54,251 nucleotides of DNA from Nitrospirota bacterium (lineage in GTDB: Bacteria; Nitrospirota; Thermodesulfovibrionia; Thermodesulfovibrionales; Dissulfurispiraceae), in assembly GCA_040754455.1 (NCBI GenBank), contig JBFMCP010000019.1, positions 6,385 to 60,635 on the forward strand, read 5' to 3'. The notes under the pieces were generated by a model. That model saw only the letters and a list, made by a program, of their open reading frames with translations. It was not told where the DNA came from and searched no databases. Shown one piece after another: positions 1-54,251 of the stretch. The translations under genes were made by a program, and so were the position numbers. How positions within the stretch are numbered: position 1 is the stretch's first letter; each line of letters opens with the position of its first letter.

Positions 1-825
1 CACGGTATCGAGCTGCGTATTGCCGCCTTCCAGGTCGGCGCCGCCCCGCATTGAGCCGTTCATCATTGAGCTGTCCTGCTGCATCATGGAATCGCTCGGC
101 TGCTGCTGGAGGCTCGTGTCACCCCGTGTGGCCCCGGGTGCCATAGGGGCGTGCTCGGCAGTGGCGCTGCTGAAGCCTTCCCAGAACCCCGATCGGTAGC
201 CCTCTCGGTAGTCGTTGCTTACCGGGCTGGGAGCTGCTGCTCCTCTCATGCTCATATCGCCTCTCGCGGCGCCCCTGGTACCATGCTGAATATCGGCGCT
301 CTTGAAGCCGTCCGTGAACCCGTCTTTGTAGCCGGACTGATAGGCCTGTTTGATCGGATCAGTTGTGGCAGGAGCCGGCTGCATCATCATGGAGTCGGCT
401 CTTGCACCGGTGCCACGTTGCATGGTTCCGGTCGTCGCATCAGTGGGGGCAGCCGTCCCTCTCATGGTGCTGGTGTCAGTAGTGGTAGTGTCGGCAGGTG
501 CATTAAAGGGAGGGATATTACCTCTTCCTGTGCCGGCGGGAAATCCCGGTGCGCTTCCGTACCCTTCGCTCCCTACTACGGATCCGGTGCCCCGTGCGGT
601 CCCTTGTGACTCAACAGCCGGTGTTTCAGCAGGCACCTGGTGCTCGATAGTACCGCCTGCCTCGCCTCGCGTTCCGTAACTCTCGATGTTCTGTCGTGTG
701 CTGCTGTCCGTAGCTCCCATGGAGCCGGAAGTTTCCCAGGAATAAACGTAGGTTGCGAGGGTTGGTATTAAGGTGATGAGCGATGCAATTGCGATAAGCG
801 CAAATAGACGCTTTAATCCCTTCAT
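1..825 (-). CDS. Secreted low-complexity (Gly/Thr/Ala/Met-rich) hypothetical protein, 3' end beyond window
   Basis: Hand-translated and not in the ORF track. ATG at 825 follows AAAGGAGG. MKGLKRLFALIAIASLITLIPTLATYVYS is signal-peptide-like, and the frame is open for 275 codons to the window edge. Confidence 0.85.
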   Translation of the reverse strand, partial: MKGLKRLFALIAIASLITLIPTLATYVYSWETSGSMGATDSSTRQNIESYGTRGEAGGTIEHQVPAETPAVESQGTARGTGSVVGSEGYGSAPGFPAGTGRGNIPPFNAPADTTTTDTSTMRGTAAPTDATTGTMQRGTGARADSMMMQPAPATTDPIKQAYQSGYKDGFTDGFKSADIQHGTRGAARGDMSMRGAAAPSPVSNDYREGYRSGFWEGFSSATAEHAPMAPGATRGDTSLQQQPSDSMMQQDSSMMNGSMRGGADLEGGNTQLDTV

Positions 826-860
826 ATTTTTCCTCCTTTCGAGAATTTTTTTATGAGTTT

Positions 861-876
861 TGCAACTTGTATGCCA
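861..876 (-). promoter_or_regulatory. sigma54 (-24/-12) promoter
   Basis: Minus strand reads TGGCAT-ACAAG-TTGCA with exact GG/GC spacing, 35 nt upstream of the ATG at 825. Confidence 0.7.
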
Positions 877-1285
877 GAAGTGACCATAGAGAGCACTGCG
901 GCAAGGGGAAAGGCGGCAGAGAGCAGTCTGTATTTTATCCCTCTTTTTTTGTCGCCGGCGTTTTTGATGCCGATGATTTTAAGAAAGGAATGTCCCCGTG
1001 AGGTAAATAGATCGATGGGACATGGCACAGAGCTGTACTGTCACACCCATGTGCCATGCGTCAGTAGTTAAGGTGGAGCGGTGCCGGCTTCCGCCAGTTG
1101 TGTTGTTGTGATGTGGGCATAAGTCCTCTATAAATAGATTATTTCCCTCATCATACCGCCGTCGGCAACACGTGCGCACCGGTGATAAAAGAGCCTTTCA
1201 ATAACTATATGTCATTTTGCGATGGGAATTAACTGCTTCGCGCGGGAGATGTGTGATCACGTGAAAATTTCGTTATAATTGTTGT

Positions 1286-1768
1286 ATGAAACGGTTTTTG
1301 CTGCTCCTCATAGCGGTCTCCCTCTTCGGATGTGCCCATGTAGTATCCCAGGGCATGAGGGACAGGGCGAGAGAGGTGCCGCCTCAGGCACTCTTCAGCA
1401 ATCCCGATGCCTATAAGGGGCAGACGGTTATTCTCGGGGGGACTATTATCGGAGCGAGCAATGCCAAAGAGGGGACCTATATTGAAGTCATCCAAAAACC
1501 GCTGGACTCTCGCGGCAGACCGCAGGATACGGATGCCTCCTTCGGCAGGTTCCTGATCTTTCATGAAGGGTATCTCGACACAACGATCTACTCAAGGGGA
1601 AGGGCGGTCACGGTGGCAGGAGAGATTATGGGAACGAGGGTCCGCTCTATCGATGATCTCCCGTATTCCTATCCCCTCATCAGGAGCAGAGAGCTCCATC
1701 TAGCCGAGACGGGCCGTCGTTCTGTTCCCGTCTCGATCGGCATCGGAATCGGGATATTTTCCAACTGA
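1286..1768 (+). CDS. Slp family outer-membrane lipoprotein
   Basis: Lipobox LFGC; motifs LGGTII, IEVIQKPLD, GRF, GRAVTVAGEI and YPLI are typical of Slp/YeaY. Confidence 0.85.
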   Translation: MKRFLLLLIAVSLFGCAHVVSQGMRDRAREVPPQALFSNPDAYKGQTVILGGTIIGASNAKEGTYIEVIQKPLDSRGRPQDTDASFGRFLIFHEGYLDTTIYSRGRAVTVAGEIMGTRVRSIDDLPYSYPLIRSRELHLAETGRRSVPVSIGIGIGIFSN

Positions 1769-2803
1769 TCATGTGCCGGAATAATCGGTGCAGATCATCT
1801 CTGCAGTTGCAGTGTACACCTTTTCAACGGAAATTCCCCTCAGACAAAACAGTCCGCATTCGGGGAAGCTGCGCGCTGTATCTCCATCACTCCCTCGCGG
1901 CTCGCACGGCGCACATTCGCAGTCAGGGTGAACGATGGCGATGTCCTTGCGGTAGGGCTTCCAGAGCACTGGATCGGTGGGGCCGAAGAGGGCGACAACA
2001 TTTTTGCTCACCATGCCCGCCAGATGGGTAATGCCCGAATCGTTCCCAATGTAGACGGTGGACATGCGTAACAGTGCTGCAACGACAGCCAAATCTTCGT
2101 TGCGGTAATGTACGATATTGGTACGGTGTTCCGAAAAGCTCCTGAGCACTGTTATCAACCCTTCGTCTTCTGCAGGCCCTGAGAGTATCACGAAAAAAAG
2201 GTCGTGCGCTTCCCCGAGCCGTTCAACAAGACGGAGATAATGCTCAGCCGGCCAGCATTTGCGTCTCCCTCCGCTGCCGGGATGCAGGACGACAAGCGGC
2301 CTTTCCCCTTCCCGATACCCCGCCTCAAGGAGAAGTCTCCGGGCCTTTTCTTTATAGGGCAGGGGGATTTTGAAGGTGACCGGCGAAACGCTGCCTCCGG
2401 AAAGCTGCTGCGCGCGAAACTCGGCTATGTGTGTGCGTGCCCCGGCGGGGGGAATGGTGATGACTGTTTGCGTATCGGGGATGATGCTCCTCACCTGCGC
2501 TGCGAGCAGAGCATCCTCTCCTTTTGTAAAAACGAAGGCCCTTGTAAACCCCGACAGGAATGTCCTTGCCCGATCATCCATCTTCTCCGTATAGAACAAC
2601 GAAAGGAGCATGCTCCCGCTGTCGGATGCTTCATCGACATGCCCGACGGCTTTTAAAAAGTGGACCACATCGGGCCGTCCCGAAAGGTGAATGATGCCGG
2701 CGTGCTCCCGTATTATTTCCAATGCGGGAAGAGAGAGGAGCACATCGCCCAGCGCGCCGTTGTGGTGAATGAATATTTTCTGCTCTGCCTGTCCAGTGTT
2801 CAT
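1769..2803 (-). CDS. Glycosyltransferase family 9 (ADP-heptose:LPS heptosyltransferase-like)
   Basis: GALGDVLL, HPGSG...KCWP, GNDSGITHLA and LFGPTDP motifs. Start placed at MNTGQ (2803) because the longer ORF overlaps lexA. Confidence 0.85.
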   Translation of the reverse strand: MNTGQAEQKIFIHHNGALGDVLLSLPALEIIREHAGIIHLSGRPDVVHFLKAVGHVDEASDSGSMLLSLFYTEKMDDRARTFLSGFTRAFVFTKGEDALLAAQVRSIIPDTQTVITIPPAGARTHIAEFRAQQLSGGSVSPVTFKIPLPYKEKARRLLLEAGYREGERPLVVLHPGSGGRRKCWPAEHYLRLVERLGEAHDLFFVILSGPAEDEGLITVLRSFSEHRTNIVHYRNEDLAVVAALLRMSTVYIGNDSGITHLAGMVSKNVVALFGPTDPVLWKPYRKDIAIVHPDCECAPCEPRGSDGDTARSFPECGLFCLRGISVEKVYTATAEMICTDYSGT

Positions 2804-2863
2804 CAGTAGTGCCTCGCATGGTTCATATTGTAAGCCCTTTCTGCAGGGGCCTGCAAATTCTTC

Positions 2864-2900
2864 TTGACAGGTCCCGTTCTTTTGGTATACAAATGTATAC
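2864..2900 (+). promoter_or_regulatory. lexA promoter with candidate LexA operator GTATAC-AAAT-GTATAC
   Basis: TTGACA at 2864-2869. The palindrome at 2885-2900 overlaps the -10 region and abuts the ATG. Confidence 0.65.
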
Positions 2901-3500
2901 ATGAAAGAATTGACGGCAAAACAGCAGAAGGTGCTGGAGTACCTTACCGGGTACACCAAAAAGCACGGATATCCGCCTACCATCAGGGAAATCGGAGAGC
3001 ATTTCGGGTTCCTCTGGGCTGCAGCGCGGGGGCATCTCCGTTCACTCGAAAAAAAAGGCGTCATAAAAATAAACCCTTCCACATCCCGGGGCATAGAGAT
3101 CGTAGGGTTGCGGCCGAAGGAAGGCGTCATGCTGCCCGTGGCAGGAACAATCCGCGCCGGACGGCCCATACTGGCGAATGAGAGCATCGATGCGCACATC
3201 CTTGTCGATAAATCACTGTTCCCGTCCGAGGAGTCGTTTTCGCTGCGGGTAATCGGCGACAGCATGGTCGATGCGGGCATACTCGACGGCGATTACGTTA
3301 TCGTGAAGCAGCAGCGCAGCATCGAGAATGGTGAAATAGGAGTCGCGCTCGTCGGCGACGAGGCGACGGTCAAGAGAATTTTCAGGGACAAGAAAAAGGT
3401 CACCCTGAAGCCTGAGAACAGAGATATGCACCCGGTCAGCTATGATCCGGAGGACGTGAGCATTATAGGAAAGGTCGTCGGAGTCATCAGGAAATTATAA
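2901..3500 (+). CDS. lexA: SOS transcriptional repressor LexA
   Basis: N-terminal wHTH (GYPPTIREIG), Ala-Gly cleavage site (IRAG), catalytic Ser (GDSM) and Lys (ATVK). Confidence 0.96.
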   Translation: MKELTAKQQKVLEYLTGYTKKHGYPPTIREIGEHFGFLWAAARGHLRSLEKKGVIKINPSTSRGIEIVGLRPKEGVMLPVAGTIRAGRPILANESIDAHILVDKSLFPSEESFSLRVIGDSMVDAGILDGDYVIVKQQRSIENGEIGVALVGDEATVKRIFRDKKKVTLKPENRDMHPVSYDPEDVSIIGKVVGVIRKL

Positions 3501-3739
3501 TGCATACCGGCGAACCCATAAGCGTCGTCGTCTCCTTCGGTATGCCCTACCGTATACGACCGGTCAGGTTCAAATGGGCGGGAAGGCTCTTCGACATTAA
3601 AGAGGTCACCTATATGTGGACGACGAAGGAAGGCCGGAAAGATGTCTATCATTTCTCTGTTACTGACGGCAGAACACTCTATGAACTGACCTTCGATACC
3701 GATTCGTTGCTCTGGAAGATCGAGAACCTCGAAGCATAA
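3500..3739 (+). CDS. Small beta-rich protein, ImuB C-terminal-like / DUF6504-like
   Basis: Start overlaps the lexA stop (TAATG). The pattern P..F.W.GR...I..V...W...Y.F.V..G...YEL..D...W resembles the ImuB C-terminal domain. Confidence 0.7.
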   Translation: MHTGEPISVVVSFGMPYRIRPVRFKWAGRLFDIKEVTYMWTTKEGRKDVYHFSVTDGRTLYELTFDTDSLLWKIENLEA

Positions 3740-3847
3740 ACGTAGTGGGGGGTCTGTGGGAGCACTACAGCCAGGACAGAGACACGCGCACGACCTCAGC
3801 TCCTATTTTCGCCTCGAGCAAAAGCAGGGTGAGTAGCCGCACCTCTT

Positions 3848-5068
3848 ATGACCAACACCATTCTCTGTATCGATATGGACGCCTTTTTCGCTTCGGTGGA
3901 GCAGCGGTCCAACCCGAAGCTCAGGGGCAAGCCGGTCGCCGTGGTCGGCCCGGGTGCGCGGACCGTGGTAGTCACCCGCTCTTATGAAGCGAGGAGCTAC
4001 GGCGTAAAGACGGGGATGACCGTTCACGAGGCGAAGAAGGCGTGTCCCCCTCTTGTTCTCGTGGTTGGCAACAATGAAAAGTATACCTACACCTGCAAGA
4101 TGCTCCAGGAGATATATTACCGTTATACTCCCGACGTTGAAATCTATTCGATCGACGAGGCGTTCCTCGATGTCACGACCACCCACCACCTCTTCGGTGG
4201 GCCCGAAGCGATCGGTGCTGCAATCAAAAGAGAGATTAAGAAGAAGTTCGGCATAAACTGCACGGTGGGCATCGCACCCAATGTCCTCATCGCAAAACTC
4301 GCCAGCGATATCGCGAAGCCCGACGGCCTCAAATGGATACCTCCCGAAGGAGTGGGCGCTGTTCTGGAGCACCTTCCGGTAAAAGAGTTGTGGGGCATCG
4401 GCACAGCGACTGCCGATAAACTCGCAGCGCTGGGTATAAAGACCTGCGGCGAGCTCGGCAGGGCGCCTGCGGGCCTCCTGCGGAATACCTTCGGCATTAT
4501 TGGCGAGACGCTCAAGGCAATGGGGAGGGGTATCTGCAACAGGCCCCTTGCCGTACAGGAGGCGGACCCGAAGTCGATCGGCCACAGTATGACGCTCGAT
4601 CGGGACATTGCGGACCGGAAGGAGATCGAGGCATATCTACTGCAGCTCAGCGAGATGGTAGGCAGGAGGGCGCGGAGGTATGGATACCGCGGCAGAAGAG
4701 TATCCCTTACCCTGCGCTATCCTGACTTCGAGACCTTCACCAAACAGACGACGCTCTCGTACCACACCAACGACACCCGTGAGATATATCGATCTGTGCT
4801 TGCTGTCCTCAACAGCGTCAGATTGAGGGACAGGATACGGCTGCTCGGTGTCTGCATCGCGCAGCTCACCGGAGGCGATAACCAACAGCTCTGCTTGATC
4901 GGGGATGAACGAAAACGCAGGGCGTTGCTGTATGCGATGGATGCGATCAACGACAAATACGGTGATTTCAAGATTGTCCATGCCTCGTATCTCAAGCAGC
5001 TCGATCCGCCCGATGTCATTTCGCCGGCATGGCGGCCTTCGGGCATTAGACGGGTGAATATCAAATAA
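3848..5068 (+). CDS. dinB: Y-family DNA polymerase (DinB/PolY-like) with C-terminal clamp-binding and RecA-NT-like motifs
   Basis: Catalytic motifs CIDMDAFFASVE, SYEAR and SIDEAFLD; KPDG; little-finger KSIG; tail QLCLI...ALLYAMDAINDKYG. Confidence 0.93.
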   Translation: MTNTILCIDMDAFFASVEQRSNPKLRGKPVAVVGPGARTVVVTRSYEARSYGVKTGMTVHEAKKACPPLVLVVGNNEKYTYTCKMLQEIYYRYTPDVEIYSIDEAFLDVTTTHHLFGGPEAIGAAIKREIKKKFGINCTVGIAPNVLIAKLASDIAKPDGLKWIPPEGVGAVLEHLPVKELWGIGTATADKLAALGIKTCGELGRAPAGLLRNTFGIIGETLKAMGRGICNRPLAVQEADPKSIGHSMTLDRDIADRKEIEAYLLQLSEMVGRRARRYGYRGRRVSLTLRYPDFETFTKQTTLSYHTNDTREIYRSVLAVLNSVRLRDRIRLLGVCIAQLTGGDNQQLCLIGDERKRRALLYAMDAINDKYGDFKIVHASYLKQLDPPDVISPAWRPSGIRRVNIK

Positions 5069-5154
5069 CACAACTGACCGAAGCCAGTGGTGTGTCGTGC
5101 TCTGTGGTGATATAATGAGCATAGAACAGACCGGTTCGTCCCAGGAGGGTTCCT

Positions 5155-5532
5155 ATGAAACACTGCTTTATTGTTCTGTCAATGCTTCTGTTAGCATTCA
5201 CTCTCACCGGGTGCAACTCCCTGATGAAGAGAGATCGGATGCAGACAGTCACTATCGAGACCGTCGTCCATCCCCATGAGGAGTGTATGGAGATGACACC
5301 GGGAGATATGCTTTCCTATTCATTTACGGCCTCGGGACCTTTTGACTTCAATATCCATTATCACGAAGGGAAGGATATCTTCTATCCTGTTTCACAAAAG
5401 GCCGTCTCCAGCGGAGAGGGCTCCTACACGGCGGAGAGAGCGCATATCTATTGTCTGATGTGGACCAATACCCGGCAGGAGCCGCTCTCTCTTACCTATA
5501 CCTTCAGAGTTGACAAGCCTGAGAGAAAGTAG
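5155..5532 (+). CDS. Hypothetical lipoprotein
   Basis: SD GGAGG, lipobox LTGC, beta-rich mature domain. Confidence 0.75.
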   Translation: MKHCFIVLSMLLLAFTLTGCNSLMKRDRMQTVTIETVVHPHEECMEMTPGDMLSYSFTASGPFDFNIHYHEGKDIFYPVSQKAVSSGEGSYTAERAHIYCLMWTNTRQEPLSLTYTFRVDKPERK

Positions 5533-5689
5533 AATACATGGCATGTTGTGCCCAGAATTACCTTCAATCTGCCATCGGGAAGTAGTGAGGTGACGCATGC
5601 GGTTCTCGCAAATATACGCCTCCCGCCTGCCTGGACATAGAAGCCGTGTACTGCATGTTTATCGTTCAAGGCTGCGGATGGCTCTCATA

Positions 5690-6238
5690 TTACGGCACTG
5701 AAGGACGGGGACGGTCTCTCCAGAAGGGATCACTCAGCGAAGCCGGACCCTGTAGCGCCTCGATCGGCGGAAGAGGGGCATAGGAGATCGGGGCTTTTCC
5801 CCACAAATGGATATCTTTTATTTCGAAGAGGGGATGGATGTATTCCACTTCTCCCCGTGTCCGGGGCTCCAGCTCTATAAATTCTCCGGCAATGGTTACT
5901 CTTTCTCCTTTGCTATACCTTTCCGGCGACAATATCCCTTGCTTCCGGGAAAGAAACGCAATGAACCGACCCGGCACCCGCTCCGAATCCTGAAGGCGGC
6001 CTTCGGCATCAACGGGAATATAGGCGGCCTCGATCATTGTGCCTTCATCGGTAATTTGCGTATCGATGATCCTCCCGCCGAGGATGAAGAGCCTTCCCCT
6101 GAACGCATCAGGGTTGTTGAAGACCTCGGGGAAGGAGAAGTCTGTTGACCCTCTGTCGAGATACTCCTGTTTGAGAACCGGCGCACACGAGGCAAGGACC
6201 AGGAGCATGAGCGCTATGAGCAGCATTCGAGGGTACAT
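5690..6238 (-). CDS. Slp family outer-membrane lipoprotein (second paralog)
   Basis: Lipobox LASC; LGGRII, GRF, GERVTIAGE and HLW motifs; similar to 1286-1768. Confidence 0.85.
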   Translation of the reverse strand: MYPRMLLIALMLLVLASCAPVLKQEYLDRGSTDFSFPEVFNNPDAFRGRLFILGGRIIDTQITDEGTMIEAAYIPVDAEGRLQDSERVPGRFIAFLSRKQGILSPERYSKGERVTIAGEFIELEPRTRGEVEYIHPLFEIKDIHLWGKAPISYAPLPPIEALQGPASLSDPFWRDRPRPSVP

Positions 6239-6421
6239 ACTTATCTTTTACTCTCTGTTTGCTCCGTTGTCAAGCTCTTTGTACCTTCATGCGCCGCTTT
6301 GTTGTTCTTGACTGTAAGTAGAATGCCTGCTAAGTGATAAGTAAACGGAGATAAATGCGCACTAGCGAAAGAACGGCAGCTTCGAAAGCTGCATCAACGA
6401 GAGGAGTAAAGGAGGAATATC

Positions 6422-7210
6422 ATGGAGGAGCCGAAAGCACCTGTGCTTCAGACCGAAGCTCAACGAGGGGGCATGCTGATGAGTGCTGCGTCGTTATACG
6501 GCTACAATATCCGCGCAACCGACGGCGAAATAGGCAAGGTACATGAGTTCTATTTCGATGATGAGAGCTGGGCGATCCGGTATTTCGTCATCGATACCGG
6601 CACGTGGCTCAGGGACCGCAAAGTCCTCATCTCTCCCGTTACTATCGGGAAACCTGATTACCCAAAAAAGGTGTTCCCGGTGACGATCTCAAAAGAGCAG
6701 ATGCGGAACAGCCCCGAAGCTGATGAGAGAAAGCCGGTCTCGCGCCAGCACGAGATGGACCTTGCCGCGTACTACGGGTGGCCTATGCACTGGACCTACG
6801 GCGGCTTTTATAACATCGCACCGCCGCCTCCTGGCTATGAGACGGAGCGGGAGCTGAAATATGAGGAGGAAGAGAACGACCCCCACCTCAGGAGCACACG
6901 GGAGGTGGCCGGCTATCATATCCAGGCGGCTGATGGTGAGATCGGGCATGTGGACGATTTTATCGTGGATGACGGTAACTGGTCTATCCGCTATGTCGTG
7001 GTCGACACCCGCAACTGGCTCCCGGGCAGGAAGGTCCTGCTGGCGCCGCAATGGATCAGTGAGATCAGCTGGGATGAGCGAAAGGTCTATACGGACCTTT
7101 TGATGGAGGAGATAAAGAATAGCCCGGAATTCGATCCCTCTGCACCGGTGAGCAAGGAGTATGAGGAGCGGCTCTATGATTACTACGGCAGGTCGAAATA
7201 CTGGGAATAG
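6422..7210 (+). CDS. Tandem PRC-barrel domain protein
   Basis: Two repeats of GY.I.A.DGEIG.V..F..DD..W.IRY.V.DT..WL..RKVL; SD AAGGAGG. Confidence 0.88.
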   Translation: MEEPKAPVLQTEAQRGGMLMSAASLYGYNIRATDGEIGKVHEFYFDDESWAIRYFVIDTGTWLRDRKVLISPVTIGKPDYPKKVFPVTISKEQMRNSPEADERKPVSRQHEMDLAAYYGWPMHWTYGGFYNIAPPPPGYETERELKYEEEENDPHLRSTREVAGYHIQAADGEIGHVDDFIVDDGNWSIRYVVVDTRNWLPGRKVLLAPQWISEISWDERKVYTDLLMEEIKNSPEFDPSAPVSKEYEERLYDYYGRSKYWE

Positions 7211-7460
7211 ACCGCGGCAGGGTCGTTTTCGTGTTGTCCTGCTGCGGGAATGGTGTGCGCCGGCCGTATCTTCCAACATGCGAGGGAATGTCTGGACAAC
7301 ATATCCGGTTAACGCACCCCGACGAGGACTTTTTTCGATTTAGAATTTGAGCCCTTATCGGAAAAGAGGTAAGATGCGATTAGAAACGGAGGGGAGGAGG
7401 ATCAGGGCCCTCCGAAGCGGCGGGCTTATACAGGCCCATTCTGATAAGGAGGAGAAAGCT

Positions 7461-8006
7461 ATGACGCCGACGGAATCATTGAAACACGAGCATCTGATCA
7501 TTCTCATGGTCCTGGGTGCAGCAGAGCAGGAGGTGCGGTTGAGCCGGGACTCGGGGAAGGTGGATGCGGAGAGAATCAGCCGGATGCTCGACTTTTTCAG
7601 GGAGTTTGCCGATGCATGTCATCATGCAAAAGAGGAGAAGCACCTCTTTGCCATGATGCACCAGCGGGGAGTGCCTGAGGACACCGGCCCCATCGCGGTG
7701 ATGCTGCGGGAGCATGATGAGGGGCGCAGGCGATTGAGGGCCATTGCCGAAGCGCTCCCTCAGGCAGCGGACGGCGTATCGCCGGCAGTCGAGGCGGTGC
7801 AGGAAAATCTGGCAGCCTATATTGAAATGCTGCAGAATCATATCGATAAGGAAGACAATATCCTTTACCCCTATGCCGATCAACTCCTTACCGCTGAGGA
7901 CCAGCAGGCATTATCCGAATCCTTCGAGAAGATCGAGGCCGAGGAAATCGGAGAGGGTGTCCATGAGAAGTACCACCAGCTCGCCCATGCCCTTGCGAGC
8001 CACTAG
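7461..8006 (+). CDS. Hemerythrin-like (HHE cation-binding) domain protein
   Basis: HEH, HHAKEE, EHDEGR and HIDKED motifs; SD AAGGAGG before ATG 7461. Confidence 0.88.
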   Translation: MTPTESLKHEHLIILMVLGAAEQEVRLSRDSGKVDAERISRMLDFFREFADACHHAKEEKHLFAMMHQRGVPEDTGPIAVMLREHDEGRRRLRAIAEALPQAADGVSPAVEAVQENLAAYIEMLQNHIDKEDNILYPYADQLLTAEDQQALSESFEKIEAEEIGEGVHEKYHQLAHALASH

Positions 8007-8115
8007 CCTGTCGTTACCATCCCTTGATTTATTGACAGCCCTCTTGATGTCTGCTAGGTTCTACTTAAGAGAGAGGGATGAAATGTAGTGAAGTATCGTC
8101 GGAAGGAGGTGTCCC

Positions 8116-8571
8116 ATGCTGGTGAAAAAAACGTTTGCGGCCGGAATGTCCTGTTTCCTTGTGGTGGCGGTTTTGATCTCTTTCACCCACGCTGCGGTGC
8201 AAAAGAGTATCGGCCTGCTGCCTACCCCTGATGCGGCAGCTGCCCAGGGTACGGCGCTCATCAAAGAGCCGGATTTCAGCATTCGCGGCGCCGAGGAGCA
8301 GAAGGAGCTTGTCCTGAACGTCTCAGGACTTGAGCAGAACGCTGTTTATTCGGTCTGGCTTGTCAATGAACGTCCGAAGATGGACATGGTACGGGTAGGG
8401 TACGGCGATGCCTCGTTCAGGACTGATGCTACAGGTTCAGGAAGATTTACTGCAATTCTCCCTGCTTCGGAATTAAAAAAATGGAACATGATCCAGGTCG
8501 CCCATCATCCTGACGGGAATCCTAAAAACACCGATACCATGAAAATGGCGCTCAAGGCGTACATCGATTGA
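8116..8571 (+). CDS. Hypothetical secreted protein
   Basis: SD AAGGAGG, signal peptide ending in THA-A, beta-rich domain (GL...VYSVWLV). Confidence 0.75.
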   Translation: MLVKKTFAAGMSCFLVVAVLISFTHAAVQKSIGLLPTPDAAAAQGTALIKEPDFSIRGAEEQKELVLNVSGLEQNAVYSVWLVNERPKMDMVRVGYGDASFRTDATGSGRFTAILPASELKKWNMIQVAHHPDGNPKNTDTMKMALKAYID

Positions 8572-8589
8572 TATCCGGTCTTACGTTGT

Positions 8590-8613
8590 CAGGCAAGGGG
8601 ACCCCCCCTGCCT
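8590..8613. terminator. Hairpin between convergent genes
   Basis: CAGGCA-AGGGG...CCCC-TGCCTG inverted repeat. Confidence 0.5.
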
Positions 8614-8651
8614 GTTATTGTTCGTCCCGGAGAGGATGAAAAGGGAGCTGA

Positions 8652-9053
8652 TCAGCAGGATTGCCTCTCGAGCGGCGGCATCTCTTCCTTCAGCTTCTGA
8701 ACGATAGGAATATCCGCCGGTGCGAAGTCATACCGGTCGATTTCATTGAGAGGGACCCATCTGATTTCATCATGTACGTTGAGAATGAACTCACCGCTTA
8801 TGTGCCGCACTATAAATGCCAGCAGCCGTATGCGGTCATACCTGCTCTCGGCAAAGAAGCGCTCAATGGTCGTTTGAATGGAAAGCTCTTCGAAGAGCTC
8901 TCTTTTGAGACACTCCTCCGGGTTCTCGTCGGGCTCCATTTTGCCGCCGGGGAACTCCCATTTGCCCTCGAGGTGCCTTCCCTTTTTCCTCTTCGCAATG
9001 AGAATGTTCCCATCCTTTTCGAGGATTGCGGCAGTGACGTTGATTGTCTCCAT
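8652..9053 (-). CDS. mutT: NUDIX hydrolase, MutT/NudG-like (d)NTP pyrophosphohydrolase
   Basis: WEFPGGK.E..E.PEECLKRELFEE Nudix box; start overlaps the upstream stop (TGATG). Confidence 0.85.
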   Translation of the reverse strand: METINVTAAILEKDGNILIAKRKKGRHLEGKWEFPGGKMEPDENPEECLKRELFEELSIQTTIERFFAESRYDRIRLLAFIVRHISGEFILNVHDEIRWVPLNEIDRYDFAPADIPIVQKLKEEMPPLERQSC

Positions 9054-9709
9054 CAATGGGTGTGCCGTTTGCTCTTTTCGAAGAACTGCATGTTGAGCTC
9101 GACCATCTGCTGCTGGATCTTCGCATAGTCGATGCCGAAATCCTGCCGGAGGGCTGCGGCGATATCCGCATAACGGCCGAAGACCCCGCCTACTGACGTG
9201 CTGCTGTAGTTGTGCACGAAGTCCCTGCAGAGCAGATGGGCCTCGTCGGTGGCTATGTGCGGCGTCTTCTTCAGGGCGCCGGCGATCTGTGCGCTTATCT
9301 CTTTCTTCAACCCTTCCGTCTCTTCTCCCTGGACACGTCGCTGAAAGAGATCTCCCACCGGGAGATGCTCGAGATCAAGACACCTGTTAAAGTCTCTGCA
9401 GTTGGGGCAATTGAACCGCAATTCGTCCTTCAGGGTTTCGATGAGGCAGGTCTCGAGAATGTTTCTGAAGGTTGTGTCCGGTATGGCGGAGGTCAGTTCC
9501 ATCAGCTTTGAAGCAAACTCCTCGCTGCTCTGTATGACCTCCGGTGGCGTTTCCTTCACCCGCTTCGAATTCTCCGCCCCGATGATGCTGCTCGCGAGGA
9601 TAACATAATAGTGCAGTTCTTCCGGGAATTCCGTGAGCTTTCTTTTGAGCTCCCTGTCGTTGAGCTCGTAAAGTATCGCCAGTTGTGAGAAGGTGATCCT
9701 GTCGGACAT
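9053..9709 (-). CDS. Hypothetical protein with CxxCx5C cluster
   Basis: 218-aa ORF with SD GGGAG, coupled to mutT; contains CPNCRDFNRC. Confidence 0.8.
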   Translation of the reverse strand: MSDRITFSQLAILYELNDRELKRKLTEFPEELHYYVILASSIIGAENSKRVKETPPEVIQSSEEFASKLMELTSAIPDTTFRNILETCLIETLKDELRFNCPNCRDFNRCLDLEHLPVGDLFQRRVQGEETEGLKKEISAQIAGALKKTPHIATDEAHLLCRDFVHNYSSTSVGGVFGRYADIAAALRQDFGIDYAKIQQQMVELNMQFFEKSKRHTH

Positions 9710-9948
9710 GCCGTAACTCCCATTTAATGAAACTCTTTTATTATACCTGCATTCCGTATCCGGAGTGTGCTGCCCTGTCCTTGTTGATGAAATCTATGCT
9801 ATTTCATCGGGAACTGATATCGAGGGCCGAAAGGCTCGGAGTGATGATGGGAGGGGCTCTCCGGCAGAGAGTGAGCCTGTGTTACTATAAAAGAAGTGCA
9901 ATGGCACGCCCCTCCCGCCGGAATAAAACGGAGGGATACCGGAAGGCC

Positions 9949-9976
9949 TTGACTTTCATGGAAAAATGAGTACAAT
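9949..9976 (+). promoter_or_regulatory. sigma70 promoter of the RRM-rpsU-DEAD cluster
   Basis: TTGACT-16-TACAAT followed by a leader of about 170 nt. Confidence 0.55.
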
Positions 9977-10152
9977 ACTTTTAAAGAGCATGATGGAGCA
10001 TTTTGTTATATCGAAACCGCACCTATCCGTCTTTTACGGTTCTCTATGACATTACCTCCCTATCGTTAATCATCAGACACGGCTCGGTCCGAGGCAGCAG
10101 TACAACAGCAACACAATGGCCTTGCGCCATTCATTAAGGAGGAGAACGGAAT

Positions 10153-10482
10153 ATGGCAAAAAGAATCTATGTAGGGAATCTATCGTACCAGACGGATGAG
10201 GACACCCTGAGAGATGCTTTTGCAGCAATCGGAGAGGTCCGGTCAGTGAGGATTATCACCGACGAAAGCGGCCGCTCAAAGGGATTCGGATTCGTCGAGA
10301 TGGCTTCTGACGAGGCCGCTGATAAGGCTATCTTGACATTGAACGGCACTTCGCTCATGGGAAGAAATCTCGTCGTCAACGAGGCGAGGCCGCAGACAGA
10401 AAGAGGCAGGACAGGCGGGGGGCCCGGAAAGCCGAGAAAATCCTTCGGCGGCGGGGGAAGGGATTCGGGCAAGTGGAGATAA
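10153..10482 (+). CDS. RRM (RNP-1) RNA-binding protein with Gly-rich tail
   Basis: RNP2 IYVGNL, RNP1 KGFGFVEM, VNEARP. Confidence 0.93.
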   Translation: MAKRIYVGNLSYQTDEDTLRDAFAAIGEVRSVRIITDESGRSKGFGFVEMASDEAADKAILTLNGTSLMGRNLVVNEARPQTERGRTGGGPGKPRKSFGGGGRDSGKWR

Positions 10483-10688
10483 AAGTCGAGGGCAAGGACA
10501 TTGAAAAGGCATTGAAGCTCCTCAAGCGAAAGGTGCAGAGAGACGGCCTCATGGGAGAGCTTAAGAAAAGGCGCTACTATGAGAAGCCCTCGGTCAAGCT
10601 GAAAAACAAGCAGAGAGAGGCGGCGAGGAAGAAGGCGAAGAGCGCCCGGCGGAAAGCGGGGATGAGACCGTCTGCCGCCAGAGACTGA
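10473..10688 (+). CDS. rpsU: 30S ribosomal protein S21
   Basis: IEKALKLLKRK...ELKKRRYYEKPS motif. Confidence 0.93.
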   Translation: MEIKVEGKDIEKALKLLKRKVQRDGLMGELKKRRYYEKPSVKLKNKQREAARKKAKSARRKAGMRPSAARD

Positions 10689-10699
10689 AAGGGGATACT

Positions 10700-10894
10700 T
10701 TGGCAAAACATGCGGGAGCATACAAGAGCGAAAAGAGAAAGAAAGAGCTGATGCGCCAGAAAAAGCAGGAAGAGAAGCGGCAGCGACGCTTAAAGAAGGA
10801 TACAGGCAGCGGGCATGCCTCTGATGCAGCGGAACAGGGAGAGGAAGCCAGCGGCGCATCGACCGGGGAGCGCAGGCAGGAGAATAGTGTATGA
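10700..10894 (+). CDS. Small basic hypothetical protein
   Basis: 64 aa with Lys/Arg-rich helix EKRKKELMRQKKQEEKRQRR; SD AAGGGG; operonic position. Confidence 0.65.
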   Translation: MAKHAGAYKSEKRKKELMRQKKQEEKRQRRLKKDTGSGHASDAAEQGEEASGASTGERRQENSV

Positions 10895-10942
10895 AAAGAG
10901 CGGAACGCGGTAACGCTGCAGATATCTTTTAAGGGAGAAACA

Positions 10943-12523
10943 TTGGTGTACACGAACTTCTATGAATTCGGCATCTCTGACAAAATTCTCGTCGCTCTCT
11001 CCGAAATGGGCTTTGAGGCGCCTACCCCTATACAGAAGGCAGCCATCCCGCAGGCCCTGAAGGGAAAAGACATCATCGGTCAGGCACAGACCGGCACCGG
11101 CAAGACAGCGGCCTTTGGTATTCCCTTGCTCGAACAGCGTCCTGAGACCAGGAGCAAATACCCGTACGCCCTTGTCCTCACGCCGACCCGCGAGCTCGCC
11201 GTGCAGGTCTGCCAGGAGCTGAGCAAAATGGGAGCACGGGCAGGCGTCGTATCGCTCCCTGTCTACGGAGGACAGTCCATCGAGCTCCAGATAAAGAGCC
11301 TGAAGCGGGGCGTCGATATCGTGGTAGGGACGCCGGGCAGGCTGATAGACCATATCCAGCGGAAGACGCTCGTCCTTAAAGAGATCAGGTCCGTTGTCCT
11401 CGACGAGGCGGATGAAATGCTGAATATGGGCTTCATAGAGGATATCGAAAAGATCCTGGGCGGAATTCCCGAAGAGCACCAGACCATGCTCTTTTCCGCT
11501 ACCATGCCGAAGGAGATCCTCAATATTGCGAAAAATTATATGAGGAAGCCCGTGCATGTCAGTGTGGATGCCGGCGAAATGGTCGTCGCCAAGATAAAAC
11601 AGGTCTTCTATGAGGTGCGTGATGAGGACAAGGTCAAGGCCCTTACACGGCTGATCGATGTCGAAGGTCCTGCTCTCACCCTCGTCTTTTGTCACACCAA
11701 GAGAGAGGTCGATGAGGTGGCGGGCAAGCTCCAGCAGATGGGCTATCCGGCAGGCGCACTCCACGGTGATTTGACCCAGAGCCAGCGCGACGAAATGATG
11801 CGCAAATTCAAAAGCGGCGATATTGACATCCTGGTCGCTACCGACGTGGCGGCCCGCGGTCTCGATATCCCCGATGTCTCGCACGTCATCAACTTCAGTA
11901 TTCCCCAGGACCCCGAGGGTTATATCCACCGGATCGGCAGAACAGGAAGGGCCGGTAAATCGGGTATCGCCATCACCTTTGTTACGCCTCGTCAATACCG
12001 CCAGCTCAGGCTGATCGAGCAATCGGCAAAGACCCGCATCAAAAAGGAGAAGCTCCCTACCAGGACGGAAGTAAAAAGAGCGCGTGAGAACGACCTTGCG
12101 GACGGCATCGAGGAAGTGATCAGCGAAGGAAAACACACCGCCTTTTACCATCTGGCGAACAGGCTCTTCGAGAAATATCCCCCCGAGGATATCGCTGCAG
12201 CGGCCATGTACATGATGATGGGCGAAGAGCAGATCGAAGAAATCGAGGAGATCACCACCGGCTACGACGGAGGGAAGAGGGGCGTCGTGCGTCTCTTCAT
12301 GACTGTCGGGAGGAAAGACAAGATAAGGGTGGAAGATATCGTCAGGTCCATCGCTGCCGAAGCGAACATCCCTGCCCGGAGGATCGGCAGCATCGCACTC
12401 TATGACACCTTCAGCTTTGTCGAAGTTCCTGCCGACCTCGCCGACAGGGTCATCCGCGCTGTCAATGACAGTATCATGAAGGGAAGAAAAGTCAAAATAG
12501 GCCACGCCAGGAAAAAGAAGTGA
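10943..12523 (+). CDS. deaD: DEAD-box RNA helicase (DeaD/CshA-like) with DbpA-type RNA-binding domain
   Basis: Q motif, AQTGTGKT, PTRELA, DEAD, SAT, ARGLD, HRIGRTGR; C-terminal RRM-like domain. Confidence 0.93.
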   Translation: MVYTNFYEFGISDKILVALSEMGFEAPTPIQKAAIPQALKGKDIIGQAQTGTGKTAAFGIPLLEQRPETRSKYPYALVLTPTRELAVQVCQELSKMGARAGVVSLPVYGGQSIELQIKSLKRGVDIVVGTPGRLIDHIQRKTLVLKEIRSVVLDEADEMLNMGFIEDIEKILGGIPEEHQTMLFSATMPKEILNIAKNYMRKPVHVSVDAGEMVVAKIKQVFYEVRDEDKVKALTRLIDVEGPALTLVFCHTKREVDEVAGKLQQMGYPAGALHGDLTQSQRDEMMRKFKSGDIDILVATDVAARGLDIPDVSHVINFSIPQDPEGYIHRIGRTGRAGKSGIAITFVTPRQYRQLRLIEQSAKTRIKKEKLPTRTEVKRARENDLADGIEEVISEGKHTAFYHLANRLFEKYPPEDIAAAAMYMMMGEEQIEEIEEITTGYDGGKRGVVRLFMTVGRKDKIRVEDIVRSIAAEANIPARRIGSIALYDTFSFVEVPADLADRVIRAVNDSIMKGRKVKIGHARKKK

Positions 12524-12708
12524 TCGTTTTACTTATCCGGTCTTTTCCCGCTGCAGTTTAACTATGGAGTACCGAAGTGCACCACTGCTATGGCATTACG
12601 CCGACACGGTAAAAACGTACCGGGTGATATAAGCCAGGGCCACCCGACTTCTTAGTCGGCGTCCCGAAACGACAGATAGCAGGGGGCTATCGAATAGACG
12701 ACGGCGGT

Positions 12709-12725
12709 TGCCTGTTCGGCAGGCA
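12709..12725. terminator. Hairpin downstream of the barrel gene
   Basis: TGCCTG-TTCGG-CAGGCA followed by TTTT. Confidence 0.45.
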
Positions 12726-12745
12726 TTTTGCCGCGTGCGCCACGA

Positions 12746-13519
12746 TTAGAACACGAACGAAAGGCCGGTAGCGATAAAGAAGCGGGAGCGGTCACGGGGC
12801 CCGCTGAATTCGGAGCCTACTCCCGCATCAAGCACTACTCGTTCCGTGAGCTGATGGCGGACGCCTGCTTCAGCGCCGATGATCTCCTCTTCGCCGTGGC
12901 GGGCCGCCTGCTCGATAAACATATCGGCAAGAATGGTTGTTCTGGTATGCAGCGGCGCTCCGAGGGGATAGCTGGGACCGAGGACAAACCGGTAGCGGCC
13001 TGCACGTTCACCATCCTCTCTTCCATTGATAAACTCGTATGTGGCATTGAAATGCATACTAAGGCGATAAAATGATTTCGTGAGCAATCCCGTTATCTCG
13101 GAGTCGATACCCGAAGAGTCAACACCGGTCGGCAGAGTAACTGCACCTTTAATGCCGAGGGCTGGCATTGTCAGAGTTTCCTGGTTGAAGTTATAGAGCG
13201 CTGCAAAGCTGAGGTCGCCGGACTTCCTTGGGCCATCGACATCGTGCGGGTCGATGAAGAACGTTGTTCCGACCTCAAGGTGAAAATTCGGCAAGGCGCC
13301 ATAAATGAGTTGTGCGGGCAGCAACACCTGGTCCGAAGCATGACGATGCGAGGAAAAGCCTATACCTGCCTCAAGTGCCCATTCGCCCTGGGATACCGGA
13401 TAGGCGTCCTGTAAGTGCAGGGGGCGATTTTCATCGAGATTCTTATGGTCAATAGCAAAGGCCGTAGAGGCGCACCACATTGTCAGTAGAACGGTAAGGA
13501 ATATAAAAAATCGTTTCAT
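12746..13519 (-). CDS. Putative outer-membrane beta-barrel transporter (MetA-pathway-like)
   Basis: Signal peptide ending AFA, alternating amphipathic strands, C-terminal Phe (GLSFVF), GD + P.G motifs. Confidence 0.75.
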   Translation of the reverse strand: MKRFFIFLTVLLTMWCASTAFAIDHKNLDENRPLHLQDAYPVSQGEWALEAGIGFSSHRHASDQVLLPAQLIYGALPNFHLEVGTTFFIDPHDVDGPRKSGDLSFAALYNFNQETLTMPALGIKGAVTLPTGVDSSGIDSEITGLLTKSFYRLSMHFNATYEFINGREDGERAGRYRFVLGPSYPLGAPLHTRTTILADMFIEQAARHGEEEIIGAEAGVRHQLTERVVLDAGVGSEFSGPRDRSRFFIATGLSFVF

Positions 13520-13534
13520 ATCTGCTCCTCCGCC

Positions 13535-14608
13535 TCAGCGGCTTCCGTGCGAGCCGTCCGGCGTATGTCCTTTGTGGGGATATCCTGCGTGCCGGTTCGG
13601 CGTCCTGATCCCCAGCACTTCCTGCACCGAGGGTGGACGGGGCCCCGCGATTCCGCTGCCGTGCGCTGCCCCTGCAGGCGCATGATAATCGCGGTACCGG
13701 TCATCCGGCGCGTGGTTCCGATGGAGATAGATTGCCAGTATCTTCATAAGCTGGTCCCGTTTTGCCCGATGGGTCGGATACAGGTCGGGCCTGCTCAAGA
13801 CATCATCGATGTTGTCGTGCAGCATATGCAGGTTGTCGAAGATGGCGGCGGCTTCGGGAAACCTTCTGCTGAACTCCGGCGATGTCTCCATCATCATCGG
13901 CATCATTTCCCACTCGATCGGTGGGGTGCGGAGATAGCCGTGGTAATGGTCGATAACGCGGGGCATCAGCGAACGCTGCACATCGGAATTGCCCATGAGC
14001 TGGACATCGTATGCGGCAGCCTGAAGCCAATGGTACGCCCATATTTGTGTGTTGAATTTAGGGAACTTGTTCCTGAACGCCTTTGATTCGGGCCAGCTCC
14101 AGAGCTTTCCATGGAGGTCGAGCGGATGAAACGTAATGGCTTCTGGCTTTTCGAGATAATCCTCCAGAACCTTGCGGTAGGCTTTTCCCTTATCGGTGAC
14201 ATTATCAGCGGCAAATATATCATAGAGGCTGCGGTGAAGGGTGTGCGCCCAGTTGAAAGACTTTTGAACCTCCCAGACCATACGTGTGAGGGTCGGAGCA
14301 ATCTGCTCCTCATCCGGAGGGACCGAAGGCGAGCTGAAGATGAAGTCCAGGACCTCGAGCCGCGCCTTTTCGACCTTCAGCGCATCCTGGGTGTTCAGTA
14401 AGGTTTCGGCCAAATGTGCATGGCCGAAATCGATACCGTTGAACTCGCGATACAACTGGGGTAATTCCCGCTGCAGGGCCCATGTCCACAGGCCACGCGG
14501 CGCCCAGCGGTGGTCCCTGGTGGTCCACTGTCCGTGCACCGGCACAATGCCGGTGAGCACAACGAAGATGGCGCAGAGTGCTGCGAAACGAATGTTTCCG
14601 CGTTGCAT
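13535..14608 (-). CDS. Secreted His/Met-rich hypothetical protein, probable metal binding
   Basis: Signal peptide; DFGHAH, HTLH, YHWLQ, HMLHD and MMPMMM motifs; His-rich tail. Confidence 0.8.
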   Translation of the reverse strand: MQRGNIRFAALCAIFVVLTGIVPVHGQWTTRDHRWAPRGLWTWALQRELPQLYREFNGIDFGHAHLAETLLNTQDALKVEKARLEVLDFIFSSPSVPPDEEQIAPTLTRMVWEVQKSFNWAHTLHRSLYDIFAADNVTDKGKAYRKVLEDYLEKPEAITFHPLDLHGKLWSWPESKAFRNKFPKFNTQIWAYHWLQAAAYDVQLMGNSDVQRSLMPRVIDHYHGYLRTPPIEWEMMPMMMETSPEFSRRFPEAAAIFDNLHMLHDNIDDVLSRPDLYPTHRAKRDQLMKILAIYLHRNHAPDDRYRDYHAPAGAAHGSGIAGPRPPSVQEVLGIRTPNRHAGYPHKGHTPDGSHGSR

Positions 14609-14727
14609 AGAAAAATTCTACAAAGAAAAAAGGAGCATTGCAATTGGAAAGGATGAGCTTGAGGCGATGATGCTCCTTGCGGGAGCATGCTTCGAAATTT
14701 AGGAATACCGAGACAAGAGGCGGACGC

Positions 14728-15828
14728 TCACCGGGTATCCCGGAGGATGGCGAGGATCTCTCTTTCCTGCAATTCGATGCTCTCGGTGAGTCTGAACTGG
14801 ACGAGCGCTCTCGCAAGATTGTGTTCCGGATTCCTGACTTTAAAGTAGACATTGCCCTCCAGATAATCGGTGAAGAACCTTAGTCCGAGCTCGAAGGCGA
14901 TCAGGCGGATGGCGTCATAGAGGTATTCGAAGTCGTGGGCGGTGAGGAACTTTTTTGCGACGGAGAAATACCCCTGCAGGATCGCACGGCAAATGTCGGG
15001 ATCAAAACGAACACGCTCCCATTCCCTGACTTCCTCTCCCAGGGGATTGCAGCCCGAACGGAGACCGTCGCCGATATCATAGTGGACCAGTCCGGGTTTA
15101 ACGGTGTCGAGGTCAACCATGCTGATGGCCTGCCCCGCCGCGGGGTCCATCAGAATGTTGTTGACCTTCGGATCGCCGTGAATCGGCCGAAGCAGCAGCC
15201 TGCCCTGAGCCTTGGCTTTCTCAAGGACATTCGTCCATGCACTCCGTTCGCTCACCATTCGTAAGCAATACCTTACTTCGGATGATGCAGGCGCTCCGTA
15301 TTTTGCCAGGACCTTATCGTAATGGTGCAGATAGCGTGGAGTGATGTGGAACCCTTCCAGCGTATCGGCGAGTTTTTCGGGAGGCAGATCACTGAGGAGC
15401 GTATGAAACAGACCGAGTGCATACCCTGCCTCGCGAGCGTGATTACTGTCCCTGATGGTGTCGAACGACCGCCCTTCAATAAAGCTGAGCGCACGCCAGA
15501 ATGCCCCCTCCGCATCAATCCAGTGGTCACGTCCGTCCTGCGCCTGCATGACACGCGGCACTTCCCAGCGGCGGCCCGCTTCGGGAGGGGTACGTTCCAG
15601 GCGCTTGCGCACATGCTCGGTGGCGGTACGCATATTGCGCATGACGAGCTCCGGCCTGCGAAAGACCTGCGTATTGATGCGCTGTAGGACAAAGTGACGT
15701 TCCCCGGCGCCTTCCAAAGTCACTAGAAAGGTACTGTTGATATTGCCGCTCCCGAATTCCCGGACGTCAATAATACTGCCCTCTGGTTTAAATTGTTCTG
15801 CAACGATCAACAGATTATTCACAGTCAC
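14728..15828 (-). CDS. Aminoglycoside phosphotransferase-family kinase (N-acetylhexosamine 1-kinase-like)
   Basis: GSGNINST, LQRIN, HGDPKVNN, DLDT and RFFTDYL.G..YF motifs; true start may be GTG at 15822. Confidence 0.85.
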   Translation of the reverse strand: MTVNNLLIVAEQFKPEGSIIDVREFGSGNINSTFLVTLEGAGERHFVLQRINTQVFRRPELVMRNMRTATEHVRKRLERTPPEAGRRWEVPRVMQAQDGRDHWIDAEGAFWRALSFIEGRSFDTIRDSNHAREAGYALGLFHTLLSDLPPEKLADTLEGFHITPRYLHHYDKVLAKYGAPASSEVRYCLRMVSERSAWTNVLEKAKAQGRLLLRPIHGDPKVNNILMDPAAGQAISMVDLDTVKPGLVHYDIGDGLRSGCNPLGEEVREWERVRFDPDICRAILQGYFSVAKKFLTAHDFEYLYDAIRLIAFELGLRFFTDYLEGNVYFKVRNPEHNLARALVQFRLTESIELQEREILAILRDTR

Positions 15829-16010
15829 TTATTCTATTGAAGAAAGACTGTCTGGGTCAATTTGCATGAGGGAAAAGGCGCGGTTGTGTTATTTTAATGA
15901 CTTCGTGCGCTCATCAACTGTATGTAAATCTCTACACCACTCCCCATCTACAGAGGAGTTGGAACACTATCGTCACCATGAATCAGACGCTTACCTGCCG
16001 CATCCATAGA

Positions 16011-16026
16011 TGGCATATTCCTTGCT
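16011..16026 (+). promoter_or_regulatory. sigma54 (-24/-12) promoter
   Basis: TGGCAT-ATTCC-TTGCT, 57 nt upstream of GTG 16084. Confidence 0.65.
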
Positions 16027-16083
16027 TCTTTGCGCGGAATGACAAGTGCAATACTTATTTCGATACAGAAAGGAGAGCGTAGC

Positions 16084-16548
16084 GTGAGAGAGAATGCAGT
16101 ATTTATTGCTCTTGGTTTTCTTTTCTTGATGGCGGGCGCAGTGCCGGACAGGGCGGCCGCCGAAGTAAACGTCAATGTCGATATCGGGGTCCCTGCGCCG
16201 GTGGTGATCGCCCGGCCTCCCGAAGTGGTGGTGATACCGAGCACATCGGTCTACTATGTCCCCGATGTCGGCATCGATCTTTTCTTCTATTCGGACCGCT
16301 GGTACCGCAGGCATAAGGGCCACTGGTACCGGGCCTCATATTACGATGGCCCCTGGGTCTATGTGCCGCCGAAACGGGTGCCGGCTGCCTTTGTTCGTCT
16401 ACCGAAAGACTATCGAAAAGTTGCCTACCATCAGCATCGCATTCCTTACGGACAGTTGAAGAAAGAATGGAAGGAAGAGAAGCGGCATCACAAAGAAAAG
16501 GAAAAGCGTCACAAGCACGGGAAAGAGCATCATAGAGACGACGATTAG
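16084..16548 (+). CDS. Secreted Pro/aromatic-rich hypothetical protein with His/Lys-rich tail
   Basis: SD AAGGAG, GTG start, signal peptide ending AAA-E, VYYVP...WY...WY...GPW pattern. Confidence 0.75.
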   Translation: MRENAVFIALGFLFLMAGAVPDRAAAEVNVNVDIGVPAPVVIARPPEVVVIPSTSVYYVPDVGIDLFFYSDRWYRRHKGHWYRASYYDGPWVYVPPKRVPAAFVRLPKDYRKVAYHQHRIPYGQLKKEWKEEKRHHKEKEKRHKHGKEHHRDDD

Positions 16549-16570
16549 AACATAGTCGATGCTGCTGTAC

Positions 16571-16598
16571 CGTTATCCCCGTGAAAACAGGAATCCAG
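16571..16598. repeat. Degenerate REP-like palindrome
   Basis: CGTTATCCCCGTGAAAACAGGAATCCAG resembles the widespread GTCATTCCCGCG..GCGGGAATCCAG palindrome class; single copy in the window. Confidence 0.4.
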
Positions 16599-16611
16599 AA
16601 CGCCAGAGGGT

Positions 16612-16633
16612 ATCTTACCCCTTCGGGTAAGAT
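16612..16633. terminator. Hairpin between convergent genes
   Basis: ATCTTACCC-CTTC-GGGTAAGAT, perfect 9-bp stem. Confidence 0.55.
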
Positions 16634-16649
16634 GCGATGCGATGACGTA

Positions 16650-16865
16650 TTAGCTGCGGGAAAAGTTTAAGGAATCTTTAAGGAACGGCTCAAGGTGATT
16701 CTTGGATGATATGTATACGGTGAGCTTGTGTCTCTCTTTAAGCGACAGTGTGTCCCATTCCATATACGATGCCCCCTCCTGGGTCACGCGGAAATCAAAA
16801 GCTCCATTGCGACCCTCGAAGTCAAAACTCTCATCCTCATAACAACCATTCAGCACTGCATTCAT
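16650..16865 (-). CDS. Small hypothetical protein
   Basis: 71-aa ORF with GGAGG upstream; no recognisable motif. Confidence 0.5.
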   Translation of the reverse strand: MNAVLNGCYEDESFDFEGRNGAFDFRVTQEGASYMEWDTLSLKERHKLTVYISSKNHLEPFLKDSLNFSRS

Positions 16866-17054
16866 TGATAACCAGCCTCCACAGAGATACTATTTCGCCC
16901 TAAAAGGCAACCGATAAACTAAAGTAAGTAGAAGAAGATTGTCAATAAAATGCTCTGTGGTAGAGAGGAGAGGTGGGTGATTTCAATTTGATGGAAATAG
17001 GAATATATTACAAGGGAAAATGAGGATGCTTAGTGTGCGGCAGAGGTGAATAAA

Positions 17055-17131
17055 TGGTGCCCCCTAGAGGATTCGAACCTCTGGCCCCAGGTTTAGGAAA
17101 CCTGTGCTCTATCCTACTGAGCTAAGGGGGC
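17055..17131 (-). tRNA. tRNA-Arg(CCT), CCA encoded
   Basis: GCCCCCTTAGCTCAGTAGGATAGAGCA-CAGGT-TTCCTAA-ACCTG...GGTTCGAATCC...GGGGGCACCA. Confidence 0.97.
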
Positions 17132-17182
17132 TCCTGTCGGATTTGAAATAATATATTACCACAAAAAGGAGCAAAATCGCGA

Positions 17183-17659
17183 CTAAAGATCAATATCTTT
17201 CGACCTGTGTGCAATAGCCGCGAAGGCTTTGTTCACTGCGTCTTCCGGGTGCTCAGCCTTGATGACCCCCTTGATGTCCCATGAGCCGATGCCGATGACC
17301 GGTTTGCCGGTTTTGAGGGCAAAGGCGATTTCGGACAGTGTGCCGTATTCTCCTCCTACGGCAATAAGGGCGTCTGCTGAGCGGACGATGAGGACATTCC
17401 TCCCCTCGCCGAAGCCGGTAGCGATAGGGACATCGATGTAGGGATTGGCATCTGCCTTGTCGAGTCGGGGCAGGATGCCGACCGTGATGCCGCCTCCGGC
17501 TTTAGCTCCCCGTGCCGCAGCCTCCATAACGCCGTTGAGCCCGCCGCAGACGAGGAGCGCGCCGCCTCTGGCTATCAGCATCCCCACCTCTTCGGCAATC
17601 TTGCTCAGCGCAGCGCCCGCTTCTCCGGCACCGACAACAGCGATCATTGTTTTTTGCAT
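17183..17659 (-). CDS. TIGR00725 / LOG-like (SLOG) protein
   Basis: CGGLNGVMEAAARGAK, RN..IV, GGEYGTLSEIA. Confidence 0.88.
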   Translation of the reverse strand: MQKTMIAVVGAGEAGAALSKIAEEVGMLIARGGALLVCGGLNGVMEAAARGAKAGGGITVGILPRLDKADANPYIDVPIATGFGEGRNVLIVRSADALIAVGGEYGTLSEIAFALKTGKPVIGIGSWDIKGVIKAEHPEDAVNKAFAAIAHRSKDIDL

Positions 17660-17672
17660 AGATTACTATACC

Positions 17673-17810
17673 AAAATCCGAAGCCCTGCGCTCGAAGTTC
17701 TAAACAAATGCAAAAAAGCAAATAACCTAAGCTGTTTCATGGTTCGAGTATTGGTGTCTATTTAGAATTTAGGGTTCTCGGATTTTCCTGTTTAGGGTTT
17801 CGAATTTAGG
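17673..17810. repeat. Imperfect palindrome with about 7-nt periodicity
   Basis: Arms AAAATCCGAAGCCCT / AGGGTTCTCGGATTTT and inner TTCTAAA / TTTAGAA; tttagaa/tttaggg-type units. Confidence 0.55.
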
Positions 17811-18666
17811 AGTTAGAGTTTTTTAGTACTTTATACACCACCGCAAAGTCCTGCTCTTCCATATTCTTCGAGAACGTCATGCCGAAAAGCTCTTTTGCGA
17901 TGCTGCCAGTGAAGAGCGGCCGCTTGAGCGCCCATGCGAGGTCATGCAGGTAGTGGAGGTCTTTGTACATCAATGACGCCTTGAAATGGGCGGAGAAATC
18001 CTCTTTCAGCAGCTTTTCCTTCTTTGCATTGAGGACGCCGGAGTTTCCGGCGCCCGCGCCCAGGACTTCGAGCACCTTGTCTCTGGCGATACCCGCCTCC
18101 TCGCCGAAGGCGAGGGCTTCGGCAATGGTCGCCATGAAGCTGCCGAGACAGAGATTGTTGATGAGCTTCATCTTGGTGGCGAGTGTCGGCTTGTCGAGGT
18201 GGAAAATATTCTTGCCGATCTTCTGGAGCAGGGGATGCACTCTGTCGAAGGCGCTCTTTTCGCCGCTCACCAGCACAGTGAGCGCGCCCTGCGATGCAGG
18301 CACGATGCTGCCCAGGACAGGAGATTCCAGATACGTTGCTCCCTGAGCTTTCATCATCTCATGGAAATCGATCACTTCATCGTAATGATTGGTAGTGGTA
18401 TCAACGATGACCTTTCCTTTACAGTCTCCTTTCAGGAGGCCGTTGTCGGCAGTGAGCACCGACCGGACAGCATTGCTGTCGAAGAGATTGACAAAGATGA
18501 CATCCGCTTTCGAGGTCAATTGTGCGGGGCTATCGGCTATCTCAACGCCGAGGTCTGCTGCCTTCCCTTTGGTTCTATTCCAGACGACCATATCCGTCCC
18601 CTCGGAAATGAGCCGCTGCGCGATTGCCTTGCCGAGATGACCGAGGCCGATGAATCCTGTCTTCAT
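17806..18666 (-). CDS. NAD(P)-dependent 3-hydroxyisobutyrate dehydrogenase-family oxidoreductase
   Basis: GFIGLGHLG, WNRT, SPVLGS, KLINN and KDL motifs; SD GGAGG. Confidence 0.9.
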   Translation of the reverse strand: MKTGFIGLGHLGKAIAQRLISEGTDMVVWNRTKGKAADLGVEIADSPAQLTSKADVIFVNLFDSNAVRSVLTADNGLLKGDCKGKVIVDTTTNHYDEVIDFHEMMKAQGATYLESPVLGSIVPASQGALTVLVSGEKSAFDRVHPLLQKIGKNIFHLDKPTLATKMKLINNLCLGSFMATIAEALAFGEEAGIARDKVLEVLGAGAGNSGVLNAKKEKLLKEDFSAHFKASLMYKDLHYLHDLAWALKRPLFTGSIAKELFGMTFSKNMEEQDFAVVYKVLKNSNS

Positions 18667-18973
18667 GAGCACACCTCCTGAACATTTTTATAAATCATAT
18701 CATATTGAGGATTCATGTAATGCAGGCAGGGAGATGGCGGAAAGGAGCTTAATTGAGCTTCGTTATACTTTCACTGAGGTTTTGAACTCTTATACCACCT
18801 TTTTTTGATAGAGAAGTGTGGCATCTCTATTCCAATAATTTGCGCATAAGAAAGCTCCTCGGAGTGCCCCTCCCTCTAAAAACAAACTCAACCGCACACG
18901 TCCTGATGTATGGCTTACTATGGATTACCAGGGATTGCACGAATATAGGTGATGCTCTATAATACCCGTAAGT

Positions 18974-19666
18974 ATGGAGAAGCTTTCGAAGAGCAGAGTC
19001 TACGAAATCGCGAAGACTTCGGGAGAGCTTTCCGAAGTCGACCTCTCGGGCGTTGACCTGAGCGGCTTCGACCTGAGCGGCGTCAGCTTCAGACATGCCG
19101 ATCTCCATGGCGCAAACCTTTCAAAGGCAAACCTTAACGGTGCAGACCTTTCAGGTGCCAATCTTTCCGGCGCCGATGTCAGCAGTGCGAATCTTACCGG
19201 CGCAAAGCTCGTGGGTGCCAACCTCGAAAAGGCCGACCTCAACCACTCGACGATGATAGGAGCGGACTTCAGCGGCGCCCATATGAAGAAAGTGAATTTG
19301 ATGCTCGCCAATCTTTCGGGAGCTCGCATGAGAGAGGCCGACCTTACTGAAGCAGTATTGCGGCAGGCCGAGGTGGGAGCTGCAAACCTTATTGTGGCGA
19401 AAATGAATTATGTGAATGCCTACGGCGCCAGCTTCATCGCAGCGGACCTCACCGAGGCCGAGCTGCGGGGGGCCGAGATGACCAAGGCTGATCTCAATGC
19501 GGCAAATCTGAGAGGAGCGGACCTGGAGAACGCCACCATTCTCAATGCCAATGTCCATGCCGCCGACCTCCGCGATGCGAACCTCACCGGCGCCAGGCTG
19601 GGCGGCACCGACCTGAGCCGCGCAAAGCTCAACGGCACAAGGCCCCCGATGAGCAGCTCTGCATAG
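18974..19666 (+). CDS. Pentapeptide repeat protein
   Basis: About 40 tandem A(D/N)Lxx pentapeptides. Confidence 0.92.
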   Translation: MEKLSKSRVYEIAKTSGELSEVDLSGVDLSGFDLSGVSFRHADLHGANLSKANLNGADLSGANLSGADVSSANLTGAKLVGANLEKADLNHSTMIGADFSGAHMKKVNLMLANLSGARMREADLTEAVLRQAEVGAANLIVAKMNYVNAYGASFIAADLTEAELRGAEMTKADLNAANLRGADLENATILNANVHAADLRDANLTGARLGGTDLSRAKLNGTRPPMSSSA

Positions 19667-19863
19667 GTGCTTCCCGTCCTTGACACTCCTCTGTTCCCGT
19701 GATACTTATTTATTAGAAAGGGAATCCCTTTCCGGTACGTTACAGCTGCATCATACCAACCGGTGTGCCTGAGCAGTTGCATCCTTCCCAAGATCCGGAG
19801 CAGCGGCTTCAACCTCGATCGCTTAACCGCTCACCGGCTCGCTCTGCAGAAAGGAGAAAAGCT

Positions 19864-20442
19864 ATGGCGAAAAAGAATATAGCGGTATTCGGAATTTATC
19901 CTGATCGTCTGAAACTCGAAGAGGGCATCGAGGCGCTGAGGAGGGCGGGGTTCCGGAATACGGATATCTCGGTGCTTTTTCCTGAGAACGAAGGCTCAAA
20001 GGACTTCGCCCACGAAAAGCACACCAAGGCGCCTGAAGGTGCGGTAAGCGGCAGTATCCCGGGTGCAATCATCGGCGGGGCGCTGGGATGGCTTGTCGGG
20101 ATCGGTGCCTTGACCATACCGGGCGCCGGGCTTTTTATTGCAGCGGGTCCGATCGTTTCACTCCTCGCGGGGATTGGAGCAGGAGGGGTGATCGGCGAGC
20201 TGGCAGGGGCGCTTATCGGCCTCGGCATCCCCGAGTACGAGGCAAAGCGGTATGCCGGTCGCATCAGGAAGGGCGGCATCCTGCTCTCGGTGCATTGCGA
20301 CAATGCCGATTGGTCGAAACGCGCTGAGAATGTTCTTGAGCGGACTGGTGCCGAGGATGTCGCCGCACACCATGAGGAAAAGCCCGATTTTGCGGAGAGC
20401 ATCAAGCCCGTCTCGCGCGGAAAGGAAGGATCGGAGTTCTAG
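19864..20442 (+). CDS. General-stress / DUF3341-like membrane protein with glycine zipper
   Basis: VFGIY...L..AGF...ISVL, GxxxG-rich hairpin, GIPEYEAKRY...GGILLSVH; SD AAGGAG. Confidence 0.8.
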   Translation: MAKKNIAVFGIYPDRLKLEEGIEALRRAGFRNTDISVLFPENEGSKDFAHEKHTKAPEGAVSGSIPGAIIGGALGWLVGIGALTIPGAGLFIAAGPIVSLLAGIGAGGVIGELAGALIGLGIPEYEAKRYAGRIRKGGILLSVHCDNADWSKRAENVLERTGAEDVAAHHEEKPDFAESIKPVSRGKEGSEF

Positions 20443-20482
20443 CAGAACAGAAAATGGCGGTAAAAGGGTAAAGAGAAAAGGA

Positions 20483-20507
20483 GAAGGCTGCCCGCTGAGC
20501 AGCCTTC
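20483..20507. terminator. Hairpin between convergent CDS and tRNA-Pro
   Basis: GAAGGCTGC-CCGCTGA-GCAGCCTTC. Confidence 0.55.
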
Positions 20508-20535
20508 TTGATTAAAAGGGTTTTTTGAAGGGATA

Positions 20536-20609
20536 TCGGGGCGAGAGGATTCGAACCTCCGACTTCACGGTCCCGAACCGTGCGCGCTACCAGACTGCGC
20601 TACGCCCCG
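20536..20609 (-). tRNA. tRNA-Pro(CGG), CCA not encoded
   Basis: CGGGGCGTAGCGCAGTCTGGTAGCGCG-CACGG-TTCGGGA-CCGTG...GGTTCGAATCC...GCCCCGA, followed by TAT. Confidence 0.96.
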
Positions 20610-20716
20610 GAAAGATATATGATAGCATAAAGAAGGGTGCCGCGTCTCCATTAAATTGCATATTTCCCATCGAAGTCAGTTACTTTCTTTTCACCACAGG
20701 AAGTTTTTCAGAGGAC

Positions 20717-21766
20717 TTATTTCGGAATGGTGAAGATGAAGTTGGGATGGTGGTCCCACGTGTTTTCGTACCACATATCGCCGCCGTGCTTCGCAATAAG
20801 CTCCCTGCTGATCGTAAGCCCGAGGCCGGTGCTCTCCTGGCTTTCGAACCGTTCGAATATTTTCGTTCTCATTTCATCGGGAACAGGGGGGCCGCTGTTG
20901 AACACATTGAGCTTGTAGTGGTCATCCTTATCTTCGAAGCCGAAGGCGATGTATCCTCCCGCTGCATACCGTATCGCGTTGCGGATAAGGTTCCGGTAGA
21001 CGATTCTGATCCAATGGATATTGGCCTTTATGATGATCCTGTTGCCCGGAATCGCTCCCAAGGTGTTGTCGATTCTGATGTTGTTTGCCTCTATGTCCGA
21101 TGAAAACTCATCGAGAATAGGGTCGATGATATCCTGCCGGAGATCGAGATACTCTTTCTCGGGCATCTTTGCGTTCATGAGCGATGATTTGCAGAGGTAC
21201 CCGCTCACAATCTTCTCCAGGTGGCTTATTCTGGCGGAGATATCTGCAAGGGTGACCTTGACGCTCTCGTCAATCATACCGAAGGCGCCCCGGCTGAGGA
21301 GTTTTATCGTGCTCCCTATCGACACCAGGGGGCCTCTGATGTCATGCGACGCGATACTCAGCATGTCGAGAATGTGCCGTTCTCTTTCAATCCGTTCGGT
21401 GACATCCCGGCAGACTCCCATTATGCCGATCGTATTCCCTTCGTTGTCTTTCCAGGGGACTTTGGTAACCGAGAGCCAGAGCTCAGATCCTTTCGGGCAT
21501 GCTCTTCTTTCTATCTTGTCCTTGATAGGCTCTCCTGTTTCCATTATTTTTTTATCCTCACGGAACAGCTCTTCGGCCTGTTCTCGTGGCAGGAAGTCAG
21601 AATCCGTTTTGCCGATCATATCATGGACAGAGGCATTCGCATACACCGCGCAGGTATTGCTGACCGATACGAATCTGCCGTGAAGGTCTTTGAAATAGAT
21701 AAAATCGGGAATGCTCTGCATGAGCGCTTTCATCATCTCGGCGCATGAGCTGCTGTCGTGTATCAT
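20717..21766 (-). CDS. PAS-domain sensor histidine kinase (cytoplasmic, orphan)
   Basis: PAS/PAC (IYFKDLHGRF...RDVTE), H-box SHDIRGPL, N-box NLIRNAIRY, G2 GLGL. Confidence 0.9.
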   Translation of the reverse strand: MIHDSSSCAEMMKALMQSIPDFIYFKDLHGRFVSVSNTCAVYANASVHDMIGKTDSDFLPREQAEELFREDKKIMETGEPIKDKIERRACPKGSELWLSVTKVPWKDNEGNTIGIMGVCRDVTERIERERHILDMLSIASHDIRGPLVSIGSTIKLLSRGAFGMIDESVKVTLADISARISHLEKIVSGYLCKSSLMNAKMPEKEYLDLRQDIIDPILDEFSSDIEANNIRIDNTLGAIPGNRIIIKANIHWIRIVYRNLIRNAIRYAAGGYIAFGFEDKDDHYKLNVFNSGPPVPDEMRTKIFERFESQESTGLGLTISRELIAKHGGDMWYENTWDHHPNFIFTIPK

Positions 21767-21878
21767 TGGTGGCGGTCCCCCCCGGGCACGAACTATGTCC
21801 TGAAATTATATCGAAGACATAATATGCTGACATTTGCCGTTAAGTCAATAGCTTCAAATAGCGGTTTCTGCCGAGGTC

Positions 21879-21930
21879 TCTGCACAAAAAAAGCAGGAGA
21901 CGGTTCCGTCTCCTGCTTTTTTTGTGCAGA
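21879..21930. terminator. Bidirectional intrinsic terminator of the glutamate synthase operon
   Basis: Perfect 25-bp inverted repeat TCTGCACAAAAAAAGCAGGAGACGG-TT-CCGTCTCCTGCTTTTTTTGTGCAGA. Confidence 0.85.
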
Positions 21931-21942
21931 GCCGGGGTGCGA

Positions 21943-24348
21943 CTATACGTTCTCTTTCATCTCCCATACACCGCACGGGCAGATTCCGGCGCAGAAGCCG
22001 CAGCCGATGCACTTGTCTTCATCGACCACGTATTCGAAGAAGCCGTCGCCGAGATCGTTCCTGCTGATGGCGCCCCAGTAGCAGGTCGCCTCGCACATAT
22101 GGCAATCGCGGCAGGTGGCGCACGACAGGCACTTGTTCGCCTCTTTTTCGGGCGCGAAGTCGCCGCGGCAGACATCGTAGTACTCGGTCTTTATCCGCTC
22201 ATAGGGAATGACCTGCTTGACCTCCGGTGCCCTCGGTGCGTGCATGATCTGGTAATGCACCATCTCGGCAGCGACACGTCCCTGCCCGATAGCATGAGTG
22301 ACGAGGCCGAGGCCGGTTGCATCTCCGATCGCAAAGACCTTTACATCCGACGTCTGATAGATGTCGTTGACCTTCAACCACCCCTTTTCGGTATGGACAC
22401 TCGGGGGCAGGAAGTCGAGCACCGGCAGATCACCGACGGACATAACGACGATATCAGCATCAAGGGACGAGCCGTCCTTGAAGTAGAGCTTTCTTTCTGC
22501 AGCGTCGTACCGCTCGGTGAATTTCGGCCAGACGATCCGGGTGCCTTTGGCAACCGCTGTCTCTACCTCTTTGCCGAAGGCCGCGGGCTTCTGGATATCG
22601 ACGGCAATGACCGACTCGGCGCCGTAGTTGTACGCCTCTGACGCGACGTCCATGCCGACATTACCGGCACCGATGACGACCACTTTCTTCCCTTTGACAT
22701 CGGGATGATTGCCGCTGTTGATATTTCTGAGGAAGTCGTATGCTGATTCGGCATGCTCCGAGCCGGGGAACGCAATGATCCTCGGTTTGTGCGCGCCGAC
22801 CGCAACAATGACGACCTCATTGTCCCGATATATCTGCGCAAATTTCTCTTTATCTACCTTTGCATTGAGGTGCACGTTGACGCCCAGCTCCTTGAACCGC
22901 GAAAGCTCCTTCTCGAGAATCTGGTGCGGCAGACGCTCTCTCGGAATGCAGAGCTCGATTTTTCCACCCAGCCTGTCCGCAGCCTCGTAAAGATCGACGT
23001 AATGACCTTTCAATGCCAGCTGCCACGCAGCGCTCAACCCTGCGGGACCGCCGCCGATGACCGCCACACTGTGGCCGGTCGGCTTCTCCTTTTTGGGGGC
23101 CGGCAGGTCCAGGGCAAGGCTGCCCAGCTTGTCGATCCGGAGCGGCTTGTCGATCTGTCCTCTGGTGCAGCTCTGCATGCAGAGGTTGGGGCAGATCTGT
23201 CCGCAGACCGTTGCGGGGAGTGGGCTGTACTGTAGCACCAGCTCGAGCGAATCCCGGAGCAGGCCCTGCCTGATGAGTGCCGCTCTCTTGTGCGAAGGAA
23301 TCCTGGTCGGGCATGCATACGCGCAGGGCGGATCGTACTTCTCATTCGCCCATATCGGCTTGTTGCGTCGCTCTTTGCCAGTCGTGATGTAAGGCAATAT
23401 CGTCAACTCGTGATCGAGATACTCGGCAAAGATGCCGCCCGGTCCGACCTCTTTCTCCCACATGTTCTTCCTGAAGTCGGAGGTGGACATTTTAAACTTC
23501 TTCCTTGCCGCCTTTTCCTGAGGTGTATAGGCGATGAGCTTTTTCCAATCGTTTATGGAGCGGGTAAGCTCATCGTAGTACTCCATCCTCTCGATTGCTT
23601 CGAGGTAGGGCTTCATATTGGTGGTGAGCCATTCCCAATCCTGCGGCGTGAGATCAAGGAGTTGTACATCCTTCTCGCTGTAGCCCTGGATGGGGCCGCG
23701 GAAGTAGATGGCGCCGCCCACCATACCCACGCAGGGGCGATACCCGAGCACGTTTTCGGGGTTCCTCGGATTGACACCGCAGACAACGGCGATGCCGCCT
23801 GCCTTGAACTCGGCAAAGGAATCGCCTACATTCCTGAAGTACCAGGATTGCGGGGGATCGAAGCGCGGGTTGCGCTTGGTCATGGTATCACACCGCGCGC
23901 CGCCGCTGCCCTGCACATAGAGGATGCCCTGGGCCGCAGCATTGAAGGCGCCGTTCGTGGCATCGCCCAGAACAGTGATCTTGGCACCACAGTTCAGCCA
24001 CCCCACATCGTCAGAGACGCTTCCCTTTACGAGTATCTCGGTGCCGGGCATTCCCATACTGCCGAGGCGCTGGCCTGCGGTCCCCTCGACAATGATCTTG
24101 ATTACTTCTCCTCTCGGCCAGATGCGTCCGCCGATGCCGTGCTGTCCGTTGGCGATGATGCGCAGCTCACGCGCGCCTTCCTGCACCGCATGCTGTATAT
24201 GCTCTTCGAGGATACGCGACGGCACTCTCTTGCCGTTCACCGTGCCTTTAATGACGCTCTTTGTATCCGCAATCTGTTCCGCCGGCTGCTTTTTCGATTC
24301 CGCCTTCTGTCTTCTGGCTTCTGTGTTCTGTTTCTTCTTAGCACGCAT
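21943..24348 (-). CDS. Glutamate synthase subunit: GXGXG (GltB3-like) domain fused to GltD-like FAD/NAD(P)H oxidoreductase and ferredoxin
   Basis: Gly-rich beta-helix at the N-terminus, Fe-S Cys motifs (CAYACP, CGQICPNLCMQSC), GGGPAG, GAGNVGMD, two C-terminal 4Fe-4S motifs. Confidence 0.85.
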   Translation of the reverse strand: MRAKKKQNTEARRQKAESKKQPAEQIADTKSVIKGTVNGKRVPSRILEEHIQHAVQEGARELRIIANGQHGIGGRIWPRGEVIKIIVEGTAGQRLGSMGMPGTEILVKGSVSDDVGWLNCGAKITVLGDATNGAFNAAAQGILYVQGSGGARCDTMTKRNPRFDPPQSWYFRNVGDSFAEFKAGGIAVVCGVNPRNPENVLGYRPCVGMVGGAIYFRGPIQGYSEKDVQLLDLTPQDWEWLTTNMKPYLEAIERMEYYDELTRSINDWKKLIAYTPQEKAARKKFKMSTSDFRKNMWEKEVGPGGIFAEYLDHELTILPYITTGKERRNKPIWANEKYDPPCAYACPTRIPSHKRAALIRQGLLRDSLELVLQYSPLPATVCGQICPNLCMQSCTRGQIDKPLRIDKLGSLALDLPAPKKEKPTGHSVAVIGGGPAGLSAAWQLALKGHYVDLYEAADRLGGKIELCIPRERLPHQILEKELSRFKELGVNVHLNAKVDKEKFAQIYRDNEVVIVAVGAHKPRIIAFPGSEHAESAYDFLRNINSGNHPDVKGKKVVVIGAGNVGMDVASEAYNYGAESVIAVDIQKPAAFGKEVETAVAKGTRIVWPKFTERYDAAERKLYFKDGSSLDADIVVMSVGDLPVLDFLPPSVHTEKGWLKVNDIYQTSDVKVFAIGDATGLGLVTHAIGQGRVAAEMVHYQIMHAPRAPEVKQVIPYERIKTEYYDVCRGDFAPEKEANKCLSCATCRDCHMCEATCYWGAISRNDLGDGFFEYVVDEDKCIGCGFCAGICPCGVWEMKENV

Positions 24349-25999
24349 AGCTGATTCCCAACCTCTCTGCCATTGCTTTATCGTCGATGCTCAAACCGTC
24401 GGACATGCCGATCGGCAGCTCGGTGCTCCTGCCCATGGGAGCGAAGAGTTTCCTCAGCTCCACGTCGGCGGCCTTGAAAACCTCCACCACGCGCTCTGCA
24501 ACCTTATCTGAATCGAGTCTCCGGTAGAGCTTCGGATCCTGGGTAGTGATACCCCTCGGGCATTTTCCGGTGTTGCAGAGATTGCAACGGTTGTTTTCGT
24601 CGCCGAAACAGTCTGCTGCTGCCTGCATGATGTATTTGCCGATGGCAACGCCCGATGCGCCGAGCATGATGAGCGCCGCCGCATTCGCTGCGAGATGGCC
24701 TTTCTTACCGATGCCGCCGGCAGCGATGAGCGGGAGCTCGTTCTGTTTGCCCTGTTTGACGAGATCGAGATAGCATTCACGGATGTTTGATGCGATGGGA
24801 TGCCCCATCTTGTCCATTGATACGTTGTAGGCTGCGCCGGTGCCGCCATCCTCTCCGTCGATGCAGAGCGCTGCAGCGTAGGGATTTCTGGCGAGGTTGT
24901 TGAGCACCGCCTTCGCGGTCTTGCTGCCCGATATCTTCGGGTAGACCGGCACCCTGAAGCCCCAGGCCATGGACATGGACTGGATCATCTTCGCGACCGC
25001 TTCCTCGATGGAGTACTTGGTCTGGTGTGTGGGCGGCGAAGCGAGATCGACGAACTGGGGGACGCCGCGGATCTTCGCGATGAGCTTCAGCACCTTCTGC
25101 GCCATGAGCAGACCGCCGTCACCCGGCTTCGCACCCTGACCGTACTTGATCTCGATAGCTGCCGGGTCTTCGACCATGTGGGGCAGGGCATGGATGATTT
25201 CATCCCAGCCGAAATAGCCTGACGCGATCTGTATGATGAAATACTTGAGATACTTCGATCTCAGGAGCCGCGGCGGCATGCCGCCTTCCCCTGAGGCCAT
25301 TACAACCGGCAGTCCCTCTACCTCATTCAGATAGGCGACACCCATGGCGAGTCCTTCCCACATCGGAGGGGAAAGGGCGCCTACGGACATGCTACCGATC
25401 ATGATCGGAAATATCTCACGCACCGGAGGGACGAAGATGTCCCTCTTACTGTCGATGATGAGATGGCCGTTGTCCCTTGTCAACGGCAGATCTTCGGGAT
25501 GCATGATCCTCCCCAGCAGGGTGCGGATGCGGAACTCGTGTCTGCCGGCATCCAGCGCCGGGTCGGTGAGCATCGATATCCTGGTGAATTTGATCCGGTC
25601 GAGGGTCGAGGCATTGGGATCGTTTCTCCTTCCGCCTCTCTTATAACCGTCGCCGCCCTTGTTCTTATAGTGAAGGAACTTATTGTGCGGATTGAATTCA
25701 GGCTCGATCGCCTCATTGGGACAGACGAGAGCGCAGGTCCCACAGCCGGTACAGTAACGCTCCATATCCATGACCTGCTCCACCACATGGGTGATCGAGC
25801 GGACCGCATTCGGCGTCGGAACAGGTCCTTCGGACCTGACGATGCGCTGCACCCTCACTGCCGGCTGGATCGCTTTAACAGGGCAAACCGCCGTGCATCT
25901 GCCGCAGCGCTTGCACCGGTCGTCTCTCCAGCGGATGATATAGGGAAACTCCTTTATCGAAAGTTGATGATTATGGTCTAACCGTGAAGCTGGTTCCAT
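24338..25999 (-). CDS. Glutamate synthase FMN-binding subunit (GltB2-like) with N-terminal ferredoxin
   Basis: Two CxxCxxCxxxCP motifs, MSVGALS, SGEGG, EIKYGQGAKPGDGG, DGEDGGTGAA, and the CNTGKCPRGITTQ 3Fe-4S motif. Confidence 0.9.
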   Translation of the reverse strand: MEPASRLDHNHQLSIKEFPYIIRWRDDRCKRCGRCTAVCPVKAIQPAVRVQRIVRSEGPVPTPNAVRSITHVVEQVMDMERYCTGCGTCALVCPNEAIEPEFNPHNKFLHYKNKGGDGYKRGGRRNDPNASTLDRIKFTRISMLTDPALDAGRHEFRIRTLLGRIMHPEDLPLTRDNGHLIIDSKRDIFVPPVREIFPIMIGSMSVGALSPPMWEGLAMGVAYLNEVEGLPVVMASGEGGMPPRLLRSKYLKYFIIQIASGYFGWDEIIHALPHMVEDPAAIEIKYGQGAKPGDGGLLMAQKVLKLIAKIRGVPQFVDLASPPTHQTKYSIEEAVAKMIQSMSMAWGFRVPVYPKISGSKTAKAVLNNLARNPYAAALCIDGEDGGTGAAYNVSMDKMGHPIASNIRECYLDLVKQGKQNELPLIAAGGIGKKGHLAANAAALIMLGASGVAIGKYIMQAAADCFGDENNRCNLCNTGKCPRGITTQDPKLYRRLDSDKVAERVVEVFKAADVELRKLFAPMGRSTELPIGMSDGLSIDDKAMAERLGISYAC

Positions 26000-27087
26000 A
26001 CCCGTACCTCCTCTGCCTGCGGCGAAATGATCACCATATCGTATTTCATGGGGAATATGTCTTTTGACCTATCTCTCTTGGGGATCACGCTGTCAACGCC
26101 ACATTCCTCGGACATCAATGCATATTTCCCCTTTACCCCGCCGACCACACCGGGCCTGAGCTTTTTGGCATCATGCACCATGAAGACAGTGCCGTCGGGG
26201 GTGAACCCTATAACGACATTGGGCCCGTCAATGCAGAGAGGCCGCAACGATTGCTTTATGAGCTTGAGCGCCTGCCGGTCGGGACGCTCTTCGATCTCCG
26301 AAGCCTTGAGCGGAGTGATGACGTCTTTATAATAGTGAAGAGGAAAGCCCAGCTGACGAACCGTATAGTGCAATATGTGGGTAAAGACCTCGCTGTCGCT
26401 GTTGTACCCCATATATCCCGGGAAGCCCCTGCTCGAGAGGAATTCCCTGATGGGGACGAAGGCGGTATTCTCGCCGTTCGTCATCGTGCAGAAACCCTGA
26501 ATGAAGAAAGGATGGCAGGCATAAAGATAGATGGCGTAGTTGGTATTCTGCCTTCCCTGTGCCAGGACGATCCTCGCTTTGACGTTATCGTTGTCGAGAC
26601 CGAAGTATTCGGCGACCTGAAGGGGATCTCCTACCTCCTTCAATGTGAGCACATCGGGATAAAAAGAAAAGACAAAGAGCGACTCGTCAGGCTCGCCCGA
26701 TTTCCTCAGCGCCAGACGGGTATTCATGAGGAGGTTTTCCTTTTCGCTCATTGCTTTATTTCTATACGCTGCAGGATAATCATAAGCACGCGCAAAGTAG
26801 TGGTCGCGGCCAATGATACCTTTCACCGGCGTTATCTTCGGCTTCCATTCATACTTCAGCGTAAAGCCGTGTTTTTTCATGTACTCATCAAGCGTCTTTT
26901 TTCCCTCTTTTGATGCAATGCCGGACAGGATGGGATATTTTTTCAGCTTTTCAAATACGCCGCCCAGGTCCTTGAGCGTCAGTCCGAGACCTGATCCGTC
27001 ATGTCCCTCTTTCATGGTCTCGAGGGCCAGGACAGGCTCCATCGGCGAGATATACTCTTTCGATGTTACTGCTGCCAGTCTGCACAT
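25978..27087 (-). CDS. Glutamate synthase glutamine amidotransferase subunit (GltB1-like, Ntn class II)
   Basis: N-terminal Met-Cys nucleophile; RQNTN, HPF, NGE, DSE, DGP and LRP motifs. Confidence 0.88.
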   Translation of the reverse strand: MCRLAAVTSKEYISPMEPVLALETMKEGHDGSGLGLTLKDLGGVFEKLKKYPILSGIASKEGKKTLDEYMKKHGFTLKYEWKPKITPVKGIIGRDHYFARAYDYPAAYRNKAMSEKENLLMNTRLALRKSGEPDESLFVFSFYPDVLTLKEVGDPLQVAEYFGLDNDNVKARIVLAQGRQNTNYAIYLYACHPFFIQGFCTMTNGENTAFVPIREFLSSRGFPGYMGYNSDSEVFTHILHYTVRQLGFPLHYYKDVITPLKASEIEERPDRQALKLIKQSLRPLCIDGPNVVIGFTPDGTVFMVHDAKKLRPGVVGGVKGKYALMSEECGVDSVIPKRDRSKDIFPMKYDMVIISPQAEEVRVWNQLHG

Positions 27088-27119
27088 AGTGATTACCTCG
27101 ATTGTTATCGCTTACCATT

Positions 27120-27214
27120 AAAAAAAGCGTCTATACCGGTACTTCGGTATGCGACGCCGTGTCGGTAGCCGTTTGCCGTTCATTATTATAGATGATTATT
27201 TGATGCATTTTCAA
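27120..27214 (-). promoter_or_regulatory. Promoter plus leader attenuator (terminator with overlapping small hairpins) of the glt operon
   Basis: TTGAAA-18-TATAAT, then GGC-AAACG-GCT and CGAC-ACGGC-GTCG; the latter overlaps the terminator GCGTC..ATACCG/CGGTAT.GACGC-T7. Confidence 0.65.
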
Positions 27215-27448
27215 TACAACGAAGGCACTGTTTCTTGACAAAATTTATTGTTGAGGGCTTACGCGTTTAGGCAAAAATTGGGCATAAGGGATGGAAATGT
27301 ATTTACCATCGGGGTGCGCGGGTGAGGAGCCTCATAAAACGGACCCCGACGCGTATGAGTTCGGAGCTTTATGAGATAAGAGAAAGAGGATATCCTCCTG
27401 TTGCGCAATCCGCCGTACCTGCCGGTAAAATGTGGTATTCTATGCCTT

Positions 27449-30079
27449 ATGGATGTCATTACTTCACACATCAATGCTGATTTCGATGCGCTTGCTTCAG
27501 CGATGGCGGCAAAGAAGCTCTACCCTGATGCCGTAATCGTCTTTCCCGGCTCTATGGAACGGAGGGTGAGGGACTTCATCGACGCCTTCCAGCCGTTTGA
27601 GATCAGGAAGGTCAAGGATATCCTTCTGAACAAGGTCGAACGGCTGATCATTGTGGACACCAAACACCCCGACAGAATAGGGTCCTTCAAAGAGCTCCTC
27701 GGGAAGCCGGAGGTGAAAGTGCATATCTATGACCACCACCCTGTCACCAAGGGTGATATCAGGGGAGAGGTCGAGGTGTTCGATGTCGCCGGTGCACAGT
27801 CCACGATTTTTACCGAGATCATCCAGAACAAAGGCATCCCCATCACCCCTCTGGAGGCGACGATTCTCTGTCTCGGCATCTACGAAGAGACGGGCTCGCT
27901 GATCTTTACCTCCACAACGCCGCGCGACCTCATGGCAGCGGCCTATCTGGTGAAAAAGGGAGCGAACCTGAATATCGTGTCGGACTTTTTGAAGGAGGAG
28001 ATGAGCAGGGAGGAGATTTCCCTGCTCAACGAACTTGTCCAGTCGCTCAGGGAAGTGGTTATTCAGGGCGTGAGGGTGAGGATCGGCAAGGGGAAGATGG
28101 AAGGGTTCGGCGATGTCTCCCATCTCGCGCACCAGATCATGGAGATGGAGGATACCGATGCCGTTGTCCTGCTGATCGCCATGGCCGACAAGATAGTGAT
28201 GGTCGCACGCAGCAAAGCGCCGGAGCTGGATCTATCGCAGGTGCTTGCCGATTTCGGCGGCGGCGGCCATCACACGGCGGCATCGGCGACGATAAAGGAT
28301 ATGCCGTTCGAGATCGTTGAAGAGAACCTCCTTGCATCACTCAAAAAGCATACACGCCCGGTAAAGCTGGTGAAAGACATCATGACCACTCCTGTCATTA
28401 CGGTGCAGTGGAACAGCACGATCAGGGAGGCGGAGCGGGTGATGACCCGCTACGGCATCAATGCCGTGCCGGTAGTCAAGAACAGTAAATACCGGGGTGT
28501 GATCACCCGCGGCGTCGTCGAAAAGGCGCTCTTTCACGGACTGGGAAGGAACAGGTGCGAGGACTTCGCGACTACCGATGCGATCACCGCTCATGCCGAT
28601 GCTCCTGTCGCTGAAGTGGAGCGCGCCATGATCGAACAGAATCAGCATTTTGTCACCGTGCTTGAAAACAGCCACATCGTAGGGGCGATAACGAGGACCG
28701 ACATCCTGCGGTCGCTCTATGAGGATTTCCTGCGGAAGAGCCGCGTGACCACGAAAGAGGCTATCCCCGGAGAACTGCCTTCGTCCTTTGGCAGGAATGT
28801 CGCCGGGCTTATGAGGGAGCGCCTGCCCGACCATCTTTATGAGTTCCTGGTGAGGGCAGGCGAGGTCGCCGATGAGTCGAGCCAGGGTGTCTACCTTGTC
28901 GGCGGCTGTGTGCGTGATCTGCTCAGAGGAGAGACGAACCTCGATATCGACCTCGTCGTCGAGGGCGACGGCATTGCCTTCGCAAAGGCCTTGGGAAAGG
29001 AAATCGGCGCAAAGGTGATCGTCCATAAACGCTTCGGCACAGCACAACTCATACAAAACAATTTCAGACTTGATGTTGCCACAGCGCGGACCGAGTACTA
29101 CGAATCGCCTGCAGCGCTGCCCAAAGTGGAGCTGTCGTCCATCAAGAGGGACCTGTACCGGAGGGACTTCACGATCAATACGCTTGCAGTAAAGCTGAAC
29201 AAGAAGGATTTCGGCCTCCTCATCGACTTTTTCGGCGGCCAGCGGGATCTGAAGGAGCGGGTCATCAGGGTGCTCCACAATCTCAGCTTTGTCGAAGACC
29301 CGACAAGGGCATTCAGGGCGATACGGTTTTCCGAGCGCTTCGGCTTCAGGATCACGAAGCATACGGACAGCCTTATAAAGCTCGCCATCAGGATGAATAT
29401 CTTCGAGAAGCTCGCAGGCACGCGGCTCTATGATGAAATGGCCCTTATTTTCAACGAGACCGATCCGGTGAGGACCATAAAACGTCTCGGCGATTACGGG
29501 CTGCTCAAAGTCATCCATCCGTCGATCAATGTCAACCATCACCTGGAGGCGCTCCTGCAGTCGGTGCACGATACCCTTTCGTGGTTCGACCTGCTCTTCC
29601 TGAATGAGCAGTACGACAAGGGGATGATCTATGTCATGGCACTTCTGTATAGATTACCCGATGACGAGCGGAGGGTCGCGCTCGACCGTCTCTCGGTGCT
29701 TAAAGAACAGAGAAAGAGGATCATGGAGGGCCTGCGTGCCACCGAGGAGATCGTCAGAAAGCTCTGGCCGGACCACCCCGTCGAGGTCTTTCGCCTCCTG
29801 GTGAACCGCGATATCGAAGTGATCCTGTTCAGCATGGCGCTTGCAAAGGACAACGCAAAGAAAAAGGCCATATCGAATTACCTGCTGCATTCAAGGAATA
29901 TAAAACCGATCCTCAAGGGCAACGACCTTAAGGAACTTGGTATCCCACAGGGTCCCGTCTACTCGGAGATCTTCAGGAAGATACATGAAGAAAAGCTGAT
30001 GGGAAGGCTGAAGACGAAAGAGGAAGAAATTGAGTTCGTAAAAAAACATTATAAGAAGATGGTGAAAAGCGGTAAGTAA
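27449..30079 (+). CDS. tRNA nucleotidyltransferase with DHH/DHHA1 and CBS domains (A-adding-type architecture)
   Basis: H.NADFD, DHH, GGGH, two CBS domains, VGGCVRD..DID, RRDFTIN, DPTR..RAIRF. Confidence 0.9.
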   Translation: MDVITSHINADFDALASAMAAKKLYPDAVIVFPGSMERRVRDFIDAFQPFEIRKVKDILLNKVERLIIVDTKHPDRIGSFKELLGKPEVKVHIYDHHPVTKGDIRGEVEVFDVAGAQSTIFTEIIQNKGIPITPLEATILCLGIYEETGSLIFTSTTPRDLMAAAYLVKKGANLNIVSDFLKEEMSREEISLLNELVQSLREVVIQGVRVRIGKGKMEGFGDVSHLAHQIMEMEDTDAVVLLIAMADKIVMVARSKAPELDLSQVLADFGGGGHHTAASATIKDMPFEIVEENLLASLKKHTRPVKLVKDIMTTPVITVQWNSTIREAERVMTRYGINAVPVVKNSKYRGVITRGVVEKALFHGLGRNRCEDFATTDAITAHADAPVAEVERAMIEQNQHFVTVLENSHIVGAITRTDILRSLYEDFLRKSRVTTKEAIPGELPSSFGRNVAGLMRERLPDHLYEFLVRAGEVADESSQGVYLVGGCVRDLLRGETNLDIDLVVEGDGIAFAKALGKEIGAKVIVHKRFGTAQLIQNNFRLDVATARTEYYESPAALPKVELSSIKRDLYRRDFTINTLAVKLNKKDFGLLIDFFGGQRDLKERVIRVLHNLSFVEDPTRAFRAIRFSERFGFRITKHTDSLIKLAIRMNIFEKLAGTRLYDEMALIFNETDPVRTIKRLGDYGLLKVIHPSINVNHHLEALLQSVHDTLSWFDLLFLNEQYDKGMIYVMALLYRLPDDERRVALDRLSVLKEQRKRIMEGLRATEEIVRKLWPDHPVEVFRLLVNRDIEVILFSMALAKDNAKKKAISNYLLHSRNIKPILKGNDLKELGIPQGPVYSEIFRKIHEEKLMGRLKTKEEEIEFVKKHYKKMVKSGK

Positions 30080-30206
30080 GGGGCTTATGGAGCGCGAGAA
30101 AAAGTGAAGTGAATAAGAACTTAAAAAACAACGGAGATTGAACGGATCACCCCTCCCATGAAATTCCTGTTGCTATCCTCAATAGTACTTTATGTAAAAT
30201 AGAGTG

Positions 30207-32045
30207 ATGCTGAACAAGATCTCCAAGGTCATCGTTGATCGAACCTGTCCCGCCTGCGGCCTCGGCTTTACCAATGAAATCGGCAAGAATATGTATGAGT
30301 GCAGCTATTCTCAATGTCGAGCGAGGTTCGATTTCACCATTTTTTCGGATGAGGAAATCAAAAAGGCGATCAAGTCTGAAAGGGGCGAAGGCAAAAGCCA
30401 GGAGGCAACGCATGAGGGGAATGGCTCCGATGTGCTTGAGCTCAACGGTCCTGAAAGAGCCGCCGACCTCAGTGAGCACCATCCTTCGAAAGAGCCGGCC
30501 GAGGTACAGAATAAAGTTGCGGCCAAGATGGAGGTGAGTGAGGAGGAATTGCAGCACCTCGCCTCGTTCCCGCAGCTTAATCCAAATGCCGTCATCGAGA
30601 TCAATGCCGAGGGCGTGATGACGTATTGCAATCCGGCTGCCCAGGAAGTTTTCAAGGCCCTGCGTATTGAGAGTGAGGAGGCCGCCCTTCTGTTCGGCAG
30701 CGATGTGGGCGCACTGCTGACGACCTTTGCGGCAGGCGAGGAGCATCAGACCCTGCAGCGCGAAGTGCAGATTAAGGGGCGGTTCTTTTCAGAGAGTATT
30801 TATTATTTCAAATCGAAGAACGCGATCCGCATTTTTGTTCAGGATATCACCGAGCGGAAAGAGATCGACGAGAAACTGAGGCTTTTCTCAAAGGCCTTGG
30901 AGTACGCCGTTGATGGAATCCAGATCGCCGACCTCAGCGGCAGGATTCTCTATGCCAACAGGGCACTCGAGCAGCTCTGCGGTTATCCACCGGAGGAACT
31001 GCAGGGAATGCCCATCGCCGGCATGAATGCAGATCCCGGCTTTGCTGAGCGGGAGATGCTTCCGACGATACACGAGACGGGGCAGTGGACCGGAGAGCTT
31101 TTGGCGAAGCACAAGGACGGGCATACGTTCCCCGTGTGGGTAAAAGCCTCATTAATCAGAAATGGTCATGATGCGCCGGTTGCAATAATCGGCATCGTAA
31201 GAGAGAGCGCCGAGTGCAGAAAGACGGAAGGGCCCGATAACGACACCGGCTCCTTCGCGGGCGTCAGGACTGCAGAGCAGATGATGCTCGAAAGCAGCCT
31301 GCGCCACACGATTGAGCGCGGTGAGCTGACCGTGTACTATCAGCCTCAGATGGATAGCTCCATCGACAGGATTATCGGTGCGGAAGCGTTGGTCCGCTGG
31401 AAGCACCCTGAGCTGGGAGTGCTGAAGCCGGAGAGGTTCCTCCCTCTTGCCGAAGAGACCGGATTTATCGCTGCACTCGACGAGTGGGTGCTGCGCACCG
31501 CATGTGGACAAGTTGCCGCCTGGGTGAAAGAGGGATACCCTCCTTTTCGCGTCACAGTCAATCTTTCCGCCCGGCTGCTCGGGCAGCAGAACCTCAGCGA
31601 GATGGTTGCCGAGGTGCTGCACGACACCGGTCTGGGTCCCGAATGGCTCGAGATCGAGGTGAGTGAGCGCGTCGCCATGCAGGATGGGGAGCCAGCCATT
31701 GCCAATCTTTCGTCTCTGCACCGGATGGGAGTCACCCTTTCGATCGATAATTTCGGTACAGGCCGGACCTCGCTGAGCTCTCTAAAAAAACTGCCGGTCC
31801 AGCGGATCAAGATAGACCGGTCGCTGATGAGCAGCATTGCGGACAACCCTGATGATCTATCGATCGTAAAGGCGGCCATAGCCATGGGCTTCAATCTGGG
31901 ATTCAAGGTTATTGCCGAGGGCGTGGAGACGGCAGCCCAGTTGCTGCTGCTCCAGAGGAGCGGCTGTGATGAGATGCAGGGCTTCTATTTCAGCGAGCCG
32001 CTTCCGGCGGATGAATTCAAAAAAATGCTGAAGCTCTCCACATAA
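30207..32045 (+). CDS. Zn-ribbon/PAS/PAS/EAL c-di-GMP phosphodiesterase-like protein
   Basis: N-terminal CPAC..CSYSQC, two PAS domains, EALVRW, DNFGTG, KID, EGVE, QG; no GGDEF domain. Confidence 0.87.
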   Translation: MLNKISKVIVDRTCPACGLGFTNEIGKNMYECSYSQCRARFDFTIFSDEEIKKAIKSERGEGKSQEATHEGNGSDVLELNGPERAADLSEHHPSKEPAEVQNKVAAKMEVSEEELQHLASFPQLNPNAVIEINAEGVMTYCNPAAQEVFKALRIESEEAALLFGSDVGALLTTFAAGEEHQTLQREVQIKGRFFSESIYYFKSKNAIRIFVQDITERKEIDEKLRLFSKALEYAVDGIQIADLSGRILYANRALEQLCGYPPEELQGMPIAGMNADPGFAEREMLPTIHETGQWTGELLAKHKDGHTFPVWVKASLIRNGHDAPVAIIGIVRESAECRKTEGPDNDTGSFAGVRTAEQMMLESSLRHTIERGELTVYYQPQMDSSIDRIIGAEALVRWKHPELGVLKPERFLPLAEETGFIAALDEWVLRTACGQVAAWVKEGYPPFRVTVNLSARLLGQQNLSEMVAEVLHDTGLGPEWLEIEVSERVAMQDGEPAIANLSSLHRMGVTLSIDNFGTGRTSLSSLKKLPVQRIKIDRSLMSSIADNPDDLSIVKAAIAMGFNLGFKVIAEGVETAAQLLLLQRSGCDEMQGFYFSEPLPADEFKKMLKLST

Positions 32046-32331
32046 CGGCTTCCCTCAAAATTGTAGACCTTTCCCCCTCTGCTCTCCGCGTATGATGACA
32101 GAGATTGCTCCGGTTCGGTTGCCCTGTAAAGCCGATGGTATTGTCTCACCGTGAAAGCTGTCGGAAAGGACGCAAGGCAGCAGTGAATCAAGAAAAATCT
32201 AATAAAACAAAAGTTTGCTCATCATTGTGCACACAGGTGAGTCTTGTGTATATTTTTTTAAACACTTGCATTTTTTAGGTTGCTGTGGTTTATTAGTTGT
32301 AATTATTAATTAACTTGGCCTGAGGGAGCAG

Positions 32332-32772
32332 ATGAAAAAGATTGCAGAAATGGACAATAAGAGTACGGAAAGAAAGAACATGCCGCTCTATCCTATTGGG
32401 ATCGTGGCAGAATTGATTGGCATAACGGAACAGACCCTGAGACTCTATGAGAAGCACGGGCTGATCAAGCCCGCGCGGCGCAACAAGAACCGCTACTATT
32501 CGGACAATGATATCAAATGGCTCACCTGTATCCGGGATATCATACATACGAAAAAGATCAGCATCGAGGGAATCAAAAAGCTCATGGAGTATGCCCCGTG
32601 CTGGGAGATTACCGATTGCCCGGATGAAAAGCGGAGCAAATGCACTGCGCAGATCGACAAGACAAAGCCCTGCTGGGAGCTGAACAGGGCGATCTGCAAT
32701 AGAGATTCGGGCAGGCTCTGCGAGGATTGCGTCGTCTTTATTGCCGACCAGATGAAGCAGAAGAACAGGTAA
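32332..32772 (+). CDS. MerR-family (HspR-like) regulator with Cys-rich CW-repeat C-terminus
   Basis: YPIGIVAELIG...QTLRLYEKHGLI.P.R...RYYS..DI; CWEITDC..C..CWE..C..CEDC. Confidence 0.87.
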   Translation: MKKIAEMDNKSTERKNMPLYPIGIVAELIGITEQTLRLYEKHGLIKPARRNKNRYYSDNDIKWLTCIRDIIHTKKISIEGIKKLMEYAPCWEITDCPDEKRSKCTAQIDKTKPCWELNRAICNRDSGRLCEDCVVFIADQMKQKNR

Positions 32773-32812
32773 TCGTCGTAGAATAATTTCAGGAGCTTGC
32801 TACACCACAGTA

Positions 32813-35101
32813 TCAGTCGAGGTCGGAGGCGGGAAGAAGAGTGCGTTCGACTCTGCCCGCAGACGACGGACTGTACTCCCTCGGCTCTGTCCCCGCTTTG
32901 AAATACTCGAAGGACGACCCGTCAGAAGACAGCAGTCCGGTAGCCGGATCTATCGGAAACCGGACGACCCCTTCGGGCACGGTGAATGTGGATATCTCTT
33001 CACCTGCTAGCGTGCTCCTCATAAAGTTCGCCCAGATGGGAGCAGCAGCCCTGCCGCCCACCTCTCCGGGACCGAGGGAACGCCGCATATCATCAAACCC
33101 TACCCATACACATCCGACGAGTTCGGGAGTGTATCCCACGAACCAGGCATCTTTGTAATCGTTGCTCGTGCCGGTCTTGCCGGCAGCGGGCCTCCCGATG
33201 TTCGCCCGCATACCGGTACCGTAGCGGATAACGTCTTCCATCATGGAGCTGATGAGAAAGGACGTCTGGGGCGACATGACCTCGATGCCTTCAGGCTCGT
33301 AGCTTTCGAGCACCGTACCTTTGGCGTCAGTAATGTATTTTATGGCGATCGGCGTCATTCTGATACCGCCGTTGGCAAACGTCCCGAAGGTGTTGGCGAG
33401 CTCAAGAGGAGTAACGCTGATGGAACCGAGGGCGATCGTCAGTTCTCTCGGCATATCGGCACTTATGCCGATATCGCGGGCAAAGGAGATCACATTGTCG
33501 ATACCGACCGCCTCGACGAGCTTGATGGTGACAACGTTTCGTGAGTAAGCAAGGGCCTCCCGCAGACGGGTCGGGCCGTAATATTTATGGTCATAGTTTT
33601 CGGGCCGCCACTCTCCAGCTGGTCCTCCGGCGTAGACGACGGGCGCGTCATTGATGATGGTCGCGGGGGTAAAGTTGCGCTCAAGCGCCGCTGCGTAGAT
33701 GATCGGTTTGAAGGAAGAGCCTGGCTGCCGCTTTGCATAGAGTGCCCTGTTGTACTCGCTTTTCGAAAAACTATAGCCGCCGACCAACGCCCGTATGTAG
33801 CCAGTCTCGGGCTCCAGCGCGACGACTGCGCCCTCGACCTCGGGCTCCTGCTCAAGGCTGAAGGTCACCAGCCGGTTCGAGATGGTCTTGAATTTGACCC
33901 ACACGATATCTCCGCGTCGAAGGATGTCGGTGAGCTTGAAATCCTTGATGGTGCGGGCCTTTCCGGTTGCTCTGTCGATGACCCTGCTAGCCCATAGCGC
34001 ATCGGTGAGCGCCAGCTTCCCGGTAATGCCCCTCGCTTTGATGGTCGCCTCGTGTCCTGAAACCGAAAGGACGACGCCGGAAGCGATATCTCCCGGTGAG
34101 GCAGGAAATGATGTCTTTGGACCTTCGGCATCCTCTTTGATATCTTTCTTGTTGCCGATGGGGCCTCTCCAGCCTCTCCGCTTGTCGACCTCTCTCAGGC
34201 CTTCCTGTAGGGCCCGTTGGGCATGCATTTGCGCGTTCTTGTTGAGTGTCGTATACACCCTCAACCTGCCCTTGTAGATCATGTCCACACCGTATTTCTG
34301 CTCCAGGAGTTGCCGGATGTATTCAACGAAGTAGTTGTACGTTTCGGTATGGGCGCGGAGCGATGAGAGCGCAAGGAACGCCGCCTTCGCCGCCTTTCTC
34401 TCGGATGGCTTTAAATACCCTTCCTCCTCCATCCTCGCCAGGACTATTTCCTGGCGTTCTTTTGCCTTTACCAGATCATTGTAGGGTGAATAGGTAGAGG
34501 GCGCCTTGACGAGTCCGGCGAGCAGCGCGGCTTCGGGAAGGGTTATCTGGGAGACCGACTTGCCGAAATAGAGCTTCGATGCCATCTCGACGCCGTAGGC
34601 GCCGTGACCGAAATAGACTCTGTTGAGATAGAGCTCAAGGATCTCTTTCTTCGAAAGCTCCTTCTCCAGCTTCATGGCGAGCTGGGCCTCCTTTAACTTT
34701 CTCTGAATGGTTTTTTCGGGAGTAAGAAAGAGAATTTTCGCGAGCTGCTGGGTAATGGTACTGCCACCCTCTTTGAGGCTGGCATGCAGGATATCCTTGA
34801 CGAGGGCACGGGCGATACCGATATAATCGATTCCCTTGTGCTGCCAGAACCGCGAATCCTCGACAGCCACAATGGCATTTTTCAGATGTACGGGGATCCT
34901 GTCAATGGGGACAAAAATGCCTTTCTCGACCTTGAACTCGCCGATCAGGGTGTCGTCATCAGCGTAGATTTTGGTTCCGTCGGTGGCACGATACTTTTTG
35001 AGCTCTGCTATGGAGGGAACTCCCTTTGCAACGGAAAGATAGCCGCCAACCAAGAAGCCGAGAATAAGCACGAGGAAGATAATCAACAACTTGAAACGCA
35101 T
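32813..35101 (-). CDS. mrcA: Penicillin-binding protein 1A
   Basis: EDSRF..H.GID and GGSTITQQL transglycosylase motifs; OB insert; SSFK, SRN and KTGT transpeptidase motifs. Confidence 0.93.
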   Translation of the reverse strand: MRFKLLIIFLVLILGFLVGGYLSVAKGVPSIAELKKYRATDGTKIYADDDTLIGEFKVEKGIFVPIDRIPVHLKNAIVAVEDSRFWQHKGIDYIGIARALVKDILHASLKEGGSTITQQLAKILFLTPEKTIQRKLKEAQLAMKLEKELSKKEILELYLNRVYFGHGAYGVEMASKLYFGKSVSQITLPEAALLAGLVKAPSTYSPYNDLVKAKERQEIVLARMEEEGYLKPSERKAAKAAFLALSSLRAHTETYNYFVEYIRQLLEQKYGVDMIYKGRLRVYTTLNKNAQMHAQRALQEGLREVDKRRGWRGPIGNKKDIKEDAEGPKTSFPASPGDIASGVVLSVSGHEATIKARGITGKLALTDALWASRVIDRATGKARTIKDFKLTDILRRGDIVWVKFKTISNRLVTFSLEQEPEVEGAVVALEPETGYIRALVGGYSFSKSEYNRALYAKRQPGSSFKPIIYAAALERNFTPATIINDAPVVYAGGPAGEWRPENYDHKYYGPTRLREALAYSRNVVTIKLVEAVGIDNVISFARDIGISADMPRELTIALGSISVTPLELANTFGTFANGGIRMTPIAIKYITDAKGTVLESYEPEGIEVMSPQTSFLISSMMEDVIRYGTGMRANIGRPAAGKTGTSNDYKDAWFVGYTPELVGCVWVGFDDMRRSLGPGEVGGRAAAPIWANFMRSTLAGEEISTFTVPEGVVRFPIDPATGLLSSDGSSFEYFKAGTEPREYSPSSAGRVERTLLPASDLD

Positions 35102-35195
35102 TTTCCATTATAAAGGGGAAATGCAGAAATTTACAACCGATGAGTACCCGGCACGAACAGGAATTATGCCATAGGTAGTGAGGGGGATAATAAGG

Positions 35196-35276
35196 AAAAT
35201 CAAAATTTAAAGAGCAAAATGAAAAAACAAAGGAGTCCTTAATTTTCATTTTTGCTCTTTGATCTTTGCATTTTTA
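35196..35276. repeat. AT-rich imperfect palindrome with about 7-nt periodicity
   Basis: AAAGAGCAAAATGAAAA ... TTTTCATTTTTGCTCTTT. Confidence 0.55.
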
Positions 35277-35347
35277 TACTTCGACCTTATTCTCAATGGA
35301 ACGAGGGAGCGCTCAAGGCGCTTTGGTGCAGGTGGTTACGATGAGTG

Positions 35348-36202
35348 CTATCTCAAATAGCAGGTGAAGACCGGAACCTCTGCCCTCGCGCCGAGCCGGA
35401 TGGGAAACATTGAGGTCCCGATGCCTCTGGAGACATACAGGTGGGGACGTTTGTCTTTATACCAGCCTCTTACATACCTGCCGCTCCCGCGCGGGAGAAA
35501 GGGGATACTGCCGAAAAGACTCACTTGGCCTCCGTGGGTATGACCTGAAAAAATATAATCGACCGTTATTTTTTTGTCTTCCGCAGCGGTGCTGTTTATT
35601 GCGGCGATATCGTTGATAATGAAGTCCCGGTGCTGCGGGCAGTGTGCTAACACAATATGATTGCGTTCACGTGAAACGTTTCGCAGTGCCCCGGAAAAAT
35701 CCGGGAGACCTCCGTAGAGGTCATCGAGGCCGGTAACAACGACTCTCGAACCCCTTACGTCATATACTTTTGACTGGTTGACGAGCAGGTCGCAACAGTG
35801 ATCTTCGTAGATATTTCTGAACGAGGCCATGTCCCGTACAGCCTGCCGCTCCCAGTTGCCCAGGATTGCTATTTTGATCATATCATTATTGAAAAGATTG
35901 AGGAACTCATGCAAAAGCGGAATGTTCCTGCCCTTATCGATGATGTCGCCGGTAAAGAACAGAAACTCAGGCTTGATGGCGTTGATTTTTTCCGCCAGAT
36001 CATGGTGGTGCCAGGCAAGATCTCTCAGATGCAGATCGGATATCTGTATAATGGTCGCTTTAGTGCGGAAGTGCCCTGAAACGTCTTCGCCTAACGTATG
36101 CTCCGTATATTCAATGAAAGAGGGCTCAAAGACGAGCGCATCAACGCCCACCAGGCCGAGTCCCGCAGCGGCTGCCATCTGCAAAAAATTCCTTCTGTTC
36201 AT
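35348..36202 (-). CDS. Tat-exported metallophosphoesterase (YkuE-like)
   Basis: MNRRNFL twin-Arg signal; DLH, GDIID, GNWE and GHTHGGQ motifs. Confidence 0.88.
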   Translation of the reverse strand: MNRRNFLQMAAAAGLGLVGVDALVFEPSFIEYTEHTLGEDVSGHFRTKATIIQISDLHLRDLAWHHHDLAEKINAIKPEFLFFTGDIIDKGRNIPLLHEFLNLFNNDMIKIAILGNWERQAVRDMASFRNIYEDHCCDLLVNQSKVYDVRGSRVVVTGLDDLYGGLPDFSGALRNVSRERNHIVLAHCPQHRDFIINDIAAINSTAAEDKKITVDYIFSGHTHGGQVSLFGSIPFLPRGSGRYVRGWYKDKRPHLYVSRGIGTSMFPIRLGARAEVPVFTCYLR

Positions 36203-36332
36203 GAGCATCTCTTTAATCTTTAGCATAAGAGCTGGACTATGTCTATAGAACAAATACCCCTTTGCCGGAGATATTACTCACAAAGAGCATCAGTGTTGCT
36301 ATAAATCGTGGAATGGTTCTAAAATCACTATT

Positions 36333-36827
36333 ATGAAGAAGAGCACTATTGCGTACCGTGTTTTTGGATATAACAGCCCTATCGGCCCTTTGTATTGTGT
36401 TTTCGAAAATACGGCGCTGATAGAGCTCGCGATCAACGAGAAGCCGGTCTTCATCTCTGAGCTTCCGGAGAGCGTTCCCACGCTCAATAATTCCTTCAAG
36501 GCAGAGCTCGATGCTTATTTTAAAGGTGAGCTGAAAGAGTTTGCCCAAAAAGTGAAGTTCGCCTCCGGCACCCCCTTTGAACAGCGCATCTGGCGCATGC
36601 TCCGGAAGGTCCCCTACGGTGAGACCAGATCATACAAATGGATTGCCGGACGGGTCGGAAGTCCGGGGGCGATGAGGGCGGTGGGGCAGGCACTAGGGAA
36701 AAATCCGCTGCCGATTATTGTCCCCTGCCATCGTATCATCGCCGCCGATGGTTCGATCGGCGGCTTTTCGAGCGGTGTTGAGGCCAAACGGTGGCTGCTG
36801 GAACATGAAAAAACAAATAAGGAGTGA
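36333..36827 (+). CDS. ogt: Methylated-DNA-protein-cysteine methyltransferase
   Basis: GTPF..W, PYGETRSY, RAVG, PCHR active site. Confidence 0.93.
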   Translation: MKKSTIAYRVFGYNSPIGPLYCVFENTALIELAINEKPVFISELPESVPTLNNSFKAELDAYFKGELKEFAQKVKFASGTPFEQRIWRMLRKVPYGETRSYKWIAGRVGSPGAMRAVGQALGKNPLPIIVPCHRIIAADGSIGGFSSGVEAKRWLLEHEKTNKE

Positions 36828-36887
36828 GAATTAAAAACTAAGAAAAGAGTAGATTTTCAGCTTTATTTTTAGCTGTTTACTTCTTAT

Positions 36888-38594
36888 TTATCTTATATAC
36901 GCCTCGGTGACGTATCTCCTCATCATCCGGTGTGAATTAAAATAGTAGGCGTTCTTGCCGATGGCGTTCTGCATGACCCTGATCCAGAGTTTCTTCTCGT
37001 TGTAGAACATGGGAATGATCATGGCCTCGAGCTTGTAGTAGAGGTCGTCGGCATCACGCGCCGGATCTGCGGGGACATCAGGAGAGGGCCCGATGGCCCA
37101 GCCGGTGTATCCCTCGATGTGTCCCTCAATCCACCACCCGTCGAGGACGCTGAAATTGGGCACACCGTTGTGGGTTGCCTTCATGCCGCTCGTCCCCGAG
37201 GCCTCGAGCGGCCTGAGCGGCGTGTTGAGCCATACGTCGACGCCGGAAATGATTTTCAGCGCCAGGTCCATATTATAGTTTTTGAGAAAGGCGATCTTGA
37301 TCTTGTCCTTCAGCCGTTCCTTTATCTCGAATATTCGCTGGATCAGCGCTTTCCCCGATTCATCGCGGGGATGCGCCTTCCCTGCATAGACGATCTGGAG
37401 CCTTCCTTCGCCGATACGGGCAAGCTTATCGACATCGGTGAAGAGGAGGTCGGCTCTCTTATAGGCGGTGGCCCTTCGCGCAAAGCCGATGGTCAGCGTG
37501 TCGTAATTCATTCCCGTCTGTGTCTCGCGATTGACGTAATCGATGAGGACCTTCTTTGCTTCCATATGGGCCGCCCAGAGCTCATCGTCGGGGATGCGCC
37601 CTACGCGGACGAATATTTCGGGCTCGTTCGCCCAGCCCGGCAGGTATTTGTCATAGAGCTTTTTAAAGCTGTCGCAGGTCCAGGTGAAGGAATGCACGCC
37701 GTTCGTGATGGCGTTGATCGCGTAGCCGGGAAACATGCCCTTTGAGACCTCTCCGTGCTTTTTGGCCACGCCATTGATGTAGTTGCTGAGGTTCAGCGCA
37801 AGGAGGGTCATATTGAGGTGTTCTTTGCCGCCGAACTCCTTTATCGCCTCGATGGGGATGATCTCTTCCATGATCTGCTGCACGACGCTATAAGAAAACT
37901 TGTCATGTCCGGCAGCCACCGGCGTATGGGTGGTGAAGACGCAGAGGCTCCTGATCTTTTCGATATCCCAGACGAGCCGCTCGTCCCACACCTCTTCGAT
38001 ATCTCTCTTGTACCGCTTTAGCAGCTCGAGCGTGAGCAGGCTCGAATGTCCCTCGTTCATGTGATATTTCTTTATCTCGAAGCCGAGTTCATCGAGCATG
38101 CGCGTGCCGCCGATGCCGAGGACGATCTCCTGTTTGAGGCGGTAATTCGAATCACCGCCATAGAGGTAGTAGGTGATGCCCCGGTCCTGCGCATCGTTTT
38201 CAGGGAGATCGGTATCGAGATAGATGATGGGCACCTTTCCTCCCGTAGCACTCTCCACGAGGTAGAGCCACGCGCCGATGACGACCTCTCTCTTTTCGAT
38301 GAAGACGCTGACCTTCTCCTTCAGGGGCGACATGAAGCGGGCGGGGTCGAGCTCATCGGGGAGTTCGGTCTGTCTGCCGTAGATATCGAGGTCCTGTTTG
38401 AAGTACCCTTTTCTGGTCAGGATCGATACAGCGACCATGGGGAGCTTCAGGTCCGCTGCGGATTTGATGGTGTCGCCGGCGAGCACGCCGAGGCCGCCGC
38501 TGTAGGTCGGCATATCGCTCCTCGTGCCGATCTCCATGGAGAAGTAGGCAATCTTTGGTTCTTTTATGAAAACATCGATTGACGCTTGATTCAT
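36888..38594 (-). CDS. glgP: Alpha-glucan phosphorylase
   Basis: YSGGLGVLAGD, NEGH, FTTHTP, ARRATAYKR, EASGTSGMKA PLP motif. Confidence 0.93.
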   Translation of the reverse strand: MNQASIDVFIKEPKIAYFSMEIGTRSDMPTYSGGLGVLAGDTIKSAADLKLPMVAVSILTRKGYFKQDLDIYGRQTELPDELDPARFMSPLKEKVSVFIEKREVVIGAWLYLVESATGGKVPIIYLDTDLPENDAQDRGITYYLYGGDSNYRLKQEIVLGIGGTRMLDELGFEIKKYHMNEGHSSLLTLELLKRYKRDIEEVWDERLVWDIEKIRSLCVFTTHTPVAAGHDKFSYSVVQQIMEEIIPIEAIKEFGGKEHLNMTLLALNLSNYINGVAKKHGEVSKGMFPGYAINAITNGVHSFTWTCDSFKKLYDKYLPGWANEPEIFVRVGRIPDDELWAAHMEAKKVLIDYVNRETQTGMNYDTLTIGFARRATAYKRADLLFTDVDKLARIGEGRLQIVYAGKAHPRDESGKALIQRIFEIKERLKDKIKIAFLKNYNMDLALKIISGVDVWLNTPLRPLEASGTSGMKATHNGVPNFSVLDGWWIEGHIEGYTGWAIGPSPDVPADPARDADDLYYKLEAMIIPMFYNEKKLWIRVMQNAIGKNAYYFNSHRMMRRYVTEAYIR

Positions 38595-38650
38595 TCGCTG
38601 TTCCTCCTCACATCCCTAACAAAGAGTATATCGAAAAAAGAAAGGATAGC

Positions 38651-39472
38651 CTACACCGGCGGCAAGCCGTGCGCCCTTTTCAGCAATTCCTCGAGCGCAG
38701 CCGCCCCCTCGTCACCGATATCGAGGGTATAGTCATTCACATACAGGGCGATATGGTTCATGATCACCTCATCGGAGAGTTCCTGGGCATAGCGCTTGAT
38801 AGAGGGCATAGCCTCATCCCTATGCTCCAGCGCATATTGTACACTTGATTTGATAAGGTCTTCAATCGTTGCGATCACCGGCTCGCCGAGCGACCTTTTT
38901 GCGATGATGCCGCCGAGGGGAATCGGCAGCCCTGTTTCTTTCTCCCACCATTCCCCGAGATCAATGATCTTTGCGAGCCCATGCTGCCGGTAGGTGAAGC
39001 GGCTTTCATGGATGATCAGACCGGCATCCGCAGTGCCGGCGCTGACCGCCTGCATGATCTCGTGAAAAGGCATGACCACAAAGTTCGAAAGGTTAAGGTC
39101 AACGTTGGAAGCGAAGTAGAGCCGTAAAAGGAGAAAGGCGGTGGTCAGTCTGCCGGGCACGGCGATCTTCAATTGGTCCGCGGGGTTCCCGGAGAAAAAC
39201 TTTTTTGAATCCCGCGCTACGATGAGCGGCCCGCATCCCCGCCCCAGTGCCCCGCCTGACCGCAGGAAACGGTAGTCCTTCTGCAGATGGTAATAGGCGT
39301 GGCTGGATATTTTGGTGACATCGAGCGTCCGCTTTATTGCGTGCGTATTCAGCGTTTCCACATCTTCGATAAAGAGTTCGAAGTCGAGCCCGCGCGTGTC
39401 GATTTTTTTGTTCGCCAAGGCGTAAAAGATAAACGTGTCATTAGGACACGGAGAAAAACCCAAACGTATCAT
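38651..39472 (-). CDS. mqnD: 1,4-dihydroxy-6-naphthoate synthase (futalosine pathway)
   Basis: SPCPNDTF, DVETLN, G.GCGP, IIHE.RF, PIPLG, HI.LYVN. Confidence 0.93.
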   Translation of the reverse strand: MIRLGFSPCPNDTFIFYALANKKIDTRGLDFELFIEDVETLNTHAIKRTLDVTKISSHAYYHLQKDYRFLRSGGALGRGCGPLIVARDSKKFFSGNPADQLKIAVPGRLTTAFLLLRLYFASNVDLNLSNFVVMPFHEIMQAVSAGTADAGLIIHESRFTYRQHGLAKIIDLGEWWEKETGLPIPLGGIIAKRSLGEPVIATIEDLIKSSVQYALEHRDEAMPSIKRYAQELSDEVIMNHIALYVNDYTLDIGDEGAAALEELLKRAHGLPPV

Positions 39473-39602
39473 ATGTTTAGAATTGTAGCATTAAATCGCC
39501 CTCCTTTACCAGAAGAGGAGATGATCCTTCACTAGGGGAAAGAAGAAGGCGGTTGCAAAGTATAGTACAATTGTAGGTAGAACTAATGATAAGGGAGGAT
39601 GT

Positions 39603-40532
<930 letters not shown>

Positions 40533-40702
40533 AGGTTGACCGATACGCCGGGATGCCGCTATATCGGTCTTTTCTGCTGATTCTCTGACGGTTGATAATT
40601 TGTCTGTTTTTCTTTTAATTTCATAAATCATCAATCATAAGTCTGAAATCACAAGTTTGCTCTTGAAAAATAAGCAGTATTTATGATAACCTCTTAAGTT
40701 AA

Positions 40703-40830
40703 AACACACGTCCGGAGAAAATTCTCCAATGGTCCTGAAAAGACAAATAAGAAGTAGGAGATAAGAAGTTCTCACTTCTTACTTCTCAATCGTCTTTTCG
40801 GGTGCGGAGAATTTGGACGGAGGAAAAAAC
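40703..40830 (+). ncRNA. rpsB leader (t44 / S2 autoregulatory-like structure)
   Basis: ACACAC start; nested stems GTCC/GGAC, AAATTCTCC/GGAGAATTT and CCTGAAAAGAC/GTCTTTTCGGG; position directly upstream of rpsB. Confidence 0.65.
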
Positions 40831-40844
40831 CATGAGGAGGAACC

Positions 40845-41618
40845 ATGAGTGTCGTAACAATGAAGGAGTTGCTCGAGGCCGGCGTCCATTTCGGACACCA
40901 GGTAAAGCGCTGGAACCCGAAGATGAAGAAGTTTATCTTCGGCGAACGGAACGGTATCCACATTGTCGATCTTCAGAAGACCCTGAAGGGACTGGTGGAG
41001 GCCTATAACTTTATCAAGGAGGTCTCCGCTACCGGCGCGCCGGTACTGTTCGTAGGGACCAAGAAGCAGGCGCAGGATGCCATTGCCGACGAGGCGAAAA
41101 GGGCTGGCGCCTTCTATGTCAACAACCGGTGGCTTGGCGGTATGCTGACCAACTTTGCTACCGTCAAAAAGAGTATCGAGCGGCTGAAAAAGATAGAGGC
41201 GATGAAAGAGGACGGTACGTATGATGTCCTGAAGAAAAAGGAAGTCGGCATGCTCGAGAAGGAGCGAATGAATCTTGAGAAGAACCTGAGCGGCATCAAG
41301 GATATGCCCGGACTGCCCGGTGCGCTCTTTATCGTTGATCCGCGCAAGGAGCGGATTGCGGTGGCAGAGGCCAGGAGGCTCTCGATTCCGATCGTGGCGG
41401 TGGTCGACACCAACTGTGATCCCGATGAAGTGGACTACGTTATTCCGGGTAACGATGATGCCATCCGGGCCATCAAGCTCATCTCATCCAAAATGGCCGA
41501 GGCGATCATAGAGAGCAAAAATGTCCTTGCAAAGGCACAGGAAGAAGCAGCGGCAAAGGAAGCAATGGAAGAGAAGGCCGCGCAGGATGCGGGTAATAAG
41601 GAGGAGGTTTCAGCATGA
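40845..41618 (+). CDS. rpsB: 30S ribosomal protein S2
   Basis: [36 protein letters not shown]. Confidence 0.98.
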
Positions 41619-42235
41619 CAGTAACATCAGGGATGGTCAAGGAGCTGCGCGAGAAGACCGGAGCAGGTCTCATGGACTGCAAGCGCGCTCTTTCGGATAG
41701 CGGCGGTGATATGGAAAAGGCGATCGATGCGCTCAGGCAGAAGGGGCTCGCCACTGCTGCGAAGAAGTCGAGCAGGGTCGCTTCGGAGGGCCTGATCGGT
41801 TCGTATATCCATATGGATAAACTCGGCGTGCTCGTCGAAGTGAACTGCGAAACCGACTTTGTGGCGAGGACCGATGAGTTCAGAGAGCTGGTAAAAGATA
41901 TCGCGATGCACATCGCAGCGGCAAACCCCGCTTATGTATCCCGTGAAGAGATACCCCAGGATGTCATCGAGCGCGAAAAGGAGATCTATCGCGGACAGGT
42001 TGCCAACAAACCCCCGCAGGTAGTGGAGAAGATTCTCGAGGGAAAGCTCGAGAAGTTCTACAGCGACACCTGCCTTGTCGATCAGATATTCATCAAGGAT
42101 CCCGAAGGTAAAAAGAAAGTAAAAGATCTCGTTACCGAAAAGATCGCGAAGATCGGCGAAAATATTGTCATCCGGCGGTTTGCACGGTTCCAGCTCGGTG
42201 AGGGCCTGGAAAAGAAAGCAGCCTGTGGAGCCTAA
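41615..42235 (+). CDS. tsf: Elongation factor Ts (short form)
   Basis: [26 protein letters not shown]; 206 aa. Confidence 0.97.
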
Positions 42236-42992
42236 AAAGAGCAAGAAGACAGCCGGATCTTCGGGGGGCCGTCAGGCCCTTCGGAGTAGGTATAAGAGGA
42301 TACTCCTCAAGGTTAGCGGCGAGGCCTTGATGGGTGACCGTGGATATGGTATCGACCCTGACACAGTGCAGTTCATGGCCGCCGAGATCAAGAAAGTCGC
42401 TGACATGGGCGTGCAGATCGCCGTTGTTATCGGCGGCGGCAATATTTTTAGAGGGGTTGAGGCCTCGGTAAAAGGAATGGAGCGGGCATCGGCCGATTAT
42501 ATGGGAATGCTCGCTACGGTGATCAATGCCCTTGCCCTGCAGAATGCCCTGGAGCGGCTCGGCATGCAGACGAGGGTGCAGTCCGCCATCGAGATGCGGG
42601 AGCTGGCAGAGCCCTATATCAGGAGGAGAGCGGTGCGCCACCTCGAAAAGGGGAGGGTCGTCATCTTTGCCGCCGGGACCGGCAATCCCTATTTTACGAC
42701 CGATACCGCTGCCGCCCTCCGCGCCATGGAGATCGGCGCTGATGTAATCCTCAAGGGCACCAAGGTGGACGGCGTGTATACCGCAGATCCTGTCAAGGAT
42801 GTATCGGCAAAAAAATACGAAGCTATCACCTATATCGAGGTGCTCAAAAACAACCTCAAGGTCATGGATTCCACAGCGATAACGCTCTGTATGGATAACA
42901 AGCTTCCTATAGTTGTCTTTAGCATTAAAAAGGCAGATAATATTAGAAACATTATGCTGGGCGAGCGGATTGGAACCGTTGTCTCAGCGTAG
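42225..42992 (+). CDS. pyrH: Uridylate kinase
   Basis: [27 protein letters not shown] start inferred. Confidence 0.96.
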
Positions 42993-43054
42993 CTGAAAAT
43001 AAGGGCGCGGGCAAGGTAACAGCCCTGAATCGATAGGAACCTTGGGAGTGGAAC

Positions 43055-43609
43055 ATGCAGGAACTGAAAAAAAAGGCAAATGATAAAATGTCCGGAGCTG
43101 TTGAATCACTCAAGAAGGATCTCATGACAATGAGGACCGGGAGAGCGACCCTCTCGCTGCTCGACGGTATCTCGGTGGACTACTACGGAACGCCGACTCC
43201 GCTCAACCAGGTGGCGGCGCTCAGTGTGCCCGACGCGCGGCAGATCACCATCCAGCCCTGGGAGCAGAAGCTCATCTCTGAAATAGAGAAGGCGATCCTG
43301 AAGTCCGATCTCGGGCTTACGCCCAGCAATGACGGCAAGGTGATCCGGCTGACGATACCGATGCTCACCGAAGAACGCAGAAAGCAGCTGGTCAAGGTAG
43401 TAAGGAAACGCGCGGAAGAAGCGAAGATCGCTGTTCGTAACATCCGGAGAGACATTATCGATGAGCTCAAGAAATCGGAGAAGGAAAAGCACCTGAGCGA
43501 GGATGATGTCAAGCGGTTCCAGGAGGAAGTACAGAAGATCACCGACTCCTATATCCATAAAGTCGACGAGACCGTACAACATAAAGAAAAAGAAATCATG
43601 GAGGTTTAG
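43055..43609 (+). CDS. frr: Ribosome recycling factor
   Basis: [26 protein letters not shown]. Confidence 0.97.
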
Positions 43610-43610
43610 T

Positions 43611-43748
43611 GTGCCGACCAATAGTAATTTTATGGTGAAAGTAACGGATGCCAAACTGACGGATATCCAGAAGGCCCTTGAGCAGGCGGGTATCAAGATC
43701 AGGAGTATTGTGGAAGTCTTCAAAGAGGAAGCAGCCGCGAAAGAATAA
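43611..43748 (+). CDS. 45-aa small protein
   Basis: GGAGG then GTG just after the frr stop; MPTNSNFMVKVTDAKLTDIQKALEQAGIKIRSIVEVFKEEAAAKE. Confidence 0.6.
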   Translation: MPTNSNFMVKVTDAKLTDIQKALEQAGIKIRSIVEVFKEEAAAKE

Positions 43749-43854
43749 GATTGTTCGTAGCGGTATAGCGTTATGGAGGAGCGCGTTTGCTCGAGAAGTG
43801 GGCGCGACGCGCTGAGGCTCGACGCACGGGCGCTATAGACGCATTCGAGGAGGA

Positions 43855-44385
43855 ATGATGCCACAGAAACCAAAAGCAAAAACAAAAGCAAAGCCGGCTG
43901 CGAAGACGAAACCGTCGGCAAAAGCAAAACCGGCGGCGAAGGCAAAGGCGAGCGTAAAGGAAGCGCCGAAGAAAGCAGCAAAGAAGCCTCTTGTCATAGA
44001 AGATGAAGCTACAAGGAAGGAGCGACTGCGCAAGCTCCTCATCCAGAAGAGAGAGGATATCATCCAGGAGGCCAAGAACGAGATAAAGAAGTTCAAGACA
44101 GGAGAACGGCGCCAGCTGGTCGAGACCGTGCTGGACGACGGAGACATGTCCGTTGTCGATCTTGCCGAAGATATCAGCCTGAAGCAGCTGGGCACCCACC
44201 GTGAGACGCTTATGAAAATCGATGCCGCCTTAAGGAAGCTGGAAGAAGGCACCTACGGCATCTGCGAGGAGTGCGGTGAAGAGATCAGCGAAGAGCGGCT
44301 GAAGATTATGCCTTTTGCCATCTACTGCAAGGATGACCAGGAAAAGAAAGAGATGATGGATAAACTGGAGCGCGAAGGCCAGTAG
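43855..44385 (+). CDS. dksA: DksA/TraR family protein with Lys/Ala/Pro-rich N-terminus
   Basis: Coiled coil with DDGD tip; IDAALRKL..GTYGICEECG..I..ERL...P.A.YC. Confidence 0.85.
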   Translation: MMPQKPKAKTKAKPAAKTKPSAKAKPAAKAKASVKEAPKKAAKKPLVIEDEATRKERLRKLLIQKREDIIQEAKNEIKKFKTGERRQLVETVLDDGDMSVVDLAEDISLKQLGTHRETLMKIDAALRKLEEGTYGICEECGEEISEERLKIMPFAIYCKDDQEKKEMMDKLEREGQ

Positions 44386-44401
44386 CAAAACGACAAATTC
44401 C

Positions 44402-44452
44402 AAATCCTAAACTCAAAATATTTTGGAAATTAGATAGTTGAGTTTAGGATTT
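44402..44452. repeat. Inverted repeat between convergent genes
   Basis: AAATCCTAAACTCAA ... TTGAGTTTAGGATTT (15-bp arms). Confidence 0.65.
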
Positions 44453-44463
44453 TTTATTTTTTG

Positions 44464-45231
44464 TCAGTAGATTATTTTCTCGAGGAACAATCCGTGTGCC
44501 GGCGCCGTAGGGCCGGCACCATTCCTGTCCCTTGATAACAAGAGTTCCCTCATTGTTTCCGGAGCACGCCTCCCCTTTCCTGCCTCGACTGCTGTACCCA
44601 CGATGTTCCGCACCATATGCCGCAGGAAGGCATCGCCTTCGACGACGATTTTGATAAACCGCCCCGGTATGTCGATGGTCATGAAGCTGATGGCATCGAG
44701 GTGTTCGACCGAGAGGGAAGTGATAGTCCTCACCGTGCTTCGCGCACCGCAGCCGCTCGCCCTGAAGGCCGAAAAATCATGGGTCCCTCGGAGATGCTCC
44801 AGCGCCCGGCGCATGGCGGCGATATCGAGCGCTTGCGGGACCCTCCAGACGTAGCGATAAAGAAAGGGAGACAGGATACGCGAGGATGCGATCATATAAA
44901 AATAACGCTTGCCCTTTGCGTCATAGCGGGGATGAAAATCACTCCGTTCCTCGCGGGCATCAAGGATGCGTATGGCGTCGGGGAGGTGTGCATTGAGTGC
45001 CGCCTTGATCGTCCCGGCAGGGAGCTCCGAGGCGGTCGTGAAGGCTGCAACCTGCTCGATTGCATGGACCCCTGCATCGGTTCTCCCTGCTCCGGTCACG
45101 GTAGCCTGCTCGCCGGTAACGGCGGTGAGGGCTTCCTGGAGCGTGCCCTGTATGCTGCTGCCGTTCGGCTGCACCTGCCAGCCATGGTAATCGGTGCCGT
45201 CGTACTGTACTGCAAGTCTGATTGTCCTCAT
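44464..45231 (-). CDS. truA: tRNA pseudouridine(38-40) synthase
   Basis: YDGT.YHGWQ, GRTDAGVHA, HDFSAF, FLRHMVR, TAPAHGL. Confidence 0.95.
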   Translation of the reverse strand: MRTIRLAVQYDGTDYHGWQVQPNGSSIQGTLQEALTAVTGEQATVTGAGRTDAGVHAIEQVAAFTTASELPAGTIKAALNAHLPDAIRILDAREERSDFHPRYDAKGKRYFYMIASSRILSPFLYRYVWRVPQALDIAAMRRALEHLRGTHDFSAFRASGCGARSTVRTITSLSVEHLDAISFMTIDIPGRFIKIVVEGDAFLRHMVRNIVGTAVEAGKGRRAPETMRELLLSRDRNGAGPTAPAHGLFLEKIIY

Positions 45232-45349
45232 GCATACATAGTTTAGCATAAGGTTGTAGTGCCTACAGATAAAGAGTATAATAAGAGCAAGTAAAAAGTT
45301 CAAAGAAGGCTCTTCCGCAGTATCTTGATATCTGAAAGGGGTTTTTTTT

Positions 45350-46132
45350 GTGATACGACATACATTCTCGCTGCTCAACGGCATCGGCGAAAAGCTGGAG
45401 CGCGTCCTTTGGAAACGGGGCATTCTTACCTGGGACAAATTCTGCACCTGCAAGGAAATCGACGGCATAAGCCCTGAACGTAAAAAGCTCTATGATGACC
45501 AGCTTGCGCAGGCTTCTATGGAACTCGGCGTCGGCAATGCAGAATATTTTGCACGGATTATGAAACGACGGGAGCACTGGCGGCTTTTTGACGCATTCAG
45601 GGACGGCGCCGTATGTCTTGATATAGAGACCAACGGCTTTCAGCCGGGGCAGGGGGGATATGTGACGGTCGTCGGATTGTATGATGGACACGACTGGAAG
45701 AGCTTTGTCAGAGGAGAGAATCTCACCACGGAGGGCCTCAATCATGCATTGAAAGGGTACAAGTGCCTGATCACCTTCTATGGGGCCGTCTTCGATATCC
45801 CCTTTCTCCTCAGATCTTTTCCTGGTGTGCGTTTCGATATCCCCCACTTCGACCTCTGTTTCGCCGCACGACGGCTCGAGCTCAACGGCGGACTGAAAAA
45901 GCTCGAGACGCTCTTCGGTATCGAGCGGGACGAAGCAGTGAAAGGCATGAGCGGGTATGATGCAGTAAAATTATGGGAGCAGGCCCGAAAAGGGAACGCC
46001 GAGGCCCGGGAGCTGCTCCTGACCTACAACAGGGAAGACACGATGAACCTCCTGCAACTCGCCGATATACTCTATCAGCGGATGAGGAGCTCGACTGGAA
46101 TAGAGGAGTACACCGCCTGTGGATGTAATTAA
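45350..46132 (+). CDS. RNase H-like (YprB/DEDD-like) exonuclease with N-terminal helix-hairpin-helix-like segment
   Basis: GIGEK..R..W, LDIET.G, TFYG..FD.PFL, H.DL, GGLKKLE, YNRED. Confidence 0.82.
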   Translation: MIRHTFSLLNGIGEKLERVLWKRGILTWDKFCTCKEIDGISPERKKLYDDQLAQASMELGVGNAEYFARIMKRREHWRLFDAFRDGAVCLDIETNGFQPGQGGYVTVVGLYDGHDWKSFVRGENLTTEGLNHALKGYKCLITFYGAVFDIPFLLRSFPGVRFDIPHFDLCFAARRLELNGGLKKLETLFGIERDEAVKGMSGYDAVKLWEQARKGNAEARELLLTYNREDTMNLLQLADILYQRMRSSTGIEEYTACGCN

Positions 46133-46994
46133 GTCCTTTACCGACTATCTCACCATCGAGCGGGGATTATCAAAGAACACCGTCGAATCCTACGCCCTTG
46201 ACCTCAAGGCATTCGCCGGATTCCTTGAAGAGGACGACGGCATGATCACCTCGTTCAAAAGAGATGACATCATCAATTACATCGGCAGGCTCAAGAATAA
46301 TGGCTATTCGACATCGAGCATCTGCCGGTTCATTTCGACGATAAAGGGCTTCTGCAAATTTCTGGTCATCGAGAGAATGATCACCGAAAATCCTTCGGAG
46401 ACGATCAGGACTCCGAAGCAGTGGGACCGTCTGCCGAAAGCGCTCAGCATCAGCGACGTCAAGAAACTGCTCGAGGTGGAGCTTGCGACCACGACCTTTG
46501 TCAGAGATTCGGCAATGCTCGAGCTCCTCTACTCTTCAGGGTTGCGGGTGAGCGAGATTGTCGCGCTCAAAATCAACGATGTCCATTTTGATGCGGGATT
46601 TCTGAGGATCATGGGTAAAGGCTCGAAGGAGCGGGTGGTGCCGATGAACCATCGTGCGGCAGAGAAGATAAAACGGTATCTGTATGAAGTGCGGCCGGTC
46701 CTGCTCAAACACCGACAGTCACCCTATCTCTTTTTGAGCAACCGGGGAACGCCGATGACGCGGCAGCGCTTCTGGCAGGCACTGAAGTACCTGGGAAATG
46801 CCGCCGGCGTACATCTTACTCCCCACACCCTCAGGCACACCTTTGCCACGCATCTCCTGGACGGCGGTGCCGACTTGCGGTCCGTACAGAAGATGCTGGG
46901 GCATTCCGATATCTCGACGACACAGATTTATACCAAAGTATCTGCAGAGAGAATCAGAAAAGTATATACCGAGCATCACCCGCGAGCTAAATAG
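46119..46994 (+). CDS. xerD: Site-specific tyrosine recombinase XerD
   Basis: ERGLS.NT..Y, LELLYSSGLRVSE, GKGSKER, HTLRHTFATHLL, LGHSDISTTQIYT, HPRA. Confidence 0.93.
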   Translation: MDVIKSFTDYLTIERGLSKNTVESYALDLKAFAGFLEEDDGMITSFKRDDIINYIGRLKNNGYSTSSICRFISTIKGFCKFLVIERMITENPSETIRTPKQWDRLPKALSISDVKKLLEVELATTTFVRDSAMLELLYSSGLRVSEIVALKINDVHFDAGFLRIMGKGSKERVVPMNHRAAEKIKRYLYEVRPVLLKHRQSPYLFLSNRGTPMTRQRFWQALKYLGNAAGVHLTPHTLRHTFATHLLDGGADLRSVQKMLGHSDISTTQIYTKVSAERIRKVYTEHHPRAK

Positions 46995-47054
46995 AACCAG
47001 CACGCATGGTTCGTCGATTACCTATAAAGAGAGCTGGATCGGAAGGAGGACTAT

Positions 47055-49586
47055 ATGGTGGAACGGTTGAAGGCGGAAGAGCTTTACCGGTGCTGCGAGC
47101 CGGCTGTTTTTAAATTCAATACAACGGAAGACGTAGGCGAATTCACGGGAACGATCGGACAGGAACGGGCGCTGCGGGCAATGGACTTCGGGCTCAGCCT
47201 GGATAGTAAAGGCTATAACATCTTTGCCCTGGGTGATGTCGGCACCGGCAAGATGAGGACCATCAAGCAGCTGCTCTCGGAAAAAGCGGCAGGCGAGAAA
47301 GTACCGCCCGACTGGTGCTACGTCTATAACTTCAAGGATCCCGACGCCCCTCTGGCCATTTCACTGGAGCCCGGCAAGGGCATCGTGTTCCAGAACGACA
47401 TGAACGAACTTATCAAGACCCTGCAGAGCGAAATACCACGGGCCTTTGAGTCGAAGGAATATGAAAAACAGCGGGGCAAGATCATCGAGGATTTTCAGCA
47501 GAAGCAGAAGGAGCTCTTCTCGAGCCTCGAGGAAGAGGCGCAGGCCAAAGGGTTTGCCATAAGGAAGGCCGTCTCCGGACTCCTGATTGTCCCCATCAAG
47601 AAGAGCGGCGAGCCGCTCACCGAGGAAGAATTTGCCGCCCTGGATGACAGGACGAAAAAGAGAGTGGAAGAGATCGGCAAGATGCTCCAGGAAAAGCTTG
47701 ACGACGTCATGAGGGCGGTGCGGGAAGCGGAAAAGCTGGTGAAAGAGATGCTCACCAGACTCGAACGCGAGATCGCCCTCGGTGCGGTGGGTCATTTTAT
47801 CGAGGATATGAGAGAGAAATACCAGCACCACGAAAAGATCGTGGAGTACCTCAAGGCGGTGCAGGAGGATATCCTTTCCCACCTTGACGATTTCAAGACG
47901 ACTGAAGAGCAGGCGCCGCCTCTGCCGTTCATGCGCATGCCCAAGCAGGAGGTCTCCTTTGCCCGCTACACGATCAATGTGATCGTGAACAACAGCGAAT
48001 GCAAGGGAGCGCCGGTGGTGATCGAGAGCAACCCTACGTACCTGAATCTCTTCGGCAAGTCCGAATACAAGGTCCAGTACGGCATGGCGACCACCGACTT
48101 TACGATGATCAAGGCAGGCTCGCTGCATAAGGCGAACGGCGGCTATATCGTCATCAATTCCCTGGATCTTTTGAAGAACATATTTTCCTATGACGCCCTG
48201 AAGCGGTCGATCAAAAACAGGGAGATAAAGATAGAGGATGTCTGGGAGCAGTATCGGCTGGTGAGCACCACGGCCCTGAAGCCCGAGCCGATACCGCTCG
48301 ACGTGAAGGTCATTCTTCACGGCAACCCTTATATCTACTATCTGCTCTATAACCTCGATGAGGAGTACCGCGAGATATTCAAGGTCAAGGCCGACTTCGA
48401 CAGCAGGATGGAGCGGACGCAGGAGAACATGGAGAAGTACGCCGCCTTTATCGCCTCCTGCCAGAAAAATGAGAAGCTCCTCCCCTTTGACCGGAGCGGC
48501 GTTGCCAAGATCGTCGAGTACGGCTCACGGCTTGCCGACCATCAGCACAAGCTGTCGACCAAGTTCAGCTATCTTGCCGATCTCATACGAGAATCACATT
48601 ACTGGGCGAGCAAGGAGGGCAGTACGGTCGTCAAGGCCGAGCATGTCCTCAAGGCGCTCGACGAGAAAGTGTTCAGGGTCAACATGATCGAAGAGCGCCT
48701 GCGGGAAGCGACCATGGAGGATACGCTCATCGTCAACACCTCGGGGACGAAGGTCGGCCAGGTGAACGGCCTCGCCGTATTATCCACCGGTGATTACAGC
48801 TTCGGCAAGCCTTCGAGGATCACCGCGCGGACCTATATCGGAAAGGCTGGTGTCGTCAATATCGAGCGCGAGACAAAGATGAGCGGCAAGATCCATGAAA
48901 AGGCGATTATGATCATCTCCAGCTATCTCGGCAGCAGGTATGCGACGAGAAAGCCCATCAGCCTCTCTGCCTCGATCACCTTTGAGCAGCTCTATGAAAT
49001 GATCGAGGGTGACAGCGCCACCTGTGCGGAATTCTACGCCCTGCTCAGCAGCATCTCCGGAGTGCCGCTCAAGCAGAGCTTTGCGATAACCGGCTCGATG
49101 GACCAGAACGGAGACGTGCAGCCTATCGGCGGCGTGAACCAGAAGATCGAGGGCTTCTACGACCTTTGCAAGGCGCGGGGGCTTAATGGAGAGCACGGGG
49201 TCATCATTCCGAGAAGAAATGTGAAGCACCTGATGCTCAAGCAGGAAGTGATCGATGCAGTGAGGGACGGAAAATTCCTTATTTACCCTATCGACAGAGT
49301 CGAGGAGGGACTTGAGATACTGACCGGGATGCCGGCAGGCGAGATGAAGGATGACGGCACCTACCCTGAGGGCACGGTGAATTATCTCGTCATGAAGCGG
49401 CTCGAGGAGATCTCGACGGCCCTTGAAAAGAAGAAGGAGCAGGTGCTCGAAAGCACCGTCGCCGCTCTCAAGCCCAAGGGAGATGAGAACGGACCTTCTT
49501 CAGAAGGGACGATCAATTATTTGCTGAAGAGGGTCGACGAGCTTTCGACGGCCTTGGAGAAATACAAAGAGAAAAATGAGAAGTAA
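47055..49586 (+). CDS. Lon-like AAA protease (LonC/YcbZ-type)
   Basis: IGQERA, GDVGTGK, long coiled coil, GQVNGL, catalytic Ser (GDSA) and Lys (GGVNQK). Confidence 0.88.
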   Translation: MVERLKAEELYRCCEPAVFKFNTTEDVGEFTGTIGQERALRAMDFGLSLDSKGYNIFALGDVGTGKMRTIKQLLSEKAAGEKVPPDWCYVYNFKDPDAPLAISLEPGKGIVFQNDMNELIKTLQSEIPRAFESKEYEKQRGKIIEDFQQKQKELFSSLEEEAQAKGFAIRKAVSGLLIVPIKKSGEPLTEEEFAALDDRTKKRVEEIGKMLQEKLDDVMRAVREAEKLVKEMLTRLEREIALGAVGHFIEDMREKYQHHEKIVEYLKAVQEDILSHLDDFKTTEEQAPPLPFMRMPKQEVSFARYTINVIVNNSECKGAPVVIESNPTYLNLFGKSEYKVQYGMATTDFTMIKAGSLHKANGGYIVINSLDLLKNIFSYDALKRSIKNREIKIEDVWEQYRLVSTTALKPEPIPLDVKVILHGNPYIYYLLYNLDEEYREIFKVKADFDSRMERTQENMEKYAAFIASCQKNEKLLPFDRSGVAKIVEYGSRLADHQHKLSTKFSYLADLIRESHYWASKEGSTVVKAEHVLKALDEKVFRVNMIEERLREATMEDTLIVNTSGTKVGQVNGLAVLSTGDYSFGKPSRITARTYIGKAGVVNIERETKMSGKIHEKAIMIISSYLGSRYATRKPISLSASITFEQLYEMIEGDSATCAEFYALLSSISGVPLKQSFAITGSMDQNGDVQPIGGVNQKIEGFYDLCKARGLNGEHGVIIPRRNVKHLMLKQEVIDAVRDGKFLIYPIDRVEEGLEILTGMPAGEMKDDGTYPEGTVNYLVMKRLEEISTALEKKKEQVLESTVAALKPKGDENGPSSEGTINYLLKRVDELSTALEKYKEKNEK

Positions 49587-49624
49587 GAAGTGAAAGGGAG
49601 CGGCGAGCTGTCTCTAGCGCATCG

Positions 49625-50515
49625 ATGAAGAGGTTGAGATGGTTTCTGGAAATCACCGGTTTTGTCGCGGTTTCTCTTCCTGTAGCCCTGCTCCCCTCTG
49701 CCGTAGCAGCCAAGGTCGGGGAAGCCCTCGGCCTTTTGCTTTTTTTTCTCTGGAGCGGCAGGAGAAGAACAGCGCTCAAGAACATTGAAAGAACACTGCA
49801 GGCCGGGGCGCTTGCGGGTACCGTCGATCCAGAGGCATTGGCGAAGGAGAACTTCAAGCAGTTCGGCAGGTCTTTTGCCGAGGTGGTCAAAGTCTATTAC
49901 GGGTTCGGCAGGCGTATTATTGATGCTGTCGAAATACGGGGAATTGAGCACTATCGCGCTGCAAAGCAAAAAGGCAAAGGCGTTATTGTCATTACCGGTC
50001 ACTGCGGCAACTGGGAGGTCATGGCCCTTGCCTTCGGCAGCAAGGTCGCTCCTGCTGCGGTCGTGGCGCGGGCCCAGGACAACCCCTACCTTAACAAAAT
50101 TATCGAGAAGGTAAGGGCCCGGTACGGCAACAGCGTTATCTATAAAAAAGGCGCATTGAAGAACATACTGGCCCAGCTCAGGAGGAACAGTGTGGTGGGC
50201 ATTCTAATGGATCAGGCAGTTGTACGGAGTGAAGGGGTTGTGGTCGATTTTCTCGGCAGGAGCGCATGGACAACCAAGATGCCCGCCCTGCTGGCGCGGA
50301 AGACCGGGGCGCCGGTGGTGCCGATCTTTGTCCACCGTAACAAGAACAGGCATGTGGTGACGATCTATCCCGAGCTCCGTCTGTCCCGGCAGGAGGATGC
50401 CGATCGTGCTCTACATGAAGACACAAAGCGGTTCTCCGGCTGTATCGAGGAGTATATAAAGCAGCACCCTGAAGAATGGCTCTGGATACACCGGCGCTGG
50501 AAGAGGTTTGAATAA
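49625..50515 (+). CDS. Lipid A biosynthesis acyltransferase (LpxL/HtrB family)
   Basis: HCGNWE, LMDQ, FLG, PEEWLWIHRRWK. Confidence 0.9.
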   Translation: MKRLRWFLEITGFVAVSLPVALLPSAVAAKVGEALGLLLFFLWSGRRRTALKNIERTLQAGALAGTVDPEALAKENFKQFGRSFAEVVKVYYGFGRRIIDAVEIRGIEHYRAAKQKGKGVIVITGHCGNWEVMALAFGSKVAPAAVVARAQDNPYLNKIIEKVRARYGNSVIYKKGALKNILAQLRRNSVVGILMDQAVVRSEGVVVDFLGRSAWTTKMPALLARKTGAPVVPIFVHRNKNRHVVTIYPELRLSRQEDADRALHEDTKRFSGCIEEYIKQHPEEWLWIHRRWKRFE

Positions 50516-50520
50516 AAAAT

Positions 50521-50638
50521 AGAATCCAGGAGTCAGGAGCCAGTAGTCAGAATGAAAGACAAGGACAAAAACACCGAATTCAGAGAGTAGAATAGAACTG
50601 AAATAGTTTTTATTCTGGATTCTGACTTCTGATTTTTT
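50521..50638. repeat. Heptamer-repeat imperfect palindrome
   Basis: AGAATCC AGGAGTC AGGAGCC AGTAGTC AGAAT ... ATTCTGG ATTCTGA CTTCTGA. Confidence 0.7.
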
Positions 50639-50644
50639 TGAGCT

Positions 50645-51409
50645 ATGCAACCTAAAGAATTGATAGGCAATCTGCAGGACTACTACCTTCTTTCGCTCCG
50701 AGGGCTTCTGGGGGTTGCACGGAAGCCTTTCTATTTCAGGGACACGGTCGAGCAGATGGATTATGCCGGCGCTGGTTCCTTTCTGATCATTGTCCTTGTA
50801 TCGCTCTTCATAGGGATGGCGCTCTCGCTCCAGCTTTCCGCCGAGCTTTCCATCCTGGGGCTTAAGATGTACACCGGGAGGGCGGTTGGCATCTCCATCA
50901 TCAGGGAGATCGGCCCGGTTACCGCTGCCCTCGTCTTTGCTGGCAGGGTGGGGGCAGGAATGGCGTCGGAACTGGGGTCGATGGTGCTCGGGCACCAGGT
51001 GGACTCCCTCAGGGTCTTCGGTGTTGACCCTATCAAGAAACTGGTCACTCCCCGGATACTGAGCTCGATCATCATGCTGCCTGCGCTGACCATCATCGGC
51101 GATGCCGTCTCGCTCCTCGGCGCGTATTATGTCGCGATATTCATCAGCCACCAGAGCAGCTATTTCTTCCTGAGCTCCATCCGCGATGTACTGCTCTTCG
51201 AGAATGTCTTCTCGGGATCGATCAAGCCCTTCATCTTCGGCTTTCTCATCTCGACGGTCAGCTGCTACATGGGCTTTACCACACGAGGAGGGGCCGTAGG
51301 CCTCAGACAGACGACGACGTCGGCGGTTGTTTTCTCGATCATTCTGATCATCGTTTCTGATTTTGTCCTCACGAGGGCGCTGCTCTACATCTTAGGGTTT
51401 TCGGTATGA
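50645..51409 (+). CDS. mlaE: MlaE-family ABC permease
   Basis: REIGPVTAAL..AGRVG...ASELGSM, DPI..LV.PR. Confidence 0.92.
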   Translation: MQPKELIGNLQDYYLLSLRGLLGVARKPFYFRDTVEQMDYAGAGSFLIIVLVSLFIGMALSLQLSAELSILGLKMYTGRAVGISIIREIGPVTAALVFAGRVGAGMASELGSMVLGHQVDSLRVFGVDPIKKLVTPRILSSIIMLPALTIIGDAVSLLGAYYVAIFISHQSSYFFLSSIRDVLLFENVFSGSIKPFIFGFLISTVSCYMGFTTRGGAVGLRQTTTSAVVFSIILIIVSDFVLTRALLYILGFSV

Positions 51410-52140
51410 TTGTTTTCGATAATGTCTGGTTCTCTTACAGCACGCGGCACATCCTCAGAGGAGTGAGCTTCTCCATCGGGACCAGCGAGCGCGTGGCGAT
51501 CCTCGGGGGAAGCGGAGAAGGCAAGACAACGATCCTCAAACTGATCCTCGGCCTTCTCAAGCCCGATTCGGGAAGGATCTTCGTCGACGGCGAGGATATA
51601 ACGGATAGAACAGAGGGAGAGCTGAGGGACGTGCGGATGAAATTCAGTATCGTCTTTCAAGAAGGGGCGCTCTTCGACTCCCTGAACGTGAAGGAGAACG
51701 TGGCCTTCTGTCTTCGCGAGTATACGACATCTTCGGAAGAGGAGATCGAGCAGCGGGTCAGGGACCTGCTCAGGACCGTCGGGGTGGAGCACGCCATCTC
51801 TCTCATGCCCGACGAACTGAGCGGCGGCATGCACCGTCGTGTCGCTATCGCCCGGTCGCTGGCGGCGTGCGATCCCCGGATGTTCCTGTACGATGAGCCG
51901 ACATCGGGACTCGACCCGGTGAGCGCGGACAATATATGCAGGCTCATTATCGACCTGGCGAAGGGAGGTAAAGGCCTGATCGTCGTCACCCATAAAATAT
52001 ACGATGCCATGAAAGTGGCGGATAGATTTATGTTCATGAAAGAGGGTACTATAGTCTTTGACGGCAACAGGGATGAACTGATGAGCTCGACGATCCCCGA
52101 GATAAAGATATTCATGAGTGAACTGACGCTGAAGGAATAG
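51406..52140 (+). CDS. mlaF: MlaF-family ABC ATPase
   Basis: GGSGEGKT, FQEGALFDSL, LSGGM, YDEPTSGLDP. Confidence 0.92.
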   Translation: MIVFDNVWFSYSTRHILRGVSFSIGTSERVAILGGSGEGKTTILKLILGLLKPDSGRIFVDGEDITDRTEGELRDVRMKFSIVFQEGALFDSLNVKENVAFCLREYTTSSEEEIEQRVRDLLRTVGVEHAISLMPDELSGGMHRRVAIARSLAACDPRMFLYDEPTSGLDPVSADNICRLIIDLAKGGKGLIVVTHKIYDAMKVADRFMFMKEGTIVFDGNRDELMSSTIPEIKIFMSELTLKE

Positions 52141-52143
52141 ATT

Positions 52144-53124
52144 ATGTTTGATATGAAGAAACAGCTCAAATGGGCGAAGCTCAAGGTGGGGGTGGTCATT
52201 ACCCTCGCCATACTGCTTGTCCTTTTTACCGTCTTTTTTGCAGGGAATATCGAGGACCTCTTTGTGCCGAAAGCGGAGATAAAGACGCAGATCAAAGATG
52301 TCAGAGGTCTGCGCAAAGGCGCACCGGTCTGGCTCTCGGGTATCGAGGTGGGTTTTGTTGAGGACATGGAGCTCCATCCAGAATACGGCACCCTGGTCAC
52401 GCTCTCCATAAAAGAGAGCGCCTTGCCCTTTGTCGCGAAGGACACTACTGCTACGGTGCTTACCCAGGGGCTCCTCGGCGACAAGTATATTGAGCTGAGC
52501 AACGGCACTGCCGGGAAAGGCCGACTTCGGCCCGGCGATATCATAAAGGGGAAGACGCAGCTCGAAATAAAGGACCTGGTGGATGCCAGCTCAGAGTCGC
52601 TCGTAAAGGTTACGGAATTCGTCGACAGGATCGGACTTTTTCTGGAGCGGTTCGAAAAGAGCGAGGGGACCTTTGCGCAGCTGCTGACCGACCCGTCGCT
52701 CTACAATAATCTGAAGCAGACTACGGCAAACCTCTCGGCGCTGGTGAAGGATCTCCATGAATCCGAGGGATCGCTGAAACAGTTCATGAAAGACCCTACT
52801 CTCTACAATAAAATGCTCGCCGCCACCTCATCGGTAGAGGAGTTCGGCAATAAGATGAACAATGGCCAAGGGACGTTGCGGAAGCTTGCCGAGGATCCCG
52901 CCCTGTATGAAAATCTCAACAAGGCTTCTCATCAGCTCTCTGCGCTGCTGGCCGAGATCGATTCCGGCAAGGGGACCGCAGGGGCCCTCGTAAAGGACAA
53001 ACAGCTTGCCGCTGAGCTGAGGGAGACCATCGGGGGGCTCAAAGAGACGGTCGGGGAGCTGAAAGAGCTGACGAAGGATATCAAAGCCAATCCGAAGAAG
53101 TACTTCAAGTTCAGTCTGTTTTAA
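52144..53124 (+). CDS. mlaD: MlaD/MCE domain protein
   Basis: N-terminal TM segment, GL..GAPV..SGIEVG.V, GLLGDKYIEL, helical repeats ending NPKKY. Confidence 0.9.
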   Translation: MFDMKKQLKWAKLKVGVVITLAILLVLFTVFFAGNIEDLFVPKAEIKTQIKDVRGLRKGAPVWLSGIEVGFVEDMELHPEYGTLVTLSIKESALPFVAKDTTATVLTQGLLGDKYIELSNGTAGKGRLRPGDIIKGKTQLEIKDLVDASSESLVKVTEFVDRIGLFLERFEKSEGTFAQLLTDPSLYNNLKQTTANLSALVKDLHESEGSLKQFMKDPTLYNKMLAATSSVEEFGNKMNNGQGTLRKLAEDPALYENLNKASHQLSALLAEIDSGKGTAGALVKDKQLAAELRETIGGLKETVGELKELTKDIKANPKKYFKFSLF

Positions 53125-53132
53125 AACATGGA

Positions 53133-53202
53133 GCCGTCAGTAATCAGATTTTAGCTATCAGTTTTTGTCTTAATCCTGATCGCTGATCGCTGGGAGCTGA
53201 AG
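53133..53202. repeat. Heptamer-repeat imperfect palindrome
   Basis: GCCGTCA GTAATCA GATTTTA GCTATCA G ... CTGATCG CTGATCG CTGGGAG CTGA. Confidence 0.7.
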
Positions 53203-53212
53203 TCGAAGGGCG

Positions 53213-53983
53213 TCAAAGATTAAATCTTTCGTTGAAGTGATCCACTACTTTCAGTAAATCAGGCGTCAGGATATCTCTCACTTTTTCTATAATGTGCTGC
53301 GGAATGATCTTGTAGTACGCCTGCGCAATGCCGCCGGTGATGCAGGCGATGGTATCGCTGTCGCCGCCGATCGATATCGCCTTGCGCACCGCATCTTCGT
53401 AGTGCTCCGATTCCAGAAAGGCCCGTATCGCCTGGGGCACCGAGCCCGGGCAGGTGACGTCGAAGCGGTAGGCGGGCCGGATTTCATCCAGGGACCGGTC
53501 CAGGTCATAGCCGAAATTATTTTCAATGTATTCCTTTATATGTGTTTTGTCTTTACCGGTCTTCGCGAGGAATACCGCAGCAGCGACTGCCTGAGCGCCT
53601 TTGATTCCTTCCGGGTGGTTGTGCGTCACTGCCGCACTCCGTTCCGCCTCTCTGAGCACATCTTCCGATGAATCAAAGGCAAAGCCTACGGGACTGACGC
53701 GCATTGCCGAGCCGTTGCCGAAGCTGTTGTAGGGCTGATTATCATCAGATAATATCCAGCCGTGAAACATGACGCCGTAACCGGCGTCAGGATATCTTCT
53801 TCCATACTCTTTGAGGGTAGCGGCATAACCCTTTCCGTTCAGAATGCAGTCTGCAATTGCCACGGTTAATACCGTGTCGTCGGTAAACTGGGATTGTGGA
53901 CCGAAGAGAGGAAAATCGGTTGTTTTCACATTATGCCATTCGTACACGGAACCGATAATGTCGCCTGCGATCGCGCCGATCAT
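53213..53983 (-). CDS. ADP-ribosylglycohydrolase family protein
   Basis: GAIAGDIIGS..E, TDDT, GNGSAMR, TH, GGDSDT. Confidence 0.92.
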   Translation of the reverse strand: MIGAIAGDIIGSVYEWHNVKTTDFPLFGPQSQFTDDTVLTVAIADCILNGKGYAATLKEYGRRYPDAGYGVMFHGWILSDDNQPYNSFGNGSAMRVSPVGFAFDSSEDVLREAERSAAVTHNHPEGIKGAQAVAAAVFLAKTGKDKTHIKEYIENNFGYDLDRSLDEIRPAYRFDVTCPGSVPQAIRAFLESEHYEDAVRKAISIGGDSDTIACITGGIAQAYYKIIPQHIIEKVRDILTPDLLKVVDHFNERFNL

Positions 53984-54223
53984 GGTTGACAAATCCCATC
54001 AGTTGAGTTTCTATCGCAGAAAATCATTTGTCTGATTATAGCCTATAACGAGGTTCAGGTAATCCTTGACAGAATCCAGTGTTCCTGTTAAGGTATCCGG
54101 GTCAGCTTCCAGGGGGGAAATACGGAGGTACAATCAAAAAGTGTGTAAATAGACAAAAGGCGGTGTATCCTAAATCTTTAAATGTTGAGCTCGAAATCAA
54201 CAAAAGAAAAGGAGACACCACCC

Positions 54224-54251
54224 ATGCGAAAGGGTATCACTGAGGCAGCAA
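54224..54251 (+). CDS. 5' fragment of a CDS running out of the window
   Basis: AAGGAG SD, then ATG (MRKGITEAA...); too short to identify. Confidence 0.45.

Follow-up and report, generated by a model that had tools for sequence, protein, structure and literature searches.

A putative LexA-controlled ImuB-C/PolY operon of the GeoPolY-like type in a Nitrospirota (Thermodesulfovibrionia) bacterium

Analysis of a 54,251-nucleotide stretch of contig JBFMCP010000019.1 from a Nitrospirota bacterium (hereafter the window, 54 kb) led to three consecutive genes on the + strand which encode a LexA repressor, a small all-β protein and a Y-family DNA polymerase. These genes lie where a preliminary description of the same DNA had placed them, when it named them as lexA, an ImuB-C-like protein that stands alone and an active Pol Y bearing a RecA-NT motif. 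The lexA gene (2901-3500) encodes an SOS repressor of 199 amino acids with an S24 autopeptidase domain. It matches TIGR00498 with an E value of 8.5e-65 (218 bits, the curated cut-off being 110.95) and contains the Pfam domains LexA_DNA_bind (residues 1-64) and Peptidase_S24 (residues 79-193). The segments VAG, GDSM and VKR are present in the translation; we take VAG to be the LexA cleavage site and GDSM and VKR to supply the Ser/Lys dyad. The stop codon TAA of lexA (3498-3500) shares one base with the start codon ATG of the next frame (3500-3502), giving TAATG, and the two genes thus have the one-base overlap behind the translational coupling that had been claimed for them.

In front of lexA, a -35-like hexamer TTGACA (2864-2869, + strand) can be read from the sequence, and it recurs at equal spacing in most related loci. 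The strict promoter scan made no call at this site because the accompanying -10-like hexamer, TATACA, is without the final T that the scan demands. A perfect inverted repeat, GTATACAAATGTATAC (2885-2900, strand not assigned), overlaps TATACA and abuts the lexA ATG. The 54-kb window contains one exact match to this repeat and no other with up to 3 mismatches; at that tolerance 0.17 matches are expected by chance, and one or more turned up in 16 of 100 shuffled sequences. Among related loci, TATACAWWTGTATA (at most 2 mismatches) occurs within -150 to +20 of lexA in 47 of the 56 that could be assessed; of the 12 loci that have no adjacent lexA, 8 carry it upstream of the small gene. We infer that LexA recognizes the palindrome. 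A literature search on the Nitrospirae LexA box gave nothing relevant, and we put forward GTATACAAATGTATAC as a candidate LexA box for Nitrospirota/Thermodesulfovibrionia.

The second gene (3500-3739, + strand) encodes a protein of 79 amino acids, which by homology and its AlphaFold2 model is a stand-alone ImuB-C-like protein of the GSU0042 type. The model consists of seven β-strands and no helices, with a mean pLDDT of 89.6. In the comparison with ImuB-C, DUF6504 and YolD proteins that had been suggested earlier, DUF6504 does match (E 8.2e-4, 20 bits), though under the Pfam cut-off of 24.2 bits, and it is matched by 58 of 92 members of the small-protein family at E ≤ 0.01. A YolD-type Pfam match was not found at E ≤ 1, and with Foldseek no PDB structure matched the model at E ≤ 0.001, the best E value being 0.37. 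Close relatives of the ImuB-C fold are stated to be absent among solved structures (PMC12926913). A search of the protein atlas returned solely unnamed or DUF6504-bearing clusters of about 80 amino acids, a literature search gave no mention of DUF6504, and a plasmid search produced two meaningful matches, on Geobacter and Pelobacter plasmids, besides two at chance level. The protein has 49 homologues at 59-91% identity, nearly always of 79 amino acids, and W72 is the sole invariant column among the 92 diverse members. With the family profile, 799 representative clusters were matched at E ≤ 0.001 and 183 at E ≤ 1e-10; most among the best 150 of the 799 are around 80 amino acids long. Part of the 799 are not true relatives, since one of them, P0288, is a false positive: this protein of 3552 amino acids with nine matches to the profile was rejected as an Ig/PKD-repeat surface protein. 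Longer or fused ImuB-type relatives were not found at E ≤ 0.001 in a profile search with the diverse alignment, which is weak evidence, and the homology to the ImuB C-terminus therefore rests on the literature (PMC3765255).

The third gene (3848-5068, + strand) encodes a Y-family DNA polymerase of 406 amino acids with GeoPolY-like hallmarks, recognized by the Pfam families IMS (E 2e-51) and IMS_C (E 3.5e-30) and with a confidently modelled core (AlphaFold2, mean pLDDT 83.9). An alignment of 52 relatives shows no variation at residues D9, F14, D103 and E104; by homology to DinB/Dpo4 we take D9, D103 and E104 to be the catalytic acids, which would leave the active site intact as the preliminary description had it, and F14 to be the steric gate. 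Three conserved elements follow at the C-terminus. The sequence QLCLI (residues 347-351, 4886-4900), previously noted as resembling a clamp-binding motif, has Q347 and L350 invariant in 52 sequences, and the family consensus at this position is Q-x-x-L-F; judged by the clamp-motif consensus, this is presumably a β-clamp-binding-type motif. The second element is the RecA-NT-like motif (residues 353-380, 4904-4987), in which D365, N368 and G372 are invariant and a helix is predicted for residues 352-371. With hhalign, the C-terminal profile of the polymerase aligned to residues 4-29 of E. coli RecA with 35% identity and an E value of 0.0052, at a probability of merely 6.9%. DUF4113 was the top Pfam family for five of five C-terminal fragments, and the sole one for four of them, with E values from 6e-4 to 0.06 that are all below the cut-off. 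The pattern of the segment agrees with the column 'RecA-NT-like motif' in Table S2 of PMC6511836. The apparent similarity to RecA is short, and each of these statistics is weak alone. The third element is the tail VISPAWRPSGIRRVNIK (residues 390-406, 5015-5065), a candidate docking motif which includes VISPAWRPSG (residues 390-399) and in which I391, P393, W395 and G399 do not vary. In the monomer model, pLDDT falls below 50 at residues 383-397 and 399-406. The tail is thus invariant yet predicted to be disordered, as would be expected if it folded upon binding a partner.

Between the second and third genes lies a spacer of 108 nt (3740-3847, + strand) that appears featureless. An Rfam search of it gave no match, its predicted folding is no better than that of shuffled sequences (z 0.71), and it was found to contain no promoter-like site, no + strand terminator and no second operator. 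In relatives the distance varies from 0 to 4.6 kb. The arrangement of the genes was examined in 72 related loci, collected via the small protein by a genome scan with an alignment of closer relatives; because of this route the survey cannot count polymerases that occur without ImuB-C. The small gene is flanked by at least one of lexA and polY in all 72 loci and by both in 50. A polY gene is present downstream on the same strand in 62, at a distance of at most 500 bp in 48 of these, and lexA is present upstream in 60. Among 53 full-length polymerases aligned from related loci, 53 retain both the RecA-NT-like motif and the tail, so that the small gene and a RecA-NT-bearing Pol Y, whose co-conservation the preliminary description had expected, do indeed travel together.

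The same description regarded the cassette as a distinct system beyond the established ones. This is not supported, as the GSU0042 operon (PMC3765255) and the GeoPolY-like group (PMC6511836) have already been published, and judged from its sequence the cassette is a well-preserved case of the known lexA-imuB-C-polY SOS operon type. The Geobacter protein GSU0042, which has about 80 amino acids and comes from the same type of operon, served to define the ImuB-C family, and a C-terminal Trp is described as highly conserved in the ImuB-C superfamily (PMC3765255). The operon of G. sulfurreducens (GSU0041-0043) is reported to be induced by DNA damage and to form a single transcription unit, findings attributed to Jara 2003. 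Common to this operon and the window are the all-β protein of about 80 amino acids and its invariant C-terminal Trp. A locus with identical gene order is found on plasmid pSD of Geobacter anodireducens: the 84-residue protein encoded between its lexA and polY genes has 39% identity to the small protein over 75 residues (E 3e-17), and its polymerase is 55% identical over 96% of the length of the window polymerase. The kinship to Geobacter was measured against these pSD proteins, and the assignment to the GSU0042 type was made by homology, position, fold and the Trp.

With the GeoPolY-like group, the window shares an active polymerase, the clamp motif, the RecA-NT-like motif and an operator over the lexA promoter. 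The tail ...(V/T)ISPAW(R/K)P.G.R.V.V. is present in all 16 published GeoPolY-like entries shown in PMC6511836 as well as in residues 390-406 of the window polymerase, and binding of such tails to ImuB-C was already proposed there (legend to Supplementary Fig. S10). According to Table S4 of the same paper, 3 of 16 GeoPolY-like polymerases have ImuB-C encoded elsewhere and 2 of 16 are without an identified ImuB-C. There are also differences. The nearest relatives of the window are Nitrospirota (Thermodesulfovibrionales, Dissulfurispiraceae), a phylum that is absent among the 16 published entries (PMC6511836). The operator is GTATACAWWTGTATAY, whereas the GGTAACA..TGTTACC type is found in three of four loci labelled 'Deltaproteobacteria' (L064-L066) and in the Thermodesulfobacteriota locus L065. 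The 108-nt spacer before polY also counts as a difference from the Geobacter-type operon.

Three other mutasomes show partial likeness. Similar to the window, the ImuA-ImuB-DnaE2 system is SOS regulated and has a Y-family organizing subunit, ImuB, in which a domain homologous to ImuB-C is fused to the Y-family scaffold immediately after a RecA-NT-like motif (PMC6511836, PMC12926913); in ImuB this motif mediates ImuA' binding (PMC11791113). Unlike ImuB, the window polymerase retains D9, D103 and E104 and is therefore not a dead scaffold, and ImuB-C is a separate polypeptide. Neither imuA nor dnaE2 was found in the 54-kb window: a scan of 43 other ORFs in the window gave no family of the UmuD, ImuA, DnaE2 or RecA type, which bears out the earlier observation that umuD, imuA and dnaE2 do not lie nearby. 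In Pol V (UmuDC), too, LexA controls a Y-family polymerase. This polymerase carries a RecA-NT-like motif of the DUF4113 type and, at its very C-terminus, a conserved tail, which in UmuC binds the small subunit (PMC6511836). However, the UmuC model scores 121 bits on the window polymerase against a cut-off of 431, the ORFs scanned in the window included no S24 protein besides LexA and no UmuD, and the small protein is neither S24 nor SH3-like and has no match to a solved structure at E ≤ 0.001. The YqjW/UvrX polymerases of Bacillus with YqjX/YolD share the pairing of a RecA-NT-bearing polymerase with a small accessory gene next to it, but in the window this small gene lies upstream of the polymerase and is coupled to lexA.

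We consider it probable that the three genes form an SOS operon, autoregulated by LexA and of the published LexA-ImuB-C-PolY (GeoPolY-like) type, on a Nitrospirota/Thermodesulfovibrionia chromosome. The gene identities, the lexA/imuB-C overlap, the conserved promoter palindrome, the intact active site, the three C-terminal motifs and the co-conservation are evident from the sequences; the mechanism that follows is a proposal. LexA bound to GTATACAAATGTATAC, which would span the -10 region and the start site of a nearly leaderless transcript, would shut off its own operon; after DNA damage, RecA filaments would promote self-cleavage of LexA and all three genes would be switched on. The QLCLI motif may then bring the polymerase to stalled forks by way of the clamp, and the RecA-NT-like helix-strand could take up a RecA monomer, by analogy with UmuC in Pol V. 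The small β-barrel protein would be the accessory subunit, equivalent to the C-terminal domain of ImuB but split off as a separate chain, and would most plausibly sit on the invariant tail that is predicted to be disordered in the isolated polymerase. The polymerase itself would perform translesion synthesis, and DnaE2 would for that reason not be needed.

The small protein could instead belong to the LexA side, as a co-translated SOS factor that modulates LexA/RecA or senses damage, next to a plain Pol IV-type polymerase working with RecA and the clamp only. The gene arrangement lends this some weight. Not only does the start of the small gene overlap the lexA stop in the window, but in 35 of the 60 loci with an upstream lexA the gap is at most 20 bp, whereas unrelated cargo of 0.66-4.6 kb separates imuB-C from polY in 14 of the 62 polY-containing loci, and one locus (L026) has lexA and imuB-C with no polY within 6 kb downstream. 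The tie of imuB-C to lexA is at least as tight as its tie to polY, and models of the role of the small protein must explain this. Stand-alone ImuB-C proteins are moreover described beside Ku/ligase, SplB-like photolyases and SRAP (PMC3765255). We nevertheless regard a function on the LexA side as rather unlikely: all 12 loci that lack an adjacent lexA have the small gene directly upstream of polY (gap 6-469 bp), the homologous domain of ImuB is part of a Y-family scaffold as mentioned above, and no other partner has been proposed for the invariant polymerase tail.

A role as adaptor, instead of as a passive polymerase subunit, is conceivable but speculative and rather unlikely. Stand-alone ImuB-C would then dock on the polymerase tail and maybe also on the PHP domain of Pol III α or on RecA, in analogy to the modelled contact of an ImuB-C domain with the PHP domain of DnaE2. 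If so, an active Y-family polymerase would be handed straight to the stalled replisome, and co-translation with LexA would fix the dose of ImuB-C as an SOS checkpoint.

The original idea about ImuB-C, a DNA-binding sensor of lesions or photoproducts that guides repair enzymes (PMC3765255), where the family is tied to several unrelated repair systems, appears improbable for the window protein. Its pI is 6.7, the family median is 6.96 and a pI above 8 is found in just 35 of 92 members; R29 (79% K/R) is the one conserved basic position, the others being mostly aromatic or hydrophobic, and a protein-binding module therefore fits better than a DNA binder. A search of the sequence profile against the PDB did give one match, a Sac7d-derived affitin, and Sac7d is a DNA binder, but with an E value of 0.097 this match is non-significant, and the fold search offers nothing in addition. 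In models from 2026, ImuB-C forms interfaces with the proteins ImuA and DnaE2 (PMC12926913). That the 79-codon frame is a non-functional open frame between lexA and polY, as its small size and sub-threshold Pfam scores might suggest, is refuted by the close homologues of near-constant length, the 183 clusters matched at the stricter threshold, the confident all-β model and a position conserved across 72 loci of several phyla.

The window does not open the question of what the small protein does, since the system has already been published, and so has the hypothesis. To our knowledge, several bacterial mutasomes have been predicted but none of them reconstituted, and the PolY-ImuB-C-RecA module is among these. 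The role of the small β-barrel, once known, would explain the evolution of ImuB and the control of damage-induced mutagenesis in many anaerobes. Within Nitrospirota/Thermodesulfovibrionia the lexA-imuB-C-polY module occurs widely and is well conserved, and the additions made here are the extension of the GeoPolY-like group to this lineage, the candidate LexA box and the frequent cargo in the spacer of relatives. This cargo comprises toxin-antitoxin pairs, restriction-modification genes, an IS110 transposase, radical-SAM enzymes, acyltransferases and aminotransferases.

The three open reading frames of the cassette lie on one strand and span 2901-5068 of the window, as the preliminary description had placed them throughout: lexA (2901-3500, 199 amino acids), a small ORF for an ImuB-C-like protein of 79 amino acids (3500-3739) and the Y-family polymerase gene polY (3848-5068, 406 amino acids). 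The lexA product scores 218 bits with the curated equivalog model, above its cut-off of 111, and contains both LexA Pfam domains. Its gene is very likely translated together with the small ORF because stop and start share one base (TAATG), in agreement with the translational coupling proposed earlier. The polymerase possesses the Pfam domains IMS, IMS_HHH and IMS_C and scores highest with Pol IV models, whereas the UmuC model gives 121 bits, far under its cut-off of 431. The surroundings are ordinary chromosomal genes, and a heptosyltransferase-like gene in divergent orientation ends near 2803. A scan of 43 further ORFs of the 54-kb window revealed no member of the UmuD, ImuA, DnaE2 or RecA families, so the statement that umuD, imuA and dnaE2 are not adjacent holds. 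Two genes for Slp-family outer-membrane lipoproteins flank the cassette region at 1286-1768 (+ strand) and 5690-6238 (- strand).

The same arrangement is known from Geobacter. The ImuB-C superfamily was defined on GSU0042 of Geobacter sulfurreducens, which is about 80 residues long, is predicted to be all-beta and has a C-terminal Trp that is conserved; stand-alone copies are reported there to be commonest next to genes for Pol IV, in many cases with lexA present too (PMC3765255). Another paper describes the 'GeoPolY-like' subgroup as active polymerases bearing a RecA-NT-like motif, resembling the RecA N-terminus, and, citing Jara 2003, the G. sulfurreducens operon as DNA-damage induced and co-transcribed (PMC6511836). 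Its supplement tabulates 16 such polymerases, with the order 'LexA->ImuB-C->PolY' recorded for 11 of them (one with an inserted gene), and the window polymerase has the same motif and tail as they do (PMC6511836). The order lexA, small gene, polymerase is also common to the window and plasmid pSD of Geobacter anodireducens, where an 84-amino-acid gene stands between lexA and the polymerase gene; the small proteins share 39% identity (E 3e-17) and the polymerases 55%.

The small protein has 49 close homologues with 59-91% identity, nearly all of exactly 79 amino acids; the few named ones include a hypothetical protein from a Thermodesulfovibrionales MAG. A profile built from 26 of them matched 799 representative clusters at E<=0.001, repeat-driven false positives included; at E<=1e-10 the number is 183. 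Of the 150 top matches, most are about 80 amino acids long. One match, P0288 (3552 amino acids, nine profile matches, E 4.7e-12), was rejected as a relative, being an Ig/PKD-repeat surface protein. Across 92 diverse aligned members only W72 is invariant; V9, F13, P21, F24, W26 and G45 are nearly so, and most conserved positions hold aromatic or hydrophobic residues. With a pI of 6.7 (family median 6.96) the protein is close to neutral. At E<=0.01, DUF6504 (Pfam) was matched by 58 of these 92 sequences, with 8.7e-9 as the best value; for the window protein E is 8.2e-4, under the cut-off. That the family is homologous to the C-terminal end of full-length ImuB rests on the literature. The AlphaFold2 model is confident (pLDDT 89.6, pTM 0.79) and has seven beta-strands, in keeping with the earlier view of a beta-rich protein. 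Searches of solved structures gave no match at E<=0.001 with the model and no relative with the sequence profile. A published AlphaFold study, whose models exceeded its confidence thresholds for all 11 module types, describes ImuB-C as a beta-barrel with an apparently novel fold (PMC12926913).

The window polymerase was aligned with 53 full-length polymerases of related loci. D9, F14, D103 and E104, which by homology to DinB and Dpo4 we take to be the catalytic acids and steric gate, are invariant in the cleaned set of 52 sequences, so that the enzyme should be active, as the intact catalytic residues noted earlier had implied. C-terminal of the little-finger domain the polymerases have three conserved elements: a clamp-type motif Q-x-x-L-F (QLCLI in the window; Q347 and L350 invariant), a RecA-NT-like motif of a helix and a strand (residues 353-380; D365, N368 and G372 invariant) and, beyond a variable linker, the tail VISPAWRPSG (I391, P393, W395 and G399 invariant). 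DUF4113 was the top family for all five C-terminal fragments tested, and the sole one for four (E 6e-4 to 0.06). A profile of 54 tail sequences aligned, at 35% identity, with E. coli RecA over residues 4-29 (E 0.0052, probability 6.9%). Weak singly, these statistics are mutually consistent and match the published motif. The monomer model has a confident core and a helix at residues 352-371, with pLDDT <50 at residues 383-397 and 399-406; invariant but predicted to be disordered, the tail looks like a docking motif. At L061 6243-7460, L072 604-1833 and L073 3001-4211, two related polymerase genes have an in-frame stop in their translations, and the pSD polymerase was matched in two pieces; the PLSDB table annotates no CDS for it. 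Pseudogenes, errors of assembly or omissions from the table could explain these cases.

A genome scan with the small-protein alignment gave 72 loci, mostly from Nitrospirota (Thermodesulfovibrionales, Nitrospira, Dissulfurispiraceae), the others from Syntrophorhabdus, Syntrophus, Desulfatiglans, other 'Deltaproteobacteria', Desulfuromonas, Candidatus Scalindua and a Planctomycetia MAG. Sampled through the small protein, these loci reveal its neighbours and not the frequency of such polymerases without it: in 62 of the 72 a co-directional polY follows, within 500 bp in 48 and after 0.66-4.6 kb in 14, and 60 have lexA in front, no more than 20 bp away in 35. Every locus has one of the two genes or both, and 50 have both. 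The bond of the small gene to lexA is at least as tight as that to polY. Among the ten loci in which polY was undetected, the contig ends within 1.1 kb in four, other genes occupy a stretch of 1.6-3.5 kb in five and L026 has 6 kb without polY. The variable cargo in the spacer of the 14 loci (L004, L020, L022, L025, L027, L029, L030, L032-L035, L037, L041, L052) includes toxin-antitoxin pairs (MazF, ParE/Phd, PIN/CcdA), restriction-modification genes (DNA methylases with a TdeIII-type endonuclease), an IS110 transposase, radical-SAM enzymes, acyltransferases, aminotransferases and a nitronate monooxygenase; the imuB-C-polY spacer looks like an insertion hotspot within an SOS operon.

The proposed mechanism of the cassette has three parts: an active polymerase would be tethered to the clamp, a RecA monomer would sit on its RecA-NT motif and ImuB-C would bind its tail. 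The functional reading offered earlier, with the small protein as accessory subunit and RecA as activator, is reasonable; it is an already published hypothesis, and the claim of a distinct system is not supported. Minor novelties are the host phylum, missing from the published list of 16, the candidate operator for the Nitrospirota lineage and the bond of imuB-C to lexA, which is no looser than its bond to polY.

The candidate LexA operator GTATACAAATGTATAC (2885-2900) stands downstream of a TTGACA hexamer (2864-2869) and upstream of the lexA ATG (2901), covers a -10-like TATACA and is unique within the window; no copy (<=3 mismatches) occurs at the other DNA-protection genes, for an Ogt-type methylguanine methyltransferase (36333-36827) and a NUDIX hydrolase (8652-9056). 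Operator and -10-like box run straight into the lexA start, with no space for a leader or Shine-Dalgarno sequence (2864-2903); the lexA transcript would be almost leaderless, and comparison of loci L001-L071 suggests the same across Thermodesulfovibrionia-type loci. The imuB-C-polY interval of the window contains no promoter-like site, + strand terminator, second operator, Rfam match or unusual fold, which is consistent with a single transcript. With <=2 mismatches, TATACAWWTGTATA occurs at -150 to +20 of lexA in 47 of the 56 loci whose lexA 5' end is complete; the nine without it are the most divergent, many with other ACA-NN-TGT-type palindromes. Over the 694 kb of the 72 loci there are 70 matches, and 55 of these lie at lexA or small-gene promoters. 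Eight of the 12 loci without adjacent lexA (L005, L010, L016, L043, L045, L050, L051 and L058, labelled Nitrospira, Nitrospirales, Nitrospiraceae, Nitrospirota or Thermodesulfovibrionales) keep TATACAWWTGTATA upstream of imuB-C-polY, which therefore stays under the same predicted control. Palindromes of the GGTAACA..TGTTACC type stand upstream of lexA in L064-L066, and the Scalindua loci L067 and L069 have GTGAACA.GTGTTTAC.
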